DNA of 64,000 nt from Podarcis cretensis (lineage: Eukaryota), in contig OX638157.1 in assembly GCA_951804945.1 (NCBI GenBank), positions 55,180,001 through 55,244,000 of the forward strand. Direction: 5' to 3'. This document shows positions 1 through 64,000 of the stretch, piece after piece. The notes beneath the pieces were generated by a model. That model did no database searches and had not been told where the DNA came from. It saw only the letters and a list, made by a program, of their open reading frames with translations. The stretch's first letter is position 1. Every line of letters starts with the position of its first letter. The position numbers and the translations under genes are program-made.

Positions 1-443
1 AACTTTTTAAAAGCCAAAACAAGTGCCGCTTCATGATACCTCTGGAATGTGTGTGTCTCAAAATGGAAATAAGTTGCCTTTAGTAAAGCTAAAAGGCAGT
101 TCTTTGGAAAAGATGGGGGCATGATAATATGGCTTTAGGAATCTACATGGATGTTTTTGTGAATGAAGGGAAACTTGAAAGGAGCCAGGATTGAACTGGT
201 TCTATCAATAAAGCCAACACAACATAATGGGTTATAGAACTGATTGAAAAATAAGATACGAGTTAAATAGAAACAAACATATGTTTAAAACAAAATGTCC
301 GAGGACCAGCTCTAAGCCCACTGTTGGCTTAAATGTGGCACATATTTTATTATTATTTTATTAAATACACCTCACTCTTCCTTCAAAGAGCTGAAAGTTC
401 AGGCACTGTATGACCAACAGTAGTCACAGCAATTTTAGACCTA

Positions 444-685
444 CAGTGGTACCTCGGGTTAAGTACTTAATTCATTCCAGAGGTTCATTCTTAACCTGAA
501 ACTGTTCTTAACCTGAAGCACCACTTTAGCTAATAGGGCCTCCTGCTGCCGCCACGCCGCCAGAGCACGATTTCTGTTCTCATCCTGAAGCAAAGTTCTT
601 AACCCGAGGTACTATTTCTGGGTTAGCGGAGTCTGTAACCTGAAGCATATGTAACCTGAAGCATATGTAACCTGAGGTACCATTG
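444..685. mobile_element. Tigger/pogo-type MITE (TIR CAGTGGTACCTC, TA TSD)
   Basis: ta|cagtggtacctc...gaggtaccattg|ta. Confidence 0.85.
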
Positions 686-2232
686 TACAGCAAATGCTGA
701 AGTGAGAAGGACAATTTCTGTTTGTGTATAAGTGAACCTATACATTATTTTATTTGCCAAACTTGTTCTTATGTTCCCTCATTTTCTATTGTGTAAAAAA
801 AAAAAACTTGAAATGTTGCCTCAGCAGTTGCAAGCCTTCAGGTACTTTTCTATCCTGCCCACCACCAAGGCAGCTTTTCACAAATACATCCATCCTCAAA
901 AGTGTGTTGCTGAAGACATTCAACAGTTGACTGAGGCCCATTCTCCATAGCAAGAGTGACATTGTTATCCATATTAGCACTCAAGCAGAGAGTGCCAGAT
1001 GGTTGGCTGCCTATGTTATCTATTTCAGGGGGTTATTTGCCTCACCATCATGTTGATTTTCTTGTATTCTTGCAGGACTGACTATTGGGAGACTTGTGCT
1101 CCCCTGTTTAGAGTGCTACACTTGGTTCACGCCATCAACTGCAAAATGTAGACTCTACCACACCACACTGAACCCAAACAGGTAAACGCACGCGCACACA
1201 CAAGTCACAGGTAGCATTTGCATGGCTGGTAAAATAGAGCTATATGCAGAAATAACCTGTCTCCGCATGTAGATTTCAGCTGTTCTGCTATTTGTTGAGT
1301 TGCTCTTGAACCTTAGAGAGAAGAACATAACACTCTTTACCTCCATTCCAGTAAACAAAACCATTCCTAAGCACTGCAGACGTCCAGTCAGTTATGTTTA
1401 AGAGCCCCATCAATACCAATAGATCAATAGACCAATACTGGTTAACAGTAGCTAAGGAAACTTGGCTATACAGCTTGAGTCTAAAGAGGAAAGAGATTAT
1501 CCACAATTAATGATGGGTGATTCTGCCAATTTCAATTTCTCTGTGTTTCTTGTTTTCCCAATATTAAGTTGATTTCTTCACGTTTTCACAACTGATTTAA
1601 AACAAACAAACAAAAAGGTCTTCATGAAAATTCATCAGCATTTTGGTACGGATTTATCCTAACATATACCTCCTTGAATGCAATTTTTCCTAATGCACAC
1701 TTTTCTTTTTTTTTGCAAAGTGATCTCCCCTAATGTAACACATTTTGGTTTGCTAATTTCACTACTACGTGCATTTTTCTGCATGCATTATTTGGCTGGA
1801 GAACTACATCACAAAATTTACAGTTCAAAGCATGGTTGAGTTTTAGTCTGCGTATTGTTTCAGAAAGTGTGAATTAGCTAGGTTCACCTTTAAATCCCAA
1901 CTGAATCAAATCAAGGAATCAACTACACTAGTCAAAAAACAGCATTTTGTATATGTTATAAACACACAATACTAGGTGGTGCTGGGGAGGAAAACAAATT
2001 TCTTTGCAATTTCCCATAGCATTTTTTTTCTTTTTTTCTTTTTGTAATGATTTAATTTCTGACTTCTTTATAGCATTTTTTCCCCTGTGTGTAGATCCAC
2101 CCAGTATCTCTTGCCCATAAACATACCGTCATAGAAAGATGGGAAACATTAACAAGGACCAAAATGGATGATACATTAAATATGTGACTGCATTTAACAT
2201 GCCTGGCTTCTTAAATTTTTAAAATAGTAGCG

Positions 2233-2235
<3 letters not shown>

Positions 2236-2267
<32 letters not shown>

Positions 2268-2276
2268 CGTGCGTGC
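2236..2276. repeat. (TG)n/(TGCG)n microsatellite
   Basis: Read directly from sequence. Confidence 0.9.
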
Positions 2277-4139
2277 ATGTCTAGGCTGATAAAGCTCAGG
2301 ATTAATCCTCCCCCCTTTTCTTGTCACAGTCCTGACAAAAATTGCCCCTCAAACTGCTAATTCATCCTTCCAGGGAGCTCCCAACTGGCATTTTGTCCCT
2401 CATTGAGCTGCTGATGTAGTAACAAGTATCTGTTAAACTGTGACAAAGGCTTCCTATTTGGTATGCCTGCTGCTAGTAGATTTGCTAATCATTTCAGGTG
2501 AACAGATTATAAGGCCATTTTCCACTTTCTCTTTTCCTGATATTGCTAGAACATCTTGCAGAAGGCCTTTTTAACCAATTTGGTTGACATGATGAGAAGG
2601 CTGCCAGTTTCCATTTTGTTCAAATTTAGTTTCTTACTGATGAATATCTTTTCTGGCAAGGTCAGACAATGTGCATTTAAAATAGGCTGCTATGGAATTT
2701 TGAGAACATTGCTACTGAAACACTTGAAAGTGCTGTGTATAAAAATTGATTCAGATATTCAACTGGCAAAATATTACCGTTTTTTCCATAGATGTGAAAC
2801 AAAAGAACATGAGGACAGGAATGGTCAAGAATGTCATCGGCCTTAATTTTCCACGCTCTTATTTGAACGTATGAATAGAAGACTCTTACGCTCCGCTCTA
2901 ACTATCTCTTGTGAACTCCAGTGCATACAACACACACAAAACAGCTCCCTCACCTGCTAGGGCTTCCATATTCACTTCAATGGAGGGGGAAATGCAGAAT
3001 GCAGAAAAGCACATGCACAGGAGTTCCACGTGCTACATTTCACAGACTGTATGGGACTCTAGGTTGCAATACAAGTGCTCATTTTATTTGCAAATGTCAA
3101 CATTAAAAGCATTGGACATAAGCTTATTCTTCTGGCCAGCCCTGGATTTTCATAATAGGCTGGTGTACAAAGTCTTGGTCAGAGTTCTTCAATGCTATTC
3201 AACAGCAGTAGCAACAAATGCTGCTTGCTTTCAAATTCCATCCACTATTGCTTCCAAGCTTGGGAGAAAACAAGGTGGTCGTGGTAGCTCCTTAATGAAT
3301 TTCAGAAATGGGTAGGTTACCCCTTAGCCTGTTTAATTTGTGTGGGAGTCTATGCCCCTTTGTTATAGGTCACAGCTCTGAGTAGAGAGACATATTCAGG
3401 CTCTATGGAAACATATTTTCATTTACCCTCTGTGAAGAGCTTGGAAAGTTCATTTAAAATAGGAACTCCATCTCATTCAAGCTCCACATGTCCACAAAGG
3501 AACTAATTCCAGATCATGTCCATCATAGGAGCCAACTTCTAGAGTCTGAGGTCTATATGGCCCCCCTCTAAAATATTTGAGGAGGTCGGGGGGGCCCAAA
3601 AGTTGATGGGCATTGCCATTCAAATGCGTGTTACGTCTTGTGATTGATTATATGGGGAAGGGCTTACCTGCCTCCCCCCATATTTTGTTGAAGTTGTCCC
3701 CTCAGTGTCCACCCCAAACTAGTTCAGTTTATGTTCAATTCACAGTTCACTTCAAGTTCACCTGAATGATTCTTGGCGAAGTGTTTTCAGCATTCAGAAT
3801 GTTACAAGCTGGGGTGCCGAAGCCTAAACTGTAGCTAAGATGACTAAGAAAACATCAACACACACAGAGAGAAGTATGTGGCTTCTTTAATGTACTTTCC
3901 CCAACAATTATTTTCTTTAAGCTTAAAGGATCTAAAGAGCAAAAAACAGACATAAGAGAATGCACTTGAAGTTGAACTAGAAATCGTAAGCAAGTGCTGC
4001 CGCCAAATTAATGTAATTCACATTCACCCAGCAATTACTTTCAGGTATAGTTCAAAGATTTTTTAAACTTCATTAAACTGAACTAGGTGATTCCAAATAC
4101 TGCACCTGCAACACAGAATGTGGCAGAGTGTAACCAGCA

Positions 4140-4490
4140 GGTAAAGGTAAAGGTAAAGGGACCCCTGACCATTAGGTCCGGTCGTGGCCGACTGCGGTTG
4201 CGGCACTCATCTCGCTTTATTAGCCGAGGGAGCCAGCGTACAGCTTCCAGGTCATGTGGCCAGCATGACTAAGCTGCTTCTGGAGAACCAGAGCAGTGCA
4301 TGGAAATGCTGTTTACCTTCCCACCAGAGTGGTTCCTATTTATCTACTTGCACTATGATGTGCTTTCAAACTGCTAGATTGGCAGGAGTAGGGACCGAGC
4401 AATGGGAGCTCACCCCATTGTGGGGATTCGAACCGCCAGCTTTCTGATCAGCAAGTCCTAGGCTCTGTGGTTTAACCCACAGCGCCACCG
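4140..4490 (-). mobile_element. Sauria SINE
   Basis: tRNA-like head ggtggcgctgtgggttaaacc...ggttcgaatcccc and (ACCTTT)n tail on minus. Confidence 0.9.
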
Positions 4491-5854
4491 TACTCATTAT
4501 CAAAATCCTGAAGTACAGCACAGTTGCTAGCCCCAAAGAACAATAGAGAAACAAAACCCCAAAAAAGGATGTGAGGGTCAACTTCAAATTATGGATGAAT
4601 ATCCTGTCAGGATTGATGGAAGTCAAAAATTTGAATAAGATGTAAAAGTATGTTTAATTACTGTTGAAAATGATATGTTTTAAAAAAACAACTAATAAAA
4701 ATTATATTTTTTAAAAAAATATTATGGATCAATATGCAGAGCAGAAAATAAATGTACATATTGGCCACCTAAAGTGGGGGGGGGGGAACTGCCCTCCTGA
4801 AAATAAACAAGACACATGTCTGACAGACATCCACAGACCCATTGCTAGCCAGGTTCTTAGTAAAACATGCCTTTGCACATGTGTAAATTGCTCTCCTTTG
4901 GGATGAGCGACACTCACAGCTCCAGTAGTCAACCATTGTTATGGACAGATGAAGCAGATTGAATGTTGTTTCCCAGCAGGGCGTGAAGATGTGTTTTGCA
5001 CAGATTGTGAAGGAGTGGGGGAAATGGCACTGACTTCTCAGCAAATGTGCATTTACTCAACCTTTGTCCCACTGAAGACAGTGGGACTTATTTCTGAATT
5101 TTCGCGCTTAAGACTTAGGGTGCTTAGGATTGCTGCGCATTCAGCTGATTTCAACTGGTGAGAGTCTAGTACGTATTTAACATCTTTAGGGCTTGGAGTA
5201 ATTTGCCTTAGTCCTGCTAGCATGGGTATGACCAGATTTACGTTGGAGGGGGCTCCAGAACCAAGCAATCTGTGACGCAATCGGTCAGTTAGTTAAGCAT
5301 TTTTATTTATTTGATTGATTGGGAGGGGACTGCCCCCTGCCCCACGCTATGTGCATGCCTGCTATATTCACAAAGAAATTGACTTCTGTGATAAGCCTGG
5401 CTGCAGGAGGAATCCTACCTGAGAACAAACGCTGCATAAATGATTTGCAGTCTGATCCACTGGTCAGGGCTGTATATGTGTAGCCTTGGCTAGAGATGTT
5501 GAATAGCATCTTTCAGCTGTTTAGGAGGGGGGAGAGGGGGGGAGGGAGAGAGAGAGTAGGGGGCTGGCTGTGCATTCATAAACACACATACAGGCTTACA
5601 TGGGACAGAGCCTTATACTAAGCAGGCCATTGGTTCATCTATCTCACTACTGAATGCACTGACGGTTTTGACTGCGTTATGCCTGATTTTGTAAGAAAAC
5701 TAGAAAAGGGAAACCTAGCATAGTAATTTTACCATTAAAAAACCCCAGTATAATTATCTGTATTTATTATCCAACTCAAATCATGAGATACAGCAAGGAA
5801 AAAACATGTTGAACTGTATATTATAATATTTAAATATTATTTCCATCTTCTGGC

Positions 5855-5860
5855 TTTATT
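5855..5860 (-). terminator. Candidate distal poly(A) signal AATAAA
   Basis: Minus-strand ...gcaggtAATAAAgccag at the end of an AU-rich block (about 5850-6300). Confidence 0.5.
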
Positions 5861-7786
5861 ACCTGCCACAAAAAGAATATTGTAGTTAATGTAAAACACA
5901 GATATACCCTAACCCCTAAGTTGTTTTTTAAAAAATATTCACCAGTAATGCAAAAATTCTGTCCATACAAACATCAGCTCCAAACATTCCAGTTATACAT
6001 TAATACTAGCTTCTTTTTATTTATTTTAAAAAGAGGTTTAACATATATCCTTAAAATGTTTGGCAGCAACCTTTGCAATGTACAAAACATCTGTATTACA
6101 CTGATTAACACTGAACTAGAAAGTGCATTTATTCACAACCAGAGCAGCCTAGCTTGTCAGAAAAGTGATGGTCACACCTCGAGAGAAATGCTGTGCAATA
6201 TAGCAAAGCAAGTAAAGGATTTCATTCACAAAAGGATCATATCCTAACCCCATGGGAGTCAATAGGACAGTTGTATTTTGATGTAAATGGGCTTTAATGG
6301 AAAGAGCCCCAGTGATTCCAGCTATTGATGAGACAAGCTAGCATTGTTCCAGTCCCAACATAAGGAATAGTTTTTATATTCTGTATTCTGAGGCAAGATC
6401 TACATGCTGTGGGCTGCTGTACACATGCCTGTTAATCACTTGATCAAATGATGCCTCACAGATGTGAATGTACTAACACAGATCAAAAGTCAGACACAAC
6501 TTTCACATCATTGCCTAAAGTGCAATGCTTCTCAGATGATGTCCAGCTAGGTGAATGAAGTATGCTAAGCCTTGGCCTCACACACTCCTCCTGCTTTGCT
6601 TCTTTTGTGGCCATAATATTAGTTTTAAACAAACCACAGTCCCCCCATTATGTAGAAACTTGGGGAACTTTGGTTTGTTTAAACTCCAATAAGTTCCAAA
6701 AACAAAATGAAAGCTGGGAGGAAACTGTGGTTTCTAATCCTGGTTTATTTCCTAACTGTAGTTTAAACAAACCATAGTTTCTGCATAATGGGAATCTGTG
6801 TTTTGTTTTAAAACAGGAGTAGATGCGTCCACAATCTCCTCCTCAGAACAACAAAAGACGAGGGTTTCCCATTACATCTGAAACAGGTCTGAGCTGGTCG
6901 ACATATCAAGCTGTCAGAAAGAAACCACTGAGGAATCAAGTGATGCATGTGTGTGTGTGTGCAATGACAAAGACGACAGGCACAATTTGAGGTCTTCTTG
7001 ATATAAACCCAACACTTCCATCCTTTGCTTCAGCGAGTAGCCTAGTCAGGAACCTGCAGACGAACGTATTTGTTCACAGTAACTCAACAGCATCAGTTAC
7101 TCCATTTAAATAGCCCTCAACCATTCTGCATATAGGGACCTTCGATGTATTTATATTGTGTTCTTGCACTGAACACAAAATGTGTACATTTTGCCTTCCT
7201 GAAATACTGAGCTCTAGATAATTAATATCACTGGTATTATTGGGTCAATGGTTTTTCGATGTTTAGCAGAACATAAATAGGTACATAGACATTGAATCAT
7301 GGGGGAATGAAAAAGAACAGAGTTAATCACTCAAACTGATATACATATATTTAAGGATTCAACAAATCCATGAGGCCTAGCTGAATCGAAGGACATTAGC
7401 TATAATTAACTCTTTTTCAGAATATATTACTGAGTATCAGATATTGGGGACAAGCAAGCAAGAGCTATTGCCTTTGTAGCTAGCCAGGGACATTTGGTTG
7501 GCTACTGTTTGAAACTGATTGACCTTTGGTCTGATCAGGAATGATTCTTCTTATGCTATATTCAGGACTATGTATATTTTTATACATTTGACGGCACTGT
7601 GCAAGGGTGGGATTTGGCATCTTGTTGAGAAGTCCGAATTCTTCAAATTGTTTTTAAATATATATATTTCTAATCTTTGTTACCACTGACATGTTTGGAA
7701 AAGATGTGGGGAATGCCTGCTATAAAATTTAATTTGTCAAAATTGGGTCTGAGCAGGACTTCAACTGGTCAGGAATACACACAGGC

Positions 7787-7822
7787 TTTATTAATCTATG
7801 TACAGGTGTCTGTTTATGTACA
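7787..7822 (-). terminator. Candidate proximal poly(A) signal with two upstream UGUACAUA motifs
   Basis: tttatt at 7787-7792; tatgtaca at 7797-7804 and 7815-7822 on +. Confidence 0.5.
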
Positions 7823-9218
7823 CAGAGTATCCACAGCCCTGTTGAATAAATGGAATATTCATGCAAGCAAGACTCTCTCTACTCTGTTAGATCACCGCAA
7901 AGATAAAACAATTTATGGCACTTTAAAGAATATCCAATTATGCTCATGTAAGGTGCTACAAAGTAGTTCTAAATGCACTGTTTCCTGTCCCAAATGCACA
8001 GTAAATGGTGTTCTCACCAATACTGTAAGATCACCACAAAGTAACAAAGGTACACAACACATGCGCACAAGAAAGATTTTCATTCCCAGATGGAAAACCA
8101 AGATGCAAGTTCCAACAGTGTTGAATTATGGCAAAATAAGCAGCACAGCAGTAAAACTGTAATTAGATCTCTATTCAGAAAGTACTAAAAGGGGCTCTTT
8201 CCTAATAAATACATGCATATTTTTTTAAAATAGAAAAAATGATGTATATCTCTTCTGGAATTTTCTCACTTGAAGTCATACTCAGATCTGCACAAATCCA
8301 GGGTATATGTCAGCATGAAGTAGCTTTTGCACAATTCATTTATTGTACTCCTATTCGTTTCTTGTATTGCAAACGTGAATATCTTACAGGGTATTTATTT
8401 GCCTTTTATTTTGATCGAAGACCATGCACTGCACCTTACAAGTGTCAAGACAATCCAACTCTGCAATTTTAGATCCATTAATTCAGCAAAGTAGAAATTA
8501 TTCCCATTCCTCTTCTGATATTTGCATTTAAACATGACTTATGCAATAATATTTTTAAACAGCTATTGAATAGCTAGAGTGCATTTATCATAACTAACAG
8601 GGAACACCTCAAAACATTCATATAGTCTTAAAACACAAATTCATGCTAGTAAATGCTCATGGCTGTTGATGCTGTTAATTCCTGCAGGGCCAAATGCTCT
8701 TCATTATTACACAACAAGCAAAATGCTTGTGAATATGATGAGCAAAAGAGCCAGAGATATTTGTATATTGCAGGTTCTACTGGTGGCATGCAGAGACACG
8801 TATTTCCTCAAATGGGAATCTCACTCAGCACAACTTTGGCAGCCCAGTGTTTGGGCCAGAGAGCATGTTTGGCCGCCACTGCATATCCTCGAGATGGGAG
8901 CAAAATCTGCCCTTCACCCCCGGGAAACTTTCTATTGGATCAGCAGCTCTGTATTTTACCCAACAGCTTTGCCAATTTGGGCCAGTTTTCTTCGTACTTA
9001 ATGGGAGTAGCTGAAATTGGACCAGGTCCTATTTACTTTAGGTTTCCGGCGTTTGTCACACTAGAGCGTGACAAACAGATGGTACCTAAAAACTGATTTT
9101 TATTACATACGGCTACAAATGTACCAGTTACAGATAGGTAGCCGTGTTGGTCTGCCATAGTCAAAACAAAAAAAATTCCTTCCAGTAGCACCTTAAAGAC
9201 CAACTAAGTTAGTTCTTG

Positions 9219-9256
9219 GTATGAGCTTTCGTGTGCATGCACACTTCTTCAGATAC
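9219..9256 (-). ncRNA. Minimal type I hammerhead ribozyme motif, sense to USP46 mRNA
   Basis: Exact reverse complement of 9615-9652. Confidence 0.75.
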
Positions 9257-9614
9257 ACTGAAACAGAAGTTTCCAGACCCTTCTATATAGTGAGAAGGTG
9301 GGGAGGGGTATTACTCAGAAGGGTGGTGGGAATGGGTGATTGGCAGATAGCTGTGATGAGCCTGTTGACGACTCTTAACGACTGCAATAGGTCTTACAGG
9401 AAAAAGCAAGGGGTGAGAAGGTGAAAAATGGCTTTGTCATGTATAATGAGATAAGAATCCAAGGTCTTTGTTCAGACCAGGACTCTCCATGGTTAAGAGT
9501 CGTCAACAAGCTCATCACAGCTATCTGCCAATCACCCATTCCCACCACCCTTCTGAGTAATACCCCTCCCCACCTTCTCACTATATAGAAGGGTCTGGAA
9601 ACTTCTGTTTCAGT

Positions 9615-9652
9615 GTATCTGAAGAAGTGTGCATGCACACGAAAGCTCATAC
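9615..9652 (+). ncRNA. Minimal type I hammerhead ribozyme motif (PLE-associated)
   Basis: GUAU-CUGAAGA-A-GUGUGC AU GCACAC-GAAA-GC-UC-AUAC. Confidence 0.75.
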
Positions 9653-11097
9653 CAAGAACTAACTTAGTTGGTCTTTAAGGTGCTACTGGAAGGAATTTTT
9701 TTTGTTTTGGCTACAAATGTAGTACATCTTTGTGCAATGGCACATAATTTGGCTCTCAGTGCAATCGGTGCCATCTGTCCAAGTCCAGAGCTCTGCATAA
9801 TATGATGGATATTCACTTAAATCCAGGGATTCCGATCTGCCTGTAGGATCACTTATGTGCCCATGATGGATCCCCAAACACCAGGAAGAATGAGAAACTC
9901 CTCTTTGCACGGAGCTCTGCACCAAAATCCTATGGAGCTTTGGATCATGGTCACTATTGCTTAATTGGATTGTACAACCAATACTTGCTTGCATGCATGA
10001 TACTCATATAGACATGTGCAAACTCAGGTAAGCAAGGACATTTTGTGGTATTTCTTTGGGATAAAAGGATACTATCACTCATCACACAGTGAAAGTAACA
10101 TGGAAGAGCAACTCCCCCCCCCTTTTCTTTTCAGTGCAAAATCTCCTAAAGCCTTTTACAGTGTGGGAATCCAAAGGAGCAGTTTGGCTGATCTGTGCTG
10201 TCACATGATAAACAGGAAGACTGGTGGAATTTGGTTCAAACAGGACTGAGCGACGTTGTGTTTTGTGGCTGCCAATTTGATATTGTTTCATGACCCAAAG
10301 CTTGTGGGGGATCGGGAGATAATAATTTTCTAGTTGAAGAGTACCATGTGACACAATCCACAATCCAATCAGATTGAGGATCCATGAATATGAGTTACAT
10401 TTCAGTAGGTATCTAAAGCAGCAATTTCCCAAACGTTCCAACTTAAGGGAACACTTTTCACATTGATTGCTCTGCCTAGGAACCCTTGTGCATTTGCCAG
10501 AGTTCTTGTAAAAGAGTAAGGTATTCTAGGCTGCACATTTCATTTGGAGTGTTGGCTAGGTTTCCTGGGGCTCACTACTGTCCTGTGTGAACACTGAGAG
10601 TGCCTCCTAGGACACAGCCCAGTTCTCCCCACAGTTGCCCTTTAAAGGTGAAGATTGGTAGCTGCAGACAAGCTGCCATTAAGGGATGGATGTCTACCAT
10701 TACTATTGCATCTTCTCATTGAGGAACCCGATAGGCATCTCAGGAATCCCAAGGTTCCTCAAAACATGGTCTGAAAACCACTAGCCTAAAGGAATGGTTC
10801 TTTAGAAACAGAGAACAAATGGTCCTTGGTGGTGGTGCAAACATCTATGCCACATTATACCTCAGTTCAGCAGGATTCAGCAAATGAACACGAGCTGTAT
10901 AAATTTGTTCTTGCAGTAGTTAATGAGATTCAGACTAAAGAAAAAAAGATCTTCCAGTCAAAGATGGAGAGTCTTAGTTCAATTTCGGCATGAGCTTATC
11001 ACTGTCATACTGTATTGGATGAGTCTACATGGAAGTCAGTTAACAGTGTTGGTCAGTTTCTCCTCTCGGGGTGGAAAAAGTCAAGTGTCTTCCCAAG

Positions 11098-11199
11098 TCA
11101 CTCTCTTGACTGATAAAATAAAATATATCCAGATTCTGAATTTTTAGATATATCAGAGGTCAGACCATAAAATTCTTCAATAGCCTGCGCATCGATTTT
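11098..11199 (-). CDS. USP46: USP46 exon 9 coding part ([33 protein letters not shown])
   Basis: Acceptor tttgcag|AAA; TGA at 11100-11098. Confidence 0.97.
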
Positions 11200-14100
11200 C
11201 TGCAAAGGTAAAACAATCAAAATGTTAACGGAGAAAAATTAAGGAAATGGATGTAACAATATCAAAACAAATAGGATTTGCCCAAGGGAAAATTCTGTTA
11301 GAAATTTAGACAAGGTGGCAAAATAGTTGTCCAGTTCCTTCCAAACTCTCAATTTATGTAACAGTTAGAGATAAACTTATCTTTTAAATGCACAGAGGCT
11401 GGCAAGTTACTGCAATAGCTGCAGACAGCTGAGATCTTTCTCCTGTTTGTGGTTGGAGTGACTTGCAATACAAACTTTTTGTGGGGCATATTTATTTCGC
11501 ATTGTCCAATTGAGAAAGAACATCAATTAACTTTATTCCATCCAAGTCCCCTCTATCTTCATATATAGACCTTTTGTTCAACTTATTACTGACTACAATT
11601 TCTTCCTCTAATCCTTTCACCAAGACAATGAGCAGGTAGGCTATGTGATACAACTGGGTATGCAAATATAAACCAACCAAGTACAGATAGCTAAAGGCCT
11701 ACGTAATCCTAGCTGCCTTCAGGTTACAGCTACTTGGTTCAAATATATTTTGCATTCTGTTGCAGCAGGGCCCTTCTGTATTAATCATCATTTTTATTTT
11801 TCAAGTCTATGATGTGCCCTTTACTCCTTTGTGGGAGATTTTATTTATTTATTTATTCAACCCCTCCATATAAAATAATAGGCTTGTGTACAGCAAAATA
11901 CACAGGTGCAACAAAACATAAAATACCATAATCACAATATAAAATAATCATACAAATGACTGGCTCAACTTGAAATAGTTTAAACAACTGAGTAGGCCTG
12001 TTGGCATGAAAAGGTCTTCAAGAAACATCGGAGGGCAGGGTGAGGAAGAATCATTGTTTGCGATGATGTTCCATTTATCAAGAGGGTAACTGGTTATTAT
12101 TCTACTTGTATTTTTTTTCCATTTTATCTTGGGCTGATTATGCTATATGCAACTAAAATTAGCTTGTGGGGGTCAGGAGAACCCGCCAGAACAGTGTGTG
12201 GAGGGAGGAGTGGGGGGGGGATAATTCAATTCAATCTGGCAAGCGAAAAAGCTTGTGCCAATGGAAGAAATGCCAAGGTGCTACATTGAATTATCAGAGA
12301 AAAGGGTTCTATCTCAGGGCTGCTGTGCTGGTTTTCTCTTGGTGGAGAGTTTTTTTAAGTAGGAAGAAAATTAAAAACAGAATCCTCTATCTACACCCTG
12401 GGGGGATTCCATCCATTCTGCTATCTTGCTCTGTTGCATATGTAGATTAGGCTGTAATGAACACCTGAGAGTAATTAAAAATTAGGATCCTTGCAGAAGT
12501 CCCATTGGTTTTTATGTTTTCCAGTATTGGGGGCTTGCTCTTATAAGCTACATCCCAGGAACAAGTATACTGACCTCTACAATGTCATCATCAAACAATA
12601 GCCAAAAGCCATGACTTTTCACAATGGTAATATAATGTCCACGGTTAGGTCCACTAAAAGAAAAGAAACATCATTAAATTAAAAAAAAGAATAAGGGCAT
12701 AACTGAATCAACCTTCTAGACATAAAAGTTTCATTCCCTGCAACTATAATTCTCCCCTCCATGGTATAGTCTATAAAATGTTAAGGCTTGAAGAGGCGAA
12801 TTCCATCTTCTCCCACATCCAATTTATTTTCCATCTCTGTTTCAACTGATACCTTAACATTATGATTTTCAGTCAAGGTAGTTCATATGTGCTTGTTATA
12901 CCATTGGGGTAATAATAATAATAATTTAATTTACAAGCTTATATACACCAGAATACCTAGGTAGTCCCTCAAATGTGTAGAAACCACATTTTTGGGTGCA
13001 GAAACCCTTATTTTTAGGTGGCCCTGTTTTGCTTCCAAACTGACAGGCACTCCTGAATACTAAAGGCAGTGCTTTTTTCTGGGGGTACACATACCCCTAA
13101 ACATTGTGTGAATCTAAGTTTGGCCTCATTGAGGGGCAGTATTTCAAAATCAGTAGGAAAATGAGAGTACTGCTAAACATTTTTTTAGAAAAAAAAGCAC
13201 TGACTAAAGGAAATTATACTGCTTCTTCTGCACAGGATTTATTTTCTTTAATGAAGCATCGATCTTGCCTGTGGTCAGATTGATGCTTCATTAAAGCATC
13301 AATCTGACCACAGTCAGACAGCAGAATTTACAACAGCAACTTACACTGCATCAGCACCAAGGGGCAGACGCAGTAGATGAAATTAAAAATTCCCTTTAAA
13401 CTTATTTTCATTAAAAATAGCACTCCTTCAGTTAAAATCTATGTTCCAGAGTTTAACATCAGTACTCATTCATCAACCATCACTGTCACTGCAGCCTGTC
13501 TTATCCTCGTTGCCATAAAACAGAATTTTAAGACAGGCCTGGCGATATTCAGCAAAAAGGTATTTAACATAGGTTTCTTCTGAGTGGCTGGGTAGTTTCC
13601 TTAGTAACAGTTGAATTAGCTCTCTTTGGGTATCACGATACAGCAGGCAATGTAGAAGAATGTGCCAAATGGGACAATCCCATCAGAATTACATGGAAGA
13701 AGAAGAAGAAGAAGAAGAGTTTGGATTTGATATCCCGCTTTATTACTACCCGAAGGAGTCTCAAAGCGGCTAACATTCTTCTTTCCCTTTCTCCCCCACA
13801 ACAAACACTCTGTGAGGTGAGTGGGGCTGAGAGACTTCAAAGAAGTGTGACTGGCCCAAGGTCACCCAGCAGCTGCATGTGGAGGAGCGGGGAATCGAAC
13901 CTGGTTCCCCAGATTACTAATCTACCACTCTTAACCGCTACACCACACTGAACACCATCTCTCTTCCACTGGGATGTCATCATATGTGCCCTCTAATAAT
14001 GCTGAAGGGAGAACAGTAAAGCAGGCTCTAGAAAATGCCCAACAGTGTTCAGAACTGTCCAGCGCACTTAAATCATTTGCTGGATAGGATTTTTAGTGTT

Positions 14101-17100
14101 CGTGTTAAGAGTTTATAAATGAAGTAGAATGCTGCTCACCTGCCGCAATGAACTACTACAGCCACCAAGTCATACATGCGATCCAAGTTGATAGCATCCC
14201 CGGATGTGTTGAAGAGACGCAGCTCGAGAGGAAATACCACGCGGTAAGAGAGCTTGGTATACCGATGTAACTGCTCCATGTATTTAAATCTCTTCAGGTG
14301 CAATGCAAGGATCATTGGCAGCTTTTTGACCCTCATCCTATGAAGTCAAAATAATATCACTGGATAAGAACAAAACCTGTGCAGGTTTTTGTTTTTTTCT
14401 TCCAAAGGGGAAAAAGCAACCAGCAATTATTTGTTATAAAAGCTATTTTTTAAAACAAACAAACAAACAACAACAGTGTAATACTTTAAATGCGCACAAA
14501 AGGGAGTCCATGATATCCATAATAAAAATGTAAAATTATTAAGTGCCCATTCTATTTATAAACAGGTCCCTATTCTTGATACGGTGTTCCCACATAGGCA
14601 CACCTCTGTTATTGTTTTTTTGCAGAACTGAAAGCAGGAAGAATTCATTTTATTTCAACCACTGCTTTAAAATTTATACTAGCCTCCCTGGGACCAGGCC
14701 ACAAGGTGCTTTGCTTACCTTTTCTGTGCCTCTTGTTTGCTGCAGCAAGTCTCACAGTAGTACTTTTGTTCGCTGCACAATGTTTCTGTGTTGCTGAAGT
14801 CTCTGAAAAATCAATGGAGGGAACAGTGCTTACAGTTTCATACTTCCCATCCCAAATGCCCCCTGAGCTGGTTGCAAAATATTGTACAGTTGCTTGACTG
14901 TAACTCAAACACAGTGGTCAGAGAGAATATACTTGCAGGATCACCTTACTTGAGAACTGTTAAGGGCCCTAATCTTCTCACTGAGCTATGATTCTCAGAG
15001 TGGTTTAACTCTCAATCCCTCTTTCCAGGGAGCTCTGGGAATTATAGTTTTGTGAGGGGAAGAGGGGTCTCCCAACATCTCTGAGAACCTGTAACACACT
15101 ACAGTTCCCAAAATTCTTTGAGGGAAAGCAGGTCTCTTTAAAGTCCTGCGGTGCTGCTTTAAATGTATAGTACAGATGGGCACTCATTCTGCTCTTCAAA
15201 TTTTATTGAAGTGTGGTTTTCACAGGCATAAGAAATGCTTGTTTTACATTCAACAGATGACAGATTACTTCATTTTGACCTAGCTAAAATAAAACTTCTA
15301 ATTTCTGGATAAAAGCTAGACATATAAACTATTCTTAGACAGAAATATGCTGGAGGTGTTGGTTTATTCATGGGGCAAATGCTTTTCTAAGAAAAAAAAA
15401 TAGAGAGGTAAAACTGACAGAACCAGCTGGCCTTTTCAACTCCTCGTGGAAATAAAAATAATTGATACATAATTTATTGTGTTATTTTATGAATTCCTCT
15501 TTTAATGCCAGCACTGATGCCCAGAGGAAAAGAACTATGTTTGGAGGCTTAAACACAAAAGGGCTTTTTCTTTCAACGATAACTAAGAGGAAGGAGAGTT
15601 TGCTGTAGTATTAAAGGGAAGCAAGACTAATTGAGCTATTGCCTCTGAAATAGCTCCTGTTTACTTATTTCTCTTTCCTGCTCAACACTGTTTATACAAT
15701 TAAGGTCAAACAATGCCGTTTCTGTTCTCAAACACGGCAATTATAATTTCCAAAATACACTTGGGAAACCTGCCAGCTAAAGGTTCATTTCCATTGCACA
15801 TGTGAGCAGACGTGTTTTGAAGTCACTCTATGTTAAGAGCTCGTACTCTTACAAGGGGTTAACTACAATGAGTCCAAAATCTTAATACAGTGGTACCTCG
15901 AGTTACAAATGCCTCAGGTTACAAACACTTCAGGTTACAAACTCCGCTAACCTGGAAGAGTTACCTCGAGTTGAGAACTTTCCCCAGGATGAGAATGGAA
16001 ATTGTGTGCCAACGGCAGCAAGAGGCCCCATTAGCAAAAGCACGCCTCTAGTTAAGAACAGATTCAGGTTAAGAATGAACCTCCAGAACGAATTAAGTTC
16101 ATAACTAGAGGTACCACTGTAGAGGTGAAAAGGTGAGCTTGCAAAGCAATTTGTAAATTTTAATTTTAATTTAAAACAGTAATAAAAACACATGAAACAG
16201 GAAAAAGTACACATCTTGCCCACCAGAATGCATCACGTTCAAAATAGAAGGGGCCATAACATTGAAGTGAAGATAAAAGATCCATATCGTTGTCATTTAT
16301 GCCATAGCATGTGTCCAAAAAAAGATGCAAGCACACCTGGAGGGCACTTCCTGTTTATCCAGGCATTTGATGGATGAATGATGCTGTTCCTGGCAACCTT
16401 GAAATTATTAGCTTTGAGGGTTTTTGACTCTTGTACTTTTTTTATATGATCATGATTGGTTAAAAAAAACAACACATTTTGGATTATTTTAAATGTTTCA
16501 AATGTTTTATTTTCGTTCATATCGTTTTGCTACTTTGGTGTTGGCTTTGCAGCGCCCATTTGGGAAGAAGGACAAGAGGGAAATTTAAGAAGTAAACAAA
16601 TGCCAGTAACATTCACAAAGGTTATAAAACAATGCAATGCACTTTCCGGACCAAGCACAAGGGAAGTCCCAGATAGAGTGCATTATGGTAGTCCAGTCCT
16701 GAAGTACTCTTCTGAAAATGCTTAGACTTTGATGAGTTTCCAGGATAAGGAAGACAAACAACTGTGGAAATGGTACTGAGAGTGCTTCTCTACATCCAGA
16801 TTCCCACACGAAAATGGGACAACCAAGAACAGAATGTATGACCCGCTAAGCCAGGGGTGGAGATCCTCAGATCCAGAGGCCAAATTCAGATCTCCATGCA
16901 TCCCGTATGACTTTCCCCAGGCCACAGCCCCCCTTCAGCCACACCCTCCACCACTCCTGGTGGAGCTTCCTGCAGCCAATCAGAAGCTGCAATTTGGTTT
17001 TCGAATGTTTTGGAAGTTGAACGGACTTCTGGAATGGATTCGGTTCAACTTCCAAGGTACGACTGTATAAGCATTTGGGAAAGAACTTGCGCCTCATGAT

Positions 17101-20100
17101 GGGAAGCAGAAGAGAATATGATCCCTTAGGTAAGAGCTATGTTTCCATGTAGATGGACTCATGCAGTCACCTGCCTAAAGAGCTGAAGCAATAAGCCTGA
17201 GAGAGAATGCATGTGTGTGTGTGTGTGTGTGTGTGCACATGCACAGGCAGGCAAAGGGGGATTTTTGTCTTCCAAGTATTGTTAAGTCTTGGACCCAACT
17301 GATAACAAGCCTTGAGGAGGTTCTGAACTCGGAAAGATGTGTTAAATTGAACTCTTAGTTCAGTATAACTCTGGTAAATCTAAATTCAAAGTTGTATTTA
17401 ATTCAGTGGGACCTAATGGATGCTTAACGACTTCTTTCAGATTAACTGCTGTGATAAATAAAGTTTTCTAATACTTGGGATTAATGCTCCATATTATTCA
17501 TCAGTAAGCCCTTTGATTGACAGATGGTAGATTACTTTCCCAGGAAGTACATGTTATACATGCATGCACACCATTCTCAAGCTATTTGCTCCAGAGTAAA
17601 TCTGCTGCCTTCAGTGGAACCTCCCTGAAGTAAGCAATCAAAAGATTGAAAAGCTGTAGTTTCTTCCTGAATATTCAGTTGCAGCAGGATTGATTTGTAT
17701 TCCTACTTCCCCCCAAAAAAGTTCCATTTATATTTCTTGATTTGATTTATGCCATATCATACCGTAACTCTCATGCTGCTCTTCCTTTCAAATCCCACGA
17801 ATCTAAAATGATCAGACAGCAAAAACCTACTCCCACTTTTTTTCAACACACATTTCTGCAGCCGCTCATTTACCTTAAGCAATGAGTAATCGATGTGTTC
17901 TGCTCCACATCAACAGAGAGATCGAGGAAATCTTCATCTTTGCTGCTAACCTGCAACAAAAATAGGAGGCAATAATATTTCTGGGCACTGCACAGCCAAC
18001 AGCTTGATCCTAAGACTAGCTGCACCAGCAGAGCAAATGCCTACCATTATGTCAGCACAACATCAAAACCTAGAAGAAGATGCCAACATTGCAGAAAGAA
18101 TTAAGCAGTGGGGCAGATGAGTACACCAAAACAAAACAAAAAAATTCCTTCTAGTAGCACCTTAAAGACCAACTAAGTCAGTTCTTGGTATGAGCTTTCG
18201 TGTGCATGCACACTTCTTCAGATACACAGTGTATCTGAAGAAGTGTGCATGCACACGAAAGCTCATACCAAGAACTGACTTAGTTGGTCTTTAAGGTGCT
18301 ACTAGAAGGAATTTTTTTGTTTTGACTATGGCAGACCAACACGGCTACCTATCTGTAACACCAAAACAAGTTATTAAAAAGTTTAGGTTCAAGTTGTTGA
18401 GGTGAATGGTCCTGTCTTTGAAAGCAGTTTGGGAAAAGGAGGCATATTAATCTCTTGCAGCTCTAAGATGGGATACCTAAGCAATGGTTTGTCTTCTGTA
18501 ACTATGGTTACAGAAATGCCTTCACTGTAGTTAAGGACTGAACACAAGGTCATGAAACTGTGATTTGAGGGTGTGTGGCTTTTTTGCCGACCAAGGTTTG
18601 TTTTAGCATAATTGTTACACCCGTATTGAGTATAGCATTTCCCCTTCCTCTCCAGCCTTCCTGCAGAGGCCAGACAGTGTACTGAACTTCATATTTTGAG
18701 AGGCCGTCTATAGCAGGTTCTGCGAACCTGGTGCTCTCCTGTGTTTTCGGACTACAACTTCCATCGACCCTAGCCAGTTGTCAAAGACTTTTCTATAGGA
18801 TGTTGGCCACAGGTTGTGAAATATTGCAAAGATAAGCACCAGGACCTTGAGCTGAGCAGAAGAAGCCTGCAATATCAGTTGCATATGACCTTACTTCCCT
18901 GTGCCTGTCAGGAGAGCAAACATTCTGTAGCAATTGCAGCTTCAGAGTTGTCTTCAGAGTTGCTCTTGGTGGTGCTCCCCAGTAAGGGGCAGTGCAATAA
19001 TCAGTCCTATAAGTTATAAAACCACAATGAAATCCCCCCTTCTCCGAAAAGAGGAGTCTGCATAAACTCCAGCACTGCTGCTACGTCCTTATCCAGGAAA
19101 GGGCCAAGAATACCCTCTAACTCTGGACTTGCTGAGGTAGAGAAATCCCTACCGCACCACTCACAACCAATGCTCCAAAGACCCCTTCCAATACCCTGGG
19201 GCTCCCTACCAGCCTCACCTCCATATAAATGGCCCAAGCTATGGCTGTTTTAAAAGTCTCTCTCTTCAATTTCTCTGAGTTGTGAGTACTGTTATAAGTA
19301 GATCAGACCTAAATGTGGATCCCTACTCTCTAGTGCCATTGCTTTGATCCAGTTACAGGTTCTCTTGCTCATATTGTGAGGTGCTTTAAGAAATGCTTGT
19401 GTTTACATAATGTCACAATCCCTTTTGTACGTTTGCTTATACTGCTACCACTAGACCCATTTTTCCCTGTTTGAAGGGGAGAAATAGATTGCTTCAAACA
19501 ACAAACATTACTTGTTACACACAGCAGAAATAATACCTTGTAACTACTTTATATTGAAAGAATATTTGCTTATTTCAAGAAACTGATTATGGCAAAATCT
19601 CATAAATACAGTAATTACCGTATTTTTCGCCCCATAGGGTGCACCAGCCCATAGGGCACACCTAGATTTTTTTTTGGGGGGGGAATAAAGAAAAAAATTA
19701 TTTCCCCCCCAGCGCGGGGCTGGAGCGGGGGAAGCCCGAGCTTCCCCCGACCCCAGCCCCCAGAACAGGCTGCTAACTGGAAGCCTAGGGAGCCCGGCGG
19801 GAAGTCGTGCCGGTCTCCCCAAGCTTGCGGATATCTGCCCGAAGTTGCGCAGCTCTCCAACGGCTTGCAGAGAGCTGCCTGCATCATGAAGCCTGGGGCG
19901 CGCTGAGCTCAGCGCGCCCCAGGCTTCATGATGCAGGCAGCTTTCGGCAAGCCTTGGGAGAGCTGTGCGACTTCGTGCAGCTCTCCCACGGCTTGCCGAG
20001 AGCTACGCGAAGCCCGAAGCCTGCAGGCTGCTCTCCGCAAGCCGTGGGAGAGCTGCACGACTTCGCGCCGGGCTCCCACGGCTTGCGGATAGCTTCCTGA

Positions 20101-23100
20101 AGCCTGGAGAGCGAGAGGGTGCGCACCGACCCCTCTCGCTATCCAGGCTTCAGAGAAAGCCTGCATTTTCCCCATAGGACACACACACATTTCCCCTTCA
20201 TTTTTGGAGGGGGAAAAGTGTGTCCTATAGGGCAAAAAATACGGTATGTGTTGACACATAGAATCTGGATCCAGGGCTCTCTCTTTCTCACCTAGTACCC
20301 TTTAGCACAGCATGCAACTTAATCCAAAAAAGCTAAATTGTGCAAAGAAGCATATATCAATCTTAGTCAAGATTTACCTTGCCCCAAATCTGACAATGAC
20401 AATTCAGATGATGTCATATTTCTGACTGTTTTTCAGGTTGAGGGGTAAGCCAGTCAACCTGGAAAAAAGGGCTGCTATCAGGCTCCACCTAAGAGGCCCA
20501 GATCCATCCAAATCCCAACTCTTATGTGAACCTCCCTGCCTCCTCGATCACACATTCTGTTTCTCACCCTATTTCTAAGATATGAATTAGAGTGATGACT
20601 TCACAGGGATGCCGCAACAGTGAATATAAAAAAGGCCGCAACGGCCTTTGACTTGCACACTGTTACATAAATGGTCCTAATATGCCCTCATCAAAAAGTT
20701 GAAGCACAAAACGGCATGATACGATATTAGCGGTGCAATTATAAGAGATTGTCTTCATCTAATCTGCTAATGACCAAACTGTTTTCCAGGGCACACTAGT
20801 GTGCGATGACTGGCTCGCTACTGATCTAGGAAAAAATTAATTAATTCCATCATTAGGGGCTCCGGGGAATCTGAACTACTCACTCAAAGTACCTACTCAA
20901 CGCCTTACTGCATGAGTCACTGATTCAGCAGGACTTTAGCCTAGTCGGATAATTCTGGCTTGCTATCTGAGGAAGGCACAAACAGGGCAGGACTTGAGGG
21001 CAAACGTTCAAGGACCACTTCACAGAATGAGCAGGATGGCCCAGCAAACATAGCAGTGACGGCTTACTGTATTTTGAAGTAATGCGCATTACCATCTACA
21101 AGATTATCTAAGCCAAGACAATTAAGTCTAAAATTATCTAACCGAACCACTGCCTCTGAGACACAGAAGGGTGCAAGGGGGCAGATGGGTTTCCTCCCAT
21201 ATAGCTTCATCTACCTTCAGAGCACACCCTGGGCTCTGTCTGTGCCCAAGTCTGCCTTTTCGTTGGGAGGTACATCTAACACAGTGGCTGTCACAGAGGT
21301 GGGTTATTTCGAGCTCTGGTAAGTCTTTCCTAAGGCTACCCTTGTTCTGCTGCAACTCTGCATTTAGAGTGTCCAACCGCAGCTCTCTTCACATACCCAA
21401 ACTTGGATTGGGATTTCCAATGCTGGGGAAATAGGTCTACTCCTTTCCCCCCCCCATGCAGCACAGCCTTGATCCAGAGGGCCCCCACCAAATTTCCATT
21501 AGTGACAGAAGTGAAATCCCGGAGGCTTAACAATGTAATAGCAGTTTGTGTGATGAGGTCATCTGGACTGGTGCATTGGCGTTAGACCATGGTTTCCCAA
21601 ACTTGAGTCTCCAGCAGATTTTGGACTACAGTTCCCATATCATCCCTGACTACTGGTCCTGATAGCTAGGGATGATGGGAGTTGTGGTTCAAAAACAGCT
21701 GGAGAGCCAAGTTTAGGAAACCCTGATTAGACCCTCTCCTCACCACAATGCAATCCTGTTCAGTTCTCACCCCCATGGGTAGAAAATTGTGTTGGGAACT
21801 TCAAACACACTAGAGTACCAACCTAAGAACATTGATTGGCCTATGCCAACTGTGGTTTAAGATTGATGTGTGCCTCCAATTCAGTTTCAGGAAAAAGGGG
21901 ATATCAAAAGTTTGGAGAAGGGTAACCTCATTCTTATTTTGCCACAAGTAATTCCTGGAGCTGCTCCAAACTCAAATTATCCCTCAGTGAAGGCATGTAC
22001 ACATTTACAATACCTTAAGATGCAATATGTCACATGTGGGGCTCTCTTATGGGGAAGGACCAAAGCTTACATGCTCTGCATGCAGAAGTCCCAGGTTCAA
22101 ATCCTGACACCCCCAGTTAGAGCTGGGAAAGAATCCTGACTGAAATCCTGCACAGCCACTGCCATTCAGTGCAGACAATATTGAACTAGATGGTCTGACT
22201 CAGTATAATGCAGCTTCCCATATTTGTATGCAAAGAGACAAAGTTGGGGAATAATTTGTCCTTGTCTAAGGAAGATTCAATACAGGGGGGGGGGATTAAC
22301 CAAAGTTATCCAAAGCCCCAAATAAATATACATAGACAATAGCTGCTTTACTCCATAGAAACACTCATATTTCTTGAACAGCTTCATAAAGTGACATATT
22401 TAGCTCTACAAGCTGCTATAAAGTAATCTATTTTCAAGAAAACACCAACAAGCCCAGTGCTTACAGTTTCACAGTTCAAGCATCTCGTTTCGTTAGTCAG
22501 CGTTCCCTGAAAAATCTCATGCACCCAGGTGAGTTCTTGCTTGTTGTTCTCTTCCGCTTCATTCATGTTGCCGTTTTTCAGTTTGCCGTTTTGCTTTTCC
22601 TGCTTCTTCTCCTCTTGCAGAATGTCGGCAACGGTATTCAGTAAGTAGTTTAAAAACTCATGGGCATCTTGTTGCATGTAGTTGTCAAAGAGATCTGTAA
22701 AAAAAAAACAGGAGGAAGGCATATATTTTCACGGCTTCAGGCGTTGTGGCTGGAGTCAGGGGTCAGTGCTGTTGGGCAGCTGCCAAGGGCCTATACCTTA
22801 GAGGAGAGCCCACCAGCACTGACCTCCAACCATGGGGGAGGGCCCCAAGGAGGGTTTGGGTGATCTTCCCCACTCTGTGCCATGCTAATATCTGCAGTGG
22901 CAGGAGCAGCACCTTCTCCCCACAGCCTGAGTCAGCACAGGGCTGCCTTCACTTGCTTGCCCATGTGTGGTCCATGTAGCCACCAGGGCATCTGACTGCT
23001 CACCTGTCATTTCCCTTGGTGGTTATTTCTGCCTCTGCCCCATCACTCGATGGCCCTTGTGGTCTCTTCCAACTCTATGATTCTGTCTCAGGTGTGGCAG

Positions 23101-26100
23101 GGAGAATCTGGGCCCAGCAAGACTGCCCAGAGACAGCACACAAGCAAGCAAGGAGGAACCCTTGAAGGAGCAGCCACCTCACCCTCTGAATTGCATCTCC
23201 CCCTCTTTCACTGAGCAGTGCAGCAAGGAAGATTGTAGTTTCTAATACTGAATTTACAAAAAAGGTTTGAAAACCTAAATAGCAAGTTTTAAACAAAGCT
23301 CAACTTGAAGAAAGCAAAGCAGAATAATAAAGGGTTAAGGACTCAACTGTGAAAATTCTAGTGCTGCTTTTACAAAAATGGTTTAAAAACCTAAGTGGCA
23401 CAAGTTCAAAGAAAGGAATACAAGATAAACCTTTTTTGTAAATTCAGTATTAGAAACTGTACTTTTGAGTCCTCAATACTCTATTACTGCGCTTTGCTTT
23501 ATCTAGGTCGAGCTAGGGTTATAATACGCCAGAAATTTTTGGGATTCTACCCCTGTTTGAATTTTGGTCATTTAAAATTTATGATTTTTCTATTTCCTTC
23601 TGAGGAAACTGAATAGTTCAGTGAAACGAGGTTTGTAGCCGGCATCCCATTAAGGCTTTGTTCTATTTTAGGTTTTTCTAATTTTTTCCTTCAGCTTTTT
23701 GATTTTTATTATTTAGTTGATTTCCACAAGATAATATTTATAGTCGATTACTTCTCGTTAAGGGACACGGGTGGCGCTGTGGGTAAAACCTCAGCGCCTA
23801 GGACTTGCCGATCGTCAGGTCGGCGGTTCGAATCCCCGCGGCGGGGTGTGCTCCCGCTGCTCGGTCCCAGCGCCTGCCAACCTAGCAGTTCGAAAGCACC
23901 CCCGGGTACAAGTAGATAAATAGGGACCGCTTACCAGCGGGAAGGTAAACGGTGTTCCGTGTGCTGTGCTGGCTTGCCAGATGCAGCTTGTCACGCTGGC
24001 CACGTGACCCGGAAGTGTCTGCGGACAGCGCTGGCTCTCAGCCTATAGAGTGAGATGGGCGCGCAACCCCAGAGTCGGACACGACTGGCCCGTACGGGCA
24101 GGGGTACCTTTACCTTTACCTTTACTTCTCATTTCAGGGATTTTCACGGTATTTCATTTGTTTTGTGCAATTCCTTGGTTTTCAAACAGCTTCGTTCTCG
24201 AACGTTTTGGCTCCCGAACATCACAAACCCAGAAGTGACTGTTCTAGTTTGCAAACTATTTTTGGAAGCCAAATATCCGACGGGGCTCCCGATTGATTGC
24301 AGGAGCTTTCTGAAGCCAATCAGAAGCCGTGCTTTGGTTTCCAAAGGCTTTAAAAGTCTAACGGACTTCCAGAATGGATTCCGTTTGACTTCCAAGGTAC
24401 GACTGTTCTAACGTCTGCCTTTGTCCTCAGCAGGGAAGGACTGGGCCTCACGGGGGCTGTGACTGTCTCTACTCCCTTCTCTGGCCTCTGTCTCAAGGCG
24501 ACGCAGAGGACTGGACAGCAAAACTGACCATAAAGCATAGGCATATTTGAGAGGGCACCCACTCCTCCCTCCTCTCCTCTCTCAGCAGCCTTCCAGAATA
24601 GTTTGGGATCAGGACCGTCGTCTGAAAGGATGTGCGAGTCTATACTTGCCATTCTCCTTTCGTAACCTCGAGATGAACTTTTTGGGTGGAATCACTCCAA
24701 CTTTCTTCTTCTGCGTGGCAATACTGTGGAAAAGGTCCGCAAGGCAAGTCAGGAGGTTTTCCTTCTTTTTCTGCTGGGCCTTGTAGGATAGCACATTTTC
24801 CCGAAAGGGCCGGCAGAAATACAGGGCTTGCAGGACGGAGTTGCAGTAGCACGTGTTTCCAAACTACAAAATATAAGTGGGGACGGGAGAGAGTGGATCA
24901 TGAAGTGCAGCTTAGTGCAACACCCAATATCCTATTTCCCTTGCCTCGGTATTTCCTCCTCTCGGTAGAAGAGGAGAAATCTATAACTGTAGATTGAATG
25001 TAGGTCAACGGGTCTGTGTGTGGAGCTTCAAAGTATTACTCTTTAGCTAGGAATAAAAATTACGTAATGCTAAAACAGGTTTCTTCAGATTTGTTCTGGT
25101 GGCAGGCGTACCATAGTTTTAAAAACAGTGGGCACCTTCAGACTTGGTGCTTTTTTGTGGGTTCACAGTAAGTCTGCAACTTATGCAGGGGTTACACTCC
25201 GGGGGTTGTGCCTAAAGCCAAAATCATGTGTAGTCAAAACCCATTAAGTTCAATGACAGGCGGGACTGCCAAACTCAATATTCCTGGAATGTTGTTGTTG
25301 TTGTTAGAATATAAAAAATACGATAAAACATCAAAATACGATAAAACATTAAAAACTTCCCTAAACAGGGCTGCCTTCAGATGTCTTCTAAAGTCAGATA
25401 GTTGTTGTTTTCCTTGACATCTGATGGGAGGGCGTTCTACAGGGCAGGCGCCACTACCAAGAAGGCCCTCTGCCTGGTTCCCTGCAACCTCACTTCTCAC
25501 AGTAAGGGAATCACCAGAAGGCCCTCGGAGCCTGCTATAATCATCATCACTATTATTATTAGCCATGCACGTAAAGCTGAATGTGCACAAGTTAAATGCA
25601 TGTAAGTTGCAGGCTTTCTGTATTCTGCAACACATAATTGATATAGTAATAGTGCATTAGTGCCAGGTTTTTACTGGACCATCCACACATCATTCTGCTT
25701 CATAGCTGTTTCACAATGCTCTTCCAGTATTACTATATTACTAGATTTCACTATATTTCATTACAGCACAACAGGACACCCACCACCTCTCTTGGAACAC
25801 TTGTGGAATAAAATGTTACAGGGTTTCAGCAGGAAGCTACAGGACACGCACTGACTGGAAATGAAGTGGCACGTCCATTCCAATGTTTTTCCAGGTGCAA
25901 ACAGCATTGAAAGTACCATTGCATAAAACTGTCCCATTTCCATCACTAGCATAAATAAAGGAATAATAAAAGGCACACCCGGAGGGGCCAGTGTTACTAT
26001 TCTAGAAGTTCCCAAAATAAGTATTCAAAGCACTCATCAAAATAACTTTTGTCTGTGTCCCAGAGAGCCCTTTACCATGCATGACCTACACCTGAATATA

Positions 26101-29100
26101 TATATGTATTTTTAAAACCTATTATGATACGGCATAAATGCATGCTTCACATGCAGAACTCGCTTCCTTCTTCAAAAAAGGGTGGCTGGACCTTTACAAA
26201 TTCTATTTTACTTAAAGTATGGTCAACATGGTAAAAAGTGGGCTAGTTCTTATGATGTACTGGCTCAACACAGAGAGAGGCACATGTAGTTTCTCCTTCC
26301 TGCGCACCTGCCATACTATCCATACCTGTGCGCTTGGGGGCAGATCATCTGATCAGTGACCACAAATCAGGGGGAATCACGTGAAAGAACGTCCTGATCT
26401 ATTGTACACAGAACACATGGATGCATCTGCCCACACCTGTGTCCTATCCTGACCTCAAGCAGAAGCCCACGGGCCGGAATGTAGTCCACAACGCAGTGTA
26501 GAATTACTGACCACTGGAAAACTTCAAGTGAGCAACTTACCTCCAACAAGCCTAAAGCTGGATGGAGGGTTTTTATCCTTCTTGGGAAATATTACTCTTT
26601 GCATGTTCTGCCCCTTCCTGGTCATGTAGATTGATCATGCATTTGATTGATAGGATTTATAAACTGCCCTTCCTCTCTAAGGAGCCCAAAGCAGCAAATA
26701 CATCCACATTAAAAAAAATAAAAAATTCCAAAAGCAGTTAAAACATTGTAAAATTACAAATAAATTTTCATACAGTGATGTCAGGGTCGCCAGGAAAAGT
26801 ATTCTGCAGCCACCAAATGCCTAGGTTAGCAAGAAGGTTTCAGATTCCTCCTGAAAGCTAATAATGATGCAGACAGTTACACCTCACTAAGGAGGGCATC
26901 CCACAAATGAGGAACCACCACTGAAAAGGCCCTGTCACAGGTCACCAACAACAACCAGGCAGCCCCAGGCATGGAGAATATACCATTCACATCAGGCTGC
27001 ACCCAGGTTGCCTTTAGACCTACTGAATTAGTCAATCTGGTCCAACAGCGCTCCTCTTATGTTCTTCTCCTGGTGTTCTACCAGTGCTGCAGAAGCTACA
27101 TATTCTCTCGACCTGTTCCTCCCATAGCCCTTTCCACTGCTGTGGGGCAGCATGGGAGTCTAACCCAGCAGGTGGGGTGGTGGAGAGGGGTGTAGCAAAA
27201 TGGAGGACACATCTCTACTTCTAGACAGTACTCTGAGGTGCGACAGGGCAAGTCATAAAATATGTTTTCGGAAACTGACACCGCAGTAGTAATACTTACA
27301 TTGACCAGTCCAAAGTAGTGTTCATTGATTGGAAATTGCTCTGGCCCAATGTCTTTTTCCAGAGCAGAGGCATTGGTGCCCTAGGGAAAAGGAAACAGCC
27401 AGTTATTTTAGTTCCAGGTTAAAATATGACACAAGTCTCGAGAAATATCCTGAAAGGTTAGGTTACTTCCTGCTGCCCTCCCCCAAAGCTGTGCCAAATG
27501 GATTGTCTGAAGTGTTTTAGACATTTCCGAATACTTACGGCCCAAGCGCTGCTCAGCCAATGACATGAGGCTGCCATGAACTCTGTGAAAACCCAACATC
27601 CCATTGAAAATGCTTGTTAAGAGAAAAGGGCTGTTATCCAGCATGCCAAGAAGAATAAGCAAGCCCCATTGATTTTAAATTGGAAACAGAGCACAGGATC
27701 CATTCTTTCCAACACATGACATGGGAATGGATTGCCAAAGAAATCTCTCACTCCACATCCATTAACCTGTCATCATCTGGTTCCCAGACAGAGCAATATA
27801 CAAAAATAAACAGGCCTTCCCCAGGGCTTTTTCGATGTTATTTGATTTTATCCATTTCTGCAATGTAATCTAACATTTCCTTATCAGCCCTTCTATTTGC
27901 CTGATTTGTAGGGGTTGGGAGAGAGGAACCAGAGCAATGTTTTCTCTCTCGCTTGGATGAATGCAAGCGACTCTGATTTTTCCCCAGCAAAATAAATGCT
28001 TTCAGAGAGCTGGAACGGCTGAATGAAAATCAGAAGAGATAATTGCGGAGAGCTTGTAGGCTTGAAATGTAAATCAACTTGCTTGCAGTTGGCAGCCAGT
28101 AATAAAAGTCATAAGCATTTGGGTTTGGTTCTTTTTTAAAGTTTCATGTGCCGGAACACTTTCCCTATTTTTGAACCTTAGGCTGCAGATGTTTTTGCAT
28201 ATCCCGTCCCAGCCGTTCCCACTGAAAACAAAGGGCTGTATTGAATTTCGTCAGGCACACAGAACATCTCAGTTCCCCAAGACACCTGAGCCTTTCTTGA
28301 AGAGGGCAAAGGAAAGGCAGACAATGCATTGTGGGTGACTCCAGTTGCCCAGGAGCTGAGCTACTATGAATCTGTATTTCAAATTGTATCACAGGGAGGA
28401 TCAGGTGAAAGGGTTTTTTTTATCCAACCCATCCATCATGCTGCCATCAGCCCTGAAAAAGGAAAAGCATTCCCAGAGTCCAAGTGACCTAACTTTCTAT
28501 TGCTGCAAAGTGTACCAGGATTACTGATTTTGAAAGTGTTGATCTATGACACAAAACTACGGGAGGGAAGAGATTAAATCGCCTTCCCTAAACACACCAT
28601 GGTCAGGCAACCTGGCAGCTTAAAGAATAAAGGACATGCATATAGAATGATTATACCCATTTAGGATTACGTGTAGTTTGATCTCTATACATAGGGATGG
28701 TCCTGAAGACTTCAGAAGGAGAAATCGTAGCTCAGGTGCAGAGCAACAAAACTTCATACAAAATTGTATTTGTCATTTTGCCAGCTGTACTGGCTTCCTG
28801 TTATTTCTTGCACCAAATTTATGGTGTTGTTGGTACCCTATAAAGTTCTTTGTGATCTAGATTCCTGTGTCCTTTACCAAGTGTCTATCAGCACTGGAAA
28901 TGTTTCTTTTTATGCAAGAGGGCATGAAAGTATAGGATGCTCCATGCACAGGCCTCGTGGCTGCTATGTGTATGACTGGTTTCACTAGCTTGTAAACCAT
29001 CTGACAGATTTATGTCTTAAAATAAACCATTTCACAGAGGCCCTCTTCTCTCACTGATGTCATTTGCTAACTTGCTAAATACAAAGATGTAGGTCAGGTC

Positions 29101-29986
29101 CTTTTCTCCCACTTTTGTGATCTCTCTTACAATTGTGAGTGGCTGCTTTTCTTCCCCTGCAGCTACTTGTCATTCTATTCCCTTGTTGAGGTTTACATTG
29201 TCAGTTTCTATTTATGAAGTTTTCATATTCTTTTTCTCTCTGTCGCTCTGTCTCTCTCTCTCTCTAACACACACACAGTTTGTGTACACATGCCTACACT
29301 CATTCTCCAGCAGTTTATTCATTAGTCATGTGTTTTCAAAATTTATTTCTTTGGCTGACTGACATCCAATGGGCTTTTAAAATGGGTTGGGGAAGGGGGT
29401 TATTGGGTTTTTGTTTTTATTATGTTTTTATTATGTACTTTTATTATGTACTTTACAGTGGCACCTCAGGTTACATACGCTTCAGGTTACAGACTCTGCT
29501 AACCCAGAAATAGTGCTTCAGGTTAAGAACTTTGCTTTAGGATGAGAACAGAAATTGTGCAGCAGCGGTGCGGTGGCAACAGGAGGCCCCATTAGCTAAA
29601 GTGGTGCTTCAGGTTAAGAACAGTTTCAGGTTAAGAACGGACCTCTGGAACGAATTAAGTACTTGAGACCTGCAGGGCAGGGCAGTATACAAATTTAATA
29701 AATAATAATAATAATAATTGCAGTGTAGATGTATAGTGCAAGGAATCGATTTATTTTTTCCTCCTCTACTGCTTCTGAACAGGCTTGCTATTTCCAGACC
29801 TATAGACTGCACCTATAACTCTGTCCTTGGTGCTCAAGTATGTACTGTAGTCCACCCATTTAGTTTCTTTTTCTACAAAAACTAGCATCCTGCTTGCTGC
29901 CAAACATGGGATGTTTGAGCAGCTGCTAGGATCTGCCACTGTCAACCCTGTAACTGCAAAATTCTAAAAGTTTCAAAGATGGGGTC

Positions 29987-30025
<39 letters not shown>

Positions 30026-33000
30026 CCCAGAAGTATACAACACAGAATCACAATCATTGGAGGGATTTATTCAAGTCACAGATTCTCATTGCAGGGATTG
30101 ACAAGCATTGGAAACAAATTGGCATCTCAAGTTGCTATAATCTGTGCGACAGCATCAGGAGCTATTATGACATGTTGAAATTTGGCACCAAACTCAAAAC
30201 AGATAATTTTAGCTATTGTTCAGAATTCCAGGGAGGAATGAAGTGTGGGAAGAAAAGCCAGATTACTGCAGGTGGAGAAGATTATATATGGCAGCAATCA
30301 CTCTCTTTCCTTTCCTTTTCTCTCTCCCTCTCTCTCTTTCTCTCCCTCTGCAGCTGAACTGCAGCAACCGCTTAACTTAAAGAGTCTGAAGCTGCTGAAC
30401 TGGAAGATTATGAGTGATGCAGAGAAATGTGCTGCAGAGGATTTGGGGGGAAAGTGACAACACATCACAAGAACATCAGAAAAGCCCTGCGGGATCATAG
30501 AATTGCAGAGTTGGACGGGACCCCGAGGGTAATCTAGTCCAACCCCAAAAAGCACATCTAGTCCAGAATCCCACAGTGGCCAAAAGGGCAATAGCTCTCT
30601 CCCACTGTTGCTCCCAGTTGTTCCCATCAGCTGGTATCCAGTGGCATGCAGCCTCCAAACTCAAAGGTTCCATATAACTATCATGCAGGGCCAACCCTAC
30701 CATTAGGCAGAATAAGGTGGCTGCCTCAGGTGGCAGATTCTGGAAGGCAGAGGACAGTGATAGGATTTTGGAAGGTAGAGCAGGCCTGCCCTTTGTCCCC
30801 TAAGCTCACCTACCGTCCTCAGGTGCAGTGGAAGACATTGGCGCATTGCTTTTATCAAACTTAGACTGCATGCACACCATACATTTAAAATGCTCCCTAC
30901 CCACAAAGAAACTTCCTAGGAACTGTAGTTTAAGGGTACTAGGAATTACAGATCCCTGAGGGGTGAACTACAGTTTCCAGGATAAATGGATGGTGTCTAC
31001 ACATTGTCTCTCAAGACAGATGGATGCCAACAGCACACCCTAAAATTCAATTGTCAGACTGATCAGTTTCTGCACATAGAATGAGCAGGGACAGAACCAT
31101 GTCCTCCATCATGACTAGAAACCGTGGAAAGAGATTCCACAATTGCCACCTAACTGCTTATTGGTTTTCCTTCTGGAAAGTTTGCAGACAAAGCTTATGT
31201 GAGTTTGGACTAATCTACACTGGTCAATTAAAACATTAAAATGTGTTATAAAAGAGGGTGCGGTAGAGAAATTGCATTGAGAGCTATATTATGGGGGGGG
31301 TAGCGTTGTTGTTTTTCAAATCAGTGTATATCCAGCCTTTGAGAATGTGAACAAACACATCACGCACAGAAAATCTATTGCTCCAGCTGCTGCCCCACAT
31401 ATCACTGATATTGTTTTGGAAAGTCAGGGCTAGCCCCATCTATCTGGCGAAACCAGAATACTTGTCACAAGAAGCAATTCCTTAGTGGCTGGAGTCCCAC
31501 AACCAGCAACAATGAGACAAGCAAAACCAGGGCACTGGAAAGGGGAGCAGCTAGCAACACAGCAAGATATAAAAAGAGGAACAGCACCAATGAAAGAGTG
31601 AAACTCATCAAGGATCACCGAAGGACCACAGATAAAAAGAGGGAGCAGAACTCCCGTCAGGCTGTGAGATGGAAGTGACACTGTTGAAATCCTCCTTCAA
31701 CATAACAAACCTCTCTGCCAAAACCAGTCGCTGTTCTTCTAGCATTCTCAAGGAGCCCATATAAATGGAACTACACCAAACGTACAAAAGTAAAATTGAA
31801 CTTTGCCACACCCTCAATGTGGCCAATTTCCATAGCATGCTGGTCAGAGCGCTAGCATGCTAACTCTTCCTCAAGCTGGAAACATTTTCATGGAGTTATC
31901 ACTTGACCTAGCCACAGGATTCAAAGATATCAAATGTACCGTATTTTTTGCTCTATAAGACTCACTTTTTCCCTCCTAAAAAGTAAGGGGAAATGTGTGC
32001 GTCTTATGGAGCGAATGCAGGCTGCGCAGCTATCCCAGAAGCCAGAACAGCAAGAGGGATCGGTGCTTTCACTGCGCAGCGATCCCTCTTGCTGTTCTGG
32101 CTTCTGAGATTCAGAATATATTTTTTCCTTGGTTTCCTACTCCAAAAACTAGGTGCGTCTTATGGTCTGGTGTGGCTTATAGAGCGAAAAATACGGTAAA
32201 TACAACTAAGTTTGATGACTTGAGTATTTCTAAAGCTGGCACCAAACACCAGGTCTGGCTGCTGTATTTGGGAGAGGCCTATCTTCGTCCTTTTTCTTTT
32301 CCCAACTATTTCAAAATCTGGACTCCCAAAGGAACCTAGAATGAATTTAAATGGCTCAGGCCTTCCCTGACTCCTTTACCCATCTGGTGACATCTTGGTG
32401 CATGCAATGAGACCAGAGGCCTCCCCATATATTATGCACATCTTAGCCTGGCTCTCCCTACTTTGCTGCTGCATCACATCCCAAAACTCCTGTTGTGCAT
32501 CCTTCCTCTTTCCAGTTAGTGCAACACTGTGAGTCCTATGTGCTGTTGGGTTTCCTAGTTGGTGGATAAATTGACATGTCCCTGGGTCACAGGAGGAACA
32601 ATTTTTTCTCTCTTTCTTTTTTTAGCCTTTCAGCTTTGTATTTTAAAAAATCCCCAAAGCCCTCACGACCTTGCCATCTAATTTTGTAATGATCCATCTA
32701 GTTCTGAGCCCAGGCACAAAATGCTGTTGCTTTGACTCAGGTTGCAAGTCTAGGCTTTAAAGTTGCATTTCTGAGCCGTGTGTGTGTGTGTGTTGGCACT
32801 TTCTCTGGGAAAACCCATATTTTACTGCTGAATCAGAGCAAACAACAACCAGGTTTTCTGTGAATTGCCATTTGCTGTGATTCAGCAGTAAAAGACAGGT
32901 TTTCCCAGAGACAACAAAACTGCTCAGACACGAAGCTCTCACAGACCTGTGCCTGGAAAGCATGGTGCGAAAGAAACTCTGGATGAGCCCCAATATCCTT

Positions 33001-36000
33001 GACATGAAGGATCCTTTCTTTTTGGTGGTGGCAGACCTCCTTTCTACTTAATATGCTGGAAAATAGATTTATTTATTTACTTGTCGGAATTACAAGCTTC
33101 ATCCTTATATCCCCACAAGAGTCCGAATAAATTCTGCCATTTCAGGAGTGGTCTAAATGCTCTCCATCATGAGGATTCGCTCTTGTAAAAATGATCATCT
33201 TCAGGCAACCAATGGTAACTAAACAAGGAACCTTCTGGTTGCTCTGACAAACCAAATTCGATATGTCTAATTCCCCAGCGTTAATTCTCAATTTACAGTA
33301 TTCATTTCAGGTGCACATGATAACATAATGTTTCCAAGTGAAACAAAACAAAAATCAATAGGAGAGTCCAGGATTTTTTCCTCCCAGTCAAAACATGGTT
33401 TCTTAAATAGTGTCGCTTATTCCAGGAATTCTCAAGCTTTTAAGCTGGGTATGCCTGGGGACCTCAGCACAGTTCTCTGTACGGCTGTTTCTGGCAATGA
33501 AGGCAACTGAGAAAACTCATTTCAACAAAATATTGGCAAGAAAGAGGAGTGAATAGTGCTCATGACTCTCAAACAGCCTTGCAAGTGACCCCAGGAAGGT
33601 CAAGACCCCACAGGCTGAGAGGTGCATTATGTTATAGGAAGGCTCCATTGTCCACCACTGATGAACGGCGCATACGACATCATCAGCAAGGGACATGCAG
33701 GCTCACCGCAAGGAGGGAAGATAGTGACTGAATCTAGCTGCTCTTGCAAGAACCTGAAAATAAGGAGGGATATACCGTAAACTAAAACAGAAATATGTTC
33801 TGAGGAATGGCTTCAGATATTGTACTTGGATACTTCCTTTTATTCTTAATATTTTTATTTATTAAATTTCCATACCGCCCTTCCTCCAACAATCACAGGG
33901 TGGTTTGCAATATACAAACACAAAAATACGAAACATAGGAACAAAAACAGTACACTCCAGTTTCAAATGCCACAGTCAAAGCCAATTTCCCTACCTCTCC
34001 TTAAATACAAATTAATGAAGCAAACATTTTGACTAAACATTTTGCTGCCCTAAACAGGCAATCAAAAGTCCCAGCAGTCAGATTTGGCTCCCGGCATTAT
34101 TTTTGTTTTTTATATAATTTTATTTTAATTTTTATCCCAGGGATGGAGAAAACACAGATCCTTGGGACTTTCTCCAGGCCACAAATCCTCTTGAATCAAG
34201 CCCTGCACCAGTCTTCCTTCAGTGCTTCTGCCTGTCTGGAATATGTCCCTGAACTCTGAGAAATCCTATTGCTTGTCTGGATGGAGGGCAGTGAGGGATG
34301 TGGCATACTGTACAAATATAAAAGCCATCGCTCTGCCCCATTTAGTCTCTGTTCCAACTCATCAAAGCCCATTGTTCTGTTGCGACACACGCAGAGCAGT
34401 AGCAAAGCCTTCTCTCATGTCTGGGATGTTGTTGTTGTTGTTTTGCTTTGTTTGTGGCAGGGGGGCAGTAGAGCCATGGAGCTTTTTGTAATTGAGGCTG
34501 AAAGTGAGGATGGGGGGACAAGAGCTTCCATGGGACCCAAACAGGCAGGCCTGATTTTTGTTTGCCCCCAACAAAGAAATCCCAAGAATGTTTTTGCACT
34601 GTGAGGAATTTCTCTGTGCCCCCCTACTGTTTCAAGGCAGCTTCCTACCGCTTCAAAGGAAGAAAGGAGTCTCTGTTATTGCTCTTCCAACTACAGAATC
34701 ATCAAACGGCACATGAAGGGAAGCAAAAAAAAAAAAAACCACCCATGTTATGCTGACTGCCTTTTCACAAACACAGAAAAGAATGGTTAAATGGGGGAAA
34801 TCATTCAAACATGTAATTCTCCAGACGCATTTTACAGCTCTAGGAAGGCTGCACTGTGGACATTTGCTGAACATGCAGATGGGCTCATGGGCGTAGCCAT
34901 GGGGGGCACAGGGGGCAGCTGCCCCCTCCAATTCAAGTAAAACAATAGAAATACTTAACTCACTGGCAAATCATGTGGGATCTGCCTGCCCCACAAAAAA
35001 GTCCTGGCTACGCTCAGGGATAGGCTGTGAAACATACCCAAAACCCATTTCAGGACTAGGTACTGGATAAAAAGCTTGCATATCCCCAAGCAGTTTCTCA
35101 CACACTTCAGTAGACAGAGCCCCTGCTCAGAATTGTAGAGTTGGAAGGGGCCACGTGGATTCAACCCACATTGCTATGTGAAAAGGTAAAGGGACCCCTG
35201 ACCGTTAAGTCCAGTTGCGGACGACTCTGGGGTTGCGGCGCTCATCTCTCTCTATAGGCCAAGGCGGCGTTTGTCCGCAGACAGCTTCTGGATCATGCGG
35301 CCAGCATGACTAAGCCGCTTTTGGCAAACCAGAGCAGCGCACGGAAACGCCATTTACCTTCCAGCTGGAGCGGTACCTATTTATCTACTTGCACTTTGAT
35401 GTGCTTTTGAACTGTTAGGTTGGCAGGAGCTGGGACTGAGCAACGGGAGCTCACCCCGTTGTGGGGATTCTAACCGCTAACCTTCTGATCGGCAAGCCCT
35501 AGGCTCTGTGGTTTAGATCACAGCACCAATTACTGTTGTTGCAAAGATCACTTTGCTTACCTACAGCTTTACACAGAATTGTCACAAACTGCATTTTTTT
35601 TTTTATTTATTTTTTTTGGCCATTTGGACACATAAGTTTACAAATTTTCTCTATATATATTTATACATGTATGGAATTACCCTTTTAAGGGCGAGCTTGT
35701 TGATGTTTATTGCTATTTTAATTTTATTGTATTTTCATATGCTGTAATCCACCCTGGAACCTTCAGATGAAAGGAGGGTAATATAATAAAATGTCAACAA
35801 TAACACACACACACAACACCAGTCAACTGAGGATAACACTTCATGTATCTGGTAATGCAGACTCTAGCTAGTACATGAACTGTAATGCTCTAATAAATAT
35901 GTTACAATGAAATCCTATACATGTCTACTCGAAGGGAAAGGGTTATTGAGTACAGTGGGACTTATCCCAAGCAAGCTTACGGTATATAGGATTTCAGCTT

Positions 36001-36206
36001 TAGGAATTAACTTTGGAGTACTTTTAGTCTTGGAGGTGCTGCAAGCCTCTGTTGTTGAAAGGTAGATTTTGGCCACTAAGGAGAAGGGCAGAACGTTTAT
36101 TATCGTCGTTCTATTTCCCAAATCACATTTTTTTGGTATATGTTTATGCAACCGTGAGTCACTTAACTGTCAAAATAAGAAAGTAAATTGGTCCTTCTAG
36201 GCAAGT

Positions 36207-36242
<36 letters not shown>

Positions 36243-39201
36243 GTGCGAGTCTCAGAACCTGTCCTACTACTGCATCTTGAGTATCTTCCAAATTAAAGGC
36301 AAGGAAACCAGACAAGCTTACTGCTTAACAGCACACACAAGTTCTGTCACAAAAGGAAGAAACCAAAGCAGAAATGAAATACAGGCTGCTCCAAGGCCCA
36401 CATTTTCAGAACCCCTTTTGACTTCAGTGAGCAAGCAATGAAGGAATCAGCTTGAGGACTTCCTGTTATAAGCATGTGTTCTGACCACAAGGCTGGTCCA
36501 TCATATTTTGTGATGTGCTCTCATATGATATTATTATTATATATACCAAAGATCCCATGGCAGTTCACAGCAAAAAAATACAGAATAAAACCATAAAGTA
36601 CATAATAAGTACAAGAACAAAACCAACCCATAACAACCCCAACATATTTTAAAGGCCATAGACTGTTCATCAGCCAAAGGCGTGGTTGAAGAGGAACATT
36701 TTTGCCTGGTGCCTAAAGATGTATAATAAAGGTGCCAAATGAACGTCCCAGGGGAGAGCATTCCACAAATGAGGAGGTGGTCCTTGAGCAGTTCAAGGCT
36801 GTATCAGTCAAAACCAACACTGTGAATTGGGCCTGGAAACTAACTGACAGCCAGTGTAGTCGGGCCAGGATTGGTGTAATATTCACACACCATCTTGCTT
36901 CGGTGAGCAACCTGGCTGCCGAATTCTGCACCAGGTGAAGTTTCCGAACCATCTTCAGAGGCAGCCCCACATCTAACACATTGCAGTAATCTAACCTAGA
37001 GGTTATCAGAGCATAGACGACTGAGGTTAGGCTATCCCTGTCCAGACAGGGGCACAGCTGGGCCACCAGCCAAAGTTGATGGAAGGCACTCCACGCCACT
37101 GAGGCCGCCTGAGCCTCAAGCAACAGCAAAGGATCCAGGAGGACCCCCAAACTATGCACCCACTCCTTCAGAGAGTGTAACCCCATCAATAGCAGGCAAC
37201 CTCCCATTCATGCAGTCATGGGAATCGCCCACTAACAGTGCCTCAGTTGGCTCTCATCCAGTCCATTACCGAGGCAAGGCAATGTTCCAACACATCCATG
37301 CCATAGCTGTAGATGTAAAGGAGAAGTAGATCTGTGTGTCATCAGCAGATTGCTGACCATGTGCTCCAAAACTCCAGATAACCCCACTCAGAGGTCTCAT
37401 GTTGATAGCGGATAAATTGAGCAGAGCTTTTTTTTGGCCCAGAACTCACTAGAATTCAGTTCCGGCATCTCTCAGTTGAGTGTCATTGCCATTATAAGAG
37501 AACAAGGGAAGTATTCATGGTGAGTTCTGGCACCTCTTTTTGTAGCAAAACAGCACTGGCCCGGAGGAACCACACAATGAGGGTTCCACAGGGCCGAAGA
37601 ACGTTCCCCAAGCATCAACCTCTGGAAACAGCCATCCAAGTGGGACTGGAACCACTGCAAAGGGGTGCCACCCACTCAAACTCCAGAAGGAAAGCATGGG
37701 CAATGGTACTGAAAGCCAGTAAGAGGTCAAGGAGAATTAACAAGGACACATTTCTCCTGTCTCTCTCTCCTGACAAGAGCTCATCATACAGGGCGACCAA
37801 AGCAGTTTCAGTGCCAAAACCGGGCCTAAGTCCCAACAGAAATGAATCTAGAAAATCGGTTTCCTCCAAGAGTGCCTGGATCTCATCTGTGACCACCTGC
37901 TCAAGAACCTTGCCCAAGAAGGGGGGATTAGCAACTGACGGTAGGTAGTTACTTATATTTTCTGAGAGCAGGGAGGGTTTCTTAAGGAGTGGTTTTTACC
38001 ACTAACTCTTTCCCTAGCTATTGATGCCCTCCAGTCTAAGCATGTACACACTGGTACAGCAAGTAAGATCTAGGTAGTTGTTTTTCACACAATCTGTTAC
38101 CTACAGACACACAAGGAGATGACTCACTGGACCTAGTGACTTTTCACCCTTTGCAGGGAGGGGACTTGCCCACACCCTGCAAAATATTGCAATTCATTAA
38201 AGAGCTACTACTATACAAGTTTTCCAGCAACTAGTTTGCATTGTCTCTCCTCCACCCTTCAGATAAATAACACTTTTTTATCACCTAGCTTCCAATTTAC
38301 AAAGGAGAAATATGTTTGGAAAATGTTGACACATTCGGTCAATAAGTTGAATGCAAAAACCTCCTGGTTAACTAAATTTCTAAGCGAAGAAGAGCAAAAC
38401 TGATCAAAGCTCTGCATCTAACTCCTGATTTATTCATTTCACTCAAAAGAGAGGCAGGTTGAAGGCCACATCTCTTAGCTCGGCTTATGCACAGAAGCTT
38501 AAACAACTCTTATTTGGACCAGTTCCTTTTGGAGCACATGCTTCCTTGAGAGACCAGCACTGCCCAGACGGAAATCACATGTTCATGTTTGAACCTGCCC
38601 AACATGTTTGCACGCTGAAAAAAACAATTCCTCCCTTGTTTCCAAAACCCAGTTATTCAGATCCCTGGCTCATCCGCACCTAGCACTGTACACCCGGTAT
38701 TCTCCTGTGCAAAAAAAAAGCAACACTGTGCAAACTTTCAAGGACGCCACCTCCAGCACCCCGCCCACCGGATCAACAGAGAGATCGCCTGCATTTCCAG
38801 ACTTCCGCAGCTCCTCCTTCCAAAATGGCCCCGATCCTGGGAAGGGATTACTCGGGAGCAAGTCCTACTGGGCTGCAGTGGGCCTTTTACTTCCAAGTTC
38901 AGTGTGGCCCAGGATTGCAAGCCTGAAACTCTGGCAACCAATTCGGGGCGGTGGGGGGGGTGAAGCCTTGCCCTCTCTGCACGCCCCTTTCTGTGGATTC
39001 CGATCTCCCCATAACTGGGTGGGTTGTAGGGGGTGGGGAGGCGGAAGAGTGTGAGTGTGTGTGTGTGTGTGTGTGTTTAGTGGGTGCGGGGGAGGATTGT
39101 GCGGCTCTCTCCCCCGCCCCGTGCGCCCCTCCCGCCCCCAGCCAGGCCGAGCAAGTAATACTCACCATATTACAAATGGAGGCGATGTTTCTGACAGTCA
39201 T
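11098..39201 (-). CDS. USP46: Ubiquitin carboxyl-terminal hydrolase 46, complete spliced CDS: join(39166-39201, 27300-27380, 24650-24863, 22465-22694, 17874-17950, 14719-14802, 14140-14337, 12575-12653, 11098-11199)
   Basis: Nine exons of 36+81+214+230+77+84+198+79+102 = 1101 nt give 366 aa in frame. N-terminus [12 protein letters not shown] and C-terminus YQSRE* distinguish USP46 from USP12. Cys box FGNTCYCNS (C44) and His box GHY...FDDD are intact. Confidence 0.98.
12575..12653 (-). CDS. USP46: USP46 exon 8 ([26 protein letters not shown]), catalytic His/Asp
   Basis: Acceptor cttttag|T; donor GAG|gtcagt; 79 nt. Confidence 0.97.
13067..13202. mobile_element. hAT MITE (TIR CAGTGCTTTTTT)
   Basis: 8-bp TSD actaaagg on both sides. 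Confidence 0.85.
13697..13950 (-). mobile_element. tRNA-derived CORE-type SINE (Squam3-like) with (CTT)n tail
   Basis: Head cagtgtggtgtagcggttaagag...ggttcgattcccc, core gtgaccttgggccagtcac, (GAA)n on +. Confidence 0.8.
14140..14337 (-). CDS. USP46: USP46 exon 7 ([19 protein letters not shown]...VVVHCGS)
   Basis: Acceptor catag|G; donor AG|gtgagc; 198 nt; matches ORF 14136..14336. Confidence 0.97.
14719..14802 (-). CDS. USP46: USP46 exon 6 ([28 protein letters not shown])
   Basis: Acceptor tttttcag|AGAC; donor AG|gtaagc; 84 nt. Confidence 0.97.
15888..16119. mobile_element. Tigger/pogo-type MITE
   Basis: TIRs and TA TSD. Confidence 0.85.
17874..17950 (-). CDS. USP46: USP46 exon 5 ([26 protein letters not shown])
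   Basis: Acceptor ttgcag|GTT; donor AG|gtaaat; 77 nt. Confidence 0.97.
18132..18357. mobile_element. Penelope-like remnant: perfect palindrome with 96-bp arms (18132-18227 / 18229-18324), hammerhead motif in each arm
   Basis: 1-nt spacer at 18228; TSD acaccaaaacaa at 18123 and 18358; same family as the 9124-9709 element. Confidence 0.85.
19618..20244. mobile_element. Tc1/mariner-superfamily (Tc2-like) non-autonomous element, TIR CCGTATTTTT, with internal GC-rich repeats
   Basis: ta|ccgtatttttcgcccc...gggcaaaaaatacgg|ta. Confidence 0.8.
21588..21725. mobile_element. Palindromic hAT MITE, same group, older
   Basis: Near-palindrome flanked by ttagac on both sides. Confidence 0.7.
22050..22222 (+). 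mobile_element. Degenerate tRNA-derived SINE (Squam2-like)
   Basis: tgcatgcagaagtcccaggttcaaatcc head and ctgactcagtataa...gcagcttcc tail. Confidence 0.55.
22465..22694 (-). CDS. USP46: USP46 exon 4 ([17 protein letters not shown]...RCLNCET)
   Basis: Acceptor ttttacag|AT; donor ACT|gtaagc; 230 nt; matches ORF 22384..22722. Confidence 0.97.
23762..24125 (+). mobile_element. Sauria SINE (cccgtacgggcaggggtacc tail subtype)
   Basis: Full head with B box GGTTCGAATCC; (ACCTTT)n tail. Confidence 0.9.
24650..24863 (-). CDS. USP46: USP46 exon 3 ([15 protein letters not shown]...ISRLRKEN), catalytic Cys; GC donor
   Basis: Acceptor ttttgtag|TTT; donor AATG|gcaagt; 214 nt, phase fits exon 4. Confidence 0.96.
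25290..25530 (-). mobile_element. L2 3'-end fragment
   Basis: gggagggcgttc..ggcgccactacc..aaggccct motif, similar to the ends of the other L2 copies. Confidence 0.6.
27300..27380 (-). CDS. USP46: USP46 exon 2 ([27 protein letters not shown])
   Basis: Acceptor ttccctag|GGC; donor AAT|gtaagt; 81 nt. Confidence 0.97.
29456..29664. mobile_element. Tigger/pogo-type MITE, one end truncated
   Basis: Same family internal sequence. Confidence 0.8.
29988..30024. repeat. (AAT)n microsatellite
   Basis: Read directly from sequence. Confidence 0.95.
31939..32196. mobile_element. Related Tc2-like MITE, opposite orientation
   Basis: ta|ccgtattttttgctctataag...cttatagagcgaaaaatacgg|ta. Confidence 0.8.
35181..35527 (-). 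mobile_element. Sauria SINE
   Basis: Same structure, minus strand. Confidence 0.9.
36208..36240. repeat. (GT)n microsatellite
   Basis: Read directly from sequence. Confidence 0.95.
36530..37990 (-). mobile_element. L2-clade LINE, 3' RT fragment, degraded and interrupted at ~37422-37558 by a MITE-like insert
   Basis: ORFs with [25 protein letters not shown] and [15 protein letters not shown]. Confidence 0.85.
39166..39201 (-). CDS. USP46: USP46 coding exon 1 ([12 protein letters not shown])
   Basis: ATG at 39201-39199; donor ATG|GTGAGT. Confidence 0.96.
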
Positions 39202-39205
39202 GAGT

Positions 39206-39264
39206 CTAAAGGTTGCAGTGATCCCGCACCGCCATCTTTATGAGGTGAAAACCGGAATGGTCAT
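39206..39264 (-). promoter_or_regulatory. Two tandem uORFs: MTIPVFTS* (39264-39238) and MAVRDHCNL* (39235-39206)
   Basis: gccATGa and aagATGg contexts; second stop is 4 nt before the main ATG. Confidence 0.7.
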
Positions 39265-40670
39265 GGCTGGGGAGGATCGGGAAGAGGCCGGGAGGAGCAG
39301 GGAGAGGCGGCGGCGGGGGGGGGGGGGAGTGGAGAGAAACGGAAGCTCTGCCGAGGCGGGGGGGAGGGGGAGGGGAGGGGGAGAGAGATCGGCTGCTCCG
39401 CCTCGGGGCTCTGCAGGATCGGAGGCAGAGGGCACCCACCCACCCCCTTTCCCTGCTCTGCCGGCTAATTCCGCCGCTCCCAGACCCGTCCAGGAGCCGC
39501 TGGGGGTGGCCGGGGTCTCTCTCTCAGCAGCAGCAGCAGCAGCGCGGCATTTCTGGGGGCGATCGGCTTCTCTCGTGGGCGCGCAGCCGCCACCAGGCGA
39601 GCGCGGATCAGCGGCGCTGGTTTCCAGCAGCTGGGACAGGCGCGATCTCAATCCCCCCGCTTTCCTTCCTCCTCCTCCTCCTCCTCCTCCTCTTCCTCCT
39701 CCTCCGCCTCCTTCCCCCGCAGCGGGTGCTGTTGCGCCTCTTCCCTTCTCTCCATTGCAACGCAGCGCCCGGTGGTCACCTTTGACAGCGGCCGGGGAAG
39801 GGGAGGTCAGGGCTGGGTGAGTGGCGTCGCCACCAGCCAACCGCCCCGGGAAGGGGGCGCGCCGAGCAGCCAATGCCAGAGAGGCGGGAGGCGGGTTCCG
39901 CCAGCTACGGGTCAAAGGGGCACCAAGGCGTTGGGTGTTTCTCCCATCCCCACCATCAAAGAGTCAGGGGTCTCGCCTCTTTTTTCCACGTTTTAGGACG
40001 CCAGGGCAAGATGCCGGCTTCAGATCCTGCAGGAGCAGCACTCAGAAGGGCGACACTTGAGCACACGCGTGCATCAAGTGATAGGGAACACTTGATGCAC
40101 GCGCGCGTGGGGAAACGTCGCCGTTTCCAAGCCTGGGAGAGGATATTTCCTCTCCGCTGGAAGCTGCGCATCCCTCGCGCCGCCTGGGATGCAATTGCTT
40201 TCCAGGCGAATCAGTTCTCACATCCTTGGTGCAGCCAGTCAACTGTGCAGTGATCAAGTGCAGAGAGGGACCCAGTGAGGCATGTGTGCATGTCTTGTAA
40301 AGCAGACGTTTGCTTCTGGAGAAAGAAACATCATCTCCCTCGCTGACAAGGACAAGGGGGAAATGTTACTGATTCTGCTCTTCCACCACCAATATCAAGA
40401 GACATATATAACCAAGGCCACGCAGGAGGAGAGGTGCCCAGCGCGTTTTTAAAAATGCAAAGGATGGCCTGCTGGTTCTTGGGCAGCATTCTGTTCCCAG
40501 AACCCACAAGCAAGACATGAGTAAAATAGCACCCTCCTTCTTAAAGAATGGCATATAAAATGTCATGTTTGCAGCCTGAGAGTTGAATCTTACCCAGTGC
40601 TCTTTGGGGGGGGGGGTACTCAAGGGTTCACAGGATCAGCACCTTTCCTCCCTCCAAATGTTAAAAAGTA

Positions 40671-41042
40671 CAGTGGTACCTCTGGTTACGTACTTAATTC
40701 GTTCCGGAGGTCTGTTCTTCACCTGAAACTGTTCTTAACCTGAAGCACCACTTTAGCTAATGGGGCCTCCTGCTGCTGCCATGCAATTTCTGTTCTCATC
40801 CTGAAGCAAAGTTCTTAACCTGAGGTAATATTTCAGTGGTACCTCGGGTTACATACGCTTTAGGTTACAGACTCCGCTAACCCAGAAATAGTACCTCGGG
40901 TTAAGAACTTTGCTTCAGAATGAGAATAGAAATCATGCACTGGTGGCACGGCAGCAGCAGGAGGCCCCATTAGCTAAAGCAGTGCTTCAGGTTAAGAACG
41001 GACCTCCAGAATGAATTAAGTATGTAACCAGAGGTACCACTG
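40671..41042. mobile_element. Two fused, oppositely oriented Tigger-type MITEs
   Basis: Partial copy 40671-40833 followed by a full copy 40834-41042. Confidence 0.8.
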
Positions 41043-41061
41043 TATGACACTTACTGTAAGG

Positions 41062-41197
41062 CAGGCATCCCCAAACTCAGCCCTCCAGATGTTTTTGGAC
41101 TACAACTCCCATCATCCCTAGCTAACAGGACCAGTGATCAGGGATGATGGGAAATGTAGTCCCAAAACATCTGGAGGGCAGAGTTTGGCGGTGCCTG
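41062..41197. mobile_element. Palindromic hAT MITE, same group
   Basis: TSD ctgtaagg/atgtaagg. Confidence 0.8.
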
Positions 41198-41227
41198 ATG
41201 TAAGGTCTTCAAGGTGAGTACTGGCAC

Positions 41228-41230
<3 letters not shown>

Positions 41231-41274
<44 letters not shown>
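41231..41274. repeat. (TA)n microsatellite
   Basis: Read directly from sequence. Confidence 0.95.
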
Positions 41275-41275
<1 letters not shown>

Positions 41276-42177
41276 CTGATCTTACCGACTTTTAACACTG
41301 GAAACTGGTCAATAGCCTCCAAGTTTAAGACACACAGGGCACACTACATGATGCGCAAAGCTCTGTCTGCAGCATCTCACCTCCCCTTCCTTGCCCCTGG
41401 CCTCTGCCATCTGAGGCAACTGCCTTGCTCTGGTGGGGCAAACCCAGCAGCAGGAGACATAATATCACCCCAACACAAACATTTATCACTGGAGACAACT
41501 CATGCATTCTCTTGCAACTCCCCAAGTGTAATGTGATATGCATGATTTATTGGGGGGGCAGAACCGAGTTATCTGTAATGCAATTGGTTAGGTAAGTTTT
41601 TTTATTATTTACTTGATGGGAGGGCAGCTGCGCCCCTGCACCCCCTGGCTATACTCATGGATGGACAGGAGTTTGCAAAGTGGGCCTAGTGCAGCTGATT
41701 CTGCAAAGTGCCTTTGTCTTGAGAGTGTTGTGCTTGAAGCAATGCCCTGTGATGTGTTCTGGCTGATTCATCCCTTACCATTCATTGCTTGTTGTTGCAG
41801 TTCTTGAATGATGAACAGCCATATGTGTGATCTTAGGCAAGTTTGCCCAGAAGTCAGCTCCACTGAGCTCAGTTCATAGAACTGTAGAGATTAAGAGTCT
41901 CACAAACTACCGACTGAGCTATCTCAGTTCATTAAATGTACACAGAACAGCAATTGTGCAGCGCAATTCCACATATGATTATTTGGAAGCAAGTTCCACT
42001 AAATTTATTGGAACATGCCCCAAGGGGAATGGGGATGGGGCTGCAACTCAGCTAGGTGATCTGCACTTCTGCTAAACAGGCAGCTGCTACACCAAGGCTT
42101 TTCCTTTCAGCCCGCTTTCAAGTTACAGCTGTTTACTGGATTAGTCTCAGCCAGTATGGTCAATTACTAAGCAGTAT

Positions 42178-42522
42178 GGTGGCGCTGTGGGTTAAACCAC
42201 AGAGTCTAGGGCTTGCCGATCAGAAGGTCGGCGGTTCGAATCCCCGCAACGGGGTGAGCTCCCGTTGCTCGATCCCTGCTCCTGCCAACCTAGCAGTTCG
42301 AAAGCACGTCAAAGTGCAAGTAGATAAATAGGTACCGCTCCGGTGGGAAGGTAAATGGCGTATCCGTGCGCTGCTCTGGTGCGCCAGAAGCCTCTTAGTC
42401 ATGCTGGCCACATGACCTGGAAGCTGTACACCGGCTCCCTCGGCCAATAAAGCAAGATGAGCGCCACAACCCCAGAGTCGGCCATGACTGGACCTAATGA
42501 CTGGATCCCTTTACCTTTACCT
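42178..42522 (+). mobile_element. Sauria SINE
   Basis: Head, core and tail present. Confidence 0.9.
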
Positions 42523-42654
42523 TATGGGAGTTGCAGTGCACCAACAATCTGGTTCCCAATCCCTTTTTTAAATACTGTATTCTACTGTAAGTGGCATCTA
42601 GGGTCTTCCATTGTGTGCCCCACCCCAGCTGTGTGACCAATTTTGCTTGTAGAG

Positions 42655-42790
42655 CAGGCTTCCTCAACCTCGGCCCTCCAGATGTTTTTGGCCTACAACT
42701 CCCACGATCCCTAGCTAGCAGGACCAGTGGTCAGGGATGCTGGGAATTGTAGTCTCAAAACATCTGGAGGGCCGAGGTTGAGGAAGCCTG
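42655..42790. mobile_element. Palindromic hAT MITE
   Basis: 8-bp TSD ttgtagag; long TIRs caggcttcctcaacctcggccctccagatg. Confidence 0.88.
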
Positions 42791-43925
42791 TTGTAGAGCA
42801 TCACCCTGGTGTGAGTTTCTGACTATGTTCTGCTTCTCTCTCACCAAACTCCCTACTCCACCCATTCTGCTCCCCTAGCCAGCATAAGGATCCACCACTC
42901 AGTGCGAACTAGCATCAGTAATCTGCTGTAAATCCAGCGTATTTTGTTTGTGTTCCAGCATAGGGCAGTTTTACTAGTGATCCATTCCTGCCCAAAGGCA
43001 TAACTGGAGGCCAGTTTAAAATATTAGTTCACGTTAATAAAATTAGAATTGATTTTATTTTGTCATGCAATGTATATACTTGCCCTTCAAAAAAATAACA
43101 TTTTTTTTTTAAAGATTCAGAAGCTAGTAGAAGAGTATTTCAGTCTCTCAGACACTCTGTTGCTGACCTTAAAAGGGGTGATTCTCAAACAAAGGAAATA
43201 CCAGCATGAAACCACCAAATCACAACTTATCAAGAGAAAAATCCAATCTGATCACTTGGGGGGTTAATAAAGATAACAGATTTGTTTTATTCCAATATAG
43301 GTGTTCATCAGCTTAGCAATGCCAGGATGTTTGCATTATTACAAATGCATCACCTCACAATCTTGTTTGCTGAATGGTGGCATGTCTTTTTTCAATTTTT
43401 CTTGAGGAACTAACTGTAAACTCTGGTTTAACTACCACTGATGCTAAGTTGTTTTGTTTTTTAAAAGTGGGGGGAGGCTCAGCTCACGCCACAATAAGTT
43501 TGTTGGTCTTTTAAGATGCTGTGAGATTGTGTCAAATACAGCTGCCCCTCTGAAAACTAGTAACAAATAAGTGCAATGTTGGCAGGGTGCATATCACAAA
43601 GACGTGTTTTCTTTTTTAATGGTTGACAAAGAAATGCTAGGAAAGCAAGAAATTTTATTCTTCAAAATAGTATCAGGAGGATAAGAACACTGAGCAATTG
43701 TTCTCATTGTATCCCTTCATAACAAACAAAACAGCCTTGTGTTTCCTTTCTCTGGTAAGACAAAACGAACTATTTATAACACAACTGTGCTTATATAATT
43801 TTTATTGAAAGGTCAAAAGAACACCCACCCTTGCATTTCCTTTTCACAGCCTGCTGCTCATTTGCCTCCAAATGCTCTCAACCAAAATGTTATCAGAAAA
43901 TATCCATTTTGCTGTGGGTGGTTGT

Positions 43926-43927
<2 letters not shown>

Positions 43928-43964
<37 letters not shown>

Positions 43965-45094
43965 TTTTATTTATACCTCGCCCTCCCCAGCCAAGGCCGG
44001 GCTCAGAGCGGCTTACAAGCAATAATAAAAACAAGTTGAATGATTACAACTTAAAAACAAAAATAAAATACAGCATTAAAATATTGAAACATTAAAATAT
44101 TAAAATGTAGCCTCATCGCAGGAGGAGAAGGAAAAGAAAAAAGAAAGAGAGGGAGGGAGGGAATCAAATTGGCTGCAAGCCAAAGGCCAGGTGGAACAAC
44201 TCTGTCTTACAGGCCCTGCAGAAAGAAATCAGATCCTGCAGGGCCCTGGTCTCATGAGGCAGAGCGTTCCACCAGACCGGAGCCAGAGTTGAAAAGGCCC
44301 TGGCTCTGGTTGAAGCCAATCTAACTTCCTTAGGGCCCGGGACCACTAGGGTGTTGCTATTTATGGACCTTGAGGCTCTCCGCGGGGTATACCAGGAGAG
44401 GCGGTCCCGTAGATACGAGGGTCCTAGGCTGTGAAGGGCTTTAAAGGTCAAAAGCAGCACCTTAAATCTGACCCTGTACTCCACCGGGAGCCAGTGCAGC
44501 TTGAAAAGCACTGGGTGAATATGTTCCCATGGCAGAGACCCCGTGAGGAGCCTCGCTGCAGCATTCTGCACCCGGTGGAGTTTCTGGGACAGCTTCAAGG
44601 GCAGCCCCACGTAGAGCGAATTACAGTAGTCAAGCCTGGAGATGACCGTCGCATTGATCACTGTGGCCAGGTCAGGGCGGGAAAGGTAAGGGGACCAACT
44701 GCTTGATGCGACGAAGGTGGAAAAATGTCGCTTTGGCTGTTGCTGTAACTTGCGCCTCCATGGAAAGGGAGGCGTCAAGGATTACACCCAAACTCTTAAC
44801 AGAAGGCAATGGCACTAATTGGGCCCCCGCAAGAGAAGGGAGTTGGTCCCTCATCCCCATGCCATCCCGACTCAGCCATAGGACCTCTGTCTTTGAAGGA
44901 TTTAGTTTCAATCGGCTCCCACGAAACCATCCAGCCACAGCTTCCAAGCATCTGGTCAGTGTGTTCGGGGCCAAGTAGGTGTGGCCATCCATCAGCAGAT
45001 AGATCTGAGTGTCATCAGCATATTGGTGACAGCCCAGCCCAAAGCTCCGGATAATCTGGGCAAGGGGGCGCATAAAGATGTTAAAAAGCATCAA
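43928..45094 (-). mobile_element. L2-clade LINE, 5'-truncated, with RT YADD motif, 3'UTR and (TTA)n tail
   Basis: ORFs 44672..45094 (HQYADDTQIY) and 44164..44778 (SRLDYCNSL..QNAAARL), frameshifted. Confidence 0.9.
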
Positions 45095-45760
45095 AGAGCC
45101 TCAAAGCCATACAACTACCTGGACTAGCTAACATTGCTTCACCTTATCTACATTTCAAGCTCATGCGTAGAATTGAATCTCAAAATTCATGGGCCACAAA
45201 CTTCCTCACCCCTCCAAAAGCACACAGAATTAATCCAAGAGTGAACAGCCTGAGCAACAGACAGCATGAGCACACTGACCCCATCAGCTCACCCTGTTCC
45301 CTGGCAGGTCTACTAGCCTGGCTAATGTTGGGCAGAACTGCTGGGAAGAGTGATGGGGTGTGTGCCTTGCTGCCAATTGTTAAGACATTCATGGAATCAT
45401 AGAATTGTAGAGTTGGAAGGGACCACGAGGGTCATCTAGGCCAACCCCCTGCAATGCGGGAATCTTTTGCCCAGCGTAGTGCTCAGACCATGACTCTTGA
45501 GATTAAGCTTCTCATGCAGGTCATCTGAAACAAGAACAACCAGAAACTGATAGTAGGGCATAACAAGTTTATCACTGCCTTTGCTTGTTGTTTCATGCTG
45601 CTGCTATTTGTGGGGGATGGATGGTGGTTCTCAGTGAGACTGTGGAGTCCCAAGGGAGGAGGTGTAGCATTTATTCCAATCTTTCAGCGAGAGCTTGAGT
45701 CTGGGGGACAGCAGCCTGAGAGGAAACAGGCCTGCTGGCCATGAATGCACATGTACTTGA

Positions 45761-46206
45761 TGTCAGGAGCTCAGCCCTACACTTGAGTTGGACCCTGGCA
45801 GAGACACATGCCCGACTGGCATGTTCTCTCCCTCCTGGCCGTTCGTTTGGGAGCTTCATAAGCTTTCTTCAGCCCGAACATCACAACAACTGATACCAAC
45901 CGACACAGGCACACTTAGGGATCCGCAGAGTTTGCGCATCATGCGTAACAGACCTCAGCAACTCAGCATTTTGGCTAATCTACTTTATTTACATATAAAC
46001 ACACATGGAGCACTGCAACATGGCTCCCCCTCTCTCTAGCATCAGACAGCAAAGAGAAAAAACAAAGTACAATAATCCCACTTCATGGAACACAGTAACA
46101 CAAACATCCTGTCTCTGTCACTTCCCACTCTGTGGAGTCAAAACGTACACCGTCGTGTGATAGACAACAATCCCATGATTGCAATCATGGAGCAGGAATT
46201 CTAACA
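45761..46206 (-). mobile_element. Solo LTR (446 bp)
   Basis: TG...CA ends, 5-bp TSD cttga, minus-strand AATAAA; second copy at 60718-61912. Confidence 0.85.
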
Positions 46207-46652
46207 CTTGACTGGGGTCGAAAAACTGGGTGCTTGTTACAGTCTGGTTCTATAGCAGCTCCTTCTATTGAATCAGCATCCTCTTGTATGCTAAGTAAAG
46301 TGCATGATTATTAAGCAGGAGTGGTGGCAGTGGCAATGTATGCAACAATGTTTAGCTTCTTTCTTCTTATTACTGTTATATATTATAAATTATTTATAAT
46401 TGTTTTTATATTATACATTTGCTAATGATATTACATAACTTGTGTTCTAATGATGATATTCTATTATGTCCCTGCTTTTGTTGCTTATTTTGTGTAAGCA
46501 GCTTTGGCATTCATCTGAATGGAAAGTGACAAAGAAGTACAATCAGCCAAGAAAACCAACTTAATTGGGAGTCTTTTTTGTTGTGGTGGCTTTTGTGAAA
46601 CCATTGAGAATCAAAACCCCTTTTTGATTTACTGACAGCTATATGTAGGAGT

Positions 46653-47018
46653 AGGGACGCAGGTGGCGCTGTGGGTTAAAGCCTCAGTGCCTAGGACTTG
46701 CCGATCGAAAGGTCGGCGGTTCGAATCCCTGTGGCGGGGTGCGCTCCCGCTGCTCGGTCCCAGCGCCTGCCAGCCTAGCAGTTCGAAAGCACCTCCGGGT
46801 GCAAGTAGATAAATAGGGACCGCTTACCAGCGGGAAGGTAAACGGCGTTTCTGTGTGCGACTCTGGCTCGCCAGAGCAGCGATGTCACGCTGGCCACGTG
46901 ACCCGGAAGTGTCTCCGGACAGCGCTGGCCCCTGGCCTCTTGAGTGAGATGGGCGCACAACCCCAGAGTCTGTCAAGACTGGCCCGTACGGGCAGGGGTA
47001 CCTTTACCCTTTACCTTT
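46653..47018 (+). mobile_element. Sauria SINE (cccgtacggg tail subtype)
   Basis: Head, core and tail present. Confidence 0.9.
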
Positions 47019-47510
47019 TATATATAGGAGTATACCATTACTTTCTGCCCACACCTATAAAATAGTTTTGTTTGTCACATAAATGAAATATGGGCTGATG
47101 GACAATGACACTGGCAAGCCTTAACTCTATCACACTCTTTTCCTTTTCTTTTAGAAATTCAGCATTGCCCTCATGAATTTGGACAGCATCATGAGTACAT
47201 GTCCTTTTCCTTTTTTTAAGCTCGTCACTTTGATGGTACTGCATTCCTGTCCATTCCCACTCAAGTTCACCTCTGACCATTCTGGAAGGTCCACAGTGGT
47301 TCTCTCAGTCATAAACTAAGAGGGTAGAAACCAGTGGTTTTTTCTATAGTGAGAAGGGAACGGCAGAAGGATTCGTTTTCTGTCTAAGAATTAGACAGTA
47401 GGCAGCCTCACACAGACCTGCCAAATTCATCAGCCAGAACAAGACATCACCAAATGCATAAAGCAGGTTAACACTTTGTGCTAATAGCAAGTTAGGGGCT
47501 TTTATTCCTA

Positions 47511-47974
47511 AAGGTCTGTATAGTAAAAGCTATGGTTTTCCCAATAGTGATGTATGGAAGTGAAAGCTGGACCATAAAGAAGGCTGATTGCCGAAGAATT
47601 GATGCTTTTGAATTATGGTGAATTATGGTGCTGGAGGAGACTCTTGAGAGTCCCATGGACTGCAAGAAGATCAAACCTATCCATTCTTAAGGAAATCAGC
47701 CCTGAGTGCTCACTGGAAGGACAGATCGTGAAGCTGAGGCGCCAATACTTTGGCCACCTCATGAGAAGAGAAGACTCCCTGGAAAAGACCCTGATGTTCG
47801 GAAAGATGGAGGGCACAAGGAGAAGGGGACGACAGAGGACAAGATGGTTGGATAGTGTTCTCGAAGCTACCAGCATGAGTTTGACCAAACTGTGGGAGGC
47901 AGTGGAAGACAGAAGTGCCTGGTGTGCTCTGGTCCATGGGGTCACAAAGAGTCGGACACGACTAAACAACAACA
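47511..47974 (+). mobile_element. RTE/BovB LINE 3' fragment
   Basis: ELWCWRRLLRVPWTARRSNLSILKEI..YFGHLMRREDSLEKTLM; tail gagtcggacacgact followed by (aac)n. Confidence 0.92.
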
Positions 47975-49873
47975 CCTTTATTTACAGCAGCTTTTTGCAG
48001 TTGGTCCGATTCTCCATAAATACCCCTGGAATATGATTATTTTATCGTATAGCCATTCCTTCCTCTACCTTGCAACTTAATTACATTTCATAAAGTTGTA
48101 TTCCCTGTGCAAATTAGTGCCTTTGTAGAGAGAGTCCCAATGAGACTAACCTTCTTTGTGTACATAATATTTGTCTTTATTGCAGCTGCTAGTTGGTTCA
48201 AAAAATTTCCTGCCTTCTGTGGTGTAAAAGCTTGAATAAGGTTGCAGCTGTGACCTAATAATAATTTGGTAACCCATTCAGTGAAGACGTCATAAATTAT
48301 ACTAGCACTGGAGTCATTTAAAATAGGTAAATGCTACAGAAAATATTAATCCTTCCCAGGAACATATGATTTTCCCACCTTTCCTGGAAAATTTATAAAA
48401 CATAAATTAACCATAGAAGAGACATATTGCTGTTCTGTTTTTGTTTTTCCAAGTAAACTAGAAAAAGGGGCATGGACAAATTCAGGGCAATTAAACTGAT
48501 AGCAAATTGAATTGATAGCAAATTAAAATCTCACATGTTCAGAAGCGATATTCCACTGAATATTATTTTTAGTTGCATGTTTCTCTTTCATGGGGGTTGG
48601 GGAACAAAATATTTTTTGTCATAGAGGGATTTGAACTAGTGATTCTAAGGGCATGCTTATACATTTGTGTTTGCCTTAGCAGATAGTACAACAGAAGTCT
48701 CTTGAATATTCCTGTGACACTTTGCCTGGTTGTCTGTGTTGGGGGTGTAGAGCCAGGAAAAGGTCCCAGGACCATCTGTACCATTCCTGATTGGTAGGTT
48801 TTAGTAACATTTCCAGGGACTGTGACAGGTAGGCAGTCTGCCCTATTCACAGTGTTTTGGGATGTTTCTAGCCGTGTGTTTCCGTCCTTGGGATTAGTAT
48901 TGGATACAATGGCAGTTCCTTTGCACAGTGATGTATCTACCCCCGGGTACAGTATTGCTCTTCTGCACCCCTCAAATTCCCCACCATTTGGGGAAGAGGA
49001 GGAGTGTAACAACATTTTGAAGGTGGCCTTTAAGAAACAAAAATAGCACATTATCATTGAAGGGTTGACAAGGAGTGCAAAATGGTCCTTCTGCCTTTGT
49101 AAAATACATACTGCTTCTATGTGCTCTTTTTCCATCCAGTATTTGTGTATGGCAATCTAGAAATGTTAATTGCAGGGCATATGCATAGTGGAAGTCAAAT
49201 AGTGGGGTGCACTGACAGTATGTGGGCTGAAGACATACTACGAGCTATTTTCAGCATCGTATAATAAGACCAACATGTATAGGGTAAGCATAAATCCATG
49301 CAATAGCAGCAGCCAGGGACTCCAAATTGAAATTGCAGCTTGACTAGCTTTTATTTATGGCTTGTATTCTTCATAAAAGTTCATGGGGTAATTTTGAATG
49401 AAGGATAGAAGTGTGTTCATGTTTATTATTGCAATGCTCTCTGGGCCTTGCCGGGCCTTGTGCACAAATATCTAGAATGATTTTTAAAGTTGCTTTTAAA
49501 AAGAAGAAGAAGAAGAACTGGCATGTTTGCTGCTTTGCCAGTGGAGACAGAGCCTGGCCCATTTGCAAGATGGCACTTGTGCTTCCAGAACCTTTCCTTC
49601 ACATTCATGGAAGTGATTCACGGCAAGTGCAAACGTCTCGCTGTTGGTGTCCTGCTTACTCTGGCCACAACTAGACAGCGGGGCTTTGCATCTGGCACTT
49701 GTTCTCCCTTAGATTCCCACCCCTCTCAGATAGGATGGTTGTGCCCTTGAAAATGTAGCTGGCCAACTCTGTGGTCCACATTACCAATCCAAACTGAACT
49801 ACAAATGTCAATGGCAACACCAATAATTCGCATTTTTATTTTTTAAAAAAACCCACTTATTTTTACTATAAAT

Positions 49874-49990
49874 AGCATGGTGCTGATAATGCCAAGGTCA
49901 GAGGTTCAATTCCCATATGGGACAGCTGCACATTCCTGCATTGGAACAGATGATCCTCAGGGTCCCTTCTAACTCTCTGATTCTGTGATC
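49874..49990 (+). mobile_element. Short tRNA-derived SINE with CR1-like tail (lacertid POM-SINE-like)
   Basis: ggtgctgataatgccaaggtcagaggttcaattccc head; cagggtcccttctaactct...gattctgtgat tail. Confidence 0.55.
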
Positions 49991-50027
49991 TAGAAAGGGA
50001 GAGTTGGATTAAGAAGGAAATACAGTA

Positions 50028-50253
50028 CAGTGGTACCTCGGGTTACATACGCTTCACGTTACAGACTCCCCTAACCCAGAAATAGTGCTTCAGGTTAAGA
50101 ACTTTGCTTCAGGATGAGAACAGAAATTGTGCTTCGGCGGCGCTGCGGCAGCAGGAGGCCCCATTAGCTAAAGTGGTGCTTCAGGTTAAGAACAGTTTCA
50201 GGTTAAGAACGGACCTCCGGAATGAATTAAGTACTTAACCCGAGGTACCACTG
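50028..50253. mobile_element. Tigger/pogo-type MITE
   Basis: TIRs and TA TSD. Confidence 0.85.
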
Positions 50254-50869
50254 TACTGTACTAGCAAGGCTGCTTGATCCAGCCTTTGCGGAAACCAGAT
50301 ACACAACAGAGAGCAATAGGCGGGAGCCCAACTCTCCCGCAGCTCTAAACTGCAACTAGAAATGGCGGCGCTCATAACAAAGTAACACCTTGTACTGTTA
50401 CGCTGCAGTTCCACTTATTTCGTGGGCCAAACCTGCGCATCAAATAGCACAATGCAAAGCGATGGCGAACTGCAACCCCCACCTCCCCAATGTCACGAGG
50501 GGGAAACCAGTCGCGGGCTACACGGCAGGGCGACTGCAAGCCACCGTCTCTTAATATTTATCCTCCTGCAATGCGCAGAGAATGGACAGCATCTCCCTTC
50601 CCCCTTCAAGCAAGAAGCGCCTGCTCCCTTTTCCATTTCCACAGTGGTTGGATGGCCACCTGTCCTGTTTGACCGAGTTCCCTGCATTAAAAGGGGGTTG
50701 GACTGGATGACCCTCAGGGACCCCTTCCAACCTCTCCCATTCTACATAGCTGTCAACTCTTCCCTTTTTTTAAGGGAAATTCCCTTATTCCGAATAGCAT
50801 TCCTGGCAAGAAAGGGGTAAAGTTGACAGCTATGCATTCTAGCATTCTATGCCTATTGCTTAGCCCACC

Positions 50870-51110
50870 TCCCTCGCCAATCCCGCCTTCTCATTCAGAT
50901 AAGTCACGTGCCTTCTCCTCTCCACCAATCAGCGACGCAGCCAGAAGAGGCGCTTGCCTGGAGTGGACGAATTCTCTCTCTTCCCACCCCACCCCCCACC
51001 GCTCGCGCCGTTCTCATCCATTGCGCGCGCCCTGGGCCCTAAGTCTCGCGCGATCGGCTTTGCCCGCTCGCTATATAAACCCGCTGAAGGCGCACTTCCC
51101 TCCCTTTTGC
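50870..51110 (+). promoter_or_regulatory. Promoter of snoRNA host gene: CCAAT x2, E-box, TCTCGCGAGA-like motif, TATA, pyrimidine (TOP-type) initiator
   Basis: CCAAT 50877 and 50925; CACGTG 50905; TCTCGCGCGA 51044; TATATAA 51072; CTTCCCTCCCTTTT 51095-51108; CpG island. Confidence 0.8.
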
Positions 51111-51236
51111 GCCCTTTGCGCCGCTGGGCTGGTGGACCGGGGTGGTTTGGCGCTGCTGGGCCTACCGAGGTTGGAGGTAAGCATGGCCGCGGGCGAGGTG
51201 GAGCTGGCCTTGAAATTGGACTTCCCCCCCCCGCGG

Positions 51237-51371
51237 AGCCCCTTAAACATTGCGCGCCGCAAGCGTCCCGTGCTTGAGGTGGTCAACACAGGGGGGCAGA
51301 GGATCCCTCTCACTGAAACCCGGGGCAGGGCTGCCGCCCTCTGCTTCCGGATCCTGTCGTGAGAGACACGT
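51237..51371 (+). ncRNA. Second, diverged GC-rich SNORA26 paralogue (H/ACA snoRNA)
   Basis: H box AGAGGA 51298-51303, ACA 51366-51368. 3' hairpin CTCTCAC/GTGAGAG with pocket TGAAAC...ATCCTGTC. Shares CTTAA, GTGCTT and CAACACA with the 54625 copy. Confidence 0.78.
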
Positions 51372-53628
51372 GTTGGAGCTCCTGCTTGGCCCGGGAAGGG
51401 CCGTTTCGGTGTGCAACTGTCTGTGGCGCTGGATTGACGCCCGTGGTTTGGAGGGGTGGGTGGGTGGGTGGCAGGCCCCAAAATAGATGCCCCGCACCCC
51501 CTTAAGTTTCCCAGCTTCATTCAAGAAAGAGCACTTAATAATAATAAAAAAGCGTGTCGTTGAACCCATGCATTCAGTCACCGGCCTAAATTGTAGAGTT
51601 GGGAGATCTCCCCAAAGCTCATCTAGTCCAGCCCCCCTCCCCCCCCAATGCAGGATTTCATAGCCTGTGAAATACAGGCGAAAGAGGATGAAACATATTA
51701 AAGGGCTAACTAGTATCCACGTTTGAATGGCTTGTCTTTCACTGCTCAGCAAGAGTTAATTTTGCTGTGCAAATAAGTTAAGAGTTGGGCATGAAAGCCT
51801 GGCAATGTCCCCTTGTATTTTATGCTTGGGCTGCATATGTACTGTACTTTAAAAGCACACTCAAGGGGTTTTGAGCATTGTGGTTTACCCCTTACAGAGT
51901 TGTAATTCCCAGCAGCCCTTAGAAAGCTGCAGTACCCAAAATTATTTGAGGGAGGAAATGTGCTTTAGATGCACAGTGCACACACAGCCTTATAAACCCT
52001 GCTTTTCCCCAAAAAACGTTCAGAGTGAAATAAGATTGGGAAGGTATATAAAAAGGCAGTATTAAATTTAGGAAATGCGTAACTAAAATTTAATTATGGA
52101 TGATTGGCAGATAAGCTGAAGGAAGTCCATAATATATAATTTGTGATAAACTTTTGGTATGGTATATGTATAATGTAGAAAACTAATAAAAACTTTGATT
52201 TAAAAAAAACCGTTCAGAGTGGCCTTTATATACGGCCAGGCCTGCTTACAGCTGCTGGAACTACATCAGATACCTTCAGACAATTTTTCTGGGCATTGAA
52301 AAAGAAACACATTTTTTTAAAAAAAATAAATTGCAAATTTTGTTGCCATAAAAATATTTTGAGTACTTTTCCCCCTCACATAGAAGCATGTCTTCTCTCT
52401 TACGTTTTGTTAACCCTATAAACATCCATCACACTGGACCAATAGAAATAATAAATATTCTTTCACTTCCAACCCTTCACCCTAATGTTCCAGGGCAGGT
52501 TACAGCATTAAAACAGTTTCCAATCATAAAAAATAGGATGGGTCCTAAAAATATGTTGTATGAGGATATTGAGGAACAAGGAACCATTTGTGGCATCTTC
52601 TCACAATGTTCACTCTGCAGTATGAGTCTCTAGAGTAGAACTTGAGGGTCAGGATAGTGCTCTGGAACTACAAAAACTGACAGAAAATGCTGCTTGAATG
52701 CTACAGGAAGTCAAATTTAAAACACACACCTGCCCAGAACCTTTTGGTTGCTAGCATCGGGAAGAAAGCAATAAATCTCGATTGAATTAGTATTCCCATT
52801 GTGCATTCCCCCTAATTTGGTCTACAAGCAGTGACATGATGAAAAACCAGTGTTGCAATTCTTCAGATTAGTGGGCTTTTGATACATGTTATGACAAAAT
52901 TTGGTACAGTTGCCTTGACTTTACAAGGTTGAAACATTTGCTGCTAGCTTTGTGTTCTTCAAAAGCCATAGTAACAAAAGTAGCCAATTAACTAATTCTT
53001 CTGTTGCAGGTATGTTCCAGTAAAAGCAAAAGCCTTGTCATCTTACCCGCAAGGCCTTCCACAAAGTGTTCAGTAACTGAACAAGCTGGAAGCAATATTC
53101 CTTTAGGTAGAAGGTAAGAATTAATGACAATCCTTTCTTTAGATCATTTGAATCTGTCTCTTGGCCCCAGAGCTTGCAGTGAGCCCCTTACACTAACTTT
53201 TCATTCTATTTTGCATCCATCCCAAGTGCCTTACTTAAAACTCAGTGGCCTTGCCCCAGTCTACTTTTTGCCCTCATTTTCCATTACAACGCTGCCTGTG
53301 ATTCTTTTCCCTCCAGTGCTGTCTTACAAAGCTCTCTTCTAAACAATTCTACCTATGTTTCCTTGCTGTCCTTGATGTCTGTAACTTATCCAAGGATGCC
53401 TGCATGATGTTACTTCAAATCCTTCCTCTGTACCACCCATTTTTCCAATAAGTCATTGGCCCCTAACCCCTTGCTGCATATTGCATATGCATGTACGCAT
53501 CTCTGGCCTCTCAAAATACTGCCTACCAGCAACCTGTTTTTTGCAGTTCTCTTTATTAAGTGTCATGGAATTTGATGGTGCTAGATAATCATTGCTTGAG
53601 ACTACTTGCTTATGGCCAGTAACTTGTA

Positions 53629-53948
53629 CAGTGGTGCCCCGCAAGACGAATGCCTTGCAAGACGGAAAACCCACTAGATGAAAGGGTTTTCCGTTTTAGA
53701 GGTACTTTGCAAAACGAATTTCCTATGGGCTTGCTTCACAAGATGAAAATGTCTTGGGAGTTCCTGCGGGTTTTTTTCCCTTTCCCCCCACTTTTTTCTA
53801 AGCCGCTAAGCCGCTTATCTGCTTATCCGCTAAGCCACTAATAGCGCTAAGCCGCTAAGCCGTCAATAGGCTTGCTTCGCAAGACGAAAAAACCGCTAGA
53901 CGAAGAGACTCGCGGAACGGATTAATTTCGTCTTGCGAGGCACCACTG
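53629..53948. mobile_element. Tigger MITE of a second family (TIR CAGTGGTGCCYCGCAAGACGAA)
   Basis: TA TSD; 3' ~130 bp nearly identical to 57625-57757. Confidence 0.85.
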
Positions 53949-54066
53949 TACCAGTGTTGCACAAAATGCTAAGTGAGATAAAGTGCAGCTTTATTCCTGT
54001 GTAGGAGATGCAGGGTCAGAACATGGGCTGATTAATAAAAAACAAAGAAACAATGCTAGATTTGTA

Positions 54067-54397
54067 AGGTAAAGGTAAAGGGACCCTTGACCATTAGGTC
54101 CAGTTGTGACCAACTGGGGATGTGGCGCTCATCTCGCTTTATTGGCCAAGGGAGCCAGCGTACAGCTTCCGGGTCATGTGGCCAGCATGACTAAGCCGCT
54201 TCTGGCAAACCAGAGCAGTGCACGGAAATGCGGACCTATTTATCTACTTGCACTTTGACATGCTTTCGAACTGCTAGGTTGGCAGGAGCAGGGACTGAGC
54301 AACTGGAGCTCGCCACCTCATGGGGATTAGAACCACCAACCTTCTGATTGGCAAGTTCTAGGCTCTGTGGTTTTACCCACAGCACCATCCGTGTCCC
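54067..54397 (-). mobile_element. Sauria SINE
   Basis: Head, core and tail on minus. Confidence 0.9.
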
Positions 54398-54624
54398 TCC
54401 AGATTTGTGAGTAGGGAGGATTTAAAGGAAAAGGGCCTAATACAGCAACTGATGAATCTGAAAAGCATTGTGCTTAAATGGTTTGGTCTGTTTCTTGAAT
54501 TGGCGTGAATGTTTGCGGATCAGTGGATTTAGTAGTTGCCAAGTGATAAACTTCAATGTGTGAACTAAGTATTTGGAGTCAAAGTCTTTGGAGTTGCAGG
54601 CACTAGATTTTCCCCTTTTTAGCT

Positions 54625-54742
54625 TTGCCCTCTTAAGGCTGGTGGTGCTTTAAGTGGCCAACACAAAGGGGTAGAGTAATTCTCTCTTAAACCCAGAGGC
54701 GAGAACGCAGCTTTCCTCTGGATCCTGTCGGGAGGAACAAAC
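54625..54742 (+). ncRNA. SNORA26: H/ACA snoRNA SNORA26
   Basis: Two hairpins, H box AGAGTA 54673-54678, ACA 54737-54739. Motifs TGCCC..TTAAGG..GTGCTTTAAG..AACACA..AAACCCAGAG..GGATCCTGTC resemble human SNORA26 as recalled. Confidence 0.88.
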
Positions 54743-55331
54743 ATAAGAAAATACTTGTTAAATGTCTACTGCGATACAATGATCTATCTTGCTCTAGAAT
54801 TGCTGTGACTGATGTCAGTGGCATTTTAAACATCGGCCCATTGATTTTGTACTTTCTTGATAGTTAGGTACATGTAAAACTTTATAGGATGTAAAAGTTA
54901 AGATGGATATATTCTTTTAGGAGATGCCTGGGCGGTTATCCAGAGCTTTGAGCATCCCTGACAACTAGGAAGACCAAGCATCTGGGTGAGTACTATGAAC
55001 AGCTGCAGATGAATGGATTATAGATGGTTCTGTAGAAACTGCAGGTGTGGCAAGGGAAGATTCATTCCTCTGGCTGACGTTTCATTACCAAGTAAAGAAG
55101 AGGCACAATGCAGTAGCCTGTAAGAACAATGATTTCTGTTTGTGCAGTGGAACTTTCCCCTCCCCGTTCATGCCCCACACTAGAGAAATTCTGAAACCAT
55201 GTGAGAAAACAAAAAATATTGGGTTGGTTTTTTGGTTTGTTTGTTTTTTATACATAGTCCTTCTGCCCACCCCATTACCCTTTACAAATCAAAAGTTACT
55301 TTGTTACTTGAGAAACAAAAGTTTTATTTTA

Positions 55332-55532
55332 CAGTGGTACCTCGGGTTACGAACTTAATTCATTCCAGAGGTCTGCTCTTAACCTGAGGTACCACTTTAG
55401 CTAATGGGGCCTCCTGCTGCTGCCACGCCACCAGCAAATGATTTCTGTTCCCATCCTGGGACAAAGTTCTTAACCCAAGGTACTACTTCCAAGTTAGCGG
55501 AGTCTGTAACCCAAACAGCCAAGGGACCACTA
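55332..55532. mobile_element. Tigger/pogo-type MITE, degenerate
   Basis: 5' TIR intact; 3' TIR degraded. Confidence 0.75.
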
Positions 55533-55838
55533 TATAAATTTTTTTTCCATAGCATTACCATGTTTGGTATATTAAAAGTAGTTTATTCAGACGATAATTA
55601 CAAATTGAATTTACTTGTTATTTTGTTACAAGTAGAACCACAACACAAGCCTTTGATCAATTTCAGATTCTTTCTGTTCCTCTGTACTTTCTCCTACGAG
55701 AGGACAGAAAGCGACCCACCAACCTTGCTAACAAAGGGAAGCCCACAAAGAAGGCACTGAATCTTCCTTTTGTGTTAATGACAGTGCTTCCTAGTGGCCA
55801 AAATGCATCTTGCTCTTGTCTTCAGTGTACAAGAAATG

Positions 55839-58800
55839 CAGCGGTTCTCAACCTGTGGCTCACGACCCCTTTGGGGGTTGAACAACCTTTTCACAGGGGT
55901 CGGCAAGCTTTTTTGGGGGTGAGCTCCTCTTCCAACAGCCTCTGCCACTCGCAAGGGCAAGCACAAGAGGCGCGTTTAGCAGAGCGGCGGTGGCACAGGC
56001 GGCAGCATGAGCGGCAGCAGCAAACCTCGGCCACACGCAGCAACCACTCGCCCATTGGCCAAAATGGATAACAATACAAAAAATAAAGCTGTAAAATCAA
56101 GGCAGGTGTCAACACTGATGGCATTCACTTATGCCCATAAGTATAGCCAACTGATGTCTGTTTTAGCCTAACGTTTCCTCCTGTGCTACTTTTTTCTACT
56201 TCCAGAGTTTCTTGCACCCGGGTCCCATGGTTAAATTAAACAGCAATATGGAAAGATTCTTTAGTTTGGCTGAAGACTTTGCAGCGGAGTTCCTGGAGGT
56301 TGTGACGACGGAGGGCTACGTTCCACAGCAGGTCTTCAACTGCGACGAGACCGGGCTGTTTTGGAAGAGGATGCCCAAAAGGACTTTCATCACTCAGGAG
56401 GAGGCCAGGCTGCCTGGCCACAAGCCCATGAAGGACTGTCTGACCCTGCTCTTCTGTGCCAACGCGACCTGAAGATCAAGCCCCTGCTGGTGTAGGACTC
56501 GGAGAACCCACAGGCCTTCAAGAAACACAAGGTCGACAAGGAGCAGCTGAGTGTCATGTGGCGATCCAACAGTAAGGCTCGGGTCACACGTGTGCTGTTT
56601 GTGGACTGGGTCAATCTTGCTTTTGGCCCTGCTGTCAAACAGTACCTGCTGGACAATGACCTGCCACTGAAGGCTTTGCTTCTGATGGACAATGCTCCTG
56701 CTCATCCTAAAGGCCTTAAGGAGGACTTGTTGGAGGAGTTCAGCTTCATCAACATCATGTTCCTGCCGCCTCATCGCCAATTTCAAAAAACTCTACACCA
56801 AGGAGCTTTTCAGGCGATGCTTCGAGGTGACTGATTGCACCAACATCACCCTGCGGGAATTCTGGAAGGACCACTTCGACATTGTCATCTGCTTGAAGAT
56901 TATCACCACGGCCTGGAACGGGATCAGCCAGAGAAATTTGAATTGCGCTTGGCGCAGCCTGTGGCCAGACTGTGTGGCACAAAGTGACTCTGATGCACCA
57001 GAGTCAACAGTGGTGCAGGACATTGTTTCCTTGGGGAGGACCATGGGCCTGGAGGTCACAGAGGAGGACGTCTGCGAGCTGGTGGAGGAGCACGACCACG
57101 AGCTGACCACCCAGGAGCTGGTCGAACTGCAGGCAGAGGCTGCGCAGGAGCAGGCCTTGCTGGAAGAGGAAGCAGCTGAGGAACGGCTGTCCTCCAAAGG
57201 ACTGAGAAACATTTGCCAGAAGTGGAAAGATGTGCAGGCTTTTGCACAACGGCACCACCCTGACAAGGACCTGACACGTGACCTTGGGAACACTTTTGAT
57301 ACGAGGGTCATGTCGTATTTCAGGGAGGTGCTGAAAAGGCGGATGAAGCAGCAGACCACGGACAGGTTCTTCAGCAAGAAGCAAAGAGTGTAAGAGGAAC
57401 CTTCTTTGAGTTGTCCCCCAGAGTCTTAGAAAATGTATGTACAGTACTGTACACTTTGGTGATTTTTAAATGCTTTTCTGTCATGTTTAGAAATTTATAT
57501 TATTGTTCCTTCAATTTTTGAAATGCTCTTTACAGTATGTGTGACTTTAAAGAGCACTTAATAAACTCTTTTTGTACCAAATTTGGCTTTGTTTGGACTT
57601 TTTTTGACCATAGGAACGCATTAAGCCGCTAAAAGCCGCTAAGCTGCTAATAGCGCTAATCCGCTAAGCCGTCAATGGGCTTGCTTCGCAAGACGAAAAA
57701 ACCACTAGACGAAGAGACTCGCGGAACGGATTAATTTCGTCTTGCGAGGCACCACTGTACTAGTAAAAAGCAAGAACTTGTTGAGGATGAGAAAGAAGAA
57801 GTTGATGAAGAAAGGAGCCGCAAATACAGAAAACAAGATGAAAGTTATTTGTATTTGGGTTTCATTAGTGTGAACAATGAAGAGCACCCAGTGTGTTTTG
57901 TATTTGAAAATACTCCCTATTGAATGCATGTTGCCTTGCAAAATGAAAACCACTTAGAAAGTGTTTATAAGAATGATGTGGGTAAACCAATGGAATATTT
58001 CTCTAGAAAACTAAGTCAGGTGAAATAATCAGTATTTAATAAACAGGTTACCATCCTTTAGTAAAGCTCTTTTAGCATCCTATAAAGTAACCTACCAGTT
58101 TGCAAAATGTAAGAAACCCATACAATAGCAGAAGAACACTATTGGTATGGTGTCTACTATGGTTGGAGTATCCTCTGACAATGCAATCGGCCACCAAATT
58201 CAAGATTTAGGAGAGGGTCTTAATGAGCAGCTTTTAGAAAAAATGAGGAGGAAGGACTTTGGTTTGCAATTCGATGTGTCCACTGATAGCAATAGAGATG
58301 CTCTTCTAACCTGTTATGTGCGGTTTGATGATGATCCAAATGAAATGGTGGAAGATATTTTTTGGTAAGGACATAAATGTAGGAGTAGCAGGCAAAGATT
58401 TGTTTGGAATTGTAGACAACTTCATGACAGTAAATAAAATAGACGGGGCTCATTCTGTTGGTGTGCGCACTGATGGTGCTCATTCCGTGGCAGGCTGTTA
58501 CAATGGCCTAAAAGCACTCATTCTCAGCTGAGCCCCTGATGCAGTTTATACACATCATACTACCCATAAGGAAGAACTTGCTTCTCAGCATTTGAGTGCT
58601 GATTTGAACAAAGTCCTTCAAAGAGTGCTAGATGTGGTTAACTTCATCCAAACTCAACCTCAGAAAGCTAGATTTGTCAATAAAATGTGTTGAGATGGCC
58701 ACTGACCATACGGCTCTTCTATTTTACAGTCATACTTGATGGCTTTCCTGAGGAAATGTATTAACTGTTGTTCTTGAAGTTACTCAAGAAGTCTATTCTT

Positions 58801-59480
58801 ACCTTGACCAAGAAAACCATTCCAGTGCTAAGTGTTTTCTGGAGGCAGACTTCTTGCTAAAAGTTGCCTATCTCTCTGATATTTTCAAAAAGCTGGACTT
58901 GTTCAATAACTCTTCACAAGGGAGCGAAACTCATTTGCTTAGACTCACTTGTAAAGTTTTGGCCTTTGAAAATAAACTTCTTCTTTGGAAGAGGAAAACT
59001 GAAGGAGGAGGAATGGACTGCTTCCCAGTTCTACAGCAAGAGAGATGCTATTTCACTAATTAGTGGACATTTAGCTCATCTCAGTGCCCATTTTGATAAG
59101 TACTTTTTTGAAAATGGTGACAGGTTTCAGTTTCAAGATCCCTTTGGTACTGATCCTCCATGTTTAATACTGTAGAAGAGGAGGAACTGATACAACTTTC
59201 ATCAGACGCTTCACTAAAAGCAAAGCTTATAGACACGCTAGTGCCAAAATTTTGGACTTCAGTAAAGAGTTCCCAACACTGAGTAACAAAGCACTGAAGA
59301 TAATGATTAATTTTGCAACATCCCATCTATGTGAGTCTGGGTTTCCAGCCATGGCTGTCATAAAAAGCAAATACAGCTCAGGATTTGATGTGGAGAAAGA
59401 AATGAGAGTAGCCGTAACTAAATTGGTGCCAATATTTGAAAAGCTGTGCAACAATAAGCAAGCTCAGGTTTCTTGCTAAT
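55839..59480 (+). mobile_element. Decayed hAT (Charlie/Buster, ZBED5-like) transposon interrupted by the Tigger element
   Basis: 5' TIR CAGCGGTTCTCAACCTGTGG; residual KALLASYKV..KKP, FGLQFDVSTD, VAYLSDIF, FATSHLCESGF, QAQVSC* with many stops and frameshifts. Confidence 0.85.
56268..57757 (+). mobile_element. 5'-deleted Tigger transposon with frameshifted DDE transposase
   Basis: VFNCDETGLFWKRMP, ALLLMDNAPAHP and IANFKKLY motifs; 3' TIR followed by TA. Confidence 0.9.
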
Positions 59481-60533
59481 AAAAAAGACTGACATTTAAT
59501 GTGCTTTATGTTTTTACTGAACCTTTTTTTTTTTTACAAATGAAGACTAAATGGTGTATTGTGTTATATCATTGTTTCAAAATGCACCTTTGTATCTTTT
59601 TCCCATTGGTATATTCAGATTTTCTTAAAAATTTTTTATTTAATTTGTTTTCAGTTTTCCCCAGCTTACAAAAATAACATTTAGCAGGGCAATGAATGAC
59701 TCATGATTTTTAAAAAGCTTTTTCAAAGCTCCACTGCCTAAATGTTAAGCCTTAAAAATGATAGCTAAAACCACTAAATGATGAAACAACACAAGTTTTA
59801 ACCAGATACAGGGGAATCTCCACTTGCACACAATCTACATGTGCATTTCTGTGTGCACACATTCTGAAAAGGGGTGGGGGAGTAGAATGGAGCTGAGACA
59901 CAGTGGGGGAATATTTTGATAGTTTCAGGCGAAAGGTTCAGTGACTATTTTTAATGATGCCATTAGTAATGTAAGGGAGAGCTGCAAGAGATACTGGGAG
60001 TATTTATTACGCTTTGCTCATTGGTGAGTTCATTCCAAGACATTCTTTTTCCCTCTACTATACCATATCGATCTTTTCAAGGTGAACTAGTAACTAATAG
60101 CCAGCCCTAAGTGTTTGCCATTTTGATATAGATTACATCTAAGCACAGCCAGTTTAGCTCTAAACAAGAGTGGTGTAGATCTTGAAGATACAAAGTTGCA
60201 GTGCTTGAACTTTAATTGAAAGCCAATTTATTAGTTTAATGTCACACATTTCCTCCCATTTGGCGGTGTCCAACAATATAAACTCCACGTAAAGCCAACT
60301 TGAAATACAGCCAGAAATGCCTGGTTAAGAATGATGTTGCTTCCTAAAGTCTAAAATATAATGTGAATTACTGAATAAAGAACACCCCACAGTCTTTTTT
60401 TTGGGGGGGGGGAGCATCACAGAAAAGTCACTGCACCTTATACTCGCTGCCTTTGCTTAAGGAGGAAAGCCCCCTCCCTTGCTTTATCTTGGAAGCTGAG
60501 GAACTACAAATGCAATCAGGCATTGATAAACAG

Positions 60534-61964
60534 TAGGGGTGGCCAACTCCCATGAGACTGTGATCTACTCAGTTAAAAACTGACAGTGATCTACCCACTT
60601 TTTGGGGGTTCAGGCCAAAGTAGTTGATTTTTTTTAGGGAGGAGCAAAGCCCCATTTTGGGGGGGGGGTGCAGGGCTAAAATGTTGAGCTTTTTTTAGAG
60701 GAGCCAAAGTTGTTGAGCAGGAGCTCAGCCTACATTCAAGTAGGACCCTGGCAGAGACACATGCCCGACTGGCATGTTCTCTCCCTCCTGGTCATTCAGG
60801 AGCTTCAAAAGCTTTCTTCTGCTTGAACATCACAGCGACTGATGCCAACCGACACCGGCACACTTAGGGATCTGCAGAGTTTGCGCAGTTGCGTAACAGA
60901 CCTCAGCAACTCAGCGTTTTGGCTAATCTACTTTATTTACATATACACACACAGAGAGAAGGAAGAACATGGCGCCGAGGTAAGACGCGCTTACTGGTGC
61001 TCTTCGGACTTCTTTTAATCTTTTAATCTTTTATATTTTATCTTTACTGACCCAGTCAGTTTTTATAATTTTATAATTGCTGCAGCTGCATGCTATGGCT
61101 ACTCTCTGAGAGATTTGGCCCTGCTCCAGACTGCTGCAGACTGCTGCTTGTTTCTCTCTTATCAGCGGACCGGCTTCGGCTGCTAAAAGAGATGAGAACG
61201 CCATTATCTTAATCGGAGAGAGGGCTTAAGAGGAAGACGCTGTGTGGTGTTTAAATCCTGGATAAGACATCGTTTGTGCCCAGGCTGCTGTCATAGAGGG
61301 CTGAGAGAGGCCAGTGGAGCCAGGACAATTGGCACCCTACCCCCTAGACATCTTGAGGTTGTCACATCTCAATACTTCCCTTGTGAGAAGCTTCAGCAAA
61401 CTGGGTGCGAGGTGTCCACGAAAGACTGATGTTGTAAGTGGATTTTACCGTAGTGGAGAGGAAAACTTCACTATTAGTATCCATCCAAGGAGCTTTCACC
61501 CACGGTGCCATCTTCTGGTGGTCTTAACTATCTTATTTGTGTGTTAAGTGTTATGTTATTTTAAGAATCGTATAATCCCTGGCCTGAGGAAAGTATGGGT
61601 CAGAACAAACGCTTGAGAGACTTTGACGAGCCCCTATCATCCCCTAAACCAAAACTATCAAGGTTGGTGCCACACCGGAATAGAGGAGGGAGTGACCATG
61701 CCGAGCACACACACAGAGCAATGCAACATGGCTCCCTCTCTAGCATCAGATAGCAAAGAGAAAAAGAACAAAGGACAATAGTCCCACTTCACGAAACACA
61801 GTAACACAAACATCCTTTCTCCGTCGCTTCCCACTTTGTGGAGTCAAAACATACCACGTCATGTGAAAGACAACAATCCCATGACGGCAATCATGGAGCA
61901 GGAATTCTAACATCACGTCCAGTGATCTACCAGTAGATCAGGATCTACCTGTTGGACATGCCTG
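60534..61964. mobile_element. hAT-like MITE enclosing the LTR
   Basis: Ends aggggtggccaac...gttggacatgcctg, with gatctac subterminal motifs at both ends. Confidence 0.55.
60718..61912 (-). mobile_element. Solo LTR of the same family, split by a 750-bp insertion (60957-61706)
   Basis: Both halves align to 45761-46206; ends in ttctaaca. Confidence 0.85.
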
Positions 61965-63372
61965 TTGGACAAGCATTAAATTGCTTTGGTGCTGGAAAAC
62001 ATGGCTTGATCTCATGTGCTCCTTCTGCTACAAAGATGTTGGAAGTGTTTGCTTCACTTAACTACAGTGGACCACTATCCAAAAACACACGAACACTGGA
62101 TTTTACATAATGATTTGTCCAAGCAAGCTAACTTCCAGCTGGTTTGTGATCCTGGCACATTTGGATAAACCATAAAACATGCTGTATTTCCTGGTTACGT
62201 GTTGGCATGCCAGAAGCAGCTGCTTCTGAAAATTAGAGCAGGTTCTTACACACAATGCCAAACTGGTTTAGTGTTGCATCTGAGCCCACCCCATCATCTA
62301 TAAAAGGCTAGAGATCAAAGTCATTATCTTCATTTTTTCCCCATTTGTGGTTGGGATGAAAGCACTAAGAAAAGGTATGGCAGAAAGCTTTTGCTGAAGT
62401 ATCAACAGTCCTGAAACTGGTTGTCTCCAGATGCAAAATTAACCCTTATTTGACAGTACACAAAGAACTTGTCATATTCTGATTTGTGGAACCTTGATGA
62501 GAAGTAGCCAAAACTTTACAAGACACAGACTATCTCACCATTGAATTTTGGTATCAAAAGGTGTAGCACATAGAAAAGTCAACACATCAGCTCAGGACTT
62601 CCCAACAAATTGCTTTTATATACCGTCGTAGTTGTCCTTACTCAATTTGTTACAACCTTCTCAAACCTCAAATAAGTGCACTTCATTCTACACTTGGCAT
62701 TTCTGTTGAACTACGTTTTACTGTAATTGCCTTGATTGAAGGTTGTCATTGTGACTAGTCTTTTGGTACCCATTTCCTTTTGAATAAGTTTTTAATGTGG
62801 AAAAATAAGGAGTGGGGCAGTGGAATCCACTTGAATTTACTCCTTAGTGTGCCATTCAACACTCCCTGGAGAAAAAGCAGTAAGTAATAAATAGATTTTC
62901 TTGGCAAGGAAAGTGTCCTTACTTCACAGACGCTTGCTTTGTTGGAGGCTGTTTCCCTTGCTTTGTTTTCCTTACATAATCTTTTGGACTCTGTGTCAAG
63001 ATAGCGGTCTAAGTCAACTATGGAAAGATGCCCTGTATATAAAGAACAGAGGTTATTCTTGATCGTTTCTCTGTACAGTCAAGGCAGCACACAAAAACAA
63101 GTGCCTTCGGCTTTAGAATTTATTTACATAATTTACATAGGATGCACAGAGAGCCAAGTCAAGGTTGTTTATATATCTGTTTGATGTAAGACATGACCTT
63201 AACTTGCATCAATACAGCATTTTCTGAAAAGTGCACATAACTTTCTAAAGCTTGTTGGCAGCAGACGCCATCAAGCACGGCGGAATAAAACCTGCTTTTG
63301 CTGAAAAACAAGCAGAGGGAAATTCCATATAAATTCCAGATAAAGTGAGATTTAAAGACTTTAGTACTTAAG

Positions 63373-63445
63373 CGAGATGTGCGCGCAACCCCAGATTCGG
63401 ACACGACTGGCCCGTACGGGCAGGGGTACCTTTACCTTTACCTTT
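63373..63445 (+). mobile_element. 5'-truncated Sauria SINE (tail only)
   Basis: ggacacgactggcccgtacgggcaggggtacc followed by (tttacc)n. Confidence 0.85.
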
Positions 63446-63567
63446 ATGTTTACCTACATCAGATCAGTTGACTCCCCCCCCCCAAAAAAAATATTCCTCT
63501 TTCATCAAACTTTGCAAACACCGAACATGGAAAAGTTATGAACTGCTCCATTATGCTGGCATGCAGT

Positions 63568-63917
63568 AAAAAGGTAAAGGGACCCCTGACTGTTAGGTCC
63601 AGTCACGGATGACTCTGGGGTTGCGGCGCTCATCTTGCTTTACTGGCCGAGGGAGCCGGCGTACAGTTTCCAGGTCATGTGGCCAGCATGACTAAGCCAC
63701 TTCTGGCGAACTAGAGCAGCACATGGAAATGCCATTTACCTTCCTGCTGGAGTGGTACCTATTTATCTACTTGCACTTCGTGCTTTCGAACTGCTAGGTT
63801 GGCAGGAGCTGGGACGGAGCAACGGGAGCTCACCCCGTCGCAGGGATTCAAACCGCCAACCTTCTGATCGGCAAGCCCTAGGCTCTGTGGTTTAACCCAC
63901 AGCGCCCCCTGCGTCCC
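63568..63917 (-). mobile_element. Sauria SINE
   Basis: Head, core and tail on minus. Confidence 0.9.
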
Positions 63918-64000
63918 ATGCAGTACCCATATATTATTCCTATTTGTCAGAATCATGGAAAAGGGTTCAGTGTTTGAGCCTGACCTGCTAAAAACCTATC

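What the first reader, a model, noticed from the sequence alone, without database searches (positions are those of the whole stretch)
9111..9721. Hammerhead-bearing Penelope fold-back hairpin inside the predicted USP46 3'UTR
Seen: 218-bp inverted arms (1 mismatch, 112-nt loop) with a 13-bp TSD, indicating a young insertion. Each arm carries a minimal type I hammerhead (stem I GUAU/AUAC, CUGAAGA core, stem II GUGUGC/GCACAC, GAAA, palindromic AGCU stem III). I saw no AATAAA between the USP46 stop and the insertion, so canonically polyadenylated mRNAs should include it. Known: Penelope-like elements carry minimal hammerheads that typically need dimerisation, and long 3'UTR duplexes are ADAR/Staufen/Dicer substrates. 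Inference: the mRNA carries a sense ribozyme motif (9256-9219) that is transcribed after, and sequestered by, its own antisense copy. This could be a latent cleavage or dsRNA switch on a conserved deubiquitinase transcript.
Basis: partly seen in the sequence, partly recalled or inferred. Interest (0 to 1): 0.8.

Follow-up and report, generated by a model that had tools for sequence, protein, structure and literature searches.

The report
Young Penelope retrotransposon insertion in USP46 3'UTR
This is a very recent insertion of a lizard Penelope-like retrotransposon in the tail of the USP46 gene, missing from at least one other individual; its ribozyme motifs and hairpin shape are normal hallmarks of such elements, not a regulatory switch.

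Summary
There are 218-nt inverted arms with one mismatch, a 112-nt loop and a 12-13-bp target-site duplication. An identical 38-nt minimal type I hammerhead motif lies in each arm, on opposite strands. No AATAAA or ATTAAA lies between the USP46 stop (11098, minus strand) and the insertion.

The anatomy is that of a Penelope-like element (PLE) insertion. A 5'-truncated sense copy (minus strand) carries a 38-nt tail at one end only and is joined head-to-head to a shorter, tail-less inverted copy. A second fold-back of the same family, with the same asymmetry, lies at 18132-18359.

A DNA run from another individual of the same organism label holds the exact empty site (9110 joined to 9709). The insertion is therefore polymorphic and cannot be a conserved USP46 regulator.

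Stranded RNA-seq from a diverged relative covers 11090 down to 7000 continuously on one strand, so the site lies inside the 3'UTR. It sits 6 nt upstream of an AATAAA that looks like a proximal poly(A) signal. No RNA run known to come from a carrier was laid, so editing, siRNA and cleavage are untested.

The single sense hammerhead would be locked in a hairpin of about -459 kcal/mol, so self-cleavage is very unlikely.

The scan noted a similar old Penelope fold-back elsewhere in this genome. Verdict: an ordinary, young PLE insertion.

The parts
9111..9123 (.). Left copy of the target-site duplication, GGCTACAAATGTA
   Evidence: The X16 empty-site contig joins 9110 directly to 9709 (table 8, record 11).
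9124..9161 (-). 38-nt 3' tail of the sense PLE copy, present at this end only
   Evidence: The tail sequence is found once per insertion, here and at 18324-18359. This matches the 30-40-bp one-sided tail of PLEs (PMC8557442, PMC11167929).
9162..9379 (-). Left arm: body of the longer, sense-oriented, 5'-truncated PLE copy, in the same orientation as USP46
9219..9256 (-). Minimal type I hammerhead motif, sense on the USP46 mRNA strand. The predicted cleavage site is after C in AGCUC|AUAC.
   Evidence: All core nucleotides are present. No Rfam hit.
9380..9491 (-). The 'loop': a further 5' part of the longer PLE copy, not a separate spacer
   Evidence: High-depth repeat contigs run from the left arm into it (X1 record 3, 9316-9418; X16 record 13, 9357-9443). 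Reads of other copies continue past 9494 into a consistent sequence (tables 7, 8).
9492..9709 (+). Right arm: shorter, tail-less, inverted 5'-truncated PLE copy ending in ...GTTTTG
9615..9652 (+). The same hammerhead motif on the plus strand. It is antisense in the USP46 mRNA.
9709..9721 (.). Right copy of the target-site duplication
9099..9104 (-). First AATAAA downstream of the USP46 stop, 6 nt beyond the left duplication. It is a probable proximal poly(A) signal.
   Evidence: In the single-cell RNA-seq run X19, depth is about 11-16 at 9740-10150 and about 2-5 below 9054 (table 2). This is suggestive only.
11098..11220 (-). End of the last USP46 coding exon (...[32 protein letters not shown]), with the stop at 11098-11100
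   Evidence: The last 35 residues are identical to PDB USP46 chains. The exon at 14139-14336 also matches USP46 best.

Best explanation
This is a recent, still polymorphic insertion of a 5'-truncated Penelope-like retrotransposon (PLE) into the 3'UTR of USP46, and it has no evolved host function.

How it arose is partly shown and partly inferred. The anatomy is shown. The mechanism is inferred from published PLE biochemistry. The PLE endonuclease cut both DNA strands about 13 bp apart in AT-rich DNA. Each 3' end then primed reverse transcription of PLE RNA from an internal start site. One strand started at the distal site, which gave the copy 9494->9124 with its 38-nt tail. The other started at the proximal site, which gave the copy 9492->9709 ending in GTTTTG. 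Both cDNAs stopped short and were joined head to head, which made 218-nt inverted arms around a 112-nt loop.

The hammerhead motifs are the element's own pseudo-LTR ribozyme, carried along as passengers.

In carriers, every canonically polyadenylated USP46 mRNA should contain the hairpin. Any effect it has would be that of a long 3'UTR duplex, not of ribozyme cleavage. This last part is inference.
For: Anatomy:
- Arms, loop and target-site duplication are as described.
- The tail is present at one end only, and the same asymmetry is seen in a second insertion at 18132-18359, whose arms are 96 nt and 100% complementary.
- The two insertions differ in arm length (218 vs 96 nt) by truncation at the centre, and in duplication length (12-13 vs 7-12 bp). 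That is expected of target-primed reverse transcription.

Literature on PLEs:
- An inverted 5'-truncated copy and a 30-40-bp tail, often at one end only, are typical (PMC8557442).
- The Anolis PLE protein cuts and extends both strands, and the tail is the stretch between two reverse-transcription start sites (PMC11167929).

Hammerhead motif:
- That paper also reports pairs of motifs 100-700 bp apart on opposite strands.

Polymorphism:
- An X16 contig of 1354 nt lies on 7901-9110 and 9709-9853 with no gap between the two pieces and 99.8% identity. This is the exact empty site (table 8).
- The same organism label holds 0.98 of the sampled words in X15 but 0.90 in X16-X18.

Repeat family:
- Summed contig depth over the arms is about 10^4 times that of the flanks, and loose ends run into many different flanks.

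3'UTR position:
Against: - No reverse transcriptase or GIY-YIG endonuclease reading frame lies in or next to this copy. The autonomous parent could not be fetched, so the PLE assignment rests on structure and on the ribozyme motif.
- Rfam hammerhead models do not score the motif.
- The four motif copies in the window are identical, so there is no covariation evidence.
- I did not lay X15, the probable source sample, so the fold-back itself has no read-level confirmation.
- Absence of a host function is argued from polymorphism and youth. It is not measured.
Confidence: 0.88

Rival explanations
1. The insertion allele changes USP46 output in cis through its 218-bp RNA duplex. Possible routes are ADAR editing, nuclear retention, Staufen binding, translational repression, or altered use of the adjacent proximal poly(A) site. 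This would make it a natural expression variant. It would be a consequence of the insertion, not an evolved switch.
For: - The site is transcribed in the USP46 sense in a relative.
- No canonical poly(A) signal lies upstream.
- The predicted hairpin is about -459 kcal/mol.
- The base of the hairpin lies about 53 nt upstream of the AATAAA at 9104-9099.
- Inverted Alu pairs in mammalian 3'UTRs have such effects (PMC4378195, PMC11263572, PMC7566578, from their abstracts only).
Against: - No RNA run known to come from a carrier was laid, so there are no editing, small-RNA or allele-specific data.
- The effects of inverted Alu pairs vary by gene and cell type.
- Non-canonical poly(A) sites upstream of 9721 are not excluded.
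Confidence: 0.25
2. The sense hammerhead at 9256-9219 cleaves USP46 mRNA, constitutively or when the hairpin is opened.
For: - The catalytic core is intact.
- The Anolis PLE hammerhead cleaves when its own protein is added (PMC11167929).
Against: - Only one sense copy is in the transcript, although these motifs need a second copy to build helix III (PMC4209133, PMC6765202).
- The hammerhead fold is worth about -6 kcal/mol, against about -459 for the hairpin.
- Even in a dimer, the palindromic helix II duplex (-30.6 kcal/mol) beats the double-hammerhead fold (-11.1).
- Activity in vitro is low even for dimers.
- No reads ended at the cleavage site in Anolis RNA-seq.
Confidence: 0.03
3. It is a fold-back or MITE-type DNA transposon with long terminal inverted repeats, not a retroelement.
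For: It has long, nearly perfect inverted arms flanked by a target-site duplication.
Against: - The termini are asymmetric: a 35-38-nt tail at one end only, in both copies.
- The arms differ in length between copies by truncation at the centre, not at the ends.
- The duplication length varies between copies.
- The arms carry a PLE-type hammerhead.
Confidence: 0.02
4. The palindromic arrangement is an assembly or library artefact laid over a simpler insertion.
For: - Inverted repeats are a known artefact of some long-read preparations (my own knowledge).
- I did not lay X15, the probable source sample.
Against: - The structure is flanked by a clean duplication and has exactly the published PLE anatomy.
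- A second, independent copy shows the same anatomy.
Confidence: 0.03

Closest known systems
Penelope-like elements of the Penelope/Poseidon type, such as PAc of Anolis carolinensis (PMC11167929), and the general PLE insertion anatomy (PMC8557442)
   Same: - An inverted 5'-truncated copy joined to a sense copy.
- A 30-40-bp tail at one end only.
- A target-site duplication in AT-rich DNA.
- A hammerhead motif close to the 3' end of the inserted unit.
- A high-copy, dispersed family.
   Different: - This copy has no reading frame.
- In PAc the ORF starts at stem II, with the cut site 26 bp downstream. Here the only ATG in stem II opens a 9-codon frame, so the family is different or non-autonomous.
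- The clade was not determined.
Minimal hammerhead ribozymes of metazoan PLEs (Cervera & de la Pena 2014, PMC4209133; Lunse et al. 2017, cited in PMC6765202)
   Same: - Type I topology with a short helix I (4 bp).
- An unpaired nucleotide between A9 and G10.1.
- A G10.1-C11.1 pair.
- A palindromic AGCU in place of helix III, which implies action as a dimer.
- Pairs of motifs on opposite strands a few hundred bp apart.
   Different: - Helix II is 5 bp in the monomer (the paper reports 6-8 bp), and it is part of a 14-nt palindrome that favours an inactive dimer in silico.
- Activity was not tested.
Inverted-repeat Alu pairs in mammalian 3'UTRs (PMC4378195, PMC11263572)
   Same: A transposon-derived long intramolecular RNA duplex inside a 3'UTR.
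   Different: - It was made by a single insertion event, not by two separate insertions.
- The arms are nearly perfect (one mismatch), where Alu pairs are diverged.
- The host is a lizard.
- It is polymorphic.
- No editing or retention data exist.

Membership tests
Penelope-like element insertion | Inverted 5'-truncated copy adjacent to a sense copy (complex inverted insertion) | tested here: met
   Arms are 218 nt with one mismatch. A second copy has 96-nt arms.
Penelope-like element insertion | 30-40-bp tail, often at one end only | tested here: met
   A 38-nt tail at 9124-9161 and a 35-nt tail at 18325-18359, each found once per insertion.
Penelope-like element insertion | Target-site duplication and an exact empty site | tested here: met
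   A 12-13-bp duplication. The X16 contig joins 9110 to 9709.
Penelope-like element insertion | Hammerhead motif in the pseudo-LTR | tested here: met
   The motif lies 57 nt upstream of the proximal end (...GTTTTG) and 95 nt upstream of the tail end.
Penelope-like element insertion | Family linked to a parent that encodes reverse transcriptase and a GIY-YIG endonuclease | not testable with these tools
   This copy has no Pfam-matching reading frame. The family continues 5' of 9494 in other copies (table 7). The rest of the genome could not be fetched.
Hammerhead ribozyme (PLE minimal type I) | Conserved core: C3 U4 G5 A6 N7 G8 A9, G12 A13 A14, A15.1-U16.1, and H17 not G | tested here: met
   CUGAAGA ... 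GAAA, AGCU, then C before the cleavage site.
Hammerhead ribozyme (PLE minimal type I) | Extra nucleotide between 9 and 10.1, a G10.1-C11.1 pair, and a palindromic 15.2-16.2 | tested here: met
   (descriptor hit with extra=1), set against the criteria in PMC4209133.
Hammerhead ribozyme (canonical; Rfam Hammerhead_1, _3, HH9, HH10, _II) | Scores against a curated covariance model and has a stable helix III | tested here: not met
   No hammerhead hit at the gathering score, or at E up to 10. In a monomer, helix III would be a single A-U pair closing a 2-nt loop. It is therefore not a canonical monomeric hammerhead.
Hammerhead ribozyme (any) | Self-cleavage, and covariation that supports the helices | not testable with these tools
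   The four copies in the window are identical, and there is no bench assay.
3'UTR inverted-repeat dsRNA element (like inverted Alu pairs) | Both arms transcribed within one mature mRNA, with A-to-I editing or dsRNA-protein binding | tested here: inconclusive
   The site is transcribed in the USP46 sense in a relative. No run known to come from a carrier was laid.

The most novel reading that the evidence does not exclude
The fold-back is a segregating cis-acting variant of USP46. It places a near-perfect 218-bp RNA duplex about 53 nt upstream of the gene's proximal poly(A) signal. This would shift poly(A) site choice, editing, nuclear export or translation of a conserved deubiquitinase mRNA. 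Because the same population holds both carrier and empty alleles, it would be a natural test of what one PLE fold-back does to a host transcript.
Probability: 0.2. Interest if true: 0.4.

Novelty: new member of a known kind. Interest (0 to 1): 0.2.

Why it matters
It matters mostly as a clean, datable example. The insertion is polymorphic and has an exact empty site. Its two arms begin at the two reverse-transcription start sites inferred for PLEs, and a second copy in the same gene shows the same asymmetry. That supports the model in which both DNA strands are primed during PLE integration.

For USP46 it is at most a candidate expression variant. It does not bear on conserved regulation of the gene, and it is not a new ribozyme class.

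Tried and rejected
- Rfam, at the gathering score over the whole window and at E up to 10 over 8900-9950, gave no hammerhead. The only hits were SNORA26 twice and one chance snoRNA match.
- Pfam on the three longest reading frames inside the element gave nothing. I take them to be spurious.
- The bacterial promoter/terminator scan gave nothing and does not apply to an animal genome.
- An earlier-findings search by sequence came back blank.
- Lunse et al. 2017 (PMC5785218) is not held, so I cite it only through PMC6765202.
- My first dot-bracket for the double hammerhead was invalid. I redid it.
- From I could not tell whether the RNA runs X21 and X19 (organism A) carry the insertion. The joint table was cut to the 15 deepest joints, and repeats swamp the arm bins.
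- I considered and rejected three readings: a MITE or fold-back DNA transposon, an assembly artefact, and LINE-style twin priming. Twin priming gives an inversion of different parts of one RNA, not duplicated arms that each reach a 3' start site.

Full report
**1. Observation**

- The repeat finder reports arms 9158-9379 and 9492-9713, 222 nt, 99% complementary, 112 nt apart. It also reports the direct repeat that ends in GGCTACAAATGTA at 9111-9123 and 9709-9721.
- A base-by-base check finds two mismatches in the 222 nt. The one at 9161/9710 is where the element meets the target. The only internal one is 9362/9509.
- The 38-nt motif GTATCTGAAGAAGTGTGCATGCACACGAAAGCTCATAC stands at 9615-9652 (+) and 9256-9219 (-), and again at 18231-18268 (+) and 18225-18188 (-). 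Shuffles give zero matches.
- A structural descriptor for minimal hammerheads finds these four sites and nothing else. It finds nothing in 200 random windows.

**2. The gene**

- The minus-strand ORF at 11098-11220 ends in [32 protein letters not shown] followed by a stop. Its last 35 residues are identical to solved USP46 chains.
- The exon at 14139-14336 also matches USP46 best, with USP12 just behind.
- Two SNORA26 copies lie at 51250 and 54625 on the plus strand. From my own knowledge, this fits the USP46/DANCR neighbourhood.
- USP46 therefore runs on the minus strand, and the insertion starts 1,377 nt downstream of the stop.
- On the minus strand there is no AATAAA or ATTAAA between 11098 and 9721. 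The first AATAAA is at plus-strand coordinates 9099-9104, only 6 nt beyond the left target-site duplication.
- The insertion itself brings in no canonical poly(A) signal on that strand.

**3. What the element is**

The two halves are not symmetric.

- On the minus strand, the left half runs from about 9494 down to 9124. It ends in a 38-nt stretch, ACTATGGCAGACCAACACGGCTACCTATCTGTAACTGG, that the right half lacks.
- The right half ends in ...GGAATTTTTTTTGTTTTG, directly at the target-site duplication.

A second insertion of the same family, at 18132-18359 in a USP46 intron, has the same asymmetry.

- It has 96-nt perfect arms 1 nt apart. One arm ends in GTTTTG and the other runs on for 35 nt of the same tail.
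- Its tailed arm is on the opposite strand, and its duplication is 7-12 bp.
- The tailed arms of the two insertions are about 98% identical.

The 112-nt 'loop' is part of the longer copy.

- High-depth repeat contigs run from the left arm into it.
- Reads from other copies continue beyond 9494 into one consistent sequence (tables 7 and 8).

This matches the published anatomy of Penelope-like elements.

- There is often an inverted 5'-truncated copy next to the sense copy, and a 30-40-bp tail that is often at one end only (PMC8557442).
- The Anolis PLE protein cuts and extends both DNA strands and starts reverse transcription internally. The tail is the stretch between two start sites (PMC11167929).

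I infer that each DNA end was primed at a different start site. Two of two copies here agree with that.

No reading frame with a Pfam match lies in the element, as expected of a copy truncated to under 400 nt. I could not reach the autonomous parent.

**4. The ribozyme motif**

Read as a type I hammerhead, the motif has these parts:

- Helix I is GUAU/AUAC (4 bp).
- The core is C3-A9 = CUGAAGA, followed by an unpaired A.
- Helix II is GUGUG/CACAC with a CAUG loop, and has G10.1-C11.1.
- Next come G12-A14 = GAA, then A15.1-G-C-U16.1 = AGCU, then C17. Cleavage would fall before AUAC.

These are the features that Cervera and de la Pena list for metazoan PLE minimal hammerheads, including the extra nucleotide and the palindrome in place of helix III. 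They also note pairs of motifs on opposite strands 100-700 bp apart.

No Rfam model scores it. It is not a canonical monomeric hammerhead.

Predicted energies:

| Fold | kcal/mol |
|---|---|
| Monomer hammerhead fold | about -6 |
| Forster-type double hammerhead | -11.1 |
| Dimer through the palindromic helix II | -30.6 |
| The 556-nt hairpin | about -459 |

**5. Age and population status**

- Run X16 carries the same organism label as X15, which holds 98% of the sampled words.
- X16 holds a 1,354-nt contig that lies on 7901-9110 and 9709-9853 with no gap between the pieces. It has three differences and one gap (table 8, record 11).
- With 31-letter words and a 13-bp duplication, such a contig can only come from reads of an empty allele.
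- The insertion is therefore absent from at least one allele in another individual.
- Together with the single arm mismatch, this shows a very recent event.

**6. Transcription**

No RNA run carries the window's own organism label. The RNA runs I laid carry another label, organism A. In the unique flanks they differ from the window at many fixed positions, roughly a few per cent (table 3).

- In the stranded run X21, every unique bin from 11090 down to 7000 is covered (depth about 2.5-20). Coverage is on one orientation in all but two bins, and is the same just below the stop codon as 4 kb further on (table 2).
- The site therefore lies inside a long USP46 3'UTR.
- In the single-cell run X19, summed depth is about 11-16 at 9740-10150 and about 2-5 below 9054. 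That is what a 3'-tag library would show upstream of a poly(A) site next to the AATAAA at 9104-9099. I did not confirm that X19 is a 3'-tag library.
- X21 reads C at 9101, which turns the signal into AATGAA, and its depth drops less there.
- I saw no poly(A)-tailed reads, because the tables were cut, so the proximal site is probable and not shown.
- I could not tell whether organism A carries the insertion.

No run known to come from a carrier was laid. Editing, small RNAs and cleavage ends are therefore untested.

**7. Reading**

The fold-back, the target-site duplication and the ribozyme motifs are all explained by one PLE integration event.

- It is Penelope-like.
- It is young.
- It sits in the 3'UTR.
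- The mRNA would carry one sense motif behind its antisense copy.

The proposed switch is not supported:

- The insertion is polymorphic.
- The sense motif has no partner and would be buried in the duplex.
- Published PLE hammerheads cleave weakly, or only with their own protein, and left no cleavage ends in Anolis RNA-seq.

What remains open is an ordinary consequence. A 218-bp duplex about 53 nt upstream of a probable poly(A) signal may change the output of the carrier allele, as inverted Alu pairs do in mammals (abstracts only). I put that at about 0.2-0.25.

**8. Limits**

I draw nothing from that gap.
- Depth over the arms is a sum over repeats and is not a copy number.
I used it only as context.

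Noticed in passing
window:18132-18359: A second fold-back of the same PLE family in a USP46 intron. It has perfect 96-nt arms 1 nt apart, back-to-back hammerhead motifs, a 35-nt tail on the right only, and a 7-12-bp target-site duplication (ACCAAAA core). It is about 98% identical to the 9124-9260 copy.
   Followed up: partly
window:9099-9104 (minus strand): An AATAAA lies 6 nt beyond the insertion. In the single-cell RNA-seq run, depth is 3-5 times higher in the 400 nt upstream than downstream, which suggests the proximal USP46 poly(A) site. One RNA lineage (X21) has T>C at 9101, giving AATGAA, and shows a smaller drop.
   Followed up: partly
window:9046-9075 (minus strand): An 11-bp hairpin, GUUUGUCACGC / GUGUGACAAAC with a UCUA loop, lies about 25-50 nt downstream of that AATAAA, near where cleavage would be expected. 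The repeat finder lists it as I2, and it forms in the minimum-free-energy fold of both alleles.
   Followed up: no
window:51250-51371 and 54625-54742 (+): Two SNORA26 matches, at 45.6 and 99.2 bits. This fits a DANCR-like snoRNA host gene next to the USP46 5' end.
   Followed up: no
window:9124-9713: RNA reads of the PLE family lie on both orientations at similar depth in the stranded run X21 (about 125 vs 118 in the 9055-9191 bin). Copies of the family are therefore transcribed in both directions genome-wide.
   Followed up: no
window:9231-9244 and 9627-9640: Helix II of the motif is a 14-nt perfect palindrome, GUGUGCAUGCACAC. In cofold it forms an intermolecular duplex (-30.6 kcal/mol) that competes with the active double-hammerhead fold (-11.1 kcal/mol).
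   Followed up: partly

Follow-up and report, generated by a model that had tools for sequence, protein, structure and literature searches.

In the window analyzed here, by which we mean the whole 64,000-nucleotide stretch of lizard DNA, we found a second SNORA26 gene in intron 1 of a host gene that carries the known type of copy in intron 2. The reading that we prefer, at a probability of about 0.58, is that this upstream copy is an old SNORA26 tandem duplicate in intron 1 of a DANCR-type host and likely a double guide, with its 3' pocket predicted to act on the equivalent of human 28S U4522 and its 5' pocket on that of 28S U4549. The gene duplicate as such is not new, two SNORA26-clan copies per host being already known in zebrafish and Xenopus; what is new here is the 5' pocket as predicted guide for a 28S site that in humans is fully modified and is listed without a guide. 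Feature positions are given in Table 1.

Table 1. Host gene, neighboring marker, and the two SNORA26 copies, with positions in the window
Feature	Positions	Strand	Evidence and remarks
USP46 coding exon, divergent neighbor, synteny marker for DANCR	22456..22695	-	best PDB sequence matches USP46, E 1.5e-46; USP12, 1.3e-38
TATA-like box of host gene	51072..51079	+	sequence
Host exon 1	51095..51176	+	5'TOP-like pyrimidine tract 51095-51108, start inferred; spliced contigs cover 51124-51176, join to 53010
Host intron 1, GT..AG	51177..53009	+	joint 51176 to 53010 in relatives' contigs
Upstream SNORA26 paralogue, box H/ACA snoRNA gene, 135 nt	51237..51371	+	Rfam RF00568, fold, full-length collinearity with sister copy
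5' hairpin	51238..51297	+	lower stem 51238-44/51291-97, upper stem 51255-65/51271-81; MFE and centroid agree
5' pocket left strand ACAUUGC	51247..51253	+	predicted pairing with 28S bases 3' of U4549 equivalent; 5 pairs in a row, or 7 if one target base bulges out
5' pocket right strand CAACACA	51284..51290	+	predicted pairing with 28S bases 5' of U4549 equivalent; 7 Watson-Crick pairs, own LSU 3518-3524
H box AGAGGA	51298..51303	+	sequence; no listed change in contigs of six relatives
3' hairpin	51307..51365	+	pocket UGAAAC (51314-19)/UCCUGUC (51352-58); predicted guide, 28S U4522 equivalent
ACA box	51366..51368	+	sequence; three bases from 3' end, 3' end itself inferred
Alternative 5' splice site	51408..51409	+	joint 51408 to 53010, contigs of one relative, two studies
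Host exon 2	53010..53113	+	contigs end at 53113, loose letters match 54922 onward
Downstream SNORA26 copy	54611..54742	+	intron 2; Rfam match 54625-54742, 99.2 bits; true 5' end ~14 nt upstream of that match

The upstream element is real and is a SNORA26 member by every feature testable here, and as a duplicate it is ordinary. The original prediction of a second paralogue in intron 1 was borne out by the Rfam SNORA26 covariance model, which gave a significant match at 51250-51371 (45.6 bits, E 4.4e-5), only 5.6 bits above the gathering score of 40, and by the intron position, which comes from spliced contigs of relatives. The window holds just two Rfam matches of any family at the gathering level, both SNORA26, namely, this one and the downstream (sister) copy, and a genome-wide RF00568 search of 1.5 Gb returned the same two copies (best 48 of ~188,000 candidates scored). 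Since the upstream copy passes the gathering score, the suggestion that it was likely missed by annotation is doubtful. Membership in SNORA27 (RF00443) was considered and rejected, with no match at E 10 (50 candidates scored). The upstream copy shares 86 identities with its SNORA26 sister versus 72 with SNORA27, LSU 2718 (the SNORA27-type 28S U3694 site) is not among the sites listed for its 5' pocket, and the true SNORA27 of the lizard genome lies on another contig (103 bits).

The upstream copy takes the hairpin-hinge-hairpin-tail form in MFE, centroid, and constrained folds. In the 3' hairpin, the fold contains both stems quoted in the original prediction, a lower stem CUCUCAC/GUGAGAG (51307-13/51359-65) and an upper stem CCGGGGCAG/CUGCUUCCGG (51320-28/51341-50, one bulge). 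The H box, ACA, and pockets are also kept, as had been proposed: the H box fits ANANNA, and both pockets place the target uridine 14 nt from the box (class range, 14 to 16 nt). The right strand of the 5' pocket, whose first base is 14 nt upstream of the H box, is an identical heptamer in the sister copy. There is a U.U opposition beside the target in the 3' pocket, and the left arm of the 5' pocket is short or bulged. The folding energy is ordinary (z -1.45; 16 of 200 shuffles as good), and opening the 5' pocket costs 2.5 kcal/mol (from -26.7 to -24.2). A different upper-stem register, ACCAC/GUGGU, was rejected at -17.4 versus -24.2 kcal/mol. At the 3' end of the RNA, positions 51355-51368 resemble the sense strand of rRNA shortly before the RNA's own 3' target, and this segment could form a small hairpin hiding the ACA box. 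The label "GC-remodelled" is accurate as a description, with a GC content of 0.64 against 0.50 in the sister copy, but it names no peculiarity, as the surrounding 50900-51500 has 0.65; because its GC equals that of the promoter island around it, the shift needs no special explanation.

The 5' hairpin had also been described as lengthened in the upstream copy. We found this to be an artifact, because the lower stem of the sister copy (CCCCUUU 54612-18/AAAGGGG 54665-71 in the fold) precedes the first position of RF00568, lying ~13 to 14 nt upstream of the model start; the SNORA27 model reaches as far as 54610 at the same copy. At full length, the upstream copy of 135 nt and the sister copy of ~132 to 133 nt are collinear, with 86 identities in 138 columns (62%). 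No similarity was found between the flanks of the two copies, which argues against a recent cassette duplication. Because RF00568 starts within the 5' pocket and leaves out the lower stem and the left antisense strand, which lie as much as 14 nt ahead of the match (window 54611-54625), model-based annotations lose half of the 5' guide element. A left strand UUAAGGC, read for the sister 5' pocket from the Rfam boundaries, proved wrong once the full hairpin was folded. Human SNORA26 has the same offset, its expression beginning 11 nt ahead of the annotated gene (PMC4914119 dataset).

The splicing of the host was traced in three runs from two related species, whose contigs we guess to be RNA. The joint 51176 to 53010 appears in 2 of 4 runs, in contigs of two relatives, and the continuation past 53113 in 3 of 4; because of this joint and the continuation from 53113 to 54922, the two copies are placed in introns 1 and 2. 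The upstream copy is thus intronic in a spliced host, with a GT..AG joint in relatives. It is also transcribed within the host RNA, as seen in contigs of relatives guessed to be RNA, which cover the snoRNA stretch but cannot show the ends of a processed RNA. The alternative donor at 51408 lies 37 nt past the snoRNA and retains it within an extended exon 1; this donor may regulate snoRNA yield.

DANCR lies between USP46 and RASL11B across vertebrates (PMC12694859). The lizard host is DANCR-syntenic, having the USP46 exon upstream on the minus strand and two small-GTPase-like exons ~57 kb downstream. These two exons we take to be RASL11B, and Pfam gave no match on the two short exon pieces. A GC-rich island at 38900-39900 on the minus strand, ~11.7 kb from the host promoter, presumably holds the first coding exon of USP46, to judge from an N-terminal peptide that we recognized. 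The surroundings also contain a broken DNA transposon at 55980-57760 (presumably Tigger-like) with transposase pieces at 56167-57393, a short element at 53630-53950 that shares the transposon's end sequence, and, just downstream of the host gene, a broken transposase remnant at 57900-59480 that from its translation we take to be hAT-like.

Comparison with relatives gives modest support for constraint on the upstream copy. In the DNA contigs of four relatives, 3 variant sites are listed for the 135-nt RNA, compared with 16 for the 229 nt of intron on its flanks (p 0.037 in a one-sided Fisher test), or 24 in 306 when exon 1 is added (p 0.015); the flank count stops at 51540 and omits one site that only a second contig shows, and the difference lists are complete for two relatives and hold 20 of 24 and 17 of 18 differences for the others. 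Five of the 16 flank sites fall in a GGGT repeat, and the host promoter is as conserved as the snoRNA (5 listed variant sites in the 150 bases at 50950-51099). Seven sites within the RNA are listed in a more distant species (10 of 13 differences listed per contig). The boxes and pockets are untouched by any listed change in the contigs of six relatives. Among the listed changes, an A at 51256 and a U at 51259 strengthen the pairing, that at 51338 leads to a wobble, those at 51275, 51324, and 51342 each break a stem pair, and none in the six relatives' contigs is a two-sided compensatory change.

Guide targets were sought among all 1,086 uridines of the lizard's own 18S, 5.8S, and 28S rRNAs. 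The published SNORA26/27 target is 28S U4522. The top site of the 3' pocket of the upstream copy was own LSU 3498, with 6+6 bp including one G.U, and this position corresponds to human Psi4522 by the alignment in the PMC6984369 supplement. The predicted pairing agrees with the original prediction, which had placed the 3' pocket on the LSU U4522 stretch and had expected it to pair better there than the 54625 copy does; the sister copy makes 6+4 bp. A pocket scan that demands pairing next to the target misses the right arm of 6 bp in this 3' pocket.

For the 5' pocket of the upstream copy, the top site among the 1,086 uridines was own LSU 3525, with 7+5 bp and a score of 11.5, the next site scoring 6.0; a duplex fold at this site gives 7+7 bp with one bulge. 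A score of 11.5 at any uridine was reached by 12 of 1,500 shuffled pockets and by 51 of 1,500 random segment pairs from the window. Under strict geometry the pairing is 7+3 bp, and 15 of 1,500 shuffles were as good. The left arm makes 3 pairs in direct register, and a 5-pair left register needs either a two-base loop formed by G51254 and C51255 or a G.U plus a bulge costing 3.4 kcal/mol. As controls, the 5' pocket of the lizard's own SNORA27 had LSU 2718 as its top site (7+8 bp, best of five registers tried), and two of its three SNORA40 copies, the two scored, went to 18S-1174 (4+9) and 28S-4546 (3+7) with nothing at 4549.

LSU 3525, which is 27 nt beyond LSU 3498, corresponds to human U4549 by the human line of the PMC6984369 supplement. 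Human 28S U4549, which is 4579 in newer numbering, is 100% Psi (PMC6182160), and the Xenopus equivalent is also Psi, in the context GUGUUG-Psi-C-GCAAU (PMC6984369 supplement); the AUUGC of the lizard left strand is fully complementary to the GCAAU of the Xenopus context. The guide of 28S Psi4549 is given as "Unknown" in 2023 tables (PMC9941101). We found no guide assignment for 28S-4549/4579 in the literature, and snoRNA databases and further supplements may hold one. The available text of PMC2653536, PMC3349704, PMC13507652, PMC11541003, and PMC10227372 has nothing on a 4549 guide, and their ACA26 is a different RNA; "28S-4549" is likewise absent from dataset file 1 of PMC4914119, where the SNORA26 5' pocket has other, low-confidence targets. 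The human count is ~104 Psi (PMC11084827), to be set against some 1,100 rRNA uridines, and because about 1/10 of rRNA uridines are Psi, a chance match on a Psi is about ten times rarer than the nulls alone indicate. These nulls ignore the inherited likeness of the 28S site to an 18S site, however; as the two are alike, the match may in part be an inherited by-product, and the shuffle nulls overstate its significance.

The 28S sequence 3' of the target (own LSU 3527-3533) varies among vertebrates, reading GCGAUCG in the lizard, GCCAUGG in human, and GCAAUAG in Xenopus, and this variation is a natural test of guide-target coevolution. A 15-base LSU motif has 31 genomic occurrences, including dispersed single copies, with 12 places on contig C18 beside regular rDNA arrays on C20 and C23.

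The 18S site in question is own SSU 1132, the equivalent of human 18S U1177, whose Psi was without a known guide in 2024 (PMC11084827). Read from its true 5' end, the sister copy fits this site at 3+11 bp (element at window 54618-54665) with a score of 13.5 (36 of 1,000 shuffles reach 11 or more). It fits LSU 3525 too, at 7+4 bp and a score of 10.5 versus 11.5 for the upstream copy, and so the upstream copy need not be the working guide. For the 28S and 18S sites, respectively, duplex sums are -13.7 and -4.6 kcal/mol with the upstream copy and -11.7 and -14.4 with the sister. Between the left strands, CUUUGC in the sister versus CAUUGC in the upstream copy, most of the 18S pairing is lost and the 28S pairing is kept or improved. 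The right strand that they share makes 7 pairs with 28S and only 3 contiguous pairs with 18S, and its conservation therefore points to 28S. These pairings suggest that the upstream copy is likely specialized rather than redundant. The earlier term "functional duplicate" is apt for a paralogue that boxes, pockets, conservation, and host transcription support, but it undersells the copy, since the predicted 5' targets of the two differ.

If the upstream copy were instead redundant, only its 3' pocket would work, on the 28S U4522 equivalent shared with the sister and SNORA27; the 5' pocket would be a decayed 18S-1177 element, its fit to 28S-4549 a by-product, and Psi4549 would be made by another RNA or by the sister. 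The pattern UG(G/U)-U-U-GC(A/G)A common to 18S-1177 and 28S-4549 favors such an explanation, as do the sister's own fit to the 28S site, the non-ideal left-strand geometry of the upstream copy, and the listing of the Xenopus upstream copy with 28S-U3651 only (PMC6984369 supplement). We nevertheless regard it as unlikely, though a serious contender: in both copies the right strand complements 28S perfectly over 7 bases and 18S poorly, the two left-strand changes add 28S pairs rather than being scattered, and neither pocket strand has a listed change in six relatives.

The preferred reading, a duplicate specialized on the 28S-4549 equivalent, can be set against the known SNORA26 systems. SNORA26/HBI-6 (RF00568) in intron 2 of human DANCR is alike in host position class, boxes, and the 3' pocket for 28S U4522, and its 5' right strand, (C/U)AACACA, is like the lizard's, a primer showing CUAACACA (PMC12694859 S5 Table). 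By hand, the human right strand UAACACA makes 7 pairs, one of them G.U, with human 28S before U4549, and human 28S reads GCCAU 3' of that uridine. Unlike human SNORA26, the lizard upstream copy lies in intron 1, has the left strand ACAUUGC, and shares 62% identity with the copy in intron 2 of the lizard host. The target given for the human 5' pocket is 28S-4606 (reported) or 28S-2299 (predicted, ICI 0.38), not 4549 (PMC4914119). We tried the equivalent of 28S-4606, and it fits neither lizard copy.

The Xenopus tropicalis pair snoRA26/snoRA26x is like the lizard pair in being tandem, on one strand, and different in the 5' pockets, with the copies 0.7 kb apart (PMC6984369). Its downstream copy targets 18S-1177, as is predicted for the lizard downstream copy, and its upstream copy is given no 5' target. 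The same paper states that the 18S-1177 element is absent from SNORA26 of every other species (PMC6984369); the 3+11 bp pairing predicted for the lizard downstream copy when the 14 nt outside the Rfam model are counted in would contradict that claim. Zebrafish snora26 and "snora27" in dancr also resemble the lizard arrangement, in that a noncoding host next to USP46 carries two small-RNA patches, each in an intron of its own; the lizard intron-1 RNA is SNORA26-like, versus the "snora27" label in zebrafish, and PMC12694859, which proposes that the second patch became MIR4449, assigns no targets. In SNORA40 (RF00561), one pocket reads the same two look-alike stretches three bases upstream, at 18S-1174 and 28S-4546 (PMC6984369). 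SNORA40 differs in belonging to another family and host, in using its 3' pocket, and in missing 4549 in the lizard. Three near-identical SNORA40 copies lie on three lizard contigs; the lizard 28S has a U at the 4550 equivalent, as does human, and 28S-4546, which the two SNORA40 copies fit, is unmodified in Xenopus.

In human DANCR, intron 1 holds MIR4449 and intron 2 holds SNORA26 (PMC11177382), so that each lizard copy is in the same intron of the same host as its human counterpart in position. This positional correspondence agrees with the original prediction, which had offered MIR4449 as a possible relic of the upstream copy; the idea is not new, the discussion of PMC12694859 having already treated MIR4449 as a former snoRNA of the DANCR locus. 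Supraspliceosomal mir-4449 reads lie entirely on the non-annotated arm (PMC6237757), which fits an atypical hairpin and is no test of a snoRNA link.

A lizard copy itself decaying toward a MIR4449-like state would seldom be released, would persist mainly as structured leader sequence of the isoform with the alternative exon 1, and would be conserved through the promoter CpG island. We consider this improbable. Both boxes, both pockets, and the 14-nt distances are intact despite 38% divergence from the sister and the loss of flank similarity, and the normal donor at 51176 occurs in deeper contigs than the alternative one (171 versus 49 in one run, contig depth being a poor measure). These points outweigh the ones that decay would explain, namely, a donor at 51408 that keeps the snoRNA exonic in two studies of one relative, a GC content equal to that of the island, a low Rfam score, pair-breaking changes in relatives, and the MIR4449 at the human position. 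That the 5' pocket acts on another RNA (snRNA, tRNA, or mRNA) is very improbable, since even though the scan covered only 18S, 5.8S, and 28S rRNA, the rRNA site stands far above the next one and falls on a known Psi, a state of ~104 of some 1,100 rRNA uridines.

Under the double-guide reading, the host pre-RNA, which is spliced in relatives, would yield an intron from which, as family knowledge suggests, a 135-nt RNA is trimmed out and assembled with dyskerin, NOP10, NHP2, and GAR1. In each pocket the target uridine would sit 14 nt from the respective box, H or ACA, a distance that the geometry provides, and the particle would be expected, as in the rest of the family, to catalyze pseudouridylation. 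The SNORA26 5' pocket may be able to read two look-alikes, 18S U1177 and 28S U4549, with the intron-2 copy fitting both and 18S best. From the pairing, a division of labor is conceivable in which the duplicate specialized on 28S-4549 and the sister kept 18S-1177.

A wider reading is tentative, and we hold it at somewhat less than an even chance as a whole: the SNORA26 5' pocket would be the long-missing guide for 28S Psi4549/4579 and 18S Psi1177, overlooked because the gene annotation and Rfam model omit the first 11 to 14 nt with the left antisense strand. The tandem copies in DANCR would split these jobs, the lizard intron-1 copy serving 28S-4549, and in humans, where that copy would have become MIR4449, SNORA26 or an unannotated H/ACA RNA overlapping MIR4449 would still make the modification. 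Earlier predictions missed the pocket because the family model begins inside it and human expression starts ahead of the annotated gene.

If this wider reading is true, the DANCR cancer locus would be tied to two ribosome modifications. A candidate pocket with exact geometry makes the guides of 28S Psi4549 and 18S Psi1177 testable in a standard guide assay. The lizard pair offers a predicted worked case of duplicated snoRNAs dividing their targets, and the upstream copy may show, still intact in a reptile, the patch that MIR4449 occupies in humans.
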